Source of the DNA: Eremomyces bilateralis CBS 781.70
Taxonomy: Eukaryota
Assembly: GCA_010015585.1 (NCBI GenBank)
Contig: ML975151.1
Reading direction: 5' to 3' (one strand)
DNA: 60,272 nucleotides
In this document: positions 1-60,272 of the stretch, piece by piece
Layout of the letters: every line of letters begins with the position of its first letter
How positions within the stretch are numbered: position 1 is the stretch's first letter
Notes under the pieces: model-generated
Told to the model about the DNA's origin: nothing
Databases searched by the model: none
Seen by the model: the letters and a program-made list of their open reading frames with translations, nothing else
Made by a program: the position numbers and the translations under genes

Positions 1-1003
1 GATTATTTGCATAGCGATTTGGTGAAAGACAGGTACGGTTAAGGGCATTGGGTAAATGGGGACTGATTGATCATTGTGACTTGCACTCTTGCACTCCTTT
101 GCTTCTCCATTGCTGCTCCATCGCGCTGTTTCTCCTTCCATGATTACCGAATTGGGATGTGGCTGTAGAAATGGAACAGAAATCCCTGTCTGTGTCGTGC
201 TGCAGGCATCAAGGCCATTAGGCATCAAACAGCAGCACCGAACAGAAACGGAAGTCACGACTCACAAGCCACCTGCATCGTGCATCGAAGAAGTCACATG
301 TCACACGTCACATGCCACTTTTGCTTCAAGAATGAAAGTGAAGATGCAATCGACATATCCATAGCTTCTTTAAATACCTAATTCACTTATTGTTATCGTT
401 GGGTCAAGCTAGAAGGATTCGATTGTGCTGTATATCATTGTCATGCTTCGGCTTGCCAACCACCCAATATCCCTGTCCTCTCACACTCTCATGAGGATCG
501 GAGCTTTTACTCTTTGACGCCGTCGCAATTCTGTAGAGTGAATGAACGTCACTTTATTACATATCCGCTTCAGCTCTTCGTCTTCCACTTCAACAGGATT
601 CACTTCACCTCTCACTCTCTGGCTCCTCTCTGACTTGGGTTTCTTCCTTCTCCTCACTTCATCCCGCTGCCAATCCCGTGGTGTTCATAAGATTGATTCC
701 CTGCACCACTCTGACGCCACACGAGAGCAAGCATTCTCTCATCCATGATCCATCCAGGGTAGCACCACCGAACCGAACCGAACCTTACAGCAAAGAAGAA
801 CTGCTGTCGTCCACTCGACCCTGGTTACCACCACGTCGGTCCAGTCCGCGAGGCGCCCAGTTCAGCCCATTCCGAACCTTACTGGCACCGTGAGACATCA
901 TTCTCTCAAGTCCTCATCTTGACCATCTGGAGTTCTTGATCTCTCTTGTCTGCTCTTCTTGACCACTTCATCTGGAGCTCCCTCACTTGATCACTCGTGA
1001 GCT

Positions 1004-2161
1004 ATGGAGACCGAACCCTTGCCGTGTAAGTGGAACTATTATTGGAGAAACGACCTTTCGGAATGCAATGGCGCTAATGGATTGCCTTTCTACAGTGTCG
1101 GCCCAGCAGGAGAATGACTTCTCCAAGATCATTGACGACATTCTCGCCGAAAGCGATATCAATACCGTCTCATCCAAGTCCATTCGCAAGGGCGTGCAAG
1201 CCAAAGTCGGCTATGACCTCACCCCATATAAGGTTCGTCGAGCTCTCTCATCCACCTCCGACCATCCCTCCCTTTGGTCCATATCCGACCACTTCCCCAA
1301 CATCCCACCATCCACCAACTAACCCTCTCCAGAAATCCGTCGTAACCCTCATCCTCCAACGCTTTGACGCCTTCACTGCGACCAACAACGCCCCCGCGCA
1401 CCCCACCACCAACGGTACCACCGCCCCCTCCGCATCCCCTCCCCACCCCACCACCAACGGCATCTCCACGCCCACCCCACCCGCCAACCGCAAGCGACCC
1501 TCTGCCCCCGACTCCCCCGCCGCGCACACCAGCACGGCCTTCTCTCCGCCTCCCAGCAAAAAACACCGCCACACGGCATCCGTCGAAGAAGACGACGCAG
1601 CGTTCGCAGCGCGGTTGCAGGCGGAGGAGAACGCGCGGACGGCGCGCACGACGCGGGGTGCGGGGAACGGAAAGCGGAAAACGGCGCCGCGAAAGAAGAG
1701 CACGCCGAAGAAGAAGAGCGCGAGTCGGGTGACGGATGATAGTGGGGAGGAGGGGGAGGGTGGAGAGGGTGGGGAGAGGAAGGTGAATCGGACGGGAGGG
1801 TTTCATAAGCCGTTCAATTTGAGTCCGAGTTTGAGTGAGATGTTGGGAGGGGTGACACAGGTGAGTAACTACGAGGCCTGGTCACAGGACTAGAACGCAA
1901 GCAAGCAAACAAGCGCGCAAGCGAGGAAGGTTGCGAGTGCGAGACAGAAGCTAATGAGGTTATCCCTCGCCATAGCTCTCCCGACCCCAAACCGTCAAAC
2001 ACATATGGGAGTACATCCGCGCGCACGACCTCCAAGACCCTGCCGACAAGCGCCATATCATCTGCGACGAACCCATGCGCGCCGTCTTCAAGCAGGACAA
2101 GGTCCACATGTTCACCATGAACAAGCTCCTCAACCAGAACCTGTACGCCCCGGACGAATAG
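1004..2161 (+). CDS. DEK-C + SWIB/MDM2 domain protein (Uaf30/Tri1-like)
   Basis: Exons 1004-1025, 1096-1232, 1333-1860, 1976-2161 joined by GT-AG introns with branch sites. N-terminal DEK-C-like IIDDILAESDINTVSSKSIRKG, central EEDDAAFAARLQAEEN, C-terminal SWIB GGFHKPFNLS...LSRPQTVKHIWEYIRAHDLQDPADKRHIICD...VHMFTMNKLL. Confidence 0.9.
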
Positions 2162-3840
2162 GAGATAGTGAGGTGGGCGGGGAAGCCAGATGGGCGGGCG
2201 CGGAGGGCGCAGCGGGTAGCGGCGAAGGCGACGGGGCAATAGTAGGATTAGGAGGACAGGCACCACCGACGTGAGCGCGAGCGACGCCGGACGCAGATGG
2301 AAGACGTGGCACTCAACACGCGGGTGGGGAACACGCGGAAGGAGTTGACCTGGCTCTACTACCTCGATCCTGAATGGGTGGAGCTCGATTGATGGATTTG
2401 ACTGATTGATTGATTGAATGGATGGATTTGCTTGCTTGCTTAAGGCCGACGATACTGGCGCACACGGAAATTTTCGGCGTTTTCCTCTTTCGTGCTGCTT
2501 GCTTACTTTCTCATGACTGGGACGACGGCGGCATGGTTTCGGTGCCTGCTTTTTAGTCGCGGGGTGCTTTTTTCGAGGGGGTCCTGATCGTTGGGATTGG
2601 GTGTGTGGGGACGTTGGCGGTTCATTCGACAGACGCAGCGCGGGAGTTGCGAGCTTCTTCGGCTTCCCTCTGCGGTTCCGATCGTCGCTGGGTCGCTTAT
2701 GTCCGTCCGTACTCGCCTTCGTCATCGTATAGGATCTGGACCGTGGACTTGACTTCATACATGAAAATTCAGCGACCAGTGCGTGGTCTGGGGTATCAGG
2801 ACGTGGAGGTCGCGGAGGTCAGGGGAAAGGGGTCGTGGAGTGGCATTACATGGCATGATTCAGCTTAGCCTTCTGCAGGTTTCCTTCGGATCAAAAGCTG
2901 GATTTTGAGCGGAATACCAATACGACGAGCTTCCAGCCGTTTTGCTGATTTGACTACTTGTATCTACCCAAGTGCATATCTATATCTGAGAAATGCAGTC
3001 GGTGCTCATGGGATGGGTGGTCTCAGTTGATATACATATCCGGAGTTACATAGGGACTTAATGCTACTTAACAGGAATTAGTACGTTCCCTTTGCATAAT
3101 TCTCGGTGATTACAAGGACAAAATGCCTAGGATTTTACCAGAGCCGTATGTTCAGGAGAGTATAAGGTGTAAATACAGCATATTGCCCACTACCTATCCC
3201 ACGTATCTAGCAGCTTCCAAACCGAACACTGCAACCAGCGAGCGCCGAGAGCCGTGTGCGAGTGGACAAGGCGATAAGGCGTCGAGAATTCAGCAGGCAT
3301 CCAGTGGTGATGACGCCAGTCCATGTGACACGGAATTGTCAACGCCATTCTCCGACTTCATGTTTGAATATACTCATGATTGCCATTATCAACTTCGCCA
3401 ATCTGCCCTTAGCCATTCGCTTGAATCGTTCGAATCATCCAAGTTCGTTGAGAAGCTCTGGATAACTGTTTTTGGCAGCCCTGAATCACTCTTAAACCAC
3501 AGGAGAGCTGATGTTTTGGTATGAATCCCCCAGCGCCTGCCATGAAACCGTATCAGCGGTGATGGCGTCCGGTGCCAGAAACTCGGAGAAATATCTGACT
3601 GACCTCGAACAGGTAGTGAATCCAAATCAGATATCCCCTAGTGGCGTCGACGTGCTACCCGAGACACTGCCAATATCACTTCGACCCCTCCATAAAGCTA
3701 CAGACACTTCCAGAACCCATCTCCAAAGCCGCCACCCTGTCCGCTTCTGCAGCCTTTCTTTCATTTCCACCTCCGAACCATTACATCGAACCCAGAAAAA
3801 CCACTCGAAAGCTTTGCTCCTCGGAGCCTGTCCCGTAGCC

Positions 3841-5629
3841 ATGGACGACGAAACCATCGGATCATTCATGACCATCACCTCCGCCACCCCGCAACAAGCC
3901 CAAAGCTACCTCCAGATCGCCGACGGCAACCTCGAGCAAGCCATCCAGCTCTTCTTCGACAGCCCCGGCCTCGACGTTGCCGGAGCCCAACCCACCACCG
4001 CGCCTACTGCGCCCGCACCGCCCGCGCCGTCGCACCCTAGCGCCCCGTACACCGAGGACGACGATGGCATAATCCACATTGACTCGGACGACGAGACTCC
4101 GGAAGCGGGTACGCCGCAGCCGCAGCAGCCCGCACCGACGCAGCAGACGTATCAGCCGGATGCGATGTTTGAGGACGATGAGGCGTTGGCGAGACGGTTG
4201 CAGGAGGAGATGTACGCGGGCGGGGATATGTCGGCCGGAGTGGATGCGGAGGGGGTGAGGGCTCCGTTGGCGAGGACGAGAGAGACGTTGGTGGGGCCGG
4301 ATGCGGAGTACGGGGGGGAGGATGGCATTCAGGCGTCGATTGCACAGCAGCTGATGGAGCGGGAGAGGAGAAGAGCGGCGGGTAAGTTCTCCAGTACCTT
4401 GATTGAAAATACGGTTCCGTCTGGTTATTCTAACTTGGTTTTCTTGAAAAGGTCGCCCTGGTATCTTCAATCAACGCGAATCTCAACCTACCATTTGGGA
4501 AGACAACGATCCTGTCACCTCACAGCGAGAATTGGCTCGTGCCACCGGAGGCGCGTCCGACGCTTCATCGAAATCCAGCCACCTCGCCAATCTGTTCCGC
4601 CCGCCCTTCGAACTGCTCACCAACCTGTCCTGGGAAGAAGCCCGCGAGGAAGGCAAGGACCAAGAAAAATGGCTCCTCGTCAACATCCAAGAGCCGTCCG
4701 TCTTCGACTGCCAAGTCCTCAATCGCGACATCTGGAAAGACAAGGGCATCGTCGAAGCCGTCCGCGAGAATTTCATCTTCCTGCAATACACCAACAACGA
4801 CCCCCGCGCCATGCCCTACGTCCAATACTACTTCCACACCCACGAATCCCCCGACGCATACCCGCACATCGCCATCGTCGACCCCCGCACCGGCGAGCAA
4901 GTCAAAGTCTGGTCCGGTCCCCCCGGCCCCAAACCTGCCGACTTCCTCACCGACCTCCATGAGTTCCTCGACCGCTACAGCCTCAACGTCCACGCCCGCA
5001 ACCCCGTCGCAACCCGCAAGCCCGCACCCCGCCGCGAGACCCAAGTCGAGCGCATGACTGAGGACGAAATGCTCGAAATGGCCGTCCGCAACTCCCTCGC
5101 CGCCGACCACGGCTCCGCGTCTCGCGCCCTCGACCCTGACGCGCTGACCAAGAGCGACGGTTCCACCCCCTCCAGCGACGACTCCGCCCTGCGCATCGAC
5201 AAGGGCAAGGCCCGCGCATCCACCCCCTCCACCCCCGCCGAGGCGAATGGCCTCGCGCCCTTCGCACCCGACGCACGCCAACCCTCCCCCTCCCCAGCAC
5301 CCCCCTCCCTCTTCTCCACGATCCGCTCCGACGCACCACACACCGAACCGGCCGCGGATCCCGCCACCACGACGCGCATCCAGTTCCGACATCCGTCCGG
5401 GCGGGTGATCCGACGGTTCGGGCTCGAGGAGCCGGTGGGGCGGATCTACGAGTGGTTGAAAGCGGAGCCGGAGGCGATTGGGGGGCGGGACGGGGAGGGG
5501 AGGGCGAGAGAGTTTGAGTTGGTGAGCATGGGGAGGAATTTGATGGGAGAGGGAAGGGTGGGGTTGGAGGGGAGTGTGAGGGAGGCGGGGTTGATGAATG
5601 GGACGGTGATGGTGGAGTTTGTGGGGTAG
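3841..5629 (+). CDS. UBX5: UBA-UAS-UBX domain Cdc48/p97 adaptor (Ubx5/UBXN7-like)
   Basis: Intron 4382-4451 joins the two ORFs (AAG-RPGIFNQ). UBA-like FMTITSATPQQAQSYLQIADGNLEQAIQLFF, UAS LFRPPF...KWLLVNIQEPSVFDCQVLNRDIWK, UIM-like TEDEMLEMAVRNSL, UBX TTRIQFRHPSGRVIRRF. Confidence 0.9.
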
Positions 5630-6198
5630 GTGAGGGGAGTATCCCGATCGTTGGAGAGAGCAGCGGAGTGGACGAGGGAATGGATAGAAAAGTCGAGTGC
5701 ATTTGATACGAGGGGTATGGTGGTAGAGTTCTGAGTTTCATGCGGTGAATACGTCGACTATGATTAAGTACGCCATGGGATAGACGTTGCATTATCTGCG
5801 AGGTAATCTGGCGCTTTAGATAGGTACCTTTCCGGTATTTTTGCCAACACGCAACATTCAACTTGGCTGCTTTGAGCAAATGGGACATAATTAGCACAAC
5901 TGATACTCACATACCCTGCATTCCTCTAGTGTAAGATCACTGGACGATTTAGAAGAGTCCTACACAACTGAACCCAGCAAAATGTCGACAAACAAACCAT
6001 GTATCTTATGCTCTAACCCGAATCTATGACGCTCCACGCTCTATGAATACCGTAACCCGGGTATCCCATACTCGGGATCCATTTCCCCTGAACCAACCCT
6101 CGTCCACCATGTTCATCGCCTCTTTCAACGTCCCACATTTCGATACATGCTCTATCACTATTGCAACCCATCCCACCCTCGCCATCCACCCCCTTAAC

Positions 6199-9100
6199 TC
6201 ACCCCTCCCTCTCCTCCACCACCTTCAACGCCTCCTCCAACGTCTCCCTCACCCCCGGCGAAATCTCACCCTCCACCATCTCCCCCACCCGCGCCCATAT
6301 CACCTCATTCGCCTTCTCCCATCGCTTCCCCGCCAGTACCTTAATCTGCCGCGCCCGCCGCGCCCGCAGCGCCTCGTGTGGCGGCTCGGTGTCGAAGAGC
6401 ACGGTGCGCAGGTGCTCGAGCACCCTGTCCTCGGCGGCGCCGAGCGTGGGTTCGGGGTGATCCGGGAATTTAGTGAGGAAGGCGTCGAGGGAGGAGGCGA
6501 TGGTGGTGTGGATGGGGTTGGAGGCGGAGGCGGTGGCGACGTGGATGGTTTGGAGGTATTGGGTGATTAGGGTGGCAGAGTCTGGTGAGGTTAGTTGGTG
6601 AACGACGAGACGGAGGATGGATGGGAGAATTCATGGATGAGGATGGGGAGGTGCTTACCATTGCTTTGAAATACCGCGTCGTTGAAAGCATTGCCCATCG
6701 CCTGAATCGCAGCGATCAAGGTCTCGTCCCGCAGCGACCCTTTGACAGTCGAGTCGTCGCCGTCGACATCCATATCATCCTCATTCACTAACAATGTCTT
6801 CACAACCTCATGCGCCTTCTCAAACGCCGTCCTCGAGAGTCCGTCATCGTCTTGCAGCCCGGCGATCTTCCCAATAGCCATCAAGGCAGTTGGTCGATAC
6901 TTGGAGTTCTGCCTCCCCGCTTCCCGGGCTGCGATCCCCACGATGTCTTTCGTGGACATTTCGTCCTCACGCCAGAGGTGCTCGGTCTTCTCGACGAAGG
7001 AGACGAAGGCAGTCAGAACTCCCTCTTTCCCATCCCACGTTTTCCCAGCCAACGCTTTCTTCAAAGCAGGATAGACGACATCCGCTTGGTCCTTGTTGAT
7101 CGTACTGGAGGCCTGGATGATGCTGTTGATGACGTCTGCCACCGTTCGCGCGGCAGTGTGTTTGAGCACCCACTTCGGCGAATCCAAGTGCAGCTTCGAT
7201 ATATCGATGATCTCATTTAGATAGAGAAGGACCGACCTGGATCCGCCGACCGTATCGTCCCACGCTTTCTGGTATTCGTCCTTGACGCTGGCGACGCTGT
7301 CATGTTTGGCGAAGAAGACGAACGGCAGGATATCCGCCGCAACAGCCTTGAGCCGGTCGGATGCGTGCTTCGCAACCGCGTAGACGATGTCACCAGAAAC
7401 CGTGCGTTTCCGATCGTCGTCGGCGGTAAGGTAGAGGTTACGGCAGAACTCAAAGAGTCGAAAGATTTGGGCATCGGACGCAATCCGCGCCAGATACCCC
7501 GCGGCAACGGCGTAGGAAGTGGACACAGTCTCGTTTCGGTCGAGCACGTATTTCTGTAAGAGGACTAAAAAACTGTTGGCTTTTGCCTGCTTGAAAACTT
7601 GGTGGTGTCGGGTGGCCAGGGAAACGAGGACACGCCCGGCGCCGATTTTCGAGGGCAACCCGACGGCAGTTCGCATGGCGATCTCGAGGCAGGGGACAAG
7701 GCGGTCCATGGTCTCGTCGTCCACGAGATCAAGGCAGCGCTCAATTGCATCCATGAGCGGGCTCGCGCGAATCGAGTTCAATCGCATCGCGTCGATCTTC
7801 TCCTCGGTCAAGTCGTACTTGTCCGCGTTCAGATGGATATAGTTGATCTCCTGTGGTTCCAACGATGTGAGCAGCCCGATGATCCGCTCGACAAGCTCGG
7901 GGATGAACGGTCGGAGGGCTTCGGCGCTGGCTTTCTTGACGATGTCTAGCAGCGCCGTGATCGAGAATACCTGCACTTCTTTGGCGCTGGACTCAAGTCC
8001 CGCGGGGGAAAGGAGAAATGGCACGACGTCGGTTAACATCGCGTGGGATTTCGATCTCGACATTTTCGATCCCGAACCGCTTTCAAGCGATCTGGTGACG
8101 ATTCCTGTCAACGTCCTCGCAAGGCCCGCTGCGGCCGCTCTGACCGACTCTTTAATGTCGTCGAGCACCTTGAAGCAACTAGCCCAGATCTCGCCCAGAT
8201 ATTTGTAATACATCTCGAATGGCTTGGATTGAACGAGGTCCGCGATGGCAGCACAGCACGCCTGTCGCACCCGCCATTCCTTCCCGGAGAGGATATGACG
8301 CAGCAAATCCTCCATGATGGGATCGAAATACTTGTCGAGCGTCGCGGAAGTGTCGGGGACAAGTGCGGTCCAAATATCGTTCATGGCTCTTCGCACGTTC
8401 TCAACTGGATCGAATCGGTATCGATAGAGCTTCGGGTACAGCTTAGGATTCTCGGCCAGATATCCATCGACGCTTGAGCTTGAAAGGACGCTGCTCAACC
8501 CGAACTTGCCGAATGCGGCTCGACTAGACCACATCGCATTATTCGAGGCAATAGCCATGTACTTGTAGACAAGTGTCGAATCCCCAGCTTCCTGTGCCAA
8601 GTTTAGGATGTCTCCGTACGTCTTGATCGAGCCGTCACGATTGCGCAGCATCCCTTCGTCGAAGAGCTCCGTGTCTTCCGTGACATTTCCGGACAGCTGT
8701 GACTTGCTCTCCGAGAAGGCATTCACAAGGTTCCGGACCAAATCGTCCTTGAGGTCCCGATCGCCCATCTCGTATACAGTTCCAAGGCCTCGTGAGGCGG
8801 CTTCTTGTACCATCTCGTCTCGATCGGACAAGCAGTGTAGAAATGCAGTTTGACACTGAGTCAAGTACTTCTTCATCTCCTTCAGATGTCCGCAGTACTG
8901 GACGAGGCACAGTAGCCAAATGGCCGCCGCCTTCCTCAATGCGGGCTTCGCGTTCCGACAATCTTTTAGCACACTTTCCATGATGGTAGGTACTGCCTGT
9001 GGGTCATCCACTTCGTCCAGTGAAAGTTTCAACGAGTGCTCGCGTAGGTTAACCATGACCTTTGAGGCCCACCCCCCTGCGAAGCAGGATATTGCCTCGC

Positions 9101-11810
9101 CCACAGCAAATTGCGTCTCAGTCTGCCGGACTTCGTGCAGATCCCTAAACGCATCTAAAGCCATTTTGAAGTCGTCGGCCGCTTCCGTTCGGAAATGCAT
9201 GGCAATGTGTCCTAAAGTAGTAATGGCACGCTCGTTGCCCTTCTTTGCTGTCTCGAGGACCAGGGGAAATATTGTGGGCTTGTCAAATTCCATGGAGTGG
9301 AAGATAGAGATTTGGCTAACAGCGTAAAAGCACGTTTCCAGCAAACTGGTGTCCTTGGATGTCTCCAATATTTCCTTAACGAACTTCATGAACGAGTCTC
9401 TCTGTTCGTTAGCACCATCGTATTTTATCCGACTCCAGTGATTAGAGAGAAGAAGGATAGAACCATCCACTTTCCAGTTATATGACCCCGTGCCAGAAGC
9501 GGATGTGTTCCAGTTCCGAACGGACTCCATGCAGGAGCCTACAAGGGTCGTCCCATTGTAACTGCCAGTGTCGTCGCACAATCCGAAGACTTCGGCGGCA
9601 AATATTCGAAGGGATTTATCATGCGAGAAAAGAGCCGGCTTCAAGTCGGGTAGGGTTTGGTAGGCGAGGGCGAGGCGGCTGCGTCCGGTTTCCGATATAC
9701 TGCCGATCTTGACCAGCCGGAGGAGGATATTTTTGGAGGCTGGAAACTGTTTGAATAGGTCGGGATCCAGGTAAGGAACGCAGGCATTGCGGAGGTTCAG
9801 CAGCCTGTCCATCTTTTTTTCGTCCATCGTTTTAAGATAGTCGGCAAGTGCGTCTTGCGTATCTACCTCGTTCTCGATGGCGGTCAAAAGTCGTCTTTCC
9901 CATGACTGGTCAACCACCACTCCAACAGAGTGCTGGTCAAACGCTTCCTGGAGTAGCATCAAATACGCGAACTTTACCACTGGTCCCAGACGCCCAGCAA
10001 TATTCGTCTTTTTGAACCATGGAAGCGCCCCCGACATGATATCAATGTATGGAGGGAATATGATAGATCGTGTGGATTGTCCATCGACAGGGTAAAGATC
10101 CCGGATTTTGAACCAATTTGGATCCAGTCCGCGTTTCGCTTCCTCGACGACTTCCCGCGCTTCTACATCGGTGACCGTGAGAACCCGAAGATTCAGCAAC
10201 CGAGCGGCCACGTTTTCGAATGGCAAGCACTGGTTGACGAAACGAAGCCCAAGGTATCGAGCGTGGTATATCCTCGACCGCAATGCGGGATCAAGGGCCA
10301 CGTCGTTCAGGGTCACCTCGTCGAAATCAAAACCGGGATTCTCGTCCCGCAGGACGTCGATGAGCTCGGACTCTTGCACAGCCGATCTATCCGCAAATAT
10401 TGAGATCAAAGATGACAGCGCATCTCCGATTATGAGAGTGGTCTCCCTTCCGCTTGTGTCGTAGCCAAGGGATGTGAACAGCCATTGCAGCAGGCCCACG
10501 TCGGCTTTCTTATCGGCTTTGGTCAGGATTCCGATGACTTCGTACGCAGTCCGCCTGGTGTCGGCGTCTCCGGACTGAGCTGTCTCGAGGGCTGGCCATC
10601 CGTACTCTTCTACGAAGGTTCGAAGCCGGGCAATCAGCGGCGTAGCGATGGGCTCCAAGTCTTCTACGTCCGCGTTTCGCGCAAAGAAGGTCAGGTAGCT
10701 GAAGATCGCGGCCCTGAGTTTGTTGGCCTCGGTTCCCCGATCGATTCGGCGACTGGGAGGCTCCGATGGACTGTCCTCGGGCTTCTTGAACAGGACGTTC
10801 TCGATAATGGCGGTTAACATCAACGGAAAGGTAGTGCTCATCGTGGAGCGGCCGAGAAATTTTAGGAGCTGGATCTGTACAGCGGGTTTCGGAATATGGA
10901 ATATTCCAGCGTCCAAGTACGATGGAGAATTTCCGAGGTAACCGTTGTAAATCGCCTGTATCAACCCTTTATCCTCTAGGTCGGCGCTGGCAATCTCCCG
11001 CTTAATCAAATCCTTCGCCGTCTCTGACAACGCAGAGTTTCCGTCCGCAGCAGCATACAAATATGCCAGGATGCGGGTTGGGTTTTCGGCGAACACACGA
11101 GACGACAGGAACCAGAGGACCTTCTGCTTGCATTTTACAACGTATAGCCCGCCCGGTATTATCGGGTTCCATAGCTTCTTTTGGGGTGAAACCATGAAAA
11201 ACTCTTGATCCGATTTCTTGATTCCAGGCTGCGGGTTATCACCCGGTAAGAAGAGCATCAGCCTCGTAAACCATTTGACCATCCATGCTCGGTCGAGCTC
11301 ACCGATTTGCCATTCCGGTTTTGCGAAGATCTCCTCCTCTTCCGCTGAGCCGCGTTCCAAAATCTCCTGAGCACATATCGCTCTCAGGATGAAATAAAGC
11401 TGGTAGGACGCTAGGCCCGTCGACGCGCCCATGTCAAGGTGGACATCTTTTGCTAAGATGGGAATGAGATCCCGAAGCTCGTCCGCCGAGAGATGCATAA
11501 AGCCGGGCACGATAAACGACAGATCCGAGTGCTGCAACACTTTGTTCGACCGGAATTTTTTGGCTTGCTCTATCAGCGCTTTGACGGGCAGCCGGATATG
11601 TTGGACGCGACTGGTGAGGTGGTGGCATATCGAGAGGACCTTATTCCGGACCACCAGATGCGGCGATTCCAACTTCAACAATAGCGCAGTGAGGAATCTG
11701 TCTAGGACGACTTCCAGCTTCGTGTCCGTATCCGCGAGGGCGATTTTGAACTCGACTTTGCTTATGAGAGCCAACTCGGACTCTGGGGTGGGGGTTTCTT
11801 TCTCGGGCAT
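6199..11810 (-). CDS. ECM29: Proteasome adaptor/scaffold Ecm29 (HEAT repeats)
   Basis: 1739-aa ORF beginning ELALISKVEFKIALADTDTKLEVVLDRFLTALLLKLESPH and containing WSSRAAFG, LYPKLYRYRFDP, EWRVRQACC, GKTWDGKE. An intron at 6582-6658 (GTAAGC..CTAAC..CAG) joins a last exon in frame with ORF 6199-6423. Confidence 0.93.
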
Positions 11811-12283
11811 TGTTTGGTGTGTCGCAGAATAACATGTCGATGAAGAAAATAAAGGCTTCTATTAAAGCTGGAGAACGAGTTACGATGGATAGGCATCCAT
11901 TCACACAGTGGTGGTTTATTGTTAAGGCATTCAAGTGATGGCGCGGCCATTTTGGTGGCGAGAAGTCGATGTCGTTCCATGTCGCCCTTGCCCCAGACGT
12001 TAGTTTAGGCGTTTGCCATGGCGTCAGCGTTGGAACCACGATCTGCAATAACTAATACTCTATTGTAACAACGGGTCTTACAGTAAGTTAGTACCACCTA
12101 CCATTAACTATGATATTTCCCATTATTATTAGGAACGCCAGACAGGGTATTCAACGATAAGGTATTTGGGATATTCTAGAAATTGATTCAAATGGCTGCA
12201 TTTGTATTCGCGAACTATGGTAAACTCCACCAGGCAATCCACACCACCAAGATGAAATCTACTCGAATCGGCAAAGGGATATT

Positions 12284-15200
12284 TTAGACCATCATCGCTG
12301 CCTTCTGCTTGTCGTTCAAAGCTCGCTTAATCGCTACGGTCATCGTCAGCATGGAGAATTGCATCACGAGAGCGGGAACTTACCGTCACAGGTTGTCTTC
12401 GCATCGCCGAACAACATCTTCGTGTTCGGCATGTAGAACATCGGGTTGGGCACGTCCGCTATCGAGCATTAGTTTCACCCCTAACCCCATCCTCGACGCA
12501 GAAATTGTAGATAAAGACTTACCATATCCACTGCTCATCCCCCGCTTCATCACGATCACTTGCTTACTCTTCCACGCATGCAACACCGGCATCCCCGCAA
12601 TCGCACTCCCAGGCTCCATCGCAATCGGATTCACTGTATCATTCGCCCCGATCACCAGCGTCACGTCCGTGTCGTTGAAATCCTCGTTGATCTCGTCCAT
12701 CTCCAGCACGATGTCGTACGGCACGTTCGCCTCCGCCAGCAGCACGTTGCACTGCCCCGGCATTCGACCGGCTACCGGGTGGATCGCGAACCGCACGTTG
12801 ACGCCCCGCTCGCGACACATCTGTGTGATCTCGGAGATGGCGTATTGTGCTTTGGCGACGGCCATGCCGTAGCCGACGACGATGATGACGGAGTCGGAGT
12901 TCGCGAGGATGTCGGCCGCCTCTTCGATGGACGTTGTGGTGATGGTTCCTTCGATCGCGGTGTTGGTCTCTTGCGTGGGGGTGGCGATGCCGCCGAAGAG
13001 CACGTTCGTAAGTGACCGGTTCATGGCCACGCACATGATGTAGGAGAGGATGCTGCCGCTCACACCGATGAGCGTGCCGACCGTGGTCAGCAGCGGGTTG
13101 TCGAGCATCAGCCCCTCGGCGATGAGCGCAAACCCGGAGTACGCGTTGAGCACGGTGATGACGACGGGCATGTCTGCCCCGCCGATGGCCGCGGTAGTGG
13201 TGTACCCCTTCAAGAAGCTCAGAAACGCGTTCGCAGTCAGAGCGCCTGCAGCGATCATAGGCGAGCCAGGCGCCATGGCGAGGAAGGCGCCCATGGTCCC
13301 GACGTTCGTGGCGAGGAGGCCCGAGTTCACGATGTGGGGTTTCGGGAGCTTGATGGGGCGGGAGGACATGCGGCCGGCGAGCTTGAGGAAGGCGACCATG
13401 GATCCGGTGAAGGTGATGCCGCCGATCAGGACGCCGAGGTAGGCGGTGACCATGTGTAGTGTGGAGATGTCGTCGATGTGGGACATGACACTGCCGACGC
13501 TGGTGAGGACGGCGGCGAGGCCGACGACGGAGTGGAGCGCGGCGACAGTCTGGGGGAGGTCGGTGGGGGAGATGCGGCGGCCGATGAGCGCACCTGCAAT
13601 GGCTCCGACGGTGGCGAGGGCGCCGAATTGGGTCATGACTTCGGGGGAGAAGCCGACGGCGGCGAGAGATGCGAGGATGCCGGATCCGACGCCGAGGATT
13701 CCTAGGAGGTTCCCACGTCGAGCGGTCGCTTGGGTGGCAAGGCCTTGGAGTGAGGAAATGCAGAGCATGCTGCTGATTAGATACCCAGCTTGCACCAATC
13801 CTGCCATTCCCGTGCTCGCCGCCGCTATGAAGCCGCCACCGAAGACCAGTCCTGGGATGGCGTACAGCCATGGGTACTCCGGCGGGTCAGTTGGTCGCTT
13901 GAACATATCCAGCATTCGCTTGGTGATCACGAATCCACCGGATACGTTGACGAAAGCCAGCAGCACCGACAGGGAGCCAAGCAATTGCGGGATCGTCTCG
14001 GGGAGATATCCGCCGCCCATGACGAAGAAGCCGCCGATTCCAACCATGCCGGAGATCGCATTGGTGACGCTCATCAGCGGAGAGTGCAGCGCCGGACTAA
14101 CGCCCCAGACCACGCGATATCCGATGATCCCAGCAAGGCCGGTGGTGAAGATGTTGGCCATGAACAACGGTGAGGTGAGCTTTCCGAGCGCGACTATCGA
14201 ACCGATGCCCGCCGTCACCCCGGTTACTTCGCGGACTTTGTTTTGCCATGGGGTGAGTTCTAGAGTTGGTTCCACTTTGATTTCCTTGGGGGTGAGTGGC
14301 GCTGGTGGAGGGGTCGGACGGGGGGCGGGAGGCAAGATCTCTCCTTGGTTCACGATGATCGAGCCGCGGACGACTTCATCTTCGAGATTGATGCCAAAAT
14401 GCTTGTCCGCGGGCGAGATAGAGAGGAGGAACTTCGTTATGTTGTTTGAGTACAGCGTCGAGGCCTGCGTCGGAAGTCGGGATGGGAAATCGGTGTATCC
14501 AATGATAGATACCCCTTGATGCATCGTCAACTTCCCTGGAATCGTCACCTCGCAGTTTCCACCGGCTTCAGATGCGAGATCCACCAGCACGGATCCAGGC
14601 CTCATCGCTTCGATCATGTGACGGTCAATGAGTATAGGAGCTCGTTTCCCGGGGATCATCGCGGTCGTGATCACGATGTCCACCTCTTTGCACTGCTCCA
14701 TGAACAGCTTCATCTCCGCCTCGATGAACTCCTTCGACATTTCCTTCCCGTATCCGCCCGCACCAGCCCCGTCCTCTTTCAAACCGACTTCCAAAAACTC
14801 ACCACCCAGCGACTCCACCTGCTCCCGCGCCGCCGCCCTCGTATCAAACCCCCTTACAATCGCTCCCATCCGCTTCGCTGTCGCGATCGCACTCAACCCC
14901 GCCACCCCCGCCCCGATCACCAGCACCTTCGCCGGCGGGATCTTCCCCGCCGCCGTCGTCTGCGCCGTCAGGAACCGCCCGAACTGATTCGACGCTTCCA
15001 GCACCGCCTTGTACCCTGCGATGTTCGCCATCGAGCTCAGCGCGTCGAACACCTGCGCCCGTGAGATCCGCGGGATCATTTCCATCGCGAACGCCGACGC
15101 CGGCTTCGCTGCGAGAGCGTCCACTAGGTCGCGGTTCTGCGCCGCATTCAGGAACGAGATCACCGTGCTCCCTGCTTTCAGCTTGGCGGCCTCGTCGTTC

Positions 15201-15739
15201 GAGTCGGCCACGCTGGGGGGGCGGACTTTTAGGAGGATGTCGCTCTCGGCCCAGACGGTGTCGGCGCCCGCGAGCTTCGCGCCGGCGTTCTCGTACTCCT
15301 TATCGACGAACTTCGCGTCGATGCCGGCGTGCCGCTCGACGAGGACGCGGCCGAAGCCTTTTTTGAGGAGGAGCGCGACATTCTGCGGGGTCAGCGCGAC
15401 GCGGCGTTCGTCGGGGTAGGTTTCTTTGGGGACGCCGACGGTGAGGTCGCTATATGGGGTTCCCTTGGGGGCTGGCGCATCGGAGTACCAATGGCGCGTT
15501 ATGCGCGATCTAGATATCGGGGGTACCGTCCACACTCTTTCGGAGGAGGTTGCATGTCGGGTTAGGGTGTATGTGGTACGTAGGACGAGTTTCACGGAGT
15601 GAGAAGCAGGGTTAGGCGTCGACCGCCGTCCGGAGCGCAGGAGTGGATGGACGGGCTTCGGGACGGGCAGCGAGCCTGTTGAAAAAGAGATCTCCTGCGA
15701 CGTACATAGAGAACGACTGGTAAGTATGCGGCCCGCCAT
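12284..15739 (-). CDS. NNT: Mitochondrial proton-translocating NAD(P) transhydrogenase, single chain dI-dII-dIII
   Basis: [21 protein letters not shown] Rossmann motif, [49 protein letters not shown]. Introns 12459-12522 and 12334-12383 give the C-terminus [43 protein letters not shown]. Arg/Ser-rich presequence from ATG 15739; start is inferred. Confidence 0.95.
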
Positions 15740-16471
15740 ATTATCCCTTGCGAGCCTCACACATGCTGCACCCGGGCGACGGGAGAGATCGGGAGGGCGC
15801 AGAGGGTGGTGGACAGGGCAGGCGGTTTACAGCTGCAGGCGCCTGTGAGGAATCCCGGATGTTGGGGGGGGTTAATATGACGTGCAGACACAATCTCGCC
15901 CGGTTGAGATTCCGCACAGTGAAGATCCAGAGTTTGGGATCTTAAAAGGTGCTTGAGAGTAGTGAACTTTCTAAGCGATGGAGTGGAGGTGGAGTTTAGC
16001 ACATCGCACATGCGAAGCAAATTGACGTGACTCCGCGGCGTCAGTTAGTGAGCTACCGCGCATACAACCGGGTGTGGATGGGCCGAGCGTGTCCCGAGTA
16101 CCTCTACTGCTCTACATCCTACTCGTCCATTGTCGTGAACTCATGATTCACATTCACGGCATCTTTGACTCCAGTCTGGTACAGAACATGCGGGGAAATG
16201 TCTTGGATGACTTGGGGTCTCATAGAATTCGTGTGGAGGGGTTCAACGAGTGGTTGATCTCCCCCGCATGTTCCACACATTGTCACATTCCTATTCGAGT
16301 AAGATTCAATTCCGGTCATACTTGGAGTCTCGGATGAGATGATGCGAGGTAGGATGGATCCTGTCTCTCAGACTACAACAATAAACAATCCAGCATCTCA
16401 GTCTACACTCATCTCCAATAGAGAGGATACATAGGATGGTACCGGTATACACAAGTCGATTCTCCCAAGTC

Positions 16472-17892
16472 CTATCTCGTTATCTTATGAAGACCCTGAA
16501 TCCAACCCACCGCATTCCCACTCAAACAAACCGCCGCATCCAACGGCTTCAACCCCTCCTCCCCCAGCAACGACAGCGCCGCGAGCCCCAGAAACGAATG
16601 ATACGGATCCGGCGTGTCCCCCGGCGTCTTCCCAAACCCGCCAATGCGGTGCTGCGTCTTCGATAGGAGGTAGCTCCGCACGCATTCCGCGTCGATGAGG
16701 TCGTCTCGTCCGAGGATCTGGTGAACGTTAGCATCGGGGACGTATGGGCGGTGAGGGAGGTGTGCAATGCTTACTGTCAGGGATCCGAGCACCCAGAATG
16801 CGTAACACGTATCCGCGATCTTGTTGGTCCGCCCGTTGAATCCGGCGTAAGTTGGTCGCTCGGAGGTCTGGAGGGACTCGAGAGGCTTCACGGGTGCATC
16901 TTCTTCGTCGCCGGAGGAATCATCCGGGTTGTGGAGGTAGATATCAGAGGTTTGTCGGGAGACTAGCCATCGGATAGCGGAATCGACGTCGAGGACTTTT
17001 GCGAACAGGTCTATGTCTGTCGAGTCGATCTGCTGAGGTGTGTCCGGAGGAGGTTCCTGGGGGCGATAGAGGAGCGCGAGTGCGGAGATGGAGCAGTGGG
17101 TGTATCCCGCTACAATATCAAAAAGAGTCAGAGATACTTCCTGAGTGAAGAGAATATTCGGAGGATGCGTTACCATGCGGTTCGTGAAACGGCTCATCAG
17201 CAATGCCCCCATCATACGTCTAGAAGCAACCCGTTAAATTCCGTTCTATATCCCATAAGGTACACATCGACAAGAGGTAGAAAACGTACTTGGCAGCCCG
17301 CTATACACCTCTCCAACCCCTCCACATCTACATCCACCTCCTCCATCTCCTCTCTTCCACCAATCCCCCGCAGCATCCACCGGATACACATTGCACAATA
17401 CGCAAACCTCGCATCACTCCCCCCGTCAATCTCCCCTGCCGCCCCCACCGACTCCCCGAAGCTCCCGTCCCCTTTCTGCATCCCTCGCAGCCATCGCCAC
17501 GTCGCCTTCCACCGCACCCGCTTAAAGTCATCCCCGAGGATTGCTAGGCAACATAGCGCGAAATACGTCGACGGCACGGTCGCGCGGTCCCACTGGCTCA
17601 CAGTATGCTCTTCCGCCTCCGCTTCCCCAACTGTAATCGTCGACGTCCCCCCTCGAAACCCGCCCCCCGGATGCTGGCATTGGTAGATCCAGTCGACGTA
17701 GTCGGCGCGTTCGCCAGCGGAGATGTGGGTGTCGAGCGCGGCGAGGAGATCGAGGGACGCGAGGGTGAAGAAGGACAGGGACATGCGGTTGGAGTCCATA
17801 GTGGTGGCGTGGGCAGGGAAGAAGGTCTTGAGGCAGCGGAGCCAGTAGTTGGTGTGGCGGGGGGTGTTGAGAGAAGGGATGGGGGGAAGGGA
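16472..17892 (-). CDS. CDC43: Geranylgeranyltransferase type I beta subunit (start codon unresolved)
   Basis: RHTNYWLRCLKTFFP..DSNRMSLSFF, GGFRG, DARFAYCA, QTYDGG...EPHAGYTHC, GFNGRTNKIADTCYAFW, GGFGKTPGDTPDPYHSFLGLAALS. Introns at about 17220-17289, 17110-17173 and 16718-16774. Confidence 0.9.
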
Positions 17893-17916
17893 GGGGGGGG
17901 GGGGGGGGGGGGGGGG
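17893..17916. repeat. G24 homopolymer (C24 on the CDC43 coding strand)
   Basis: 24 consecutive G counted directly. Confidence 0.95.
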
Positions 17917-18585
17917 TCTATGTGACTTTCGGTAGTTGAGGAGGTCCCATCTACATGCAGTCGTGCATCATGAACTGGATTTCGGTTTAGCAAAAGGGAA
18001 TGGGAAGTGGAGACTCTAGGGTTAGTGGCTGTGTGGTGATCGTGGTGCTGGCAGGTGGATGGAGTACTAGGTATTGAAGAGATTTCTAGAAGGGATATTA
18101 GTTTACGAAGTTACTGAGGAGGCATACAGAACTGGAGATCCAAGAGGACCTACGGACAGTTTGATATTATCCGTGAAATTGCCTTTAGTATTCCGTACTA
18201 CAGGAAACAGCACGAGGACTAACAGTGGAATCCGATCGTCTCTAGTCAGCCACAACTTCCAGACTGGATACCAATCACGTGCCGTGCCTGACGGGAAACA
18301 GGAAGGATCGACAGCCTTGCACCTGCAACCGTGCAACGTCAAGCGCTGCTGTCACGGCTGTCAGACTCTCTTCCAACTCTTCTTCCATCATTCTCCTTCA
18401 TACCTTACCTTACCTATACTTTGCAATTTCGTAGCGGTTACTTTTACGATACCCGGTTTTCATTCACTCTTCCGTTCGTTCTCTGAATATCGGTTCCTAG
18501 CGACTCCATCGCAGCGATTCTATCTCCTATACCCCGTGGTTGCTTTTGGTACGGTTGACGGAAGACCCTGAACCATCCCTTCACG

Positions 18586-21400
18586 ATGGCGTCTGGCTTT
18601 TCAATTTCGTTTTGGTCGAGCGATTATGCTGGTGGTATGGGACACTTCTCTTCTACCTCAAGTCAATCAGGCTAACGGAGTCGCGTAGGACTTGGAGTTC
18701 TCTTCGGCAAACTGCAGCAAGGTGTCCAAGAGAACCAGCAAGTTCTGACAATTGCGCGGATGCGAGCCGATGCGGAGGACCTGTATGGCCAACAATTGGG
18801 TTATATTCCAGCGGCAACGGATCGTATCACAGGCGGTTTTCAGAGGGACGATGGTGCCAGCGTTCGAAAGGTGTGTGCTCATCTCAGCCGCATGGCCCCT
18901 GTCAGCACTAACGGAATGGTGTCGCTCTAGGCATACGAAGGCGTCCGCAGCGAGATGCAGGAAGCCTCCAAGAACCACCGGAAAATTTCCAACAATATCC
19001 GCGAACTGGTCGTGTCTCCCTTTAGTCGATGGTGCGATGAACATGCCGCCCGCGTGCAGGGGTCGCAGGACGACTTACAAGCGCGGATCAAACTGCACGA
19101 CAAGCAGGCGGACGCGGTGCGCAAGTTCCGAAGCCACTACTACAATAAGTGCAGGCTTCTGGAGGATCTGGAGGAGGAGGATAAGTTGGCGTTCAAGGAC
19201 CCGGATTCCGCGGGGACGCAGAGCCCGAAGCAGAAGCCCGTGCAGCTGCCCACGCCGACGGTGAAGGTTTCCGAACCGGATGACGAAGAGGACGAACCGC
19301 AGGTCGAGATCGGCGATGAAGTATACCAACTGGATCAAGTCAAGAAAATCTTGTCGCACATGCTAGAGACCATCAAGCTTACCGAAACGAAAGTACCGAT
19401 TTTGGGTACCTATCACAATGTCTCCACTGGCACCGACATCGTCGAGTACATCCAGAAGCACATGAACGCGTCGAGCGTGAGCTACGCCGAGCGAATCGGC
19501 CAAGACATTGTATCCAATGGCTACCTCCGACTCGTGGGAAACGTCGGCAACGCGTTTGCCAATAGCTCGCGCATGTTCTACCAATGGCGACCCAAAGCAT
19601 TCCAACTCACCGGTATCCCCGAGAAGAAGCACCCGATGTCACGAAGCACGACGATCATGTCCAACGACGGGGTTGACAGCCCCATCGGCACGGTGCAGGA
19701 GTACCTCGCCGGTTGGAACCCCTTGAACAACCCCTACCCGAACGAGACACCGGCCGAGAAACTCCGCCGCGAAGCACGCGAGGCCGACGAGCGGTATAAG
19801 GCGGCGGTGCGAAAACTCGACACCCTGCGATGCAATCTGGAGGAGGCGATGATGAGCCATTTGAAGTACATGGAGCGATGCGAATTGGACCGACTGAAGG
19901 CCATCAAAGCCGTCATCCTGGACTTTTCCGGGGCGATCAGCAATGTGATCCCGAGCTTGCAGAGCACCGTGGACAATATGATGCTGTTCCAAGAGACCGT
20001 GCAGCCAGCGGGCGATTTGAGGTACCTGTTGGAGAACTACCGGACGGGGCAGTTCATCCCAAGGGTGCAGGTGTATGAGAATTACTACAACTCGGTTGAT
20101 GGTGAGTATTTCAAGACTTTTAGGGTGAGACGTATTTTTAACACGTTATAGGTCAAACCTTCGGTATTGATCTCGAGGCTCGAGCAAAGGCCGATAGGAA
20201 GCGTGTTCCAATCATTGTCACGACAATCCTCACGTTCCTCGATACCCGTAAGTTGACATCCCCATAGCATGACTCCAGTAGACCCTAACAAAGTTACAGG
20301 TTATCCCGACCTCGAAGGCGACGAGGCGAGAAGAGGCATTTGGCTCGTCGATGTCCCACTTCCAGCAACTCATCATTTACGCAACCATATCAATAATGGC
20401 GGTGCAATCGGGAATGAAGTCCTGGAGCAATATGAGATACCTATCGTCGCGAGCGTTTTGAAATTGTATCTACTAGAACTTCCAGGTAAGTCCCACATTC
20501 TTCATGCGAAAGCTACAGCTAACCCTTCTAGACTCCCTTGTTTCTTCTCACGTCTACGAAATCGTCAAAACAATCTACTCCTCCGACGCCGCCTCCACCG
20601 CGACCTCTCGTGTTGCCATCCTCCAATCTACCCTCGGCCAACTCCGTCTCGCCAACATCGCCACCCTCGACGCCCTCGCCACCCACTTTGCCCGCCTCAT
20701 CGAACTCACCTCCGCCGACGACGACTACATCACCGCCCTCTGCACCGCCCTCGCCCCCTGCGTCCTCCGTCCCAAGCACGAATCCCCCCTCACCCTCACC
20801 GAAAAGTTCTCCTTCCGCCTCGTCCGCGACCTCCTCGAACACAAGGAACCCATCTTCGGCGAGCTCAAGCGTTCCGCCGCCGCCCAGAAGGAGCGCGAGG
20901 CAAAGGCCACCGTCGACCAGCGCCCCCGCGCCATCTCCACCGACGAGAGCAACCGTCGCGCCCATATGGAGGAGCGCACCCGTGCCATCATCGCCAACCG
21001 CTCGCGCGCTAGCTCGCCCGCCCCCGGTCCGCGGGCCGGTGGGCCGTCGCATCGTCGGGAACGCAGCAGCGGCGGGCCTGAGACGCGGTTCCCTGTGGCG
21101 CCGAGCACGGCGGCGGGAGGTGCGGGGAGCCCGACGGTGGAGCGAAAGGGGAATGTGCGGGGAAGCTTGGAGGTGCCAGAGGGAGAAGGACCGGTGTCGT
21201 CGGAGAAGACGAATGGGAGTGGGGAAGATAAGGAGATATCGGTGGCCGGGGAGGAGAAGGGGGGGGATGTGGTGAAGCGGGATTCGTTGTCAAGGGGGGT
21301 GGGGAGGATTGCAAGGAAGGCGCCGGGGGTGAGAATGAGTGTGGGGACGGAGGATCGGCCGGTGGGAGTGGAGTTGGTGGATAGGCCGATGGATGATTAG
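18586..21400 (+). CDS. RGD2: F-BAR (FCH) + DEP + RhoGAP protein (Rgd2/Rga8-like)
   Basis: Start MASGFSISFWSSDYAGG-LGVLFGKLQQGVQEN (FCH), DEP-like AERIGQDIVSNGYLRLVGNVGNAF, GAP region VPIIVTTILTFLD, IPIVASVLKLYLLELPDSL, LAPCVLRP. Five GT-AG introns. Confidence 0.88.
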
Positions 21401-22125
21401 GGGGGTTGGAGCGGTAGTGATGGGGGGGTGGTGATGGGGGTGGTGATGATTGATGGGTTTGTTATGGGTTACGGGATGGATGGATGGATTCGCGTAGATA
21501 TTTGGCTAAGCGGGTAGTTGTCGGAAGAATACTTAGGGTCCGTTGGCTTTTGGTTGAATTCAGTTGTTTACTTCCGACATTCGGAGTTCAGGTGATGTGA
21601 GAACCGGTGGCGATGGGCCCCGATGAATGGTAATATGTACAGAAGAGCGAGGGGGTGGATGGCTTCGTGATGCTGGTGGTATACTATTGTTCTTCCAGAC
21701 GACAAAGACAGCTTCTGGCCTAAATCGTCTCCTGGATGCTCCAAGACCGCCCAGAGTCGCTGGATCTAGTGCCCTCAGCCCGCGGTCGTTGAAGTAGACT
21801 CCATTGCATATATCGTGAGTTTCCAAAGCATTCTATCCAGAGCCCATACTCTAGCAACTCGCTCGTTTCATCGATGAGGGATGCCCATACTACCATACGG
21901 TAGCGCTACGAATTGGCAGGTCTAGATTTCTACAATATTGGGTTCTTGAGACCTGGCGGCACCGAAGTAGCTCCTCTTTTTTAGCCATGTCTTCCAATGG
22001 CGTGCCCGCAAAGCATTCATATAGTTCTCGCTCAGGCCTCCTTGGTAAGGGATCGCGTAAATTCAATGACATCGTTCGAATTCGTCACAGCCAGGACATT
22101 CCCTAGCCTGTACTGTATACGATGC

Positions 22126-24186
22126 TCACAGTCCTGTTTGGGCTGCCTGCTCGCTGAATACCAGTTCGGCCGAATCGATGCAGGTAACGTTGGCTTTGAG
22201 CTTATTCAACGTCTCGACGCTGCGGAATCGGTTAGTTCTCGTCCACCTTTGGCGTGAAGACACCCCCATCACGGCAACCAGCCCAGCATAGTTGACAGGA
22301 CTGAGATTTAGGGATGCAAAACAAGAGGAACAGGGACCATGCTTACAATTCGTCATAGTTGTCCGAGTCGAACACAATCCCACCCCCGGCTTGAAGGTAT
22401 GCCACCCCATCCTTGACCACCATCGTCCGAAGCGCGATACATCTATCCACTCGTTAGCCAAATCCAACCACGCATGCATTCCCATTTCCATATCCATAAA
22501 AACGGGGTTGGTGAGTAACTCACGTGTCCATCGACCCCTCTTCAATCGTCCCATTCGCATCCACGGTATTGTACCCGAAATATCCCACCGCGCCGGCGTA
22601 GACGCCGCGCTTTTCCCCCTCCAACTCCGCGATCAGCTCCATGGCGCGGACTTTCGGGGCGCCGGATACCGTGCCGGCGGGAAATATGGACCTAATAGCA
22701 ACTGAGTCAGCCATAGACTTCTTCGTGAAGTCAAGGGGGACAGAAGGACGTACCTAAATGCGTCAAATCTCGTCATTCCGGGCCGGAGTACCCCGGAGAC
22801 TTCGGATGTGATGTGCTGGACGTGGGAAAACCGTTGGATTATCTACAACGTCAGTTGGAGATCCAACACGTCCACGCGTTTTACACCTACCATTAAGCGG
22901 TCGACTCTCGTCGACAAAGGATCGCAGACGCGATTTACGTCATTCCGCGCCAGATCCACCAGCATCACATGCTCCGCGCTTCGACCAGTCAGTATAATCC
23001 ACCACGAAGTAAAGGCCAAACTCACCGATCCTTAAGCGAGTTCGACAACTCCTGCGCCAACTCATCGTCCTCCTTCACCGTCTTCCCCCTCTTCACCGTC
23101 CCCGCAATCGGATGCGTGATAATTCTGCCCTCCTCGCTCTTCACCAACACCTCCGGACTGGCGCCGACGATCTGGAAGTCCTCACAGTCCACGAAGAATA
23201 GGTAAGGCGATGGGTTGACCATCCGTAGCCGTCGGTAAATGTTGAATGGGTGTAACGACGTCGGCCTCGCGATCCGCTGGGAAGGAACGGCTTGGATGAT
23301 GTCGCCTTTGTGGATGTGCTCTTTTAACCTTGTGACGTGCGCCTCATACCCTGCCTGTCCAATGTTCGAGGTGTACTCCTGCTCCAGCTCAATAGGTCCC
23401 TGCGGTGGCAACGGCACCTCAGTCTGCGTGATAGTGTGTACCACATCCCGCAACTCCTTCTCCGCCGCCTCATATGCACTCTCTAGCGCCCCAGAATCTT
23501 TCGAGTCCTTCGGGACCTTCACATACGTGAACACCTTGACCAACTGGTAGAAGTGATCGACCGCGACAACCGTATCGAATAGCATAAACAATGACTCCGG
23601 CACCTCCAGCACATCTTTCATGTCGTCCCGCGCGGTCCGGGGCTCGAAATATGCGACGCAGTCGTATCCAACGTACCCGATCGCTCCGCCGATTAGTGGG
23701 GGTAGTTGGACGCCTGGGACGCTGGCGACGCGGTACCGGGAGAGTTCTTCTTCGAGGACGGGGAGGGGATCGCGGGGACCGACGGGTTGACCGGGGCCGG
23801 AACGGAGAACTTTTCGGGGATCTGGGAAGACAGGGGGATTAGCATATCCTACATCAAAGGTTCAAAGAGGCTGGTTAACTCACCCACTCCCACGAAGCTC
23901 CACCTCCCAATCGTCTGTGTAGTCATGGCGCTCTCGAACAAGAAACTGGATTTCGTCTTCGCTCTGTTTCCACCCATCAGCCACGGCCCTCCCTACTCAC
24001 TGCCCTCAGGGAAAGGACGCGCGATACGTACCGAGCAGCTAGCTTCAGATATATCAAGGACGGGGTCAGGAACTCGGCGGATAGAGTCGCGCTGAGAGGG
24101 ATCAGGTTCGGGGGATTTTCCTGCCTCTCCGCGGCCGACAGGACATCGCGGACGGTGGCTAGGGACGGTTGGATCGAGAGGGACAT
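22126..24186 (-). CDS. TRP2: Anthranilate synthase component I
   Basis: MSLSIQPS..., [94 protein letters not shown]. About seven introns; last exon ends at TGA 22126. Confidence 0.95.
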
Positions 24187-24210
24187 TTTGGAATGAGGAC
24201 CACCGAGTGG

Positions 24211-24517
24211 TTGACTCTTGCCGGCTCGGAAGGGAACCAATCTGTTTTTCTCCTCGCTCTTATTCTTTGAAAATAAGAGATATCCGCCCAATGTCCCGTA
24301 CAATTGTTCGGATAAGCACGCTTATTGTCTGGAGGCTCAATTGTCTGCAAGTGAAGGAGGAGCGGAGTACAATGCCGTTTTCCGAAGTTTCGTGAGCATG
24401 ACTCTAGGGCTTATGTTGGATGCGCGATTTCGGCTCAGGGTCCAAACGTATTGAATCCAGCCAATCAAACCATTTTTCGTTGCACTAATGGATGCGTATA
24501 AAACGACATCTTAGTCA
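24211..24517. promoter_or_regulatory. Putative Gcn4/CpcA (cross-pathway control) elements upstream of TRP2
   Basis: TTGACTCT 24211-24218, ATGACTCT 24398-24405, TTAGTCA 24511-24517, all within about 330 bp of the TRP2 ATG. Confidence 0.5.
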
Positions 24518-24982
24518 GACATAGGTCTACCCTCCAAGAAAAGCCGCGCTGCATACTGCAGCTTTGCCACAGATATCCCGAAGGTACGTACCTATTCCTC
24601 GGCGGACCTATCCGCCCCCCCCCCCGCCGCCTTGCCCTCCCTTTCTACCAGCTCCACCCTCCCGCAAAACTGGTTCCGCCAACAAATTCACCAGCATTCT
24701 TCCAGCATGATCCTGCGAAACCGCAAGCCCTTGGAAGCAATGCCATTGGGGATTAGACCCCTCTACCGAACCACCCACCCACCATAATCTCGAACCAGGA
24801 CACATCTTGTTCCATACATCCTTTCATGAGATTCTACCATTGTACAAAGGATATAAACCATCCTGTAGTGTGTGTTGTGCTTTTATGTTAACATGTGTAT
24901 TGGCAAGCCGATATCCAACATCCCCGGATCATCGATATTCCGTTATGGTAGAGCACTGACTACCTCTGAGACCACTGTCTGC

Positions 24983-27900
24983 TCACTGTTTTAACACCTC
25001 AACCTTCACCACCCCCTCCAGAGCATTGACTGCCGCATCCTTGATCCTCCCCACCACCCTCTCCAGCTCCTCACCATCTAACAGCGGCTTCAATGCCTCC
25101 CCCACCTCACCCCCTGCTATTCGTTCCCGAATATTCCGTGCCCCTACCCCTGAGCTCAACTCCTGCATCCAATCCTTCGCAACCCCCTGGACTGCCCTCA
25201 TCGCATCCTCAACTGTTGCACCCACTTCCTTCAACTTTGCCGCTGGGATTTTGCTGGACAGGGGATGAGATTTTGGTTTGGTAGCGGCGGGAATGAGTTT
25301 GAGGAGTTTTTGGACTGCTTGGAGATATTCGAGGAAGAGGAAGGAGGGTTGGAGGAAATGGGGGGTCGGTAATTTGATAAGGTGTTCGAGTTTTTGGCCC
25401 TCAGGCGATGGGGGGGCCGCTTCCTCGAAGTGGGAAAATGTCTTCCAAACTTTCGTGTGGGTACGGATGAAGTCGAGGATTGCCGTCATGGTGTTCGATG
25501 ACTTGGGTGCGAGTTTCTTCATGTCCATGGCATTGGAGAAAAATGTCGCGTAGGTTATCTGGGTGAGTAGCTGCCAAGGCTCGTGCAATTGCTGCTCGGG
25601 AGGTGCCAGTCCGTCCGGGGAGACTTTCTGACCTGTCTGATAGCCGCTTGATACAGCCGCATGGGCCTCGTGAACAACAACTGGTAACGTCGGCTTCCCT
25701 CCCGTCCATAGCAGGTCTGTCGTGAGCTCGATGCTGAGCATGTGTCTCACCCAATTTTGACCCTGGATGCCCTGCTCTTCCCAAACCATCAATGACCGCT
25801 GCAACGGAAGATCATCTTTCGAATTGTAATTTGGTAGCTGCCCGTAGTGTCGTTTGTCCACCGAATACGCTTGATCCAAGATGATCCGATCAATTGTGTC
25901 GTTGACAAAAGGGGCCGCATCCACTGGACGGTTCGAAAGCCTGGCAACTCGGCGATATTCCAGAGCGCGAATTGCCGCGGGCAAAGACTGGGTCAGATTG
26001 TCTTTGAATCCCAGCATCTCAGTCAACTTGTCGGGATACAACTTTTCCAAGCCATCCCCCGTAAACGCCAGTACATCGCCGACCGATCTCCCAATCCATC
26101 GGGCTGGCACACTTAGGATTTTCAGAGGATTGGATTCCGGTTGCCTCGGATGCTGTGATTTAACAGACGCCAACGGAAACGGATGTGTAATGGAAAGCCG
26201 ACTGGCCAAGATATGCAAGTCGCTTTCGAATAGCAGGCTCTTGACGTCTAGCTTCTGGAAGAACCGGTAGGCTTCGTCCCCAAGACCAAGCTGTAGCGAC
26301 AGGAGCGTGCCCATCACATGAAGCATCGGGGCGAGTTCGGAAACCAGATTGGTCAGAGCCGATGTCAGCGCAAGTGCTTGCATCACGAGAGTCGTCTCCC
26401 GCGGCGACAAGATGTCGTCGGCACCTCTCTCCTTGGCCCTCGGGGTGTGCAATCCCCATAGGAGGGTAAGTGCCAGGAGGGCAATCGTCTCGTTTGTTTG
26501 GGTGTCCCCTCGACTCAGCTTTACCAGTAAGACAAAATGCCTTATCATCCCAGCGGCGCTCACGTCCGACCCATGAGGATTCTCAGGTGTCTTGCGATCG
26601 GGAAGAGAGGATTGAAACGAACAATATATCTTGGAGAATGTGAGTCCGGTCCCCAAGTCAATATTGTCTGGCGGACCGTCTTCGAGGGTCAAGGCCTTGA
26701 ACTGCGTGGTCCAGGCGTTCACTGTCTCGTTGATATGCTCATCAAATTGCCGCATCCCTTCCTTGGAGAGCGCGGCGAGGAATGGCGAAAGGTCCTTGTA
26801 ACAGGTCTCGAGTTTCGAGAACCGGTCGAAATACACTTTGCAAACGCCAACGAAACACTCTTCCTTCCCGAACTTCTTTTGCCATTTAAGGGCTGTGAGC
26901 AGCATTTCGCGATTCGGTGTAGGCTCGGATACGCCACGTTCAAGGAGAGCTTTGAGTTGGCTGTTGAGGTTTCCGTCCTCCACGCTCGAGGCTGCTTGAA
27001 ACAACTTGTCCAATATTCGATAGTCGTTCCCAAATGCTCCGGTGATTCGAGAAGCGATGACGCAGCTGCTATCCTTCGACTCGACGAGGAAGTCCCAAAT
27101 TTGCTTCCATTGTCCTTGAGATTCCCAGATGTTTAAGAGGGCCCAAAGGAACTCGATGTCGCCGTTCAAGATGTTCTCGAACAAATACAGCGGCGATTCT
27201 GTGTCAATCATGCTGGATGCTATATCCAAAAGCATCGCATTATCCGACTGAGCAAGCTCAAGTATAAGCCGAAAGTCTCGACCATCCCGAATCTTCCACG
27301 CCGACTCTTCTTTCTGCCTCGTCTTCTTCAAGATATCCGACACGCCCCTTGCAACAAGCTTGCCCATAATCATAGCTTTCATCTTATGTTCCGGCTGCCC
27401 TGCATTACCCAGCTCTTGCGCAAGCTTTGCGGTGGCGGCAAGCCATAAATAGATGTACTTCGGCTCCGTTGGATACCGTGATTTCAGGTCATTCGCGCCC
27501 CTCTGATACAGGCTGGACCAGTCGCAAGCGACGGCGGTCGTCAATAGATTCTCGGAGAACACATCCCTATCAGATCCTTCCAATCCGATTGAACTGACTC
27601 TTGACCAAAGCTGATCAACCTCCTTCGGTGGGTCAATCTGAAGGGGGCTTTGGGCAGATGCATTGGACTTTTCAGATGCATTACCAAACAGGTGAGATAG
27701 ACCATCTGGTTTAATAGACAGCAGCTGGTGTATGCGGCGATACATCAAGCATACATTAACCAAGCCGTCCGGATGTAGGAAGTTGACCTTGGTCTCATTG
27801 ATGTGATCCAGCGTTTCTTTCGCGTCAGCATACGCACCCATCCGGAGATGGAGCTGGGCTTTCCAATACTAGATTCCGTTAATCCCATCATCTTCATTTT

Positions 27901-28059
27901 ACGAGACGATATCCATACGTGGAGTTCGCCATTGTGCGGGTCTTTCTGGATTTTTCGACCGCAGTCCTTGATGGCATCTTTGTAGCTTCGGGGGCCATAG
28001 GACTCGAAATGCTTGTCGTATGGGGTTTCGAATTCTTTCGTGAATAGTAGAGACGACAT
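24983..28059 (-). CDS. MDM20: N-terminal acetyltransferase B auxiliary subunit (Mdm20/Naa25)
   Basis: Exon 1 28059-27919, intron 27869-27918, then the frame of the 952-aa ORF. Motifs YFDRFSKLETCYKDLSPFL and LGLGDEAYRFFQKLDVKSLLFESDLHILASRLSITHPF fit the NatB_MDM20 family as recalled. Confidence 0.8.
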
Positions 28060-28456
28060 GGCTTACGGTCGGAAATCCGAGGTGACACGAAGGGATTATG
28101 ATCACGGAGAAGCCATTGTCGCGTTTATGATTCGTGGATGGGGAATGACGAAATTTTGAAAGTGGTACGTTGACGGGTGTGTTCGCGGGATTCAGGTTGC
28201 GAGTATTTGCAAAGACAAACCAGATCTACAATGGAACATGATGATGATAGCCTATGGAAAACTTCTGCCATTATTTTGCCCCGGCAAATATGTTTAATTT
28301 ATGTTGAAATCTGTTCCCTAACTACAGCAAATATATCTAGTTTCAACATGCGATTTATATCGCTAGCTGGGGTTGGAGTCCGGAGGAAGTACATGGTATC
28401 AGTATTCATTCAAACGCGCTTATATACAGGTAGCTGCGGTACAGCCATTGCTAATT

Positions 28457-30355
28457 TCAATGATTCACAAGATCTGACTTCTGGTGCCTCCCAACCTCAA
28501 AAATCATGCAACCATTCTTCCCATCAATCCTCTGCCGTCCCACTCCAGTCCCATAACTGTGCCACCTCCCCATCCTCTGCTCCTTGGCAACCGAGGCCAC
28601 AATGAACAAGCTCTCCTCATTCCGATCGCCTTGCTCGAATACCGCCAGATCGGTAACAAGCCCATGAACAATCCTCGGGTCGGCTGGTGGCGAAGATCCA
28701 AGGACAACTACTTTGTCCTCATCACCGGAATCCGCGTCCGTTGCAGGTGTTGGAGCATTGATGGAAAGGGTGCGAGGCGTTCCAACGATCCCAACCGGAT
28801 CAAACCCTCTTCGGTCCCCACGGATCTTCCAAGCTCGAACGAATCCATCCCAGCTGCCGGTGACAAATACGTCGCTGAGTGGCAACGCTTTTAATGCGGT
28901 GATTCCCCTCGGTGCTTGCTTCACGGGTACTTCCGCGGACCCCGAAACTTCTCTGGCCTTCTCCTTGGGATCTTCCTCTACATAATACTCCTCGGCTGTG
29001 ATCGGCGGATCCAGACCGTGTGCAAGAGGATAAGTATACAGCGCCTTCTTCTTGTGAATGCTCCATAAGGAGATGGCTCCGTTGTCTGCGCCCGTCACGA
29101 AGAGTTCGTTGTCGAGAATAGTGACTCGGTCGATGCTCCCTTCGTGGTGCTCCTTGGCCGATTCCACTTTCTCCAGCAGCTCCGGGGCAAGCTCGATATT
29201 TTGTGCCTTCAGTTTGCCAGGCTTTGGAATCGCTCCCACTCCACCCCCTCGAAACACGAGCTGAGACTCTTCTGCGACTTTCCATAGTCGTGCAGTCCTG
29301 TCTCTCGCACCAACGCTAACGCACCGTTCAATGGCAGGTGCATCCACATCCATGATGACATCTTGGTGCCCGAACAATGTTTCAATGTATCCGGAGGACT
29401 GTTGGCTGACGTTCCACACTTTCAGCGTCCGATCCGCGGAGGAGCTGTAGAGAGTTTCGCCGCCGGTACTGCGGGGACCGCCGGCCGATTGTTGCGCGTT
29501 GGATATCGTTTGTCGGAAAGCCAGACCAGTAACGGAATCGCGATGTTGCGAGAAGACTTTGATCGGTCGTAGGTTCTTGGTGGACCAGATGACCAATTTG
29601 TTGTCCATGCCTCCCGTTGCAAGGAATTCTCCTGAAGGGGAGATGGCACTGCACACAATTGCAGCTTTGTGTCCTAGGAAGGTGGATTTCGCCGGTTTCG
29701 AGGTTTCGGAAGCCTCGGGCTTGATCACGCGGCCTTTGCCACATATCCGCTTGATCGGTCGACGGCGTGGGGTCATGTTGGACTGTTGCTTTTCTGCCGG
29801 AGGGTTGGACGGTAATTCCCACTTCACCACGCTGCCATCCTTTCGAGTCGCATATATGTATGGTGGATGTGCGCTGACTGACAATACAGCTTGGTTGTCG
29901 TGTCGAAAGAACATATGCGAGGCACCCTCGATGTCCAACTCGTTCGCCACAAACTTGTAAATCTTCCCCTTCGTTCCCGCGACGTCTTCCTTCAACCGAT
30001 CGGCGATCAGGTCTCTATCAACGTCCTCGGCATCGAATCCGACTCCGGTAGTTTCCACCTCCTGCTTGATGTTTTCCAAGTACCGTTCCGCCAGACGAAG
30101 GCGACGTTCTGCAGCAGTTTCGCCCTCGATCTCCGAGTCTGACACGCTTGATTCATACTCGGCTGCTCCATCATCTGCACCGGACAAGTCTGACTCGCTG
30201 CCGGATATCGATTCGTCTCGACCTGCAGGATCTCGTGCTCGCTTAGACCGCGATGGAGAAACATTTCGTGGCTGTTTTCTCGACGGCTTTGATGTTGCAC
30301 CCTCAGGTCTCTTCCGCTTCCTCTGAGACGCTGGGACTGAGAAGAAAGAGGACAT
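28457..30355 (-). CDS. RRP9: U3 snoRNP WD40 protein Rrp9
   Basis: Intronless 632 aa. ETAAERRLRLAERYL, LIADRLKEDV, YIETLFGHQD, ERCVSVGARDRTARLWKVAEESQLVFRGG, KEQRMGRW. Confidence 0.95.
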   Translation of the reverse strand: MSSFFSVPASQRKRKRPEGATSKPSRKQPRNVSPSRSKRARDPAGRDESISGSESDLSGADDGAAEYESSVSDSEIEGETAAERRLRLAERYLENIKQEVETTGVGFDAEDVDRDLIADRLKEDVAGTKGKIYKFVANELDIEGASHMFFRHDNQAVLSVSAHPPYIYATRKDGSVVKWELPSNPPAEKQQSNMTPRRRPIKRICGKGRVIKPEASETSKPAKSTFLGHKAAIVCSAISPSGEFLATGGMDNKLVIWSTKNLRPIKVFSQHRDSVTGLAFRQTISNAQQSAGGPRSTGGETLYSSSADRTLKVWNVSQQSSGYIETLFGHQDVIMDVDAPAIERCVSVGARDRTARLWKVAEESQLVFRGGGVGAIPKPGKLKAQNIELAPELLEKVESAKEHHEGSIDRVTILDNELFVTGADNGAISLWSIHKKKALYTYPLAHGLDPPITAEEYYVEEDPKEKAREVSGSAEVPVKQAPRGITALKALPLSDVFVTGSWDGFVRAWKIRGDRRGFDPVGIVGTPRTLSINAPTPATDADSGDEDKVVVLGSSPPADPRIVHGLVTDLAVFEQGDRNEESLFIVASVAKEQRMGRWHSYGTGVGRQRIDGKNGCMIFEVGRHQKSDLVNH

Positions 30356-30781
30356 GATTGTCCTTTATGGCAACTCTACCAAGTGTTGAAAACTGGAAGA
30401 ATTGTGGTGGTAAAGAAACCAAGAACTGCTGGAAGAGAAATTCAGTGAAATTTTGGATGGAGATTGTCCGAGCTTCAAATGCTGGCCCCAGATCCCTGTT
30501 AGAGCCTTGTGGCCTTATGGCCTTATTTGTATGAATCGGAGGAATCCTCCAGCTCCACTTCTCCGCAATCAAACCCCCCAATATCTCTCTGCTACAGAGG
30601 ACTTCATGTTGATATTCAATGACAATTGTGAATAATTTACCACTCCTTCAACACTCTGTGACACTACCGTAACTACTCCTCACTCTTAGATTGGGCTCTG
30701 TCCATCCCTCATTCTCAGCCCAATCCATGGAGTTCGTTTAATGCTTCAAGAGACGCTTAGCAGTGTCAAGTTCAGCCCAGA

Positions 30782-33152
30782 ATGGGTCGAGACGCGTACC
30801 TCTTCAGGCTTGCATTTGTAGGTCTTCTAACTTGACATTACCTAGTGTCCTCTGACATTATATAGGGCCGCTCCTACACTGAACCTCCCGAGGATGACGT
30901 CCTCCAACGCCATCCCAGTATCCTTTACGACAACTCGAGCAGTCCGAACCCGCAGAATACTACAGCAGCACCACCACGGCAATTCTATGATGATCGTGGC
31001 CACTCCGTCAATCGTAACTCGCGGCGGTACGCTCGAGCTCTACGTGCTGCTCAGAATGATGTGCTAGCAGCAGTGGGTGTAGTAGTTCGCAACGGCAGCA
31101 AGGAACCCAGAGGACCAAAAGAGGAAGAACTGGCAGCCATGGCTCAGGATGAACATATGTCGGGCCTGGTTATGAGCTATATTGCTCCTTACGTGGAGAA
31201 GTTTCTGCTGCATTGGCTTCATGCCTTGAAACACAAGGCTTTGGTATGAACGGTCCCCAATTCCCTACCCCGAGCTAATATCTATAGGTCTATCCTATGC
31301 TCTCGAACATACCGGTCATTGCGTTTGCAAGGAGTGAAATATCATCCTATGGTTATCGCCATTTCCTTTTTGCGGGACTCTCAACCTATTTCGTCCATTC
31401 ACTTCTACGCTACCCTGATTGGTTGTCGTTTGCGTTTGAGGGGCTAGATGCACTTGTGCAAGCTACCGTCTCGTCTTCAAGAAAGAGAAGAGCGTATGAT
31501 AAATGGAAGCCCATTGTCCGTGACATGTAAGTCTAACTCGCTCAAATATTGTCAGTTAGTGGCCGGCTAATGTTGTGACTCCTAATAGCCTCGAGCACTC
31601 CATGAAAATTGTGGCGCTTCCATTCGAGCTGTATTATCTTCACCAGACGCTTGGCGTTGCTCCAACATCATCCTTGCTACCTCCTTGGAAGATATTCTCT
31701 TCCACGCTCACATCGCTTGTATGGCCGTTGTCCGGATCGTGGAAAATTTTAACTAGCGGCCGAATCCCCCCCATCCCTCTAGCGCCAGCTTGCATGGGGT
31801 TGTTGACGTATAACATGGCGACCTCGATTCTGGTCACTGTCATATTCAGAACCATGCGAGACTCAGTCCTCCGGCCGGCAAGCAAACAGTGGCTTGCAAG
31901 GCGGCGTGGCTATAAGAACACCCTATCGGAGACGATCGAGCAATTGTTCGAGGAAGATGCGCAGCCATGGAGGCCATTCACACGCCGTTTCAGTCCCGTA
32001 TTTCAGTCCATCATGAATACATTGGGTTGGGGCTGGAAACGACATGAACTGACCAGGACTCCACTGGCGGAGCTACCCTCGGATCTCGAGCTCGAGAGGG
32101 AGGCAGAGGTCTTAGCTTGGCCGTCTTTCGACCCGGATATCCTCGCTTACATCCCCCCGGAAGCATTAACAAGAGTTCATGGCGACCGTGTAACCTCTGT
32201 CATCCATGATGGGATCTCAAACAGAGAATGGGAAACTAACGGGAATATGCCATCGAACCCGAACGCCGCTCCTGCAGCAGGTTCAAACAATACCAGGCGG
32301 CCACCAAGACATTCCGCTGCTTCATCAACCACTGATCCACCATCACCGGCCGCTAACAGCGACGCAACCATTCGAATCACCTCCTCGGATTCTCATACTG
32401 GCGTGGTAAACTTGGAAATCGGTCTGCCGGATCATCCAGCCCCATCCACTCAACTGCAATCTTCCTCAGCACATCCCCGACATCGCATCAGGCGCACCGT
32501 CACCGACACCCCCCGTTTCAACCCCGACCTCTTCACCTCGCCTCCATCTCCCACCCCCGATGCACTATCTATCGACCCCGAACCTCCTCAAAGCCCTTCC
32601 GCAACTACTTACATTACTCCAGCAACTCCCTCCTCCGGGGCACCACCCCCTTCAGACGCTGAAAACCGCCCACCAAATTCCCACTCCCTCATGCCTATGC
32701 CTCCCGAGGCTACCCACTCCGAAGAAGCCGCCATCCCCGCCATCTACGCACACTTCCGCGCCGAAATCACCCGGCAGCGCCACAAAATCCTCCACCGCCG
32801 CATCCAGCACCGCCACCAGCGCGTCACCATGCTATCGCTGTACATGTCCGACAACCTCGCGTCGCTGATAACGAGCAAGCTGGTTAACGCGCTCACGCTG
32901 CCGTGGCGCGCGTGGATGTTGCGGGAGGTGGCGCGGCAGGCAATAGGGGGGATGGTGCATCCGGGATATGGGAGGGTGGGGAACGTGGGGTTGGGGTTGG
33001 TAGGAGGTGGGGTGGGGTGGGGTTGGGGTGTGATGGGGAGGGTGGCGCTGTTGGAGGCGGTGCAGATGCTTTTGGAGATGGGGATTTGGATGGGGGAGTG
33101 GGGGGTGGTGAGGTTTATTGGGTTACGAAGCTTCAGATGGGGGGAAGTTTGA
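30782..33152 (+). CDS. Uncharacterised fungal membrane protein
   Basis: Exons 30782-30817 (MGRDAYLFRLAF), 30866-31243, 31288-31526, 31589-33152 splice in frame through canonical introns. Several hydrophobic segments and a disordered P/S-rich insert; divergent from RRP9. Confidence 0.75.
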
Positions 33153-34879
33153 GGGAGGTTTCAAGTCGGCATGTCGTGGTTGTCCATCGACATGACTGCA
33201 TTGCATAGGCGTTACAGCAACATGATACCCAATTGTATTTGTAAAGGAGCAACTTTAGCGATTAGTTGGACTAAATACGGTACCCTCGCTTTACTACCAT
33301 GTTCTGATACTAGGTCCACCGTCAATATTCACAGACCAAGAGCACCATTTGCCCTCTTCCAACCATCAAACGATCACAAGGAGCACCCTCGACTCATATC
33401 CTTCTCGCAGCCACATTCAGGTTGGCGACCTCTAGTAATGTACCCGCATCCCTATTCAGCGCCACACTGCTACTACGATCATTATTCCAGTCGCCCTCCA
33501 ATCCCGGCTGTTATGGAGGTGGACTAGAGATGAGGGCAAAGTGGTTCGTAGCAATGGCAGCGGTTTGATTTTCTTCTTGTTCGCACCTCAGCAGCCCTAG
33601 CTCTGGAAGAAATGAACACCTCTCATATCATTGTGCAAAGCTGAAGAGAGTCAAGCGGACTTTATGTTCAATGGGAACAGGTGGTGACGCTATACCACCC
33701 CCATTCGGGCTACAATAGCACTGAGGCGAAGCCTGAGAACCGACATGGCCTTTGTCAACTTGTGAATGCCGTGCAACTTGAAAGTGTCCTTGATGACCCC
33801 CGAAGCTTCATTGAGGCGCCCCTGACAAATCATAGTTGGAGGCTACGCACTGGACAACTGACAACTCGAGGAGCAGAAAACGGTTCAAAAATCTGGACAG
33901 ATGCAGAAGCCGAGAGAAAATTGACAAGTGAAGCAATAGAATATTGAGAGGTGTTTCCCCATGCATCTCAGAATGTGGACAAAGGTCATGTTCCAGCAGC
34001 TTGCCTCTTTGGGTGCGGTGATTTGACGCAAGACTGTAGTATATGAGAGTTGCAGTGCTCGGAATGAGTGGTTAGTTCTAGCTGGACAATAGCATCTACT
34101 TACCACATGGCTTGGTCAAGGATATCCCAACCAGCCACTTCGACGGTATTATATTTGCTGCGACGCAGAACGAGACAACTCACGTAGAGTCAGATACTGT
34201 AGACACTGCAAGATGTAGTACCGCAAAGTCAAATTCGTTTACCGATATGAGATTAATCGACCTGAGCTGACTGGAGAATCGGACGCGAGGAGCGCCGCCA
34301 TTTGAATACAAGAGATGGATCTGGGAAAAAACAAGCCAAATTCGCCGTTCAATAACCAAGATATCCAGTGGGGCCTGCTGCCAGAAATCTGTCTTGGAGG
34401 GTGTAACATTTCCCCTACCAAGATTGGGAGTCAAATCGTTCCCGATATGACCTCCTCAGACTCGACCAGAGGGCCCGCTGAGAGAGCGCGATGTGCGCTC
34501 AATCTGCCGACTATAAGAAACCACAGCCGTGCAATTGGCAGAGTACCAATTGTTTCAATGCTCGTCGCTTGTATCTGGATTATGTTAATGAGATGTCTGA
34601 TTTAAGCACAAGTATGTAAAGCTTACCATAAGCCAACTTCCACCACGCCGCGTCTCCACCGTCGTGCTTCCTTGCCTTCCACCTGCCTTCCATCACACCA
34701 ATACCACTCCGTCGTTCTTCTTTCGAAATGAACCTCAAGGTCATAACCGATAGCTGTTCCAACCGTGTAAGACACGTGATCTTGTGGGTAGATTTGCTTG
34801 CTTCGATTGATTGGGTGAAGGCTCCGCAGCAACGCTCGTCATAATCGATCCGGGATTCTCGCGGGTAAACTTTCTCTCA

Positions 34880-35020
34880 TCACGAGTCGAGGCGACATGC
34901 GACCGTGCTCCGGGCCTTCAATTGGGGACAAAGGTTGTGGAGAGCACCAGGTCGATTGCCAGGGGGACAACCACCCTCGGCACAACTGACCGGGGTGCGA
35001 GGTATGTGAATTAGGTCCAT
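34880..35020 (-). CDS. Candidate 46-aa small ORF with 4 Cys
   Basis: CAAC-ATG-G context after a C/A-rich leader; MDLIHIPRTPVSCAEGGCPPGNRPGALHNLCPQLKARSTVACRLDS followed by TGA TGA. Confidence 0.2.
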   Translation of the reverse strand: MDLIHIPRTPVSCAEGGCPPGNRPGALHNLCPQLKARSTVACRLDS

Positions 35021-35970
35021 GTTGAGAGTGGTGTCGTTGATTGTGGTGTGTATGTAGAGATGAGTATGTTTGGGATATGGGAGAGTGTTTTGCGAGGCGA
35101 GGATGCCAATTTCGGAAGTTGTTCAATTGACACTGTTAGATAAATTTTCGCTAAATATTGTGCATCGTATATGTAATAGTAAATGACGGACACGTAAAAT
35201 TCCGATTGCAAGAGATGAGAAGGTAAGAAAAGATCCAGACTGAAGCGACATGTAGGAATCTAAATACTTGGGCATTGGAGAATGGGACGAAGGAGGCGGA
35301 GTCATAGATGCCAGTTAAATGCTGCATGAGGGCCCCCGCAGCACACAGCTATAGTGAGCTCACGGATGTTTTTCGTTCACTTCGTATTCACGAGAACATG
35401 TTCCACCCAACCAATCAGGATTTATGGCAGATCGATGGTAGGAAGCTAGGAACTATCGGTGCGTGTAGGATGCTGCCGGCTGCGGCTCTAACGTACATAG
35501 CAAGCTCTTTGATTACACTCAACACAGCCTCACTGCTCGCCCAGTTCATTGAAGCTGACACTTGCATGGTGAAACAGCTGCAAATAACAAACCCTGTCCA
35601 GATGAACTTCGCTGTTGGGTCGAGCAGACCGAATTGGAAGACCATAGCCACTCCGTCCTCTTCAAGTTACGACAGCAATGACGTGGAAATAGTAGAGGGA
35701 GAGTCGGGGGTATGGGTTGTTTCTAGGAAGGGTGTTTCACTGTCAGCGGAAAGAAAAGTGTGGGATAATCGGAATAGAGAGCTCCACAATAGACACAGCA
35801 CATTAGAAACATGAATAGATGGCATTGACGAATCATATATTTCTACCTATTCTTCTATGTTTTCTCTACTAGAAAGACTTCGATATCAATCTTCCCTTTG
35901 ATCTCATTGTCTAATCGCTGGGCGGCATTCTATGTCGTAAGCGTAAATTGGACCGGGTTCAGATCTCCAT

Positions 35971-36260
35971 ATGGTACAATATCACGATCTCTTGCTTAGT
36001 CAAGAGCTCGTGAATGTCCGGGTCCTTTTTCTTGATCTTAACAACCTTGCTGATGTTCGCAGAGCTGATGGCACCTTGTATTACGTCCACACTTCCCGGT
36101 CCCGCCTGGCAATGCGTTGTTGATGGTGTTGAGGATTGATGTTAACATAGGACGTACCTCTGGACCCTTGGTGCCAAGTCCAATACTCTGAACAGGAGGT
36201 CGTGAAGGGGCCATTCATCGCCAACTGAATCTCCCATCAATTCATCCCCAATGCACCTAT
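35971..36260 (+). pseudogene. Possible short-chain dehydrogenase/reductase relic
   Basis: Fragments VNVRVLFLDLNNLADVRRA and GPFIAN*ISHQFIPN loosely resemble the SDR segments LDLxxLxSVRxA and QFxTNHLGHFLL; in-frame stops present. Confidence 0.25.
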
Positions 36261-36651
36261 TATCCTCGAAGCTACTTCAATACGATACACAGACCAGAGC
36301 CACGACAATCCAAGGTATCAATGGTTCCACCACCCTCTCCCCCGAGGTAGAATTAAGATTAAGGTATCTATTAAACTGAAAAAAATCAACAAACAACGCT
36401 GCAAATGCTGGCTTGCTCTCCGTAGGGTACTATAATACGGACATTTTCCAGATTCGAAAAAGGTGGATCTGAATTCAGGATATTAGAGAGCTTTGCCTTC
36501 CGCCAAATCACATCGGCCCATCCCGTGAGCCATGTCCCCGCCGATCCATCCACCGGTTCCCAAATTTTCCATCTGGTTCGCCTCGTTCCGTCCTTCGATC
36601 CACGACAAACCCCCAAAAATTCCCCTCGATATCCAATCCCAAATCAGTAAA

Positions 36652-39600
36652 TCACATCTCCGCCATATATAACCCCCTTAACTCCTCCGGCACCTCGCTC
36701 CCTGCGCCCCCTTTCTCCGGACTCCGACTCCGCCCCCTCCTGCCTTTCCGTCTCCTTACGTCCCCCCACCCCTCCTCATCCTCCTCCTCCACCACCGTCA
36801 CAGCCCCTTTCTCTTTCTTGCTCCCCTTCGTCCCCAGCGCCCGGATCGTCGCGAACACCCCGCTCTTCCGCGGCTGCACCGTGCCGTTCGCGTGTGGCGG
36901 CGGTAGCGGCGCCGCGAGGTGTTGGGTGTCGAGGGGAGGGGTCGGCGTGCCGTGGCTGTGGGCGTCCATGGGGAGGAGGGTGGAAGTGCGCATGCGAGGT
37001 AGGTCGAGGTCGGGGAGCGGTGTGGAGAAGTTGGTCGGGGGGAGAGCGGAAACGGGGCGGTAGCGCGAGGCCATGCCCATGGTGGAGCGCTCGGAGGGGG
37101 CGATGCTGCTGGCGTAGGGTTGGTTACGGACGTTGGGGAGGAAGGAGGTGGAGAAGGAGGCGGCGGAGCTCTGGCGGTTGCCGGGTTGGTTCCAGGCGGG
37201 GGGGTTGACCATGCTCATTGTGCGGGCGTAGGGGTTGGATTGTTGCGGTGGCTGGTGCTGGGCGGGGAGGTTGGATGCCATGCTGTGGGGGCGGTTTAGG
37301 TTGGGGTTGGAGTGGTTCATGTGGGGAGAGAGGTAGGCGGATTGGTTGGGGGGAGGGTTGCCGACGCCGGGTTGTGCGCCCATAGCTTGGTTCTGCTGCA
37401 TCGTCGCCATCATCATCGCCATCATTTCGTTGCTGCGGTTCATCGCGTCGATGAACATCTGCATCTGCGCCTGGCTGGTATTCGGATTCGCCATCATCTG
37501 CGACATCATTTGATTGTTCATGGGGTTCATCATCGGGTTCATGCCAGGCATGTTCGGTGGCATCCCCATCATCTGCTGCGGCATGTTGGCTGGGAGAGCT
37601 TGTTGGCCACCCACGCCCATGGCGGCGTTCATCTGCGCATTAGGACTTCCCCGTCGAAGAGCCCGTGCTCGTTCTTCCGAGTCGATGACGCCGACAAGTC
37701 CTCCGGGTTGGTATCCAGGAAGCGTGGCGTTAGGATCGTACGTGGACATGCGTCCGCCAGCAACCGATGGTGCACCGCGATTTGCTCCTCCGCCGTTTGC
37801 ACCGAATGGATCGGCGGGAAGGTTGCGAGCGAAGACCGGGAGAGTTGAAGTCCGATTGCCACCCGAGTTAGATTGGTGACCGGCAGCGGAACTGGGTCGT
37901 TGAAGCGGCATTTGACTTCCGCGGCGATCTGTAGGGACCCCAACGATCGACGACCCGCTTCCGATCATCTTGCTCGGCGGTCGATTCTTGTGTGGGAATC
38001 CATGAGCCATCCCAATTGCAAGCGGGACATCGTCGTCCTCCTCATCGGATAGGGACCCATCTGGTGGGCTGGGACCTCCAACATTACCATGATCGGCCGG
38101 GCGGCTCAAGAAAGCAGGACCACTCAGGTTAGGAGAACTCAAGCTCATACGGTCGAGACTCGGTCGGAATTGGCTAATCGGTCGGGTCGGCGCTCCCTGG
38201 TCTCCTGTCGTCTTCTTCATCTGTTGCCTGAAGACCGCAAGTTGTGCCTCCTGCTTCCGTCGGTGAGCAGCTGTCTGCTTGCTCCGTTCAGCCTCATCAA
38301 CCTCCTCGTATGTCTCGGAGTTGTCGCTATCGGAATCAGCGTTGTCCTCGGGATAGATGGTATTGTGCTTCTTGTAACGCTCGAATTGCGCAGCCGTCAT
38401 CACTTTCTTGCCCTGCTCTTTCTGCACTTCGGCGTATGCTGTTTCATCCGAGAATTTGATCGCTGCAGCAGTTGCGGTACTAAACAGCGAATCATCTTCC
38501 TCAGGGGCGGCAGGCAATTGTTGACTTGAGTTGACTTCCTGGACAGCGCGAAGTTGAGGTCTCGAGTGGTTTATTGGGGGGCTTGGTTTTGTCGTCGAAC
38601 GATTTCCGAAGAGGTCGTCATTGGCATCGGGCCCTCCACTGATGGCATCTTGTGCGCCGAGTAATCGACTAGTCCGAACGGAATTATAGACAATCTGCGC
38701 ATCTCTATCTCCCGAGTCTGGAAGGAAGCTTAATGAAGATCTTTGCGATGAAGGTCGGCCGTCATTCGAGGCGCTCCGAGATGTTGCCCGACTAGATTTA
38801 TTGAACGCCATTGATTCGTCAGGTTTCAGGAAGGACTCCGAGGCTGGGCCGTTAGAGCGGTAGGGAAAGGACTCCTGGTATGGCGAGGTAGATGTGGTGC
38901 GTGGCATGAGCCCATCATGCGAATCGTGGCTCTGATATGAGCGAGGAGATGAAGCGATATCGTGAGATCGTCGGTCGTAGTTTAGAGGCGAAGGGGTATT
39001 AGCGGCACGATTAGGAGAAAGTAGACGAGCTTGGGCCGGGAGGATTGGTTCGGATTCCTGGAATGCGTCAGCACTGCTCTGAGATGTCAAGAGTTGGGAA
39101 TCCCAAGGAGACTTACGGAGCGAATGGCGTTGTTCGGGGAAGAGGGAGCATGGGGCTCATCAGGCAATATGCCACTCTTGCGCTTTGTCAGAGTTGCGAA
39201 CATGTCGCTTAGGTCCGATCCAAAGTCCGTGGATGGGAGCGAGTCTTCTAGCTTGGGAGGTATGGTAGTGCTTGCGTAACTACTACTGGTGACTGCACGG
39301 TCCCGCGTTCCGTCCCGCGTTCCGTTGCTGACTCGAGCTTCTCTTGGACTAGTTTGCTCCGGGAGAGGTGGTATGGGAGTTGAAGGTTGAGGTTTGGACT
39401 TGCCACCTAATGTCCAGGTGCGGGCCGATTGAATAAAAGATTTGTGTTCGGAACCATGGGAGGCGGCGGGGAGTTTAGCCGGGAGGGTGTGGTGGATGTT
39501 GGTCCGTGGAAAGAGTTCGTCGTCGTGTTGCGAAGGGAGGGTTGAGCTGGAACTCAGACGGGCGGACGAGGAAGACGTGTCGTAAACCTTAGATAACGCC

Positions 39601-39970
39601 GAATTGGCGGCACTGCTACCGTTACTTCCCCTGGTCTATGTCAACAATGAAATTGCAGTCTCATTCGTATGACTAACCGGTTATTGGGACTCGACTCGTC
39701 GTCGATCTCCTTTCCCTTGGGTCCGGACGAGCCAAAACTCAGCCATGTACTCGCCTTTTCGACTTTCGGTTTGCGCGGAGCGATGAATTGCGAAACGGGC
39801 CTGTCGACCTCTGTGCGAGGAATGACACGAAATGACCCCTGCTCGGTCGCTGGTTTGGGAATGGGCTCCGGAGTCTGGCGCAACACCGTGTTCTCTTTCT
39901 CATCGAAGTCGTCTAGCGCGCTCCCTGTGGATTTCCTCCGGGCAAAGCCCTTTGGCATTTTGATCGGCAT
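36652..39970 (-). CDS. Uncharacterised, largely disordered fungal protein with an M/Q-rich tract
   Basis: Exon 1 MPIKMPKGFARRKSTGSALD, introns at about 39631-39677 and 39058-39116, then the frame of the 812-aa ORF. Short motif-like islands KKVMTAAQFERYK, EDDDVPLA, GGLVGVIDSEERARALRRGSP, YASSIAPSERS...SRYRPV. Confidence 0.8.
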
Positions 39971-42239
39971 TCCGACGACTCGATCCCACCGATGGTTTGA
40001 AAGTGCAGTACGACGGATCTTCAAGTTCGGCAGTGTAGATATGACCGAAGATGTCTAAAAGGGTCGACTCATGGAAATGAAAGGCTTCAAGGTAAAGTTA
40101 CAAAACGCTGGACCAAAAAAGAAATGGGCACGGTCGTTGAAGTCGCTCGAGGGTCAAAAACAAGATGTGAGGTGCCGTGTTTTGGTTGACAGGTATGGAT
40201 CGGAACCGCAGGGCAGGGACGGGAGAACGTGATGAAGCCGAGGGCAGCCTGCAGATGGACTTGGATGTTAGTACGGACAATGGACGGGACTGTTTGATTG
40301 TTGCGAGATCGGAAACGTTCTGTGCGATGCAAAACCGAACCTCCGGATGGAGGGACAGGAATACGTAACGCGTTGGCACATCCACCCGAAAGCAGCGGAA
40401 GGAGAGCAAGCGACAAGAGAACGTGCTGAGATGGACGGATGGGTGCAGTTGATGACGAACGGGGAACAATAGTGGAATATCAATGGGTAGAAGTTCAATA
40501 CGAAGCCTGAGACGGCCGCTCTCGCTCTTCAATACGCAGAATTCGAGAAATGAGGGTTTGTTTGAGGCAGAACGTGCAGAGGATGGTCCGTCTTCGTTGG
40601 TCTAGACTCCAGAGAAGGGAATGGAAACAGGGACTTGCCGAAACGTAAACCTCGTGCAGCTGAAAATGGAACGAGCCTGAAACGAGCGACGGCTATATAG
40701 AATGCAGTCGGAGAAAGAAACGAAGCAACACGACACGGTGCGGGATAGGGCAGAAGTAAGGGAGAGATTAGAAGGACGGGAAGAAGCAGAGCGACGAAGA
40801 GGACGATGATGTTGATGATGATCAGGAGTTTTGTTGGGCCAGGGACCAGGAAGAAATCACCTCAGTCAGGTCCTCACGGGCCAAGCTGCCAAAGAATTCC
40901 GCGAAAAAGACAGCGCCTGAGAGAGAAAAATCGCTTGCTCTCTTCGCGCTTGTGTAGACTGTGCTGGACTTGTGCTGCGGAGACTCTCTTGGTATTAGTA
41001 TTATACTCTTATTTGGTAATAAACGCGGTATTCCGTGCTGTCTGGACCGGTATTCGGTGGCATTCCCACCACTCACGCCACGCTCTAAGCCACACACAGC
41101 TCCCCCGTTTCCTCCAGATCCCCTATTTATTAATACCCAATTCCCCAGGCGGGCGATCCTGCCAGAGCTGCTGCCCCAAATCAGATGTGCAAGCAATCAG
41201 GACATCTGCGACATGACGGTTGTTGGCTTTCGCTAAGAAGTTCCCAGTTGCCCTGAGGAGCGAATATTAATTATTAGCACATGCAGATTGCAGAGTATTG
41301 CAGACAGCCCAAGGATTAGTTCACCAGCAACGGGAAGCGGATCATTGTTGGATTCGGCCTGGAACCCACGATCTCCTCCCGTCTAAAAAGGGTCCACGAT
41401 GGTTACAGCTTGGCGACGATCCGTTCGATCGTCAGAAAATAGATTTCTCCTTCGCGTCGGCCGGTCGGCCACTCGGCGTGTCCAGTCCGTTGAGGACCAT
41501 GTCCACTTTTTGGGTCGCTTTTCATAATTACACAGTACGATCCGAGCAGCCTCAACTTTCAAGGCCAGATGCATTTTCCGTCACACCGGATTGTTGGCCG
41601 GCCGCAGTACAGCTACGATGGCCTGGTGGATGCATGAGAGTGCAGCGATGTAGCCGCAAATGCAGGGAGGAGTGGAAATTCTTGTGGCGACGCGTTCAAT
41701 ACCCGGAGTCCGGTCTTTCTCAGTCATGCTGATCATACACAGATTTACCCACTCTCGCAAGAGTACTCCAGTCTCCAGCTGCTAACGTGTTGATTGTGAG
41801 GGGAAGGGAGCTCCGATCTGATATAATGTGGACAGCGGTATTTGAATATTTGGACTTTGGACTTTTGATGTTAGACTTTGGAGACTTGCGCACATTCTCA
41901 CACTTTGCTAGTGTGCTCACTGGTGCTGGACTCAGAACTCATGCTTCCAAAGAAAAAAAAGGTACGGAGTACAGGTATGTTATCGTCAACACAATACGTA
42001 GCCCTCCATCAGCCTCATGTCGTGCACTCCAACCATCCAGCTTCCGAGCTCGATTCCAGATGCTCGCTCGGTCCCGCGGTGACATATGAATCCTGAACCT
42101 GGCCCTTTTTCCCCCTGTTAACAGCCTCACATCGTGAAAGCCCGCAAGGCGCAGAGCAAATTTACGGACCCTGCAAATTCCACACGGACGCACCAGGGGG
42201 TTTGCGCTCCATATGACGTCGATCATATCGCGCGTCGAT

Positions 42240-43097
42240 TCACTCCGTCAACGAAACATTTGCATCTAAACGACATCCGTGATCCGACATGTCTTTGAAG
42301 ACAGTTTTGTTGCCAGCCATCGGTTTGACGCACTCGCAGGAGAATTCCCAATCATCCGGTACCGCCACAGTTACATTCCTCGGGCTCGGCATCCCACAGG
42401 TTGTTTACTGGCTGAAAAGGGGCCTTGGGCGGAGTTCCAGAGCCACACCCGCAACATGAATTGCCACCAGACACCCTCCAGAGTCCAACATCGTTGTCGT
42501 TTTCTTTGCGTCTCCTTGGTCGCTCATATCGCTTCACATCCGATCTCGCAAGCGTTTTTGAATCGTCTCCAAGTCTTCTTGAATCTCGTCATGTTTCCCG
42601 TGTCCCCTGTTTTTCTCCGCGCCAAGTTTCATGTTTGATTGCTTCTTTGGCGCACTTGGCGCTTCGGGAGCCAATTTCTTGCAAGCCACATGCCGATCAC
42701 TCTCGATAACTCGATGCTTTCTATTGACGCTCGTGCATCTCCCCGATCGAAACCGTTCTCTTTTGGTCTTAGCTCCATGTTTTTCTTTGTGGCGTCGTCG
42801 TGAATGCAATTATGCAAGGCACTTCTGCACTCCTGCACCGAGTTGCATAAGAAGTTCACCATCCACTCCTGGTGCGGGGTTTTGGTCATGCGATTGCGTT
42901 ATGTTTGAAATTGTTCGAAAGAGCTTGGAAGTGGCGGTGGTGAGAATGCCGGGAATATCCTTCGCAGTTTCAGGAGATCCGAAAGGCTACCCCTGGGTGT
43001 CCCAACTACCCCAGGTCCCAATTCCCAGCGCCAATTTGGCCTAGGCTTCGCGGTACAGATGGAGAGGCGACAACACCCCCAGTGTTGAAGTTGCCAT
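42240..43097 (-). pseudogene. Possible decayed ORF
   Basis: One frame of about 285 codons from ATG 43097 has only five internal stops. No family recognised. Confidence 0.2.
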
Positions 43098-43128
43098 ATT
43101 GACTCATTGTCATCTATGGACATGAAAG

Positions 43129-43232
43129 AGGTCCCGCAAAGGCACACAGGAGGTCCCGCAAAGACACCCACGAGATTTCGCAAGGACACCCACGAGATTT
43201 CCCAAGAAGGATACCCAGCCGATTTCGCAAGA
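43129..43232. repeat. Degenerate 22-bp minisatellite, about 5 units
   Basis: aggtcccgcaaaggcacacagg / aggtcccgcaaagacacccacg / agatttcgcaaggacacccacg / agattttcccaag...gatttcgcaag. Confidence 0.75.
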
Positions 43233-43741
43233 ATGACATGCAGTTGGTAGTCCCAGAACTGCCCTGCTTTCGAATGATGCCCTAGCATTTTGGATCCTTG
43301 TCCTGGCCATTCGAGTGCCTCTCTGCCGGTGGGTCGGAGTCGAGATCTGCTGCAAAGTGACAGAACTTACAAGCATACACAACGCTGGATGGACGAAACC
43401 ATGGCCGCGAATTCTCAGAGGTATTCAAATATCATGATGTTCTAAACCACCATAGATGGCGTGGGTTTGCTAGGCTCCACCTTGATTGGGAACAATAAAA
43501 TGGTTATTTGACGCATATACGTAAGTTTTGGGGGAAATAACTGTCCACGTCCATTGTCGCGTATCGATAAAATGATGAAGAACCAGCTCATGTTGTGGAT
43601 CCAACAACAAGTTCAGGGATCGAGTGGATCCATCATGATTTGCATATGAATCCGCCGTAGACACTGGCTTTCGGTTCGTGTAATGGCTGGTTCTCCGTGG
43701 GATCTAAGAACGTCCTGTAATCTGGGCGTGTCTATCTCTAG

Positions 43742-43962
43742 TCCCGTGTGGATGGATCACACTCGTTTGCTTCCGCGATTTCCAAGTTTGAATGAATGCA
43801 AGGCCGAGCACACAGCGCCCATGTCCAGCCTTTCCAGGACCGGATATTCCAGGTTCCCGTGTGGATGACCATATTCATCTGCTTCTGCAATTTTCAGGTC
43901 TGACTAAAAGCAAAGCCAAGCACACAGCATGCGTGTCCAGATGTTCCAGATCCGGATGTCCC
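43742..43962. repeat. Diverged tandem duplication, period about 113 bp
   Basis: tcccgtgtggatg at 43742 and 43855; both copies carry gcacacagc..tgtccag..ttccag..ccggat. Confidence 0.75.
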
Positions 43963-44720
43963 AAAATGGTCAAAGACTCTTAGAGGATCTCTGCCATCTT
44001 GGTCAGCCTCCGCGCTATTTCGGTGTTTTTGGCGACTCGGAAATTTCTTTGACTTTTTTCTCTATCATGGCGGCTTCACTCTTGCCCATGGCCAGATCAA
44101 CCAAGGCACGAGAGATGATGGCCCTGCCATTCTAGACCACGTCTGTGCCCTTAATTTTATCGACCTCGAAATACTAGTGTTGCATTGCATTCCAGGCAAT
44201 TTATCCGGATCATTCTCTTTTCACCCTTGTCGATGGCCAGATCGGCCAGGACCCGAGATTCGAATAACGTTCGGAGCGTTCTTTCGGTCAGTGGCTAGAT
44301 AAAGCTAGTTTCCAAGATTGCGCAGCGGACCATTTTCCGAACACAAGAAGTCGGCCAGCAAATATATCGGATCAGATTCAGACGCCCACTACTCTTTTTA
44401 ACTCGACCACCGCGACTATACTTTAGATGATGCGCACCCGCTCCTTTCATTCTCCTGCCTGAGTTTGGAGTTGCGACAGCAACCACCCCCCTAGGCCACT
44501 GGGTTTTCTAGATGGATTTATGTTTTGTCAGCGCATATATTTTTCTATTTTGATCGACGATGAAGCGCCTATAATTCGGATGCAATAGTTCAGCTATGAT
44601 CGGGAGCTGATATCCATGGCCCTGACATTACCCCATCACGATCTTCTCCAGAAATTCCATGTTTTGCATCAGCTCCTTGAAGAACGTACCCCAGGATAAC
44701 CGGCAGAAGTGTCCCGAGGG

Positions 44721-45205
44721 GCCTCCCGGAGACCCCCCGGGATGATGGCTAGGAATGTTGCCAGGAGAGCCTCCCGGAGACCCCCAGGAATGTCGCCAGA
44801 AGCATAGCACCCAGAAATACCCCCCGTGTTGTGTTCTATCGATTCAAGGACCGAATATAGGAAGGGAACGGCCGCTCAGGACCACGCTACGTGGGTGTAC
44901 CGCGGAAGTCCACCGTCGATTGACTACATCTTCTTGGTGAAGTGGAGCTTCCAGCTGGGGTCATCCACCCCCAGGATGCTTGCGGTTGGGCTTGCGGTTG
45001 GGGTCATCCGCCCCCGGGATGGCCGACAGGAGAGGAGCATAGCACCCAGAAATCCCCCCGCGTTGTATTCTATTGATTTAAAGACCGAATATAGGAGGGA
45101 ATAGCGTTCCGGACCACGCTCAGGACGTGGGTGTATCGCGGAAGTCCTCCGAAGATCAGCTCCATGTTCTTTGTGAAGTGGAGCTTCCGGTTCGGATCAT
45201 CCACC
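44721..45205. repeat. Diverged direct repeats: about 170-bp unit at 235-bp spacing plus a 48-bp sub-repeat
   Basis: agcatagcacccagaaat at 44801 and 45036; both copies share gaccgaatatagga, acgtgggtgta, cgcggaagtcc, gtgaagtggagcttcc, tcatccacc. gcctcccggagacccc at 44721 and 44769. Confidence 0.85.
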
Positions 45206-46666
45206 TGAGCGTAAGCGGGTTTTGGAGTTGTTCAGATGGGGGAAGGTTCGGGATAGTAGAAAGGCAAACGAGATACGGGGATTTGAATATACAGAGTCCG
45301 CAGGACATGCGACAACAGAGGGATGTCGCCCCACCCCCGGATAATCGGCCGGATCGGTGCGTGTGGTTTGGATCGCTTGGGGGACAGCCTGCCCTCCATG
45401 ACGAGGATCGGCTGGCAGACTGTCCCGAGGAGAGCCCCGAGAAACCATACGTCCTTATCCCCAGCCCGGTAGATGTCCTAGAGGGTTGCGCATCTGGCAG
45501 AAAATTTAGTGCGCGCGTGCGCCCAGCTCAACATTCCGAAGTTGATTCGCCATAACGAAGGTAGGTTATGGCGCAGGAATACGCTTGGGGGGTAATCGTG
45601 AGCGAGGCTATGAACAGTCCCGTCTCTCCTATGCCTTTGTCGTCCTGTGGTTATTCTCCGGCTGCCCACGGCGCGGGTCATATCAAGGCCAGTGTGTGAA
45701 TGACGCATGATATTGCGGTTCGGAACAGACCCTCCCATCGACCCATTACCAATGTTTCTAACCCCGAACGCCATAAAACCATAGGCTCTAGAGTCACGGG
45801 CGATGCTGGCTCGTGTCAATGGCGTTCCTGATCTCCGGCAGCGGCCCACACCTGGTTATTCGAAATTCTGGATAATTTCATGTCGCTTCGGAACACATTG
45901 AGGGATGTCGGCTCCTTCACCACTTGCATCCGCGACCAGGCTCATGAGTCCTAGAGTTGAGAAGATTCTCATGACGTTGCACCAATATGATTTGAAGCCC
46001 ATGGGTTTTGAAGTTTGGGTTGATGAGCTGGCAGCTGTGGTACTGCACAAGATGGGCATGACAGGCTGGGGGCGGCTTGTACAGCAAAAGTCGGGGCCGA
46101 CTGTGCACGTCGAGGTGAAATTAGGATGCCGACAAATCAATCCTTTCTTCCCACATCATGCACGATTGATCTGGGTCATGAGGGTGTTCTATGGTTCCTT
46201 ACTCCGTCAGTATCCAGTCAATCACTGGGTGTAAACATTGAACCAGGAAACAAATATCCACTATCCCGAGAGAAGAATCTAGGACTCACCTGTTAAGCCA
46301 CTGGTTCTGAATGCTATTCAAGGTCTTCCTCATCATTTTCTGTTGGACAAGTTTGGTTTTGATTTGAAGAGGAATTATCAATCTGATGCAAGTTAGGTCG
46401 AGTTATGTGAGGAGCTTGCACAAAGGATGACAATCAAAGGTTCGGGTCAGTGAATGTGTTGGGGGTGTGGATGGAGGAATAGGACGAGCCACGTGATGCT
46501 ACCACGTGGTGTGCAGCCTCCTGCTCCTGCCGATCCAGAGGCGGTGCAATGAAGAGGAGATACATTCGTCAAGTTGCAGTGGAATACTGGTACTTACCAG
46601 ATCCCTCGTCCTGATGGGTAGACAATGGATCGTCAGCACGGTACGACCAAGGTCAATCAGTGGTTA

Positions 46667-47320
46667 TCAGTCACTCTCCGTTTCCTCACTCCCCATTTCG
46701 GCACTCTCCCCTCTCCCTTCTCTTCTCCCAAAGATCAAGAAGCCGCCCCCAGCCACCCCTATCACCTCCGCCTCCCAGGTGACCTCAATGCTTCCGTCCG
46801 CATAATGCGTGATGGTGGGTTCTATCATGTCTACATCAGGGACCTCCTGGTCGAGTGGGATGGGGGGAGTGGCTGGGGGGAGGGCTCCTGTCATATGGGT
46901 AGCTTCGTAATCCAATGGCATCGGGACCGGGTACGCCGGGTTTTGCATCCTTCTCGCCGATTCCATTACTTCTTCGACCGTTGGCCATGGCTCGCCCATC
47001 GCATGCTCAAGACCAGGAGACCAGTGACCCGGGAGCAACACCGGGGAATCAGTCGACTCGGAAACTAGGCCGTCGATAGTCGAATCCTCCGAAGCCGGGG
47101 CGGGGTGGGAGTACCAGCTATTTAGCTCGTGATGAGTTATCGGAAGAGGGGGCGGGAGGTGGCCTGTCAATAACATCCACCACCATCTCCTCAATGGCCC
47201 CGCTAGAGTGCGGTTTGGCCTAATGAGGTAGGCAACGATGCAGAGGGCACCAAATATGCTGGCAATAGTAATACCGATAATTGCAGCGGTGCCCATCGTG
47301 GTACCAATCGTGGTACCCAT
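46667..47320 (-). CDS. Orphan 217-aa single-pass membrane protein
   Basis: Intronless ORF with an N-terminal hydrophobic helix AAIIGITIASIFGALCIVAYLI, then basic residues and an acidic P-rich tail. Confidence 0.5.
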   Translation of the reverse strand: MGTTIGTTMGTAAIIGITIASIFGALCIVAYLIRPNRTLAGPLRRWWWMLLTGHLPPPLPITHHELNSWYSHPAPASEDSTIDGLVSESTDSPVLLPGHWSPGLEHAMGEPWPTVEEVMESARRMQNPAYPVPMPLDYEATHMTGALPPATPPIPLDQEVPDVDMIEPTITHYADGSIEVTWEAEVIGVAGGGFLIFGRREGRGESAEMGSEETESD

Positions 47321-49500
47321 CGTGGTAGTGGTTCAGTGACGGTGATGGTGCGATGCTGGGATTCTTCCAATTCTGCTCTCTCTTAAGGTGAGCACGCCTT
47401 CTAGTACGGACTTTTGATTGCTTGATGAATGAGGGTGACTGGCGTACCCAGTTGATGATGATCAGGATTGTTTGGTATCAGAAAGCTTGGTTGTGTTGTA
47501 GAAAAGAACGAGTCCTTTGTGCGAACGAAAATGCATTTCAAAACAGTGCAGAGTGCCGTTCAATATCACCTATTGGCACCCAAGTCGATCAGGCGGTGAA
47601 TGCACTCTTTCAGTTTGGAATTGGGAGAGCACAGGTTAGTGAGATACTCTCTTTATATATTTTGGTAATTCTAATCCTAAAATCTAGAAATATTCGCAGA
47701 AATTATTGCCCTCAGGGATATGTATATCGAATCAGTTCCTGAAGGCAGGGGAGCGTCTTGACTACGGCACGATGGTCCCCGAAACATGCCTCGTCCAGCA
47801 GGAGGATGGACTTGAACAGTAGCCAGAATCCATCTATACAAGTTTTCGACTGTCTTCCTGCCCTTTCCTTGCACTGATACATCTCCCGACTGAAGCAGAA
47901 TGTGAAAGCGTGGCCTGCCACCAGGTACCTGACGTATATCTAACAAGGATCAGTGTTGTCACTGCTGTGAGGTAGCTAGTCGACAGCGAGCACACAGGTT
48001 GTTCGTACAACGGGAGGGCGATGACACAACTATATCTCTCCGGGCTGCATGGCCAGCGTGCTAGACCTGCGGTTCAGCAATATTGATCCCCCGAAGATGC
48101 GACTGGGGAACTATATGTCCAGGCTTCCAGCTTGCATTCCCAGCCTTCCAGGCCTTCCTGAAACCAGGTCAAGTAACCTAATCCTGACGGAAGATATTCC
48201 GTTCGGGACTGAAAAAGGCTTAATTGATCGAAATCGGAGCACTCAGAAGATCTGGCCGAGGAGATTGGTGCTTGTTGACCCAGAACATGAGTTATCCAGT
48301 TATTTCACGTTGGCCCTAGGCACAATGATGGCGGACGCAAGTTGTTTCCAATATATCTGGAGGAGAGGTATTGTCATCTTCCTCCCGATCGAACCTGCAT
48401 TCTTCTCTTGCTGAACCGCAGTTGTTCAACCTACAAGTTCTATAACCGTCGTTACTGCTGGGATACGATAGAGCGCCGGCACGGCGGCAAGGCTCAACTC
48501 GATTTTGTGGGGTGACGACAATAGCGGAATGACAAGCGGAATCAGAAAACCGAAGTCATGACGGGGCGGCTGTGCGGTGCGACGACTCTCTCCTTTCTAT
48601 CATCGGCCTGTCGATTACGTACCGACAGACTGAGCGGCTACGATATTTCCTTGGCTCCTCATCAATTTCACACTGATAGCTCTTTACGGCGCATCTGAAC
48701 CCGGCGGATCGCATTCAGTGGTCTCCATCGTCGTCCCAGGCAACGAACGATCAAGGGAAGAACGGGAATAAAGGCCACGACAAGCCGAACTGCCTCTGTG
48801 ATGATCCCTAGTGAAGAACGGGACAGAGGGAAACAAGTGACCAGAAATTGTAGTAAGGGGCTCATTCTACAGGGCAACCGCCGCCGCGGACACGGTTGAC
48901 GATAATTTCTCAAGATATCATTTTCTTGGCGGCACTCCGAGTGTCATATGGTGCCCATGAAGGACAAGGCTCTGGATCGTAGCATTGGCTGCATTGAGCT
49001 TCACATGGCTTCTAAATCGTGCCATCACGATGGGAGTCGAAGAACTGACCCGACAGTTGTGCGTATATTTAGTAGGTAAGGTAGTTAGGTAGATTACAGT
49101 TGACTTCGTCCGCAATCTGTCTCGGAGTCTTCTCCCACAAACGATTTTGCTTTACGGCTACTATATTTTGGTCATAATTGTCAGCCATAACATTTGGAGA
49201 GAGGAAAAAGGGTTTTCATACACGGAGTGATGTGATCAGTCAGCATCAAGGCAATGAAGCAGGGCCTAATTTACGATACACACTAGACCTATTTCGGTTA
49301 GTGAAATAAAACTCAATATAATACATGATCCTTGCCAATTCCACCGCCAGCCCACACCATTTGACGATTTTCGACGACTTCATCCAGTTCCGGTTGCGAG
49401 GGCAGTCCACCACCCAGTCGCCGTATCCATCTCTCTTTTTTCCTACTTCTTTCAAGGACTCGAACTGTTATCCTGAACCATCCAAAGAAGTCCTGCCACG

Positions 49501-50895
49501 ATGCCCGCACCTTCCAACACCCTTCTCATTGAGGGGTCCTTCGAAGAATTAGCCGAAGAACTCGCCGTCTATATTGACAACCTCAGGAAAGATGAGGGCG
49601 CAAAGATCCAGGCCGATGTGGCTCCGCTGCTTCAGCAAGAAGGATCAAAAGATGAAGTCATGAAAAAGCTGGTCATCGGGTCGTCGGCCCTGAACAACGC
49701 GCCAGAGAAAGGTTCGCCCACGGAACCATGAAACGCTGCGGTATATCAGGATATATACTGACAATCCATAGAGTTCATTGCCGCATACAATCTCCTCATC
49801 CACCTAATCCAGCAAACGAAGAACCCAAACATGTTCCTCTCGAAAATTTGCCAATATCTTTCGCAACCGATTACCACCTCCCCGCACCACGGCCCCTCAC
49901 TCGCCCTCGCCGTCCTCAGCACCATCTTCAATGTCCTCTCCCCCGACGACGACAGCCGATATCACGTTCTTCTTGCCCTCCTCAGCGTCATCCGATCCGC
50001 CTCCGCATACGATCTCATCAAGCCACAACTCAAAGAACTGGACTCATGGATTGCGTCCTGGGAACTTGACGAGGATGATCAACGCAAACTCTACCTCGCG
50101 CTGAGCGACGTCGCGAAAGACTCCGGCGAGACCGATGCCTCATACACACACTTCGTCAGCGCCCTACGAACGATCCCCGCAGACGAATCAAATGACGAGG
50201 AGAGCCGAACGCTGGCGCTGAAAGGCCTGAAAGCCGCGCTGACCCACCCGAGTCACTTCGACTTCCAAGACCTCACCGAGCTCGACTGCATCCAAGCGCT
50301 CCGCAAATCCGACCCGCTGTACTTCGAGCTGCTGGAGATCTTCGCCGGCGAGACGCTGGAGGAGTACAATGACTTCAACGAGGCAAACGACGACTTCCTT
50401 GAGAGCAGCGGGCTGGATGCCGAGGTGCTGTACCGGAAGTTGCGGCTGCTGACGGTCGCATCGTTGGCGGCGTCGGCGCAGCAGACGCGCACGCTGCCGT
50501 ACTCCGTGATCGCGAAGGCATTGCTGATCCCCCAGGAGGACGTGGAGATGTGGATCATTGACGTGATCCGCGCGGGCCTCGTCGAAGGCAAGTTGAGCCA
50601 ATTGAACCAGACGTTCTTGATCCACCGCAGCACCTACCGGGTGTTCGGAGAGAAGCAGTGGCAGGAGGTCGCGTCGCGTCTGGACATGTGGCGGACGAGC
50701 CTGGTCGGCGTGCTGGAAGTGGTCCGGCAGGAGAAGGAGAACTACGTCGAGCAGGTGGGTCAGGAACAGCGGGAGATGGAATCAAAGGTGAATGGATACC
50801 AGAGGAGACAGGGTGGACGGCAGGGCCAGCAGCATCACCAGCAGAAGGAACAAAAGCCCAAAGTGGTGCCCTCGGATATTGATGATCGGGATTAA
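49501..50895 (+). CDS. eIF3m: Translation initiation factor eIF3 subunit M (PCI domain)
   Basis: MPAPSNTLLIEGSFEELAEELAVYID, intron 49712-49771 (APEK-EFIAAYNLL), RKLRLLTVASLA, EDVEMWIIDVIRAGLVEGKLSQLNQTF, YRVFGEKQW. Confidence 0.93.
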
Positions 50896-51093
50896 TGGGT
50901 GGCGCTGTTTTCGTCGGGTTTGGTACGGGAAACTGGGTTGCTAGAATCGCATACTGGATGAAGTGCTTTACGAAAGGAGATAGATCCTTGTGATTCATCC
51001 TACAAAATTCTATGAGTGTATAACGTTCAATGGTTTACAAGTACTTCGCACATTAACCAATCCGCTTGCAATCGCCAAAAAAAGGCATCCGAT

Positions 51094-51798
51094 CTACGCC
51101 GTCGGATTCAACCCCTTCTTCTTCAACTCCGCCCGCACCTTCTCGTATACTTCTTCGGGCGTCGTAGTGGCCTCAATCCTAACCACCTTGCCTTGCTTCT
51201 CGAACATGTCCACCACCGGCATGCTGGTGTCGACGAACACCCTGAACCGCTTCTTGATGCTCTCCAGGTTGTCATCGGCCCGTCCGGACGTCTTCCCACG
51301 GACGATCAAGCGACTCTCCATAACCTCCTCGGGGCAGTCGAAGAACAGAATGAACCGAGACGGACACACCGTCTTCTCGAATTCGATCGCCTGGTCCATC
51401 TTGCGTGGAAACCCTAGAAACACATATCAATCAGCCAAACCCATCCGAAATTGCATCCAAAATCACCTACCATCGATCAAAAACCGATCCTTCCCCCCAT
51501 CCTTCATCATCTTTCCCATCGCCTTCTCCAACAGCGCAATCGTCACCTCCATCGGCACAATCGTCCCCTCTTTGATATATTCGTTGATCAGCTCCCCGAA
51601 CTGGCTCCCCGCGCGGTTCTGCTCCGCTCGCAACAGATCGCCCGCGCTCAGGTGCGCGAACCCGAAGTCCCGCACCAGGTACTCCGACTGCGTCCCCTTG
51701 CCGGCGCCGGGGCCGCCCAACACGAAGATGACGGTGACGTCGGAGGAGGAGTAGAGCGGTTTTTCGCGCTGCGGAAGCGGTGGCAGAGTGGGCGCCAT
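51094..51798 (-). CDS. URA6: Uridylate (UMP-CMP) kinase
   Basis: [16 protein letters not shown]-loop, [19 protein letters not shown] across intron 51414-51470, [19 protein letters not shown]. Confidence 0.95.
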
Positions 51799-51858
51799 GG
51801 CGTATCGAGATTCGAGGACGTCGGTAAGATAGAAGGTATTTATGTTAGGATGCGTCGC

Positions 51859-52140
51859 TCACGGTCCTGGACCCGGTCGTCGAGTTAGCGAATCGGGCGG
51901 AGCGGTGCCGGCGCGATCCCGCACGATGAGGGCGAAGAGGCCGGTTCCTGAGAGGAAGATGAGGGCGAAGGGCCAGAATTTGAGCTGGTTCTTTTGGGGA
52001 GGGTGCGGGCGCGGTTTCGGGGGACCGTTGGGGGTGGTGCGCGTGTGTGAGGAAACGAAGGTGCGTAAAGGAATGGAGGGATGGAGGTGGAGGAGAAGCT
52101 GTTGGGATGCACGCGAGGGCGGGATGAAGGGACTTCGCAT
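51859..52140 (-). CDS. 93-aa putative mitochondrial single-TM microprotein, upstream of and in frame with URA6
   Basis: R/S/L-rich N-terminus without acidic residues, with an R-x-F-x-S-like cleavage region (LRTFVSS), then a TM segment KFWPFALIFLSGTGLFALIVRDR. TGA at 51861-51859. Confidence 0.65.
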   Translation of the reverse strand: MRSPFIPPSRASQQLLLHLHPSIPLRTFVSSHTRTTPNGPPKPRPHPPQKNQLKFWPFALIFLSGTGLFALIVRDRAGTAPPDSLTRRPGPGP

Positions 52141-52799
52141 GGTCTTGGGGGAGAAGGGTTGGGATTATTGAGGGTTAGGTGGAAGGGTAGATGGAGATAT
52201 GATATCACGATATATTCTTTGCGGTGGGATTTAATACGATAGTATCAAATCCAGCACGTTGATCATTCCTTGGTCAATAAATGGTCACTGGCCATGGATC
52301 AGGAGCTCCTCTTCCTTGCAACAATTTCTTGCATTTCCATCGCCATCTTCCTTGTCACCCCAAATCACAACCTGGTCGGGACTCGGGAGCGTGACCGGTC
52401 GTTGGCGCCAAATAATATACTATTCTTGGCAGAGACTAGATTCAACTGGAGTCAAATTTCAAGCCACCGAAACTCTCATTTGATTCCAACTCAAGCTGTG
52501 ACACTAACGCCAGGCGGGAATACGAGAAAGCCGCGATGGCGCAGTCGTCCCTAATGGACACGCGCTGAACCGTCCGCAAAGAGCACCACATGTCTCTCTT
52601 CGCTTTGTAGTCTTCCATTATTCCGATGTTCATACTATAGCATATTTATTCTAATCACAAGTTGTCTTTTCGCTTCTCTACATGTCTTCCGGTACCCAGT
52701 TATGATCTTGTTCCGTACCATGGTGTTGTTTTGAGCATCCTCCATTGGGTATCCGATATCGTATTCCTGGTCTCCTGAGTCGACGGTCCGGTGACGAAG

Positions 52800-55700
52800 A
52801 TGTCTCTCCATAATCAAGGGCAGTATCAGGCCGGTGGTGCGCCCGCACTGGGTCAAGGTATGAGCATAGTTGCATTCAAGCTTATCGATATCGATATCGA
52901 TACTGACGGGCAGTCACATCAGCCGACCCTTCAGCATATCATCCGCCAGTGTCAGGCACTCCAACACCTCAACAGCAATCATGGCAGCCTCGTCCACAAT
53001 CCATCGCCAGTCCGCCTCCTCAAGCATGGAGTCAATCGCCGTCGACTGCCCAGCCGCCTCCTCCGACAAAATACCAGCAGCAGGCCGCGCAACATGGTCA
53101 TGCACCCCATGCTGGGTACAATCCCGCATCCTATGCGCCCATGGGAGGAGTGCAGGCACAGCAGGGACAATATGCTCAACCAAGCCAACCAGCTCAGGTA
53201 AAAATCGTACGCCGAATGCCACGATATAGTGCCACTGACATCGGAGTTGCAGAACCAACAGTATGCGGTTCCCCCAAGTCCGCACCAGACGCAACAAGTC
53301 CGGCCGGCCCATCAACCCCATCAGTATCAACCTCCGACGCCTCAGCAACCCTCCGCACCATCTCTACCCTCAGGATACCAAGCGGAGATCCAACAGAACC
53401 AGCAGGGTTGGCCTCAACATGCTCCATACTCGTCCCAGCCGCCGACACATCAGTATGAACCTGAGAGCCAACCGCTGGCTCAACCACAAGCGCAGCCGCC
53501 AGCACGGCGGCAGAGTCAATATCAGTACAATCCAGCACCGGACCAGCAATCACAACAGCAGCAAGCTCCGCAACAGCAGCAGACAAGCCAACGACCTCCA
53601 TCTGTGGACTTCTCCCCAATGAATGCTGGCACACAACAATACTTCCCTCCTCAGCAGCACGGGCGACAATCCTCAGTCGCCGGACAAGGATATGGCAGCG
53701 GGCAACAGCAAGTTACTATCGGGACTCCGAGTCAAGCATTCAGCACCCCGGATGAACAAAATCCAGCCTACATCCCACCTTCTCTGTCGGGTCAGGGAGT
53801 CACGGCTTATCAGGTCTCCAACACGAATCCTATGCCAGGCGTGTATATTCCCCCTCCGCCTGAAAATGTGCCGGCATGGTCGCCTCAGCAGCATGCTCCT
53901 TTGGCTCCTGGGACCAAGAGATTCAAGTACGCTCAGCCTTCGGGGAGCTTTGTTCAGAACACACACCCCCCGTCCCAGGTGTACCAACAGCAGCAACAAC
54001 AGCAGCCGCCCCAGCCGATGGCGCAGGGCGGACAATATCCTCCTCAGCAAGCACCGGCTACCCATGTACAGTACCAGCAGCCGGACCAACAGCAGCAGGC
54101 TGCTTATAACCCCCAGTTCGATGCGACGAACCCACAGATCCAGACCCAGTTGCCTCCCGTGCCGCCGCCGAAGGATCCTGTTCCAGGCCAAGCGCAGTAC
54201 AACCAGTCGCATTCGCAGCACTCGCAGTTGCAACAACCCTACCATCAACCACAGCAGGGCCAGCAACCTCCGCAGTTCCAGGCTCCGCAATGGATTCAGC
54301 CACAGGCCCAGCCACAGGCGCCCCCACCGCAGCAGTATGATCCGCATAGTCAAGCAAATGTACAGCAACCGCAGCCGCAAAGTGCACCTCCGAACTACCA
54401 GGCGACGACTGCTACTCCTCAAGCCTATGATCACCAACAGGCAGCAGCGCCACAGAATTTCCAGGCTTCGTCGTCCGCTCCCCAAGGCTACGAGCAAATA
54501 CAGCAGCAACCCGGTGCACCTCAGAATTTCCAGGGGATTTCCCAGCCGGCTCCTCAATCATACGACCAGCAACAGCAAGCGCCTCAGCAATATCAACAGC
54601 AACCGACCGAACAGTCCCAACATGCTGCACAGCAGACGCCGCGCCCTATGCAGTACGCTCCTCAGCAGCAAGCGCACCAGCCGCCACAAGATGCTGCGGC
54701 AGCCATGAAATTGCAGGGAGCGGCTCAACAGACCTACCAAAGCCCTGCTCCTCAACAGGCAGTCGCATCACCAACTCCTCAGATAGACATGCAGCAACAA
54801 TTTCAACCACCGATTGCGCCACAGCCAGGGCAGTATCAACCTCCTCAACCAAGTCAGTACAAGACGCCTCCCCCGCAACCGCAGATGCAGAGCCAACCCC
54901 CACCACAAATGCCTACTCAACCCGTATACGGCGCTGGTACACCCAGTCAAGAATCGAACCTGTACCAAAATCAACAATATCAAGTGCAGATGCCAAAAGA
55001 TTTATCTACTCAAGATAATCAACCGATATCCCCGGTGTCGCAGCTAGGGAGCATCAGCCTCGACTCCATGAGCCAGGTTTCTGGGCCGTCTAGACAAGAT
55101 TCCAATCAGTCCGTGCCGCAGGTTGGGCGGAAACCCGTCCCGGGCGCGGGGCGAGGACCACTTCCCCTGAGGCATGCATCCGTGAGCCAGACGCCGATTA
55201 CGTCGCAACGGCAGGACTCAGTTAGTCAACCGGTCGCGAATCCGAAAGAAGAAAAAGACCCGGCCAAACCAGAAATCAGCGCGTCCGTCCTCGGCTTTGG
55301 CGGGCCGTCTGATTGGGAGCATTTCGGCTCGATGGGCGATGGCGACATTGACGATACAGAGGCGTATGGCGCCAGCGAGCAGACCAATGATGATCAGCCC
55401 ACCTCGCCGCAGCAGTTGGATAGCACGGAAATCGGCACCAGGGCAGATGCAGTGGTGGATCAGAGACAGGATTGGCCAACCCCGCCCGGAGTCCATCGGA
55501 TGGACTCCATCAATAACCGGCCTGTATCAGCCACTGGAGATCTCCCGCCCCCGATGGATTTCGCGGAAAGTGGAGATGTGAAGCCGTCTACCGTCGCAGA
55601 AACCGTTCCCACCCCCGACCTATCAACCTCCACCGCTATGGAGGAGAGCGGATACTACCCCCCCATGCCCGAAGAACCCCAGCCCACCCCGCCCGCGACC

Positions 55701-58382
55701 CGCAAACCCATCGTCATCGGCGGCAGCCTCCGGAAACCCGTCCAACCCCGACCGGAAAGCGTGGCCGAAGAAGCGGGATGGTACCCGCCCATGCCGGAAG
55801 AGCCGGTGTCCGCTCCCCGAGAACGAGCATCAATTGTGATCGGTGGCAGCGCCCCGAAGCCAGCGCTGCAGGAAGAGGCGGCGGATGATGCCCCTTGGTA
55901 TCCGCCGATGCCGGAGGAAAATCCCCAGTCGGTAGCGCGTGAAAGGAAGCCGATTGTTATTGGAGGATCGGCGAAGGCTCCCGAAGCGGCTACGCCTATA
56001 GCAGGATCGTGTGTGATGGATGATAGTGCGATTATCATGGGAGACTCGAATATGGGTGCACCGCCTCCGAACGCCCAGAGGGATACGATCCCGGTACCTG
56101 CGGACACTCCGGTTGTGCATGACGTAGCACTTCCTACCTCGGTGCCTCCACCTCCAAGACTAGAATTTACTCACCCCAACGTCGTTGCGTCGACAGAGCC
56201 AATTACCGCCATTCCCGAACCCAAGGTCACCGCACCTGTCGACCCGCGCGGTGTCCTCGGCGAGTGGTATGCCGCGTCCCTGGAGCGCTACAGAGACATC
56301 CTCTTCCAGGAAGCGGCGGCGCCGACCATCGCGGAAAAATCCCGGCTCTTCACCTCGTTCGTGAAATACGAGTTGGCGCAGCGAAATATCGATTATCCGG
56401 TCACCCCTTCGTCGTCGAAGGGTGACGCCGAGTTGATGCATGCGGACAGACGATCGCCCAGCCCGGTGAGGGTTGAGGAGAAGCCGAGCCAGCTTAGAAG
56501 CGAGCCGGCAAGGCAATCGATGACCTCGCCTCTCCAGATGGACTCGTACGTGATGGTGGAGCCAACCGACGGGGAATATAGCCCCGGTGGCCGACCGATC
56601 CACCGCGGGCAGTTGAAGCGACAGCAGACTCTTCCGCTCGAGAGCGTCCCCCCCCCGACGACGGTTTCGAGAGCACAGTCCTTATCAGGGAACACCCCGC
56701 CCAGCCAACCGCCGTTAGCGTCGCCGGAGCACGTCGTCAAGTTCCCGAAACAGCGAGAGGGGTCGATCAGCCCGCTGCACAGTCGCCCGAGCACGGACAC
56801 GCCGCCGAGGACGGACACGCCACCTGGAGGGGTCTACAAGGCGTATCGTGGTGGATCGGTCGCAAATGATAAAAGTCAAGGGGAGCCGGCAAATAAGGCG
56901 GCGCATCGCGTGTCGCTGCCGCAGATACCGGATGATCCACCACAGCCGGCATATAAACCTTTCTCCGCAAAATTGCCAACAGAACCGGTCATCGTTCCAC
57001 CCCCGGCGCAACAGCCGCCCCCGGTGCAACAGCCGCAGCAGCCGCAGCAACAGGCAGTTATTCCGCCTGCGTTCGATCAAACACCCGGACAACCCCTCAA
57101 AGCGAGAAATCCCCATGATGAAGTCTTCTTTGAGGAACCGCAGCCAACGAAGCCAGCAAAGGAGCGGCCGGGGAGCGGAAATTATTCAAAATCTGGCTTC
57201 CCGGAGCTCGATAATCTGGCGTTTCTGGTTCCCGAGAAGATTGAGAAAGCTCGAGCTGGTCCACATCTAGAGGCATTGAGAGCGGCGTTTAACTCGTTTG
57301 GAAAGGACTTTAGCTTTTTAGCTGCAATCCTGAAAGACTGGGAAGTCAAAGCTACGGATACCCGGACCAAGCTCGATGCGGAGCGCCGCACACGCGAATC
57401 GGACGCCGAGCGACGAAACGACGAGTTATTCGCGTCGCAGGAGATCTCATACGGCGACATCAACGACCTTGAAAGCGCCTTCAACGAAGAAGAGCGCACG
57501 AAGAAAGACGCCGAAGACAAGAGCGAGTGGGAAAGCTACGTCCGCGAGGTCTTCGACCCTAGCTATAGCCGCCTGCAAGAAGAAATCCGCCAAATCATGG
57601 AAGTCTACGTCAAAGTTGAAGACCTCCTCCGCCACGACGCCATCGCCGGCGTCGTCGCACTTTCCCCTTTCGCCTCCGACGACGACGACACCCTCGACGA
57701 CACCCGCCCATCCATCCCCGCCGCCACCCGCCTTCTCACCGACGTCTACCAGCGCATCGACGTCTGCCACAAAGCCGTCACCGACACCGTTGCGGAGCGC
57801 GATCGACGCTACAAGAAAGCCGAGGTGCGCCGCCTCTACGCCGCGAACAGCATCCAGAAGATGAAGACAATGGAAAAACACTTCGAGCAGGCGGAGAAGG
57901 CGGCGGTGCTGCGCGCCAGCCAGGAGCGCGCGGACCGGGTGCGGCGCGCGTGGGAGGTGGTCTCGGCGTCGACGGAGCGGGCGACGCGGCAGAACGGGGG
58001 GGACGTGGCGGCGATCGCCGCGGCGGCGGATCGGATGTTTCCCGGGCTAGAGTTGCGGAAGGCGGGGATGGATGGGGGGGGGAAGGGGCGGTTGAAGGAG
58101 GTGGTGGGGCAGGCGACGGGGGCGGTGGAGGCGCTGACGGAATCGTCGGAGGGGTTAATGCGGGGGTTCCACGAGTTGGATTTGCTGCTGAGTCAGGTGG
58201 AGTTCGATATCAGCGTGGCGGCGTCGCGGATTGAGAATGCGTCGGCGGAGGCACTGGGGGGGTTGGAGGCGCAGAAGAGGGTGGAAGATCGGAGATTGGA
58301 TACGGAATTTGAGAAGCATATGGGGACGTTGAAGAAGGAGTTGGATCTGGGGAAGGAAATGCTGAGGAAACTCTCGATCTGA
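52800..58382 (+). CDS. Very large Q/P-rich low-complexity protein with a C-terminal helical/coiled-coil domain
   Basis: Exons 52800-52857, 52923-53197, 53253-58382 splice in frame. Q/P/Y-rich N-terminal third, LGFGGPSDWEHFG, EYSPGGRP, charged helical C-terminus. Confidence 0.85.
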
Positions 58383-58659
58383 AGGGATGAGCTCACGTCG
58401 AGGGCGCACGATGATCTGGTACGTCTTTCTATAAATTGCCAATTCGTGGTTGCATAAGAGCGATTCCTTTAGCGTGTCGCTGATACTATCGTGTTGTCCA
58501 TTGGGGTTAGGGTTGCTCAAGGGAGCGGTTTGATTCAGATACCTATTTGGAGCATTTACACTTGTTGATTATTTGAACCGAATTTATTGGCATATATGCC
58601 CATCAGTGACCCAGCTGCTGATTCTATTCGTTGCGAATTGCCTGAGCCGGCTCATCTTC

Positions 58660-59536
58660 TCAATGATCATCCCGCTTCACCCAGTCCGCCGATGCCTCGT
58701 AGATGTCTTTGAATGTCTGATCATATCCTACGAATTTGTCGAAGACATCATCCCCTATGGTCTTCACGAATTGTAGGAAGGAAACGATGACAAAATCTGC
58801 ATACGAGACTATAACCACACATAAGTCTTGAGATGGATCCTAGTCTGAACGGCTTCACATACCTGTTTTCCCCTTTACAAACGGCCCCACCTCCCTCTTC
58901 AAAATCTCCGCCCACTCTCTAATCGCGGGCTCTGCCTCCTTCCACGCCCCCTCCCCCCCTTTCGTCTTCTCAAGTTCTTCCAAGGGTGCTCCGAGGGTTT
59001 CTTCACGTGTCCGTACGAAATACTCTTTGTCCCGCTCCGGAAGCAAGCGGCGCGGGACTTTCGGGATAATTCCCTGGTATAGCGGTCCCCACACCCCCCG
59101 AAAGGCAGTCTCGACTTCGGCGAGGACTAGATCATCCAGATATAGCGGAGGAGAGGGATGAAGCGCCTCGAGTTCATGGGCGATGCTCTTGGAGTCCATC
59201 ACATAATGGTCGCCGACTTTTATGGCGGGGATGGTGTATGGTGTGCCAGACTCGCCCGGAGGAATACCGCTGGATGAAACGGTAAGTGATTAATCATCTT
59301 TCTATGGATCGGGATGGGGTGCATATATTACAAGGACTTAAACTTGCCCTCGATATCAGGGTATGCGGTCCACTCGGTCTCGTAATCGATGCCTTTGTAA
59401 TTCAGGACGAGACGAGCTAACACCGTAAGTGATGGGTTTGAGGAACTTATGGAGGGGTCGCACTTTTCCACGGATTATATGTCCAGCATCTCCTTGGCTC
59501 CTTGGTAGGAAGGTCGTAGAGAATGAGTTTCGACAT
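58660..59536 (-). CDS. Fungal glutathione S-transferase (etherase/LigE-like, GSTFuA-related)
   Basis: Four exons read MSKLILYDLP..CWTYNPWK-TRLVLNYKGIDYETEW..YPDI, PYTIPAI..VMDS, EYFVRTRE, GPFVKGKT-VSYADFVIVSFL, ending WVKRDDH*. Confidence 0.85.
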
Positions 59537-59782
59537 GTTCCGATTCTTGCACTTGAGGCTTTCGATAGACACAACTAGCAATGGAACGACAAACGACCAA
59601 AATAAGATGGTACAGAAGGAAAAGGGTCGAATTCCCTAATATTCAACTGCAAAACCAATAAGTTATATAATTATTCTGTGAGTAGATGAGTATATGCCCT
59701 GGTAACTACTGCGTACGCTCCATCCTCGATACTTTGGATTGTGATCTACTACGCCCTGCAGATCACCGATACCTACAGATTA

Positions 59783-60272
59783 TCCGTGCCCCATGACCGC
59801 CCCACAACCTCCGGTTGTGGGTGCTCCCAGACCAAAAGCACAACCCAGGCCAAAAGTACAATTTTATTACCATCATCTATATATCAGAACTCAGGATGTA
59901 AATCGATATAAAAACCGAGATCCTCCGTACTAGTAGGTTGATCGGGTATAGGAGATGGTTCCTGCTGATTTTCCTGTTGATTTTCCCGCTGCCAGTCCCG
60001 CTGTGCCTTCCTAATTACCGCCTCCCGCTCCTTCTGACCACGCGCCTCGATATGACGGTTCGCCTCACTAACGTACAAAGCACCGGTCTGGCTAAGTCCT
60101 GTTTTAACCTGGCGGCGACTCTTTTTGGTTTGCTGGCGGTGTGTGGCTGAAACGGACCCCTTATACGCCTCGATCTCTTCGACCGCCTTGATCAATGACT
60201 CCGTAGCTTGGCGAACGCGACGTTGGTATTTCCGGCTAGAAAGTTGGGCCTCAGGCGTATTTATGATCTTCT
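59783..60272 (-). mobile_element. 3' end of a pogo/Fot1-like (Tc1-mariner superfamily) DNA transposon, truncated by the window edge
   Basis: Minus-strand frame open to the window end with KKSRRQVKTGLSQTGALYVSEANRHIEAR, resembling the C-terminal tail of fungal pogo transposases. Candidate terminus TA|TCCGTGCCCCATGACCGCCCCACAACC at 59781-59809 with repeated CACAACC motifs. Confidence 0.6.

Follow-up and report, generated by a model that had tools for sequence, protein, structure and literature searches.

A conserved small gene ahead of URA6 in Eremomyces bilateralis and its probable role as leader of the kinase gene

In the yeast genes FUM1, HTS1 and VAS1, the position of the transcription start relative to an upstream AUG selects the mitochondrial or the cytosolic product, and start-site-dependent choice of the AUG is already known. 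Fungal readthrough isoforms, of the peroxisomal PGK/GAPDH type, are made across a stop in the context TGA-CTA. The locus described here, a small open reading frame (ORF) directly upstream of the UMP/CMP kinase gene URA6 in Eremomyces bilateralis CBS 781.70, can be set beside both. In FUM1, HTS1 and VAS1 both AUGs belong to one ORF, whereas here a stop intervenes, and the product of the long mRNA is another protein and not a targeted enzyme. With the TGA-CTA isoforms it shares an open frame past a TGA, but its context is not TGA-CTA, and neither the identity of the stop nor the frame is conserved to yeast. Further, the IGG1/IGG6 bicistrons, in the portion of PMC10352335 consulted, have two ORFs separated by a few bases within a single transcript, an arrangement resembling this one, and work by re-initiation, whereas nothing was found in our locus that points to re-initiation.

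The MIN9-URA6 pair of Saccharomyces cerevisiae has the same design, with a small ORF encoding a presequence and one transmembrane (TM) segment immediately 5' of URA6, in the same orientation and across a very short gap. The supplement to PMC5494306, as far as consulted, lists the 75-residue product of MIN9 (YKL023C-A) as a class-1 mitochondrial protein of the matrix or inner membrane and Ura6 (YKL024C) as class 3, outside the mitochondrial class; the main text of that paper contains nothing on MIN9. On chromosome XI, MIN9 (393373-393146) and URA6 (393140-392526) are separated, by the coordinates in the consulted part of the PMC4434318 supplement, by 5 nt and are out of frame, so that readthrough cannot fuse them in yeast; the adjacency stated in the original prediction is thereby confirmed. 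The dominant start sites of URA6, in the data extracted from two studies, fall at 393365 (PMC3973313) and 393363 (PMC7265651), inside MIN9 and 8-10 nt past its ATG, the first of them 225 nt upstream of URA6. The same extract of PMC3973313 flags the MIN9 call as internal and gives a poly(A) site for URA6 and none for MIN9. Among 1,538 wild-type start-site reads in the consulted part of PMC4434318, 1,379 are internal, 54 MIN9-ATG-first and 105 uORF-first, and only the last class increases without Upf1. About 90% of the reads therefore lack the MIN9 AUG; the source labels the internal ones 'phased', and we infer that they are URA6-first because Min9 has a single Met. From these published start sites, then, the body of MIN9 is the leader of URA6 in yeast. 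The consulted parts of PMC12843841 and PMC11430078 hold nothing on MIN9-URA6 coupling or on a fused isoform, and a literature search, with most subscription journals and bioRxiv supplements outside its reach, listed no description of a conserved protein gene that is the leader of an essential enzyme and, in sister classes, is spliced to that enzyme.

The small gene, its family and its main product

The window, that is, the whole 60,272-nt stretch of contig ML975151.1 analysed, carries the pair on its minus strand (Table 1). Re-reading bore out the layout first claimed, in which the small ORF ends CCG TGA and exactly 60 stop-free nucleotides lead to the in-frame ATG of URA6. Each of the two has a single match in the genome. 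The kinase is of the Ura6 type, with an ADK domain that includes a P-loop, is of the short-LID type and lies near fungal Ura6; Pfam ADK matches its two exons (E 3e-23 and 2e-9), and the database matches carry the names uridylate or UMP-CMP kinase. A convergent eIF3m gene (49700-50895, plus strand) ends about 200 nt from the 3' end of URA6. Rfam gave no notable match in the stretch of the window searched.

Table 1. Features of the microprotein-URA6 locus, in window coordinates
Feature	Position	Strand	Basis
Six ATGs opening ORFs of 6-15 codons, farther upstream	52266..52479	-	
C/T-rich tract 5' of the microprotein ATG; presumed start-site region	52141..52200	-
ORF of the microprotein (93 aa), with a presequence-like N-terminus, a single TM helix and a short tail, polar and carrying R-x-G-T-A-P-P	51859..52140	-	Translation, family profile
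Presequence-like region (residues 1-54), basic and free of acidic residues	51979..52140	-	Composition; mitochondrial targeting presumed
TM helix, residues 56-76; motif K-[FIV]-W-P-F..I...G, conserved Arg76	51913..51975	-	Alignment, structure model
Candidate intron (58 nt) taken out in the public 80-aa model; unlikely to represent the main form	51867..51924	-	Removes Arg76 and tail motif; no joint in run X1
Position equivalent to the Leotiomycete-like splice donor (G there, then GT); the window has G, then GC	51907..51909	-	Locus comparison
TGA stop, next base G; no stable stem 3' of the stop	51859..51861	-	Folding; no other letter in run X1
Spacer of 60 nt without a stop in the frame of URA6; lacks ATG and AG acceptor, has a single CTAAC (51848)	51799..51858	-
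URA6 (UMP/CMP kinase) exon 1, start context GCC-ATG-G, ATG at 51798	51471..51798	-	Pfam ADK
Intron of URA6 (57 nt), found spliced in run X1	51414..51470	-
URA6 exon 2 up to TAG; full protein 215 aa	51094..51413	-	Pfam ADK

Residue composition, hydropathy and a structure model agree with the presequence-like N-terminus and single TM helix noticed at the outset. Residues 1-54 comprise 8 R/K, 10 S/T and no D/E, the best 19-residue hydropathy (2.0) starts at residue 55, and the modelled protein has one helix, at 56-76. The DNA of the presequence-like part is C-rich and weakly folded, and its first ATG is its only one. The product would be a single-pass protein of the mitochondrial inner membrane.

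A profile built on four such ORFs retrieved 197 representatives at E<=1e-3, which upholds the claim that the small ORF is a genuine gene. Among the 150 listed of these, 134 are stand-alone ORFs of 72-245 residues with the TM motif, 5 include the kinase and 11 lack the motif pattern used. Across 62 aligned members, on which a second profile search was built, Arg76 is invariant and P57, I61 and G65 nearly so; the tail motif R-x-G-T-A-P-P is found in 7 of the 134 stand-alone matches (again among the 150 listed) and in P0025. The 20 stand-alone ORFs that were looked up include members from Aureobasidium, Ophiobolus, Cucurbitaria, Neofusicoccum, Delphinella, Elsinoe, Dothistroma, Aspergillus saccharolyticus and Astrocystis. 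Pfam holds no family for the ORF, with none of the four members matching and single weak matches only among the 62; a PDB search with the family profile gave no match, and a direct search with the 93-residue ORF returned its own public model (P0121) alone. Its Atlas neighbours are small mitochondrial membrane subunits, every score being under 0.9, and are taken as a lead only. Pattern scans of prokaryote genomes yielded a single match, a chance one to Cas7, and those of viral contigs none, and the family alignment is too variable to serve a locus scan. On the strength of its sequence relatives, the 93-codon ORF is a real and conserved gene of a fungal family without a Pfam or PDB match.

The proposal that the linkage to URA6 is ancient, MIN9 being its yeast counterpart, finds support in synteny and layout; sequence homology to Min9 was shown by no search, and no yeast protein was recognised among the family-profile matches (150 of 197 listed) or in the second profile search. 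Min9 and the microprotein both have a single C-terminal TM segment, fewer than 100 residues and no internal Met. They differ in length (75 against 93 residues) and in the gap to URA6 (5 nt out of frame against 60 nt in frame), and by eye Min9 lacks the W-P-F motif of the family. Synteny and layout suggest that the two may be orthologous.

The public model P0121 of this locus, of 80 residues, splices out 58 nt (51924-51867). This intron candidate, absent from the original prediction, is textbook-looking, with donor GTGCGG at 51924, branch CTAAC at 51888 and acceptor CAG at 51867. Run X1, which we guess to be RNA and which comprises contigs with rare forms dropped, shows no joint anywhere in 52140-51798, though the introns of URA6 and eIF3m (60 nt, 49712-49771) are spliced there. 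Since the 80-residue reading drops Arg76 and the tail motif common to seven stand-alone matches, and its joint is absent from X1, it was rejected as the main form, and the main product of the small ORF is likely the 93-residue form. A 156-nt splice from 51924 to 51769, which would fuse the ORF to the kinase, was likewise rejected as the main form: Arg76 is lost, X1 has no such joint, and the nearest branch lies 80 nt from the acceptor. Of what was first said about this splice, the weakness of the branch site stands and splicing past the TGA is not supported. Editing of the TGA likewise finds no support in X1, a single run of unknown stage in which contigs drop rare forms, and which has no altered letter there, A-to-G or other. 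The 80-residue model, and the forced fusions annotated in Dothideomycetes, are likely errors of gene modelling.

A 6,671-nt contig of run X1 (record 6) starts in URA6, covers all of the divergent intergenic region and continues in the direction of the large plus-strand gene at 53619 (window 51216-52800 and beyond). It could reflect long leaders, transcriptional read-through or the presence of DNA in the run, and because it also crosses the divergent intergenic region it is no proof of one microprotein-URA6 transcript.

Fused and stop-separated relatives

The long 'uridylate kinase' models of other fungi carry the same presequence and TM module ahead of Ura6 as the window pair. The module precedes the kinase in 103 of the 120 best matches to the read-through query, which settles the early question of whether some species carry a fused form. 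Fused models, of 290-350 residues, come from Leotiomycetes, Sordariomycetes, Pezizomycetes and Orbiliomycetes. The junction is uniform in Leotiomycetes and Sordariomycetes, where 19 of 25 and 34 of 49 models, respectively, have a Met exactly 3 residues past the conserved Arg; in 15 fused models of Dothideomyceta it is scattered or lacks the Met, matching what is expected of forced gene models. Since six single-ORF calls from Logan, ENA and JGI contigs are also fused, the fusion is not merely a product of annotation.

Relatives with readable DNA were three Pezizomycotina loci (L002, L003 and L005) among the 80 metagenome loci listed in a scan that also drew in bacterial adk. In the Leotiomycete-like L005 a 186-nt intron joins the two parts, with a GTACGT donor, a GCTAAT branch and a CAG acceptor two bases 5' of the kinase ATG. 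The long models thus differ from the window pair in being intron-joined, and their module tolerates Met; the GT donor and AG acceptor at the Leotiomycete positions are absent from the window, L002 and L003. It appears that in Leotiomycetes and Sordariomycetes an intron joins the module to Ura6 to give a membrane-anchored kinase, and Pezizomycetes and Orbiliomycetes probably make the same intron-joined fusion. The membrane-anchored kinase foreseen by the original prediction would accordingly exist in other classes, by way of an intron whose sites are absent here. To judge from the presequence, TM segment and basic residues, the catalytic domain of the fused form probably resides in the intermembrane space, and the internal Met kept in fused models would be the start of soluble Ura6.

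The intron of L005 (2313-2498) contains a conserved DNA element of about 17 nt, which shows up as identical bases translated in three frames across 18 of the 134 stand-alone calls (P0124-P0233; 150 of 197 listed). It is a candidate promoter element for soluble Ura6; Rfam gave no match of note for the intron. Contigs of up to 195 kb encode the module and Ura6 in one open frame with a G-T/G-V linker (P0085/P0283/P0284 and P0087/P0286), apparently an intron-free open fusion and a third state of the locus. The module is absent upstream of the kinase in a protist-like locus (L004) and a basidiomycete-like one (L006). The UMP-CMP kinase of the former (1700-2396) carries a targeting-like stretch at its N-terminus and, ahead of the P-loop, an additional domain. 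At the top of the kinase search stand tandem two-domain UMP-CMP kinases (P0001-P0007, P0010), some labelled as dinoflagellate or algal.

The two remaining Pezizomycotina loci resemble the window in that a stop separates the parts. In L002, near Aureobasidium P0122, a TAA is followed by 3 nt in frame to the kinase ATG, and in L003, near Ophiobolus P0129, by 9 nt in frame. All three filamentous stop-separated loci (spacers of 60, 3 and 9 nt) are therefore in frame, and the yeast pair is out of frame. Only L002 and L003 are unselected, for which the chance is 1/9, and the open in-frame spacer of the window is by itself not beyond chance because 58% of dinucleotide shuffles are also stop-free (times 1/3 for the frame), as the original caveat anticipated.

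Proposed start-site choice and its rivals

We consider it reasonably probable that the small ORF and URA6 belong to a single transcription unit and share their 3' end, and that the first AUG picks the product, long mRNAs giving the microprotein and shorter mRNAs or leaky scanning giving Ura6. The pair would be served by one promoter region and one 3' end. Transcripts beginning upstream of 52140 would encode the microprotein, and on those beginning just past this ATG ribosomes would scan 339 AUG-free, weakly folded bases to make soluble Ura6, with the TGA acting as a true stop. An alternative supply would come from ribosomes leaking past the microprotein ATG, which is less likely than shifted starts because the context of that ATG is good (ACC-ATG). 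Start-site choice is shown by published data for the syntenic S. cerevisiae pair and would extend to this fungus by analogy. Among the options first put forward, an internal start site fits best with the yeast start-site data and the AUG-free body, and the argument that so short a distance obliges the small ORF to share transcribed DNA with URA6 remains sound. The six upstream ATGs would behave as uORFs on over-long transcripts; the NMD-sensitive uORF class of yeast, in the published data consulted, sits where the window has these ATGs.

Scanning predicts that no AUG lies between the two starts, and there is none, in any frame, in 339 nt of the window, 357 nt of L002 and 273 nt of the partial L003. 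The significance is modest after composition (P per locus 0.12, 0.07 and 0.20 by base shuffles, 0.36-0.64 by dinucleotide shuffles). Of 92 coding segments of 339 nt in the window, one is free of ATG, and the same exon of the intron-type L005 has six. The region folds no better than shuffles. In the module, internal Met makes up 1 of 1,797 residues in 22 Dothideomyceta (one of them this locus's own model), against 40 of 1,982 in 25 Leotiomycetes and 42 of 4,617 in 49 Sordariomycetes, while kinase-domain Met is alike across the three classes (2.5-3.3 per 100). This contrast rests on the TM segment (1/552, 29/575 and 15/1,127, in the same order), whose columns related species share and do not supply independently, because the part before it is Met-poor in every class (0/1,068, 1/1,057 and 7/2,804). 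The absence of AUG is partly compositional, the DNA being C-rich, and the AUG-free body lends moderate support to scanning. Neither re-initiation nor readthrough would need such a body. The in-frame state of all three filamentous spacers is left unexplained by start-site choice.

That in-frame state is what recommends low-level readthrough or editing of the TGA, by which a membrane-anchored Ura6 would be made in place of the intron of other classes, possibly alongside start-site choice; fused forms are also widespread and, in P0085 and P0087/P0286, apparently intron-free. We give this little credence. Besides the small unselected sample and the out-of-frame yeast gap, the stop and its next base change from TGA-G in the window to TAA-A in L002 and TAA-C in L003, no stable stem follows the window TGA (folding, z -0.2), and run X1, whose contigs drop rare forms, has no changed letter. 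Of the hallmarks of programmed readthrough, TGA-CTA is present in none of the three loci, which agrees with the initial caveat on the TGA-GCG context, and a downstream stem is absent from the window; neither spacer sequence nor spacer peptide is conserved across loci. Two overlapping genes with their own promoters, URA6 starting near its ATG in the 3' half of the ORF or in the spacer and the microprotein mRNA running on into URA6, would suit the C/T-rich and AT-rich stretches within ORF and spacer, and species of the intron type do need an internal promoter for soluble Ura6, for which the conserved intron element is a candidate. However, such a promoter would find no room in the loci whose spacers measure 3, 5 and 9 nt, the yeast start lies far upstream of URA6, and an ORF free of AUG throughout would be needless, so that we regard this arrangement as unlikely.

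A single bicistronic mRNA on which ribosomes re-initiate at URA6 after the microprotein would be in keeping with the very short spacers, and re-initiation after full ORFs does work in fungi with the 9-nt linker of IGG6, according to the consulted portion of PMC10352335. It is nevertheless improbable here, given that most yeast start-site reads are without the MIN9 AUG, that AUG depletion would be needless and that no spacer sequence is common to the loci. Least credible, and indeed very doubtful, is alternative splicing from 51924 to 51769 for a fused kinase and to 51867 for the 80-residue variant. The canonical-looking signals of the 58-nt candidate and its use in P0121 speak for it, but both variants lose Arg76, the distant branch disfavours the fused one, and run X1 has neither joint while two other introns are spliced there. 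In a wider scheme, ascomycetes would retain an undescribed membrane-anchored mitochondrial UMP/CMP kinase by different routes: splicing in Leotio-, Sordario- and Pezizomycetes and an open fusion without further device in a few others. Dothideomycetes would use either low-level readthrough of the in-frame stop on the long mRNA or a free microprotein acting as anchor or partner of Ura6. Start-site choice on the same promoter would then give soluble Ura6, and Min9 would be a split-off anchor; we hold this only as a speculative and rather unlikely scheme.

Meaning and neighbouring observations

Start-site choice at this locus would be an example from nature of a gene for a conserved protein that also serves an essential enzyme as its 5' leader. 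The fusion partner being a UMP kinase, a functional lead is offered for the microprotein family and, through synteny, for Min9 of yeast. Further, a membrane-anchored mitochondrial isoform of Ura6 is predicted in Neurospora-type fungi, which bears on the supply of pyrimidine nucleotides to fungal mitochondria.

Two observations concern the DNA beyond the microprotein gene. Divergent from it, an ORF of 1,587 residues (53619-58382, plus strand) has a long, low-complexity N-terminal half rich in Q and P and a helical-looking C-terminus. A short palindromic repeat of GATATC units (52889-52905) lies in the intergenic DNA on the upstream side of the microprotein gene.
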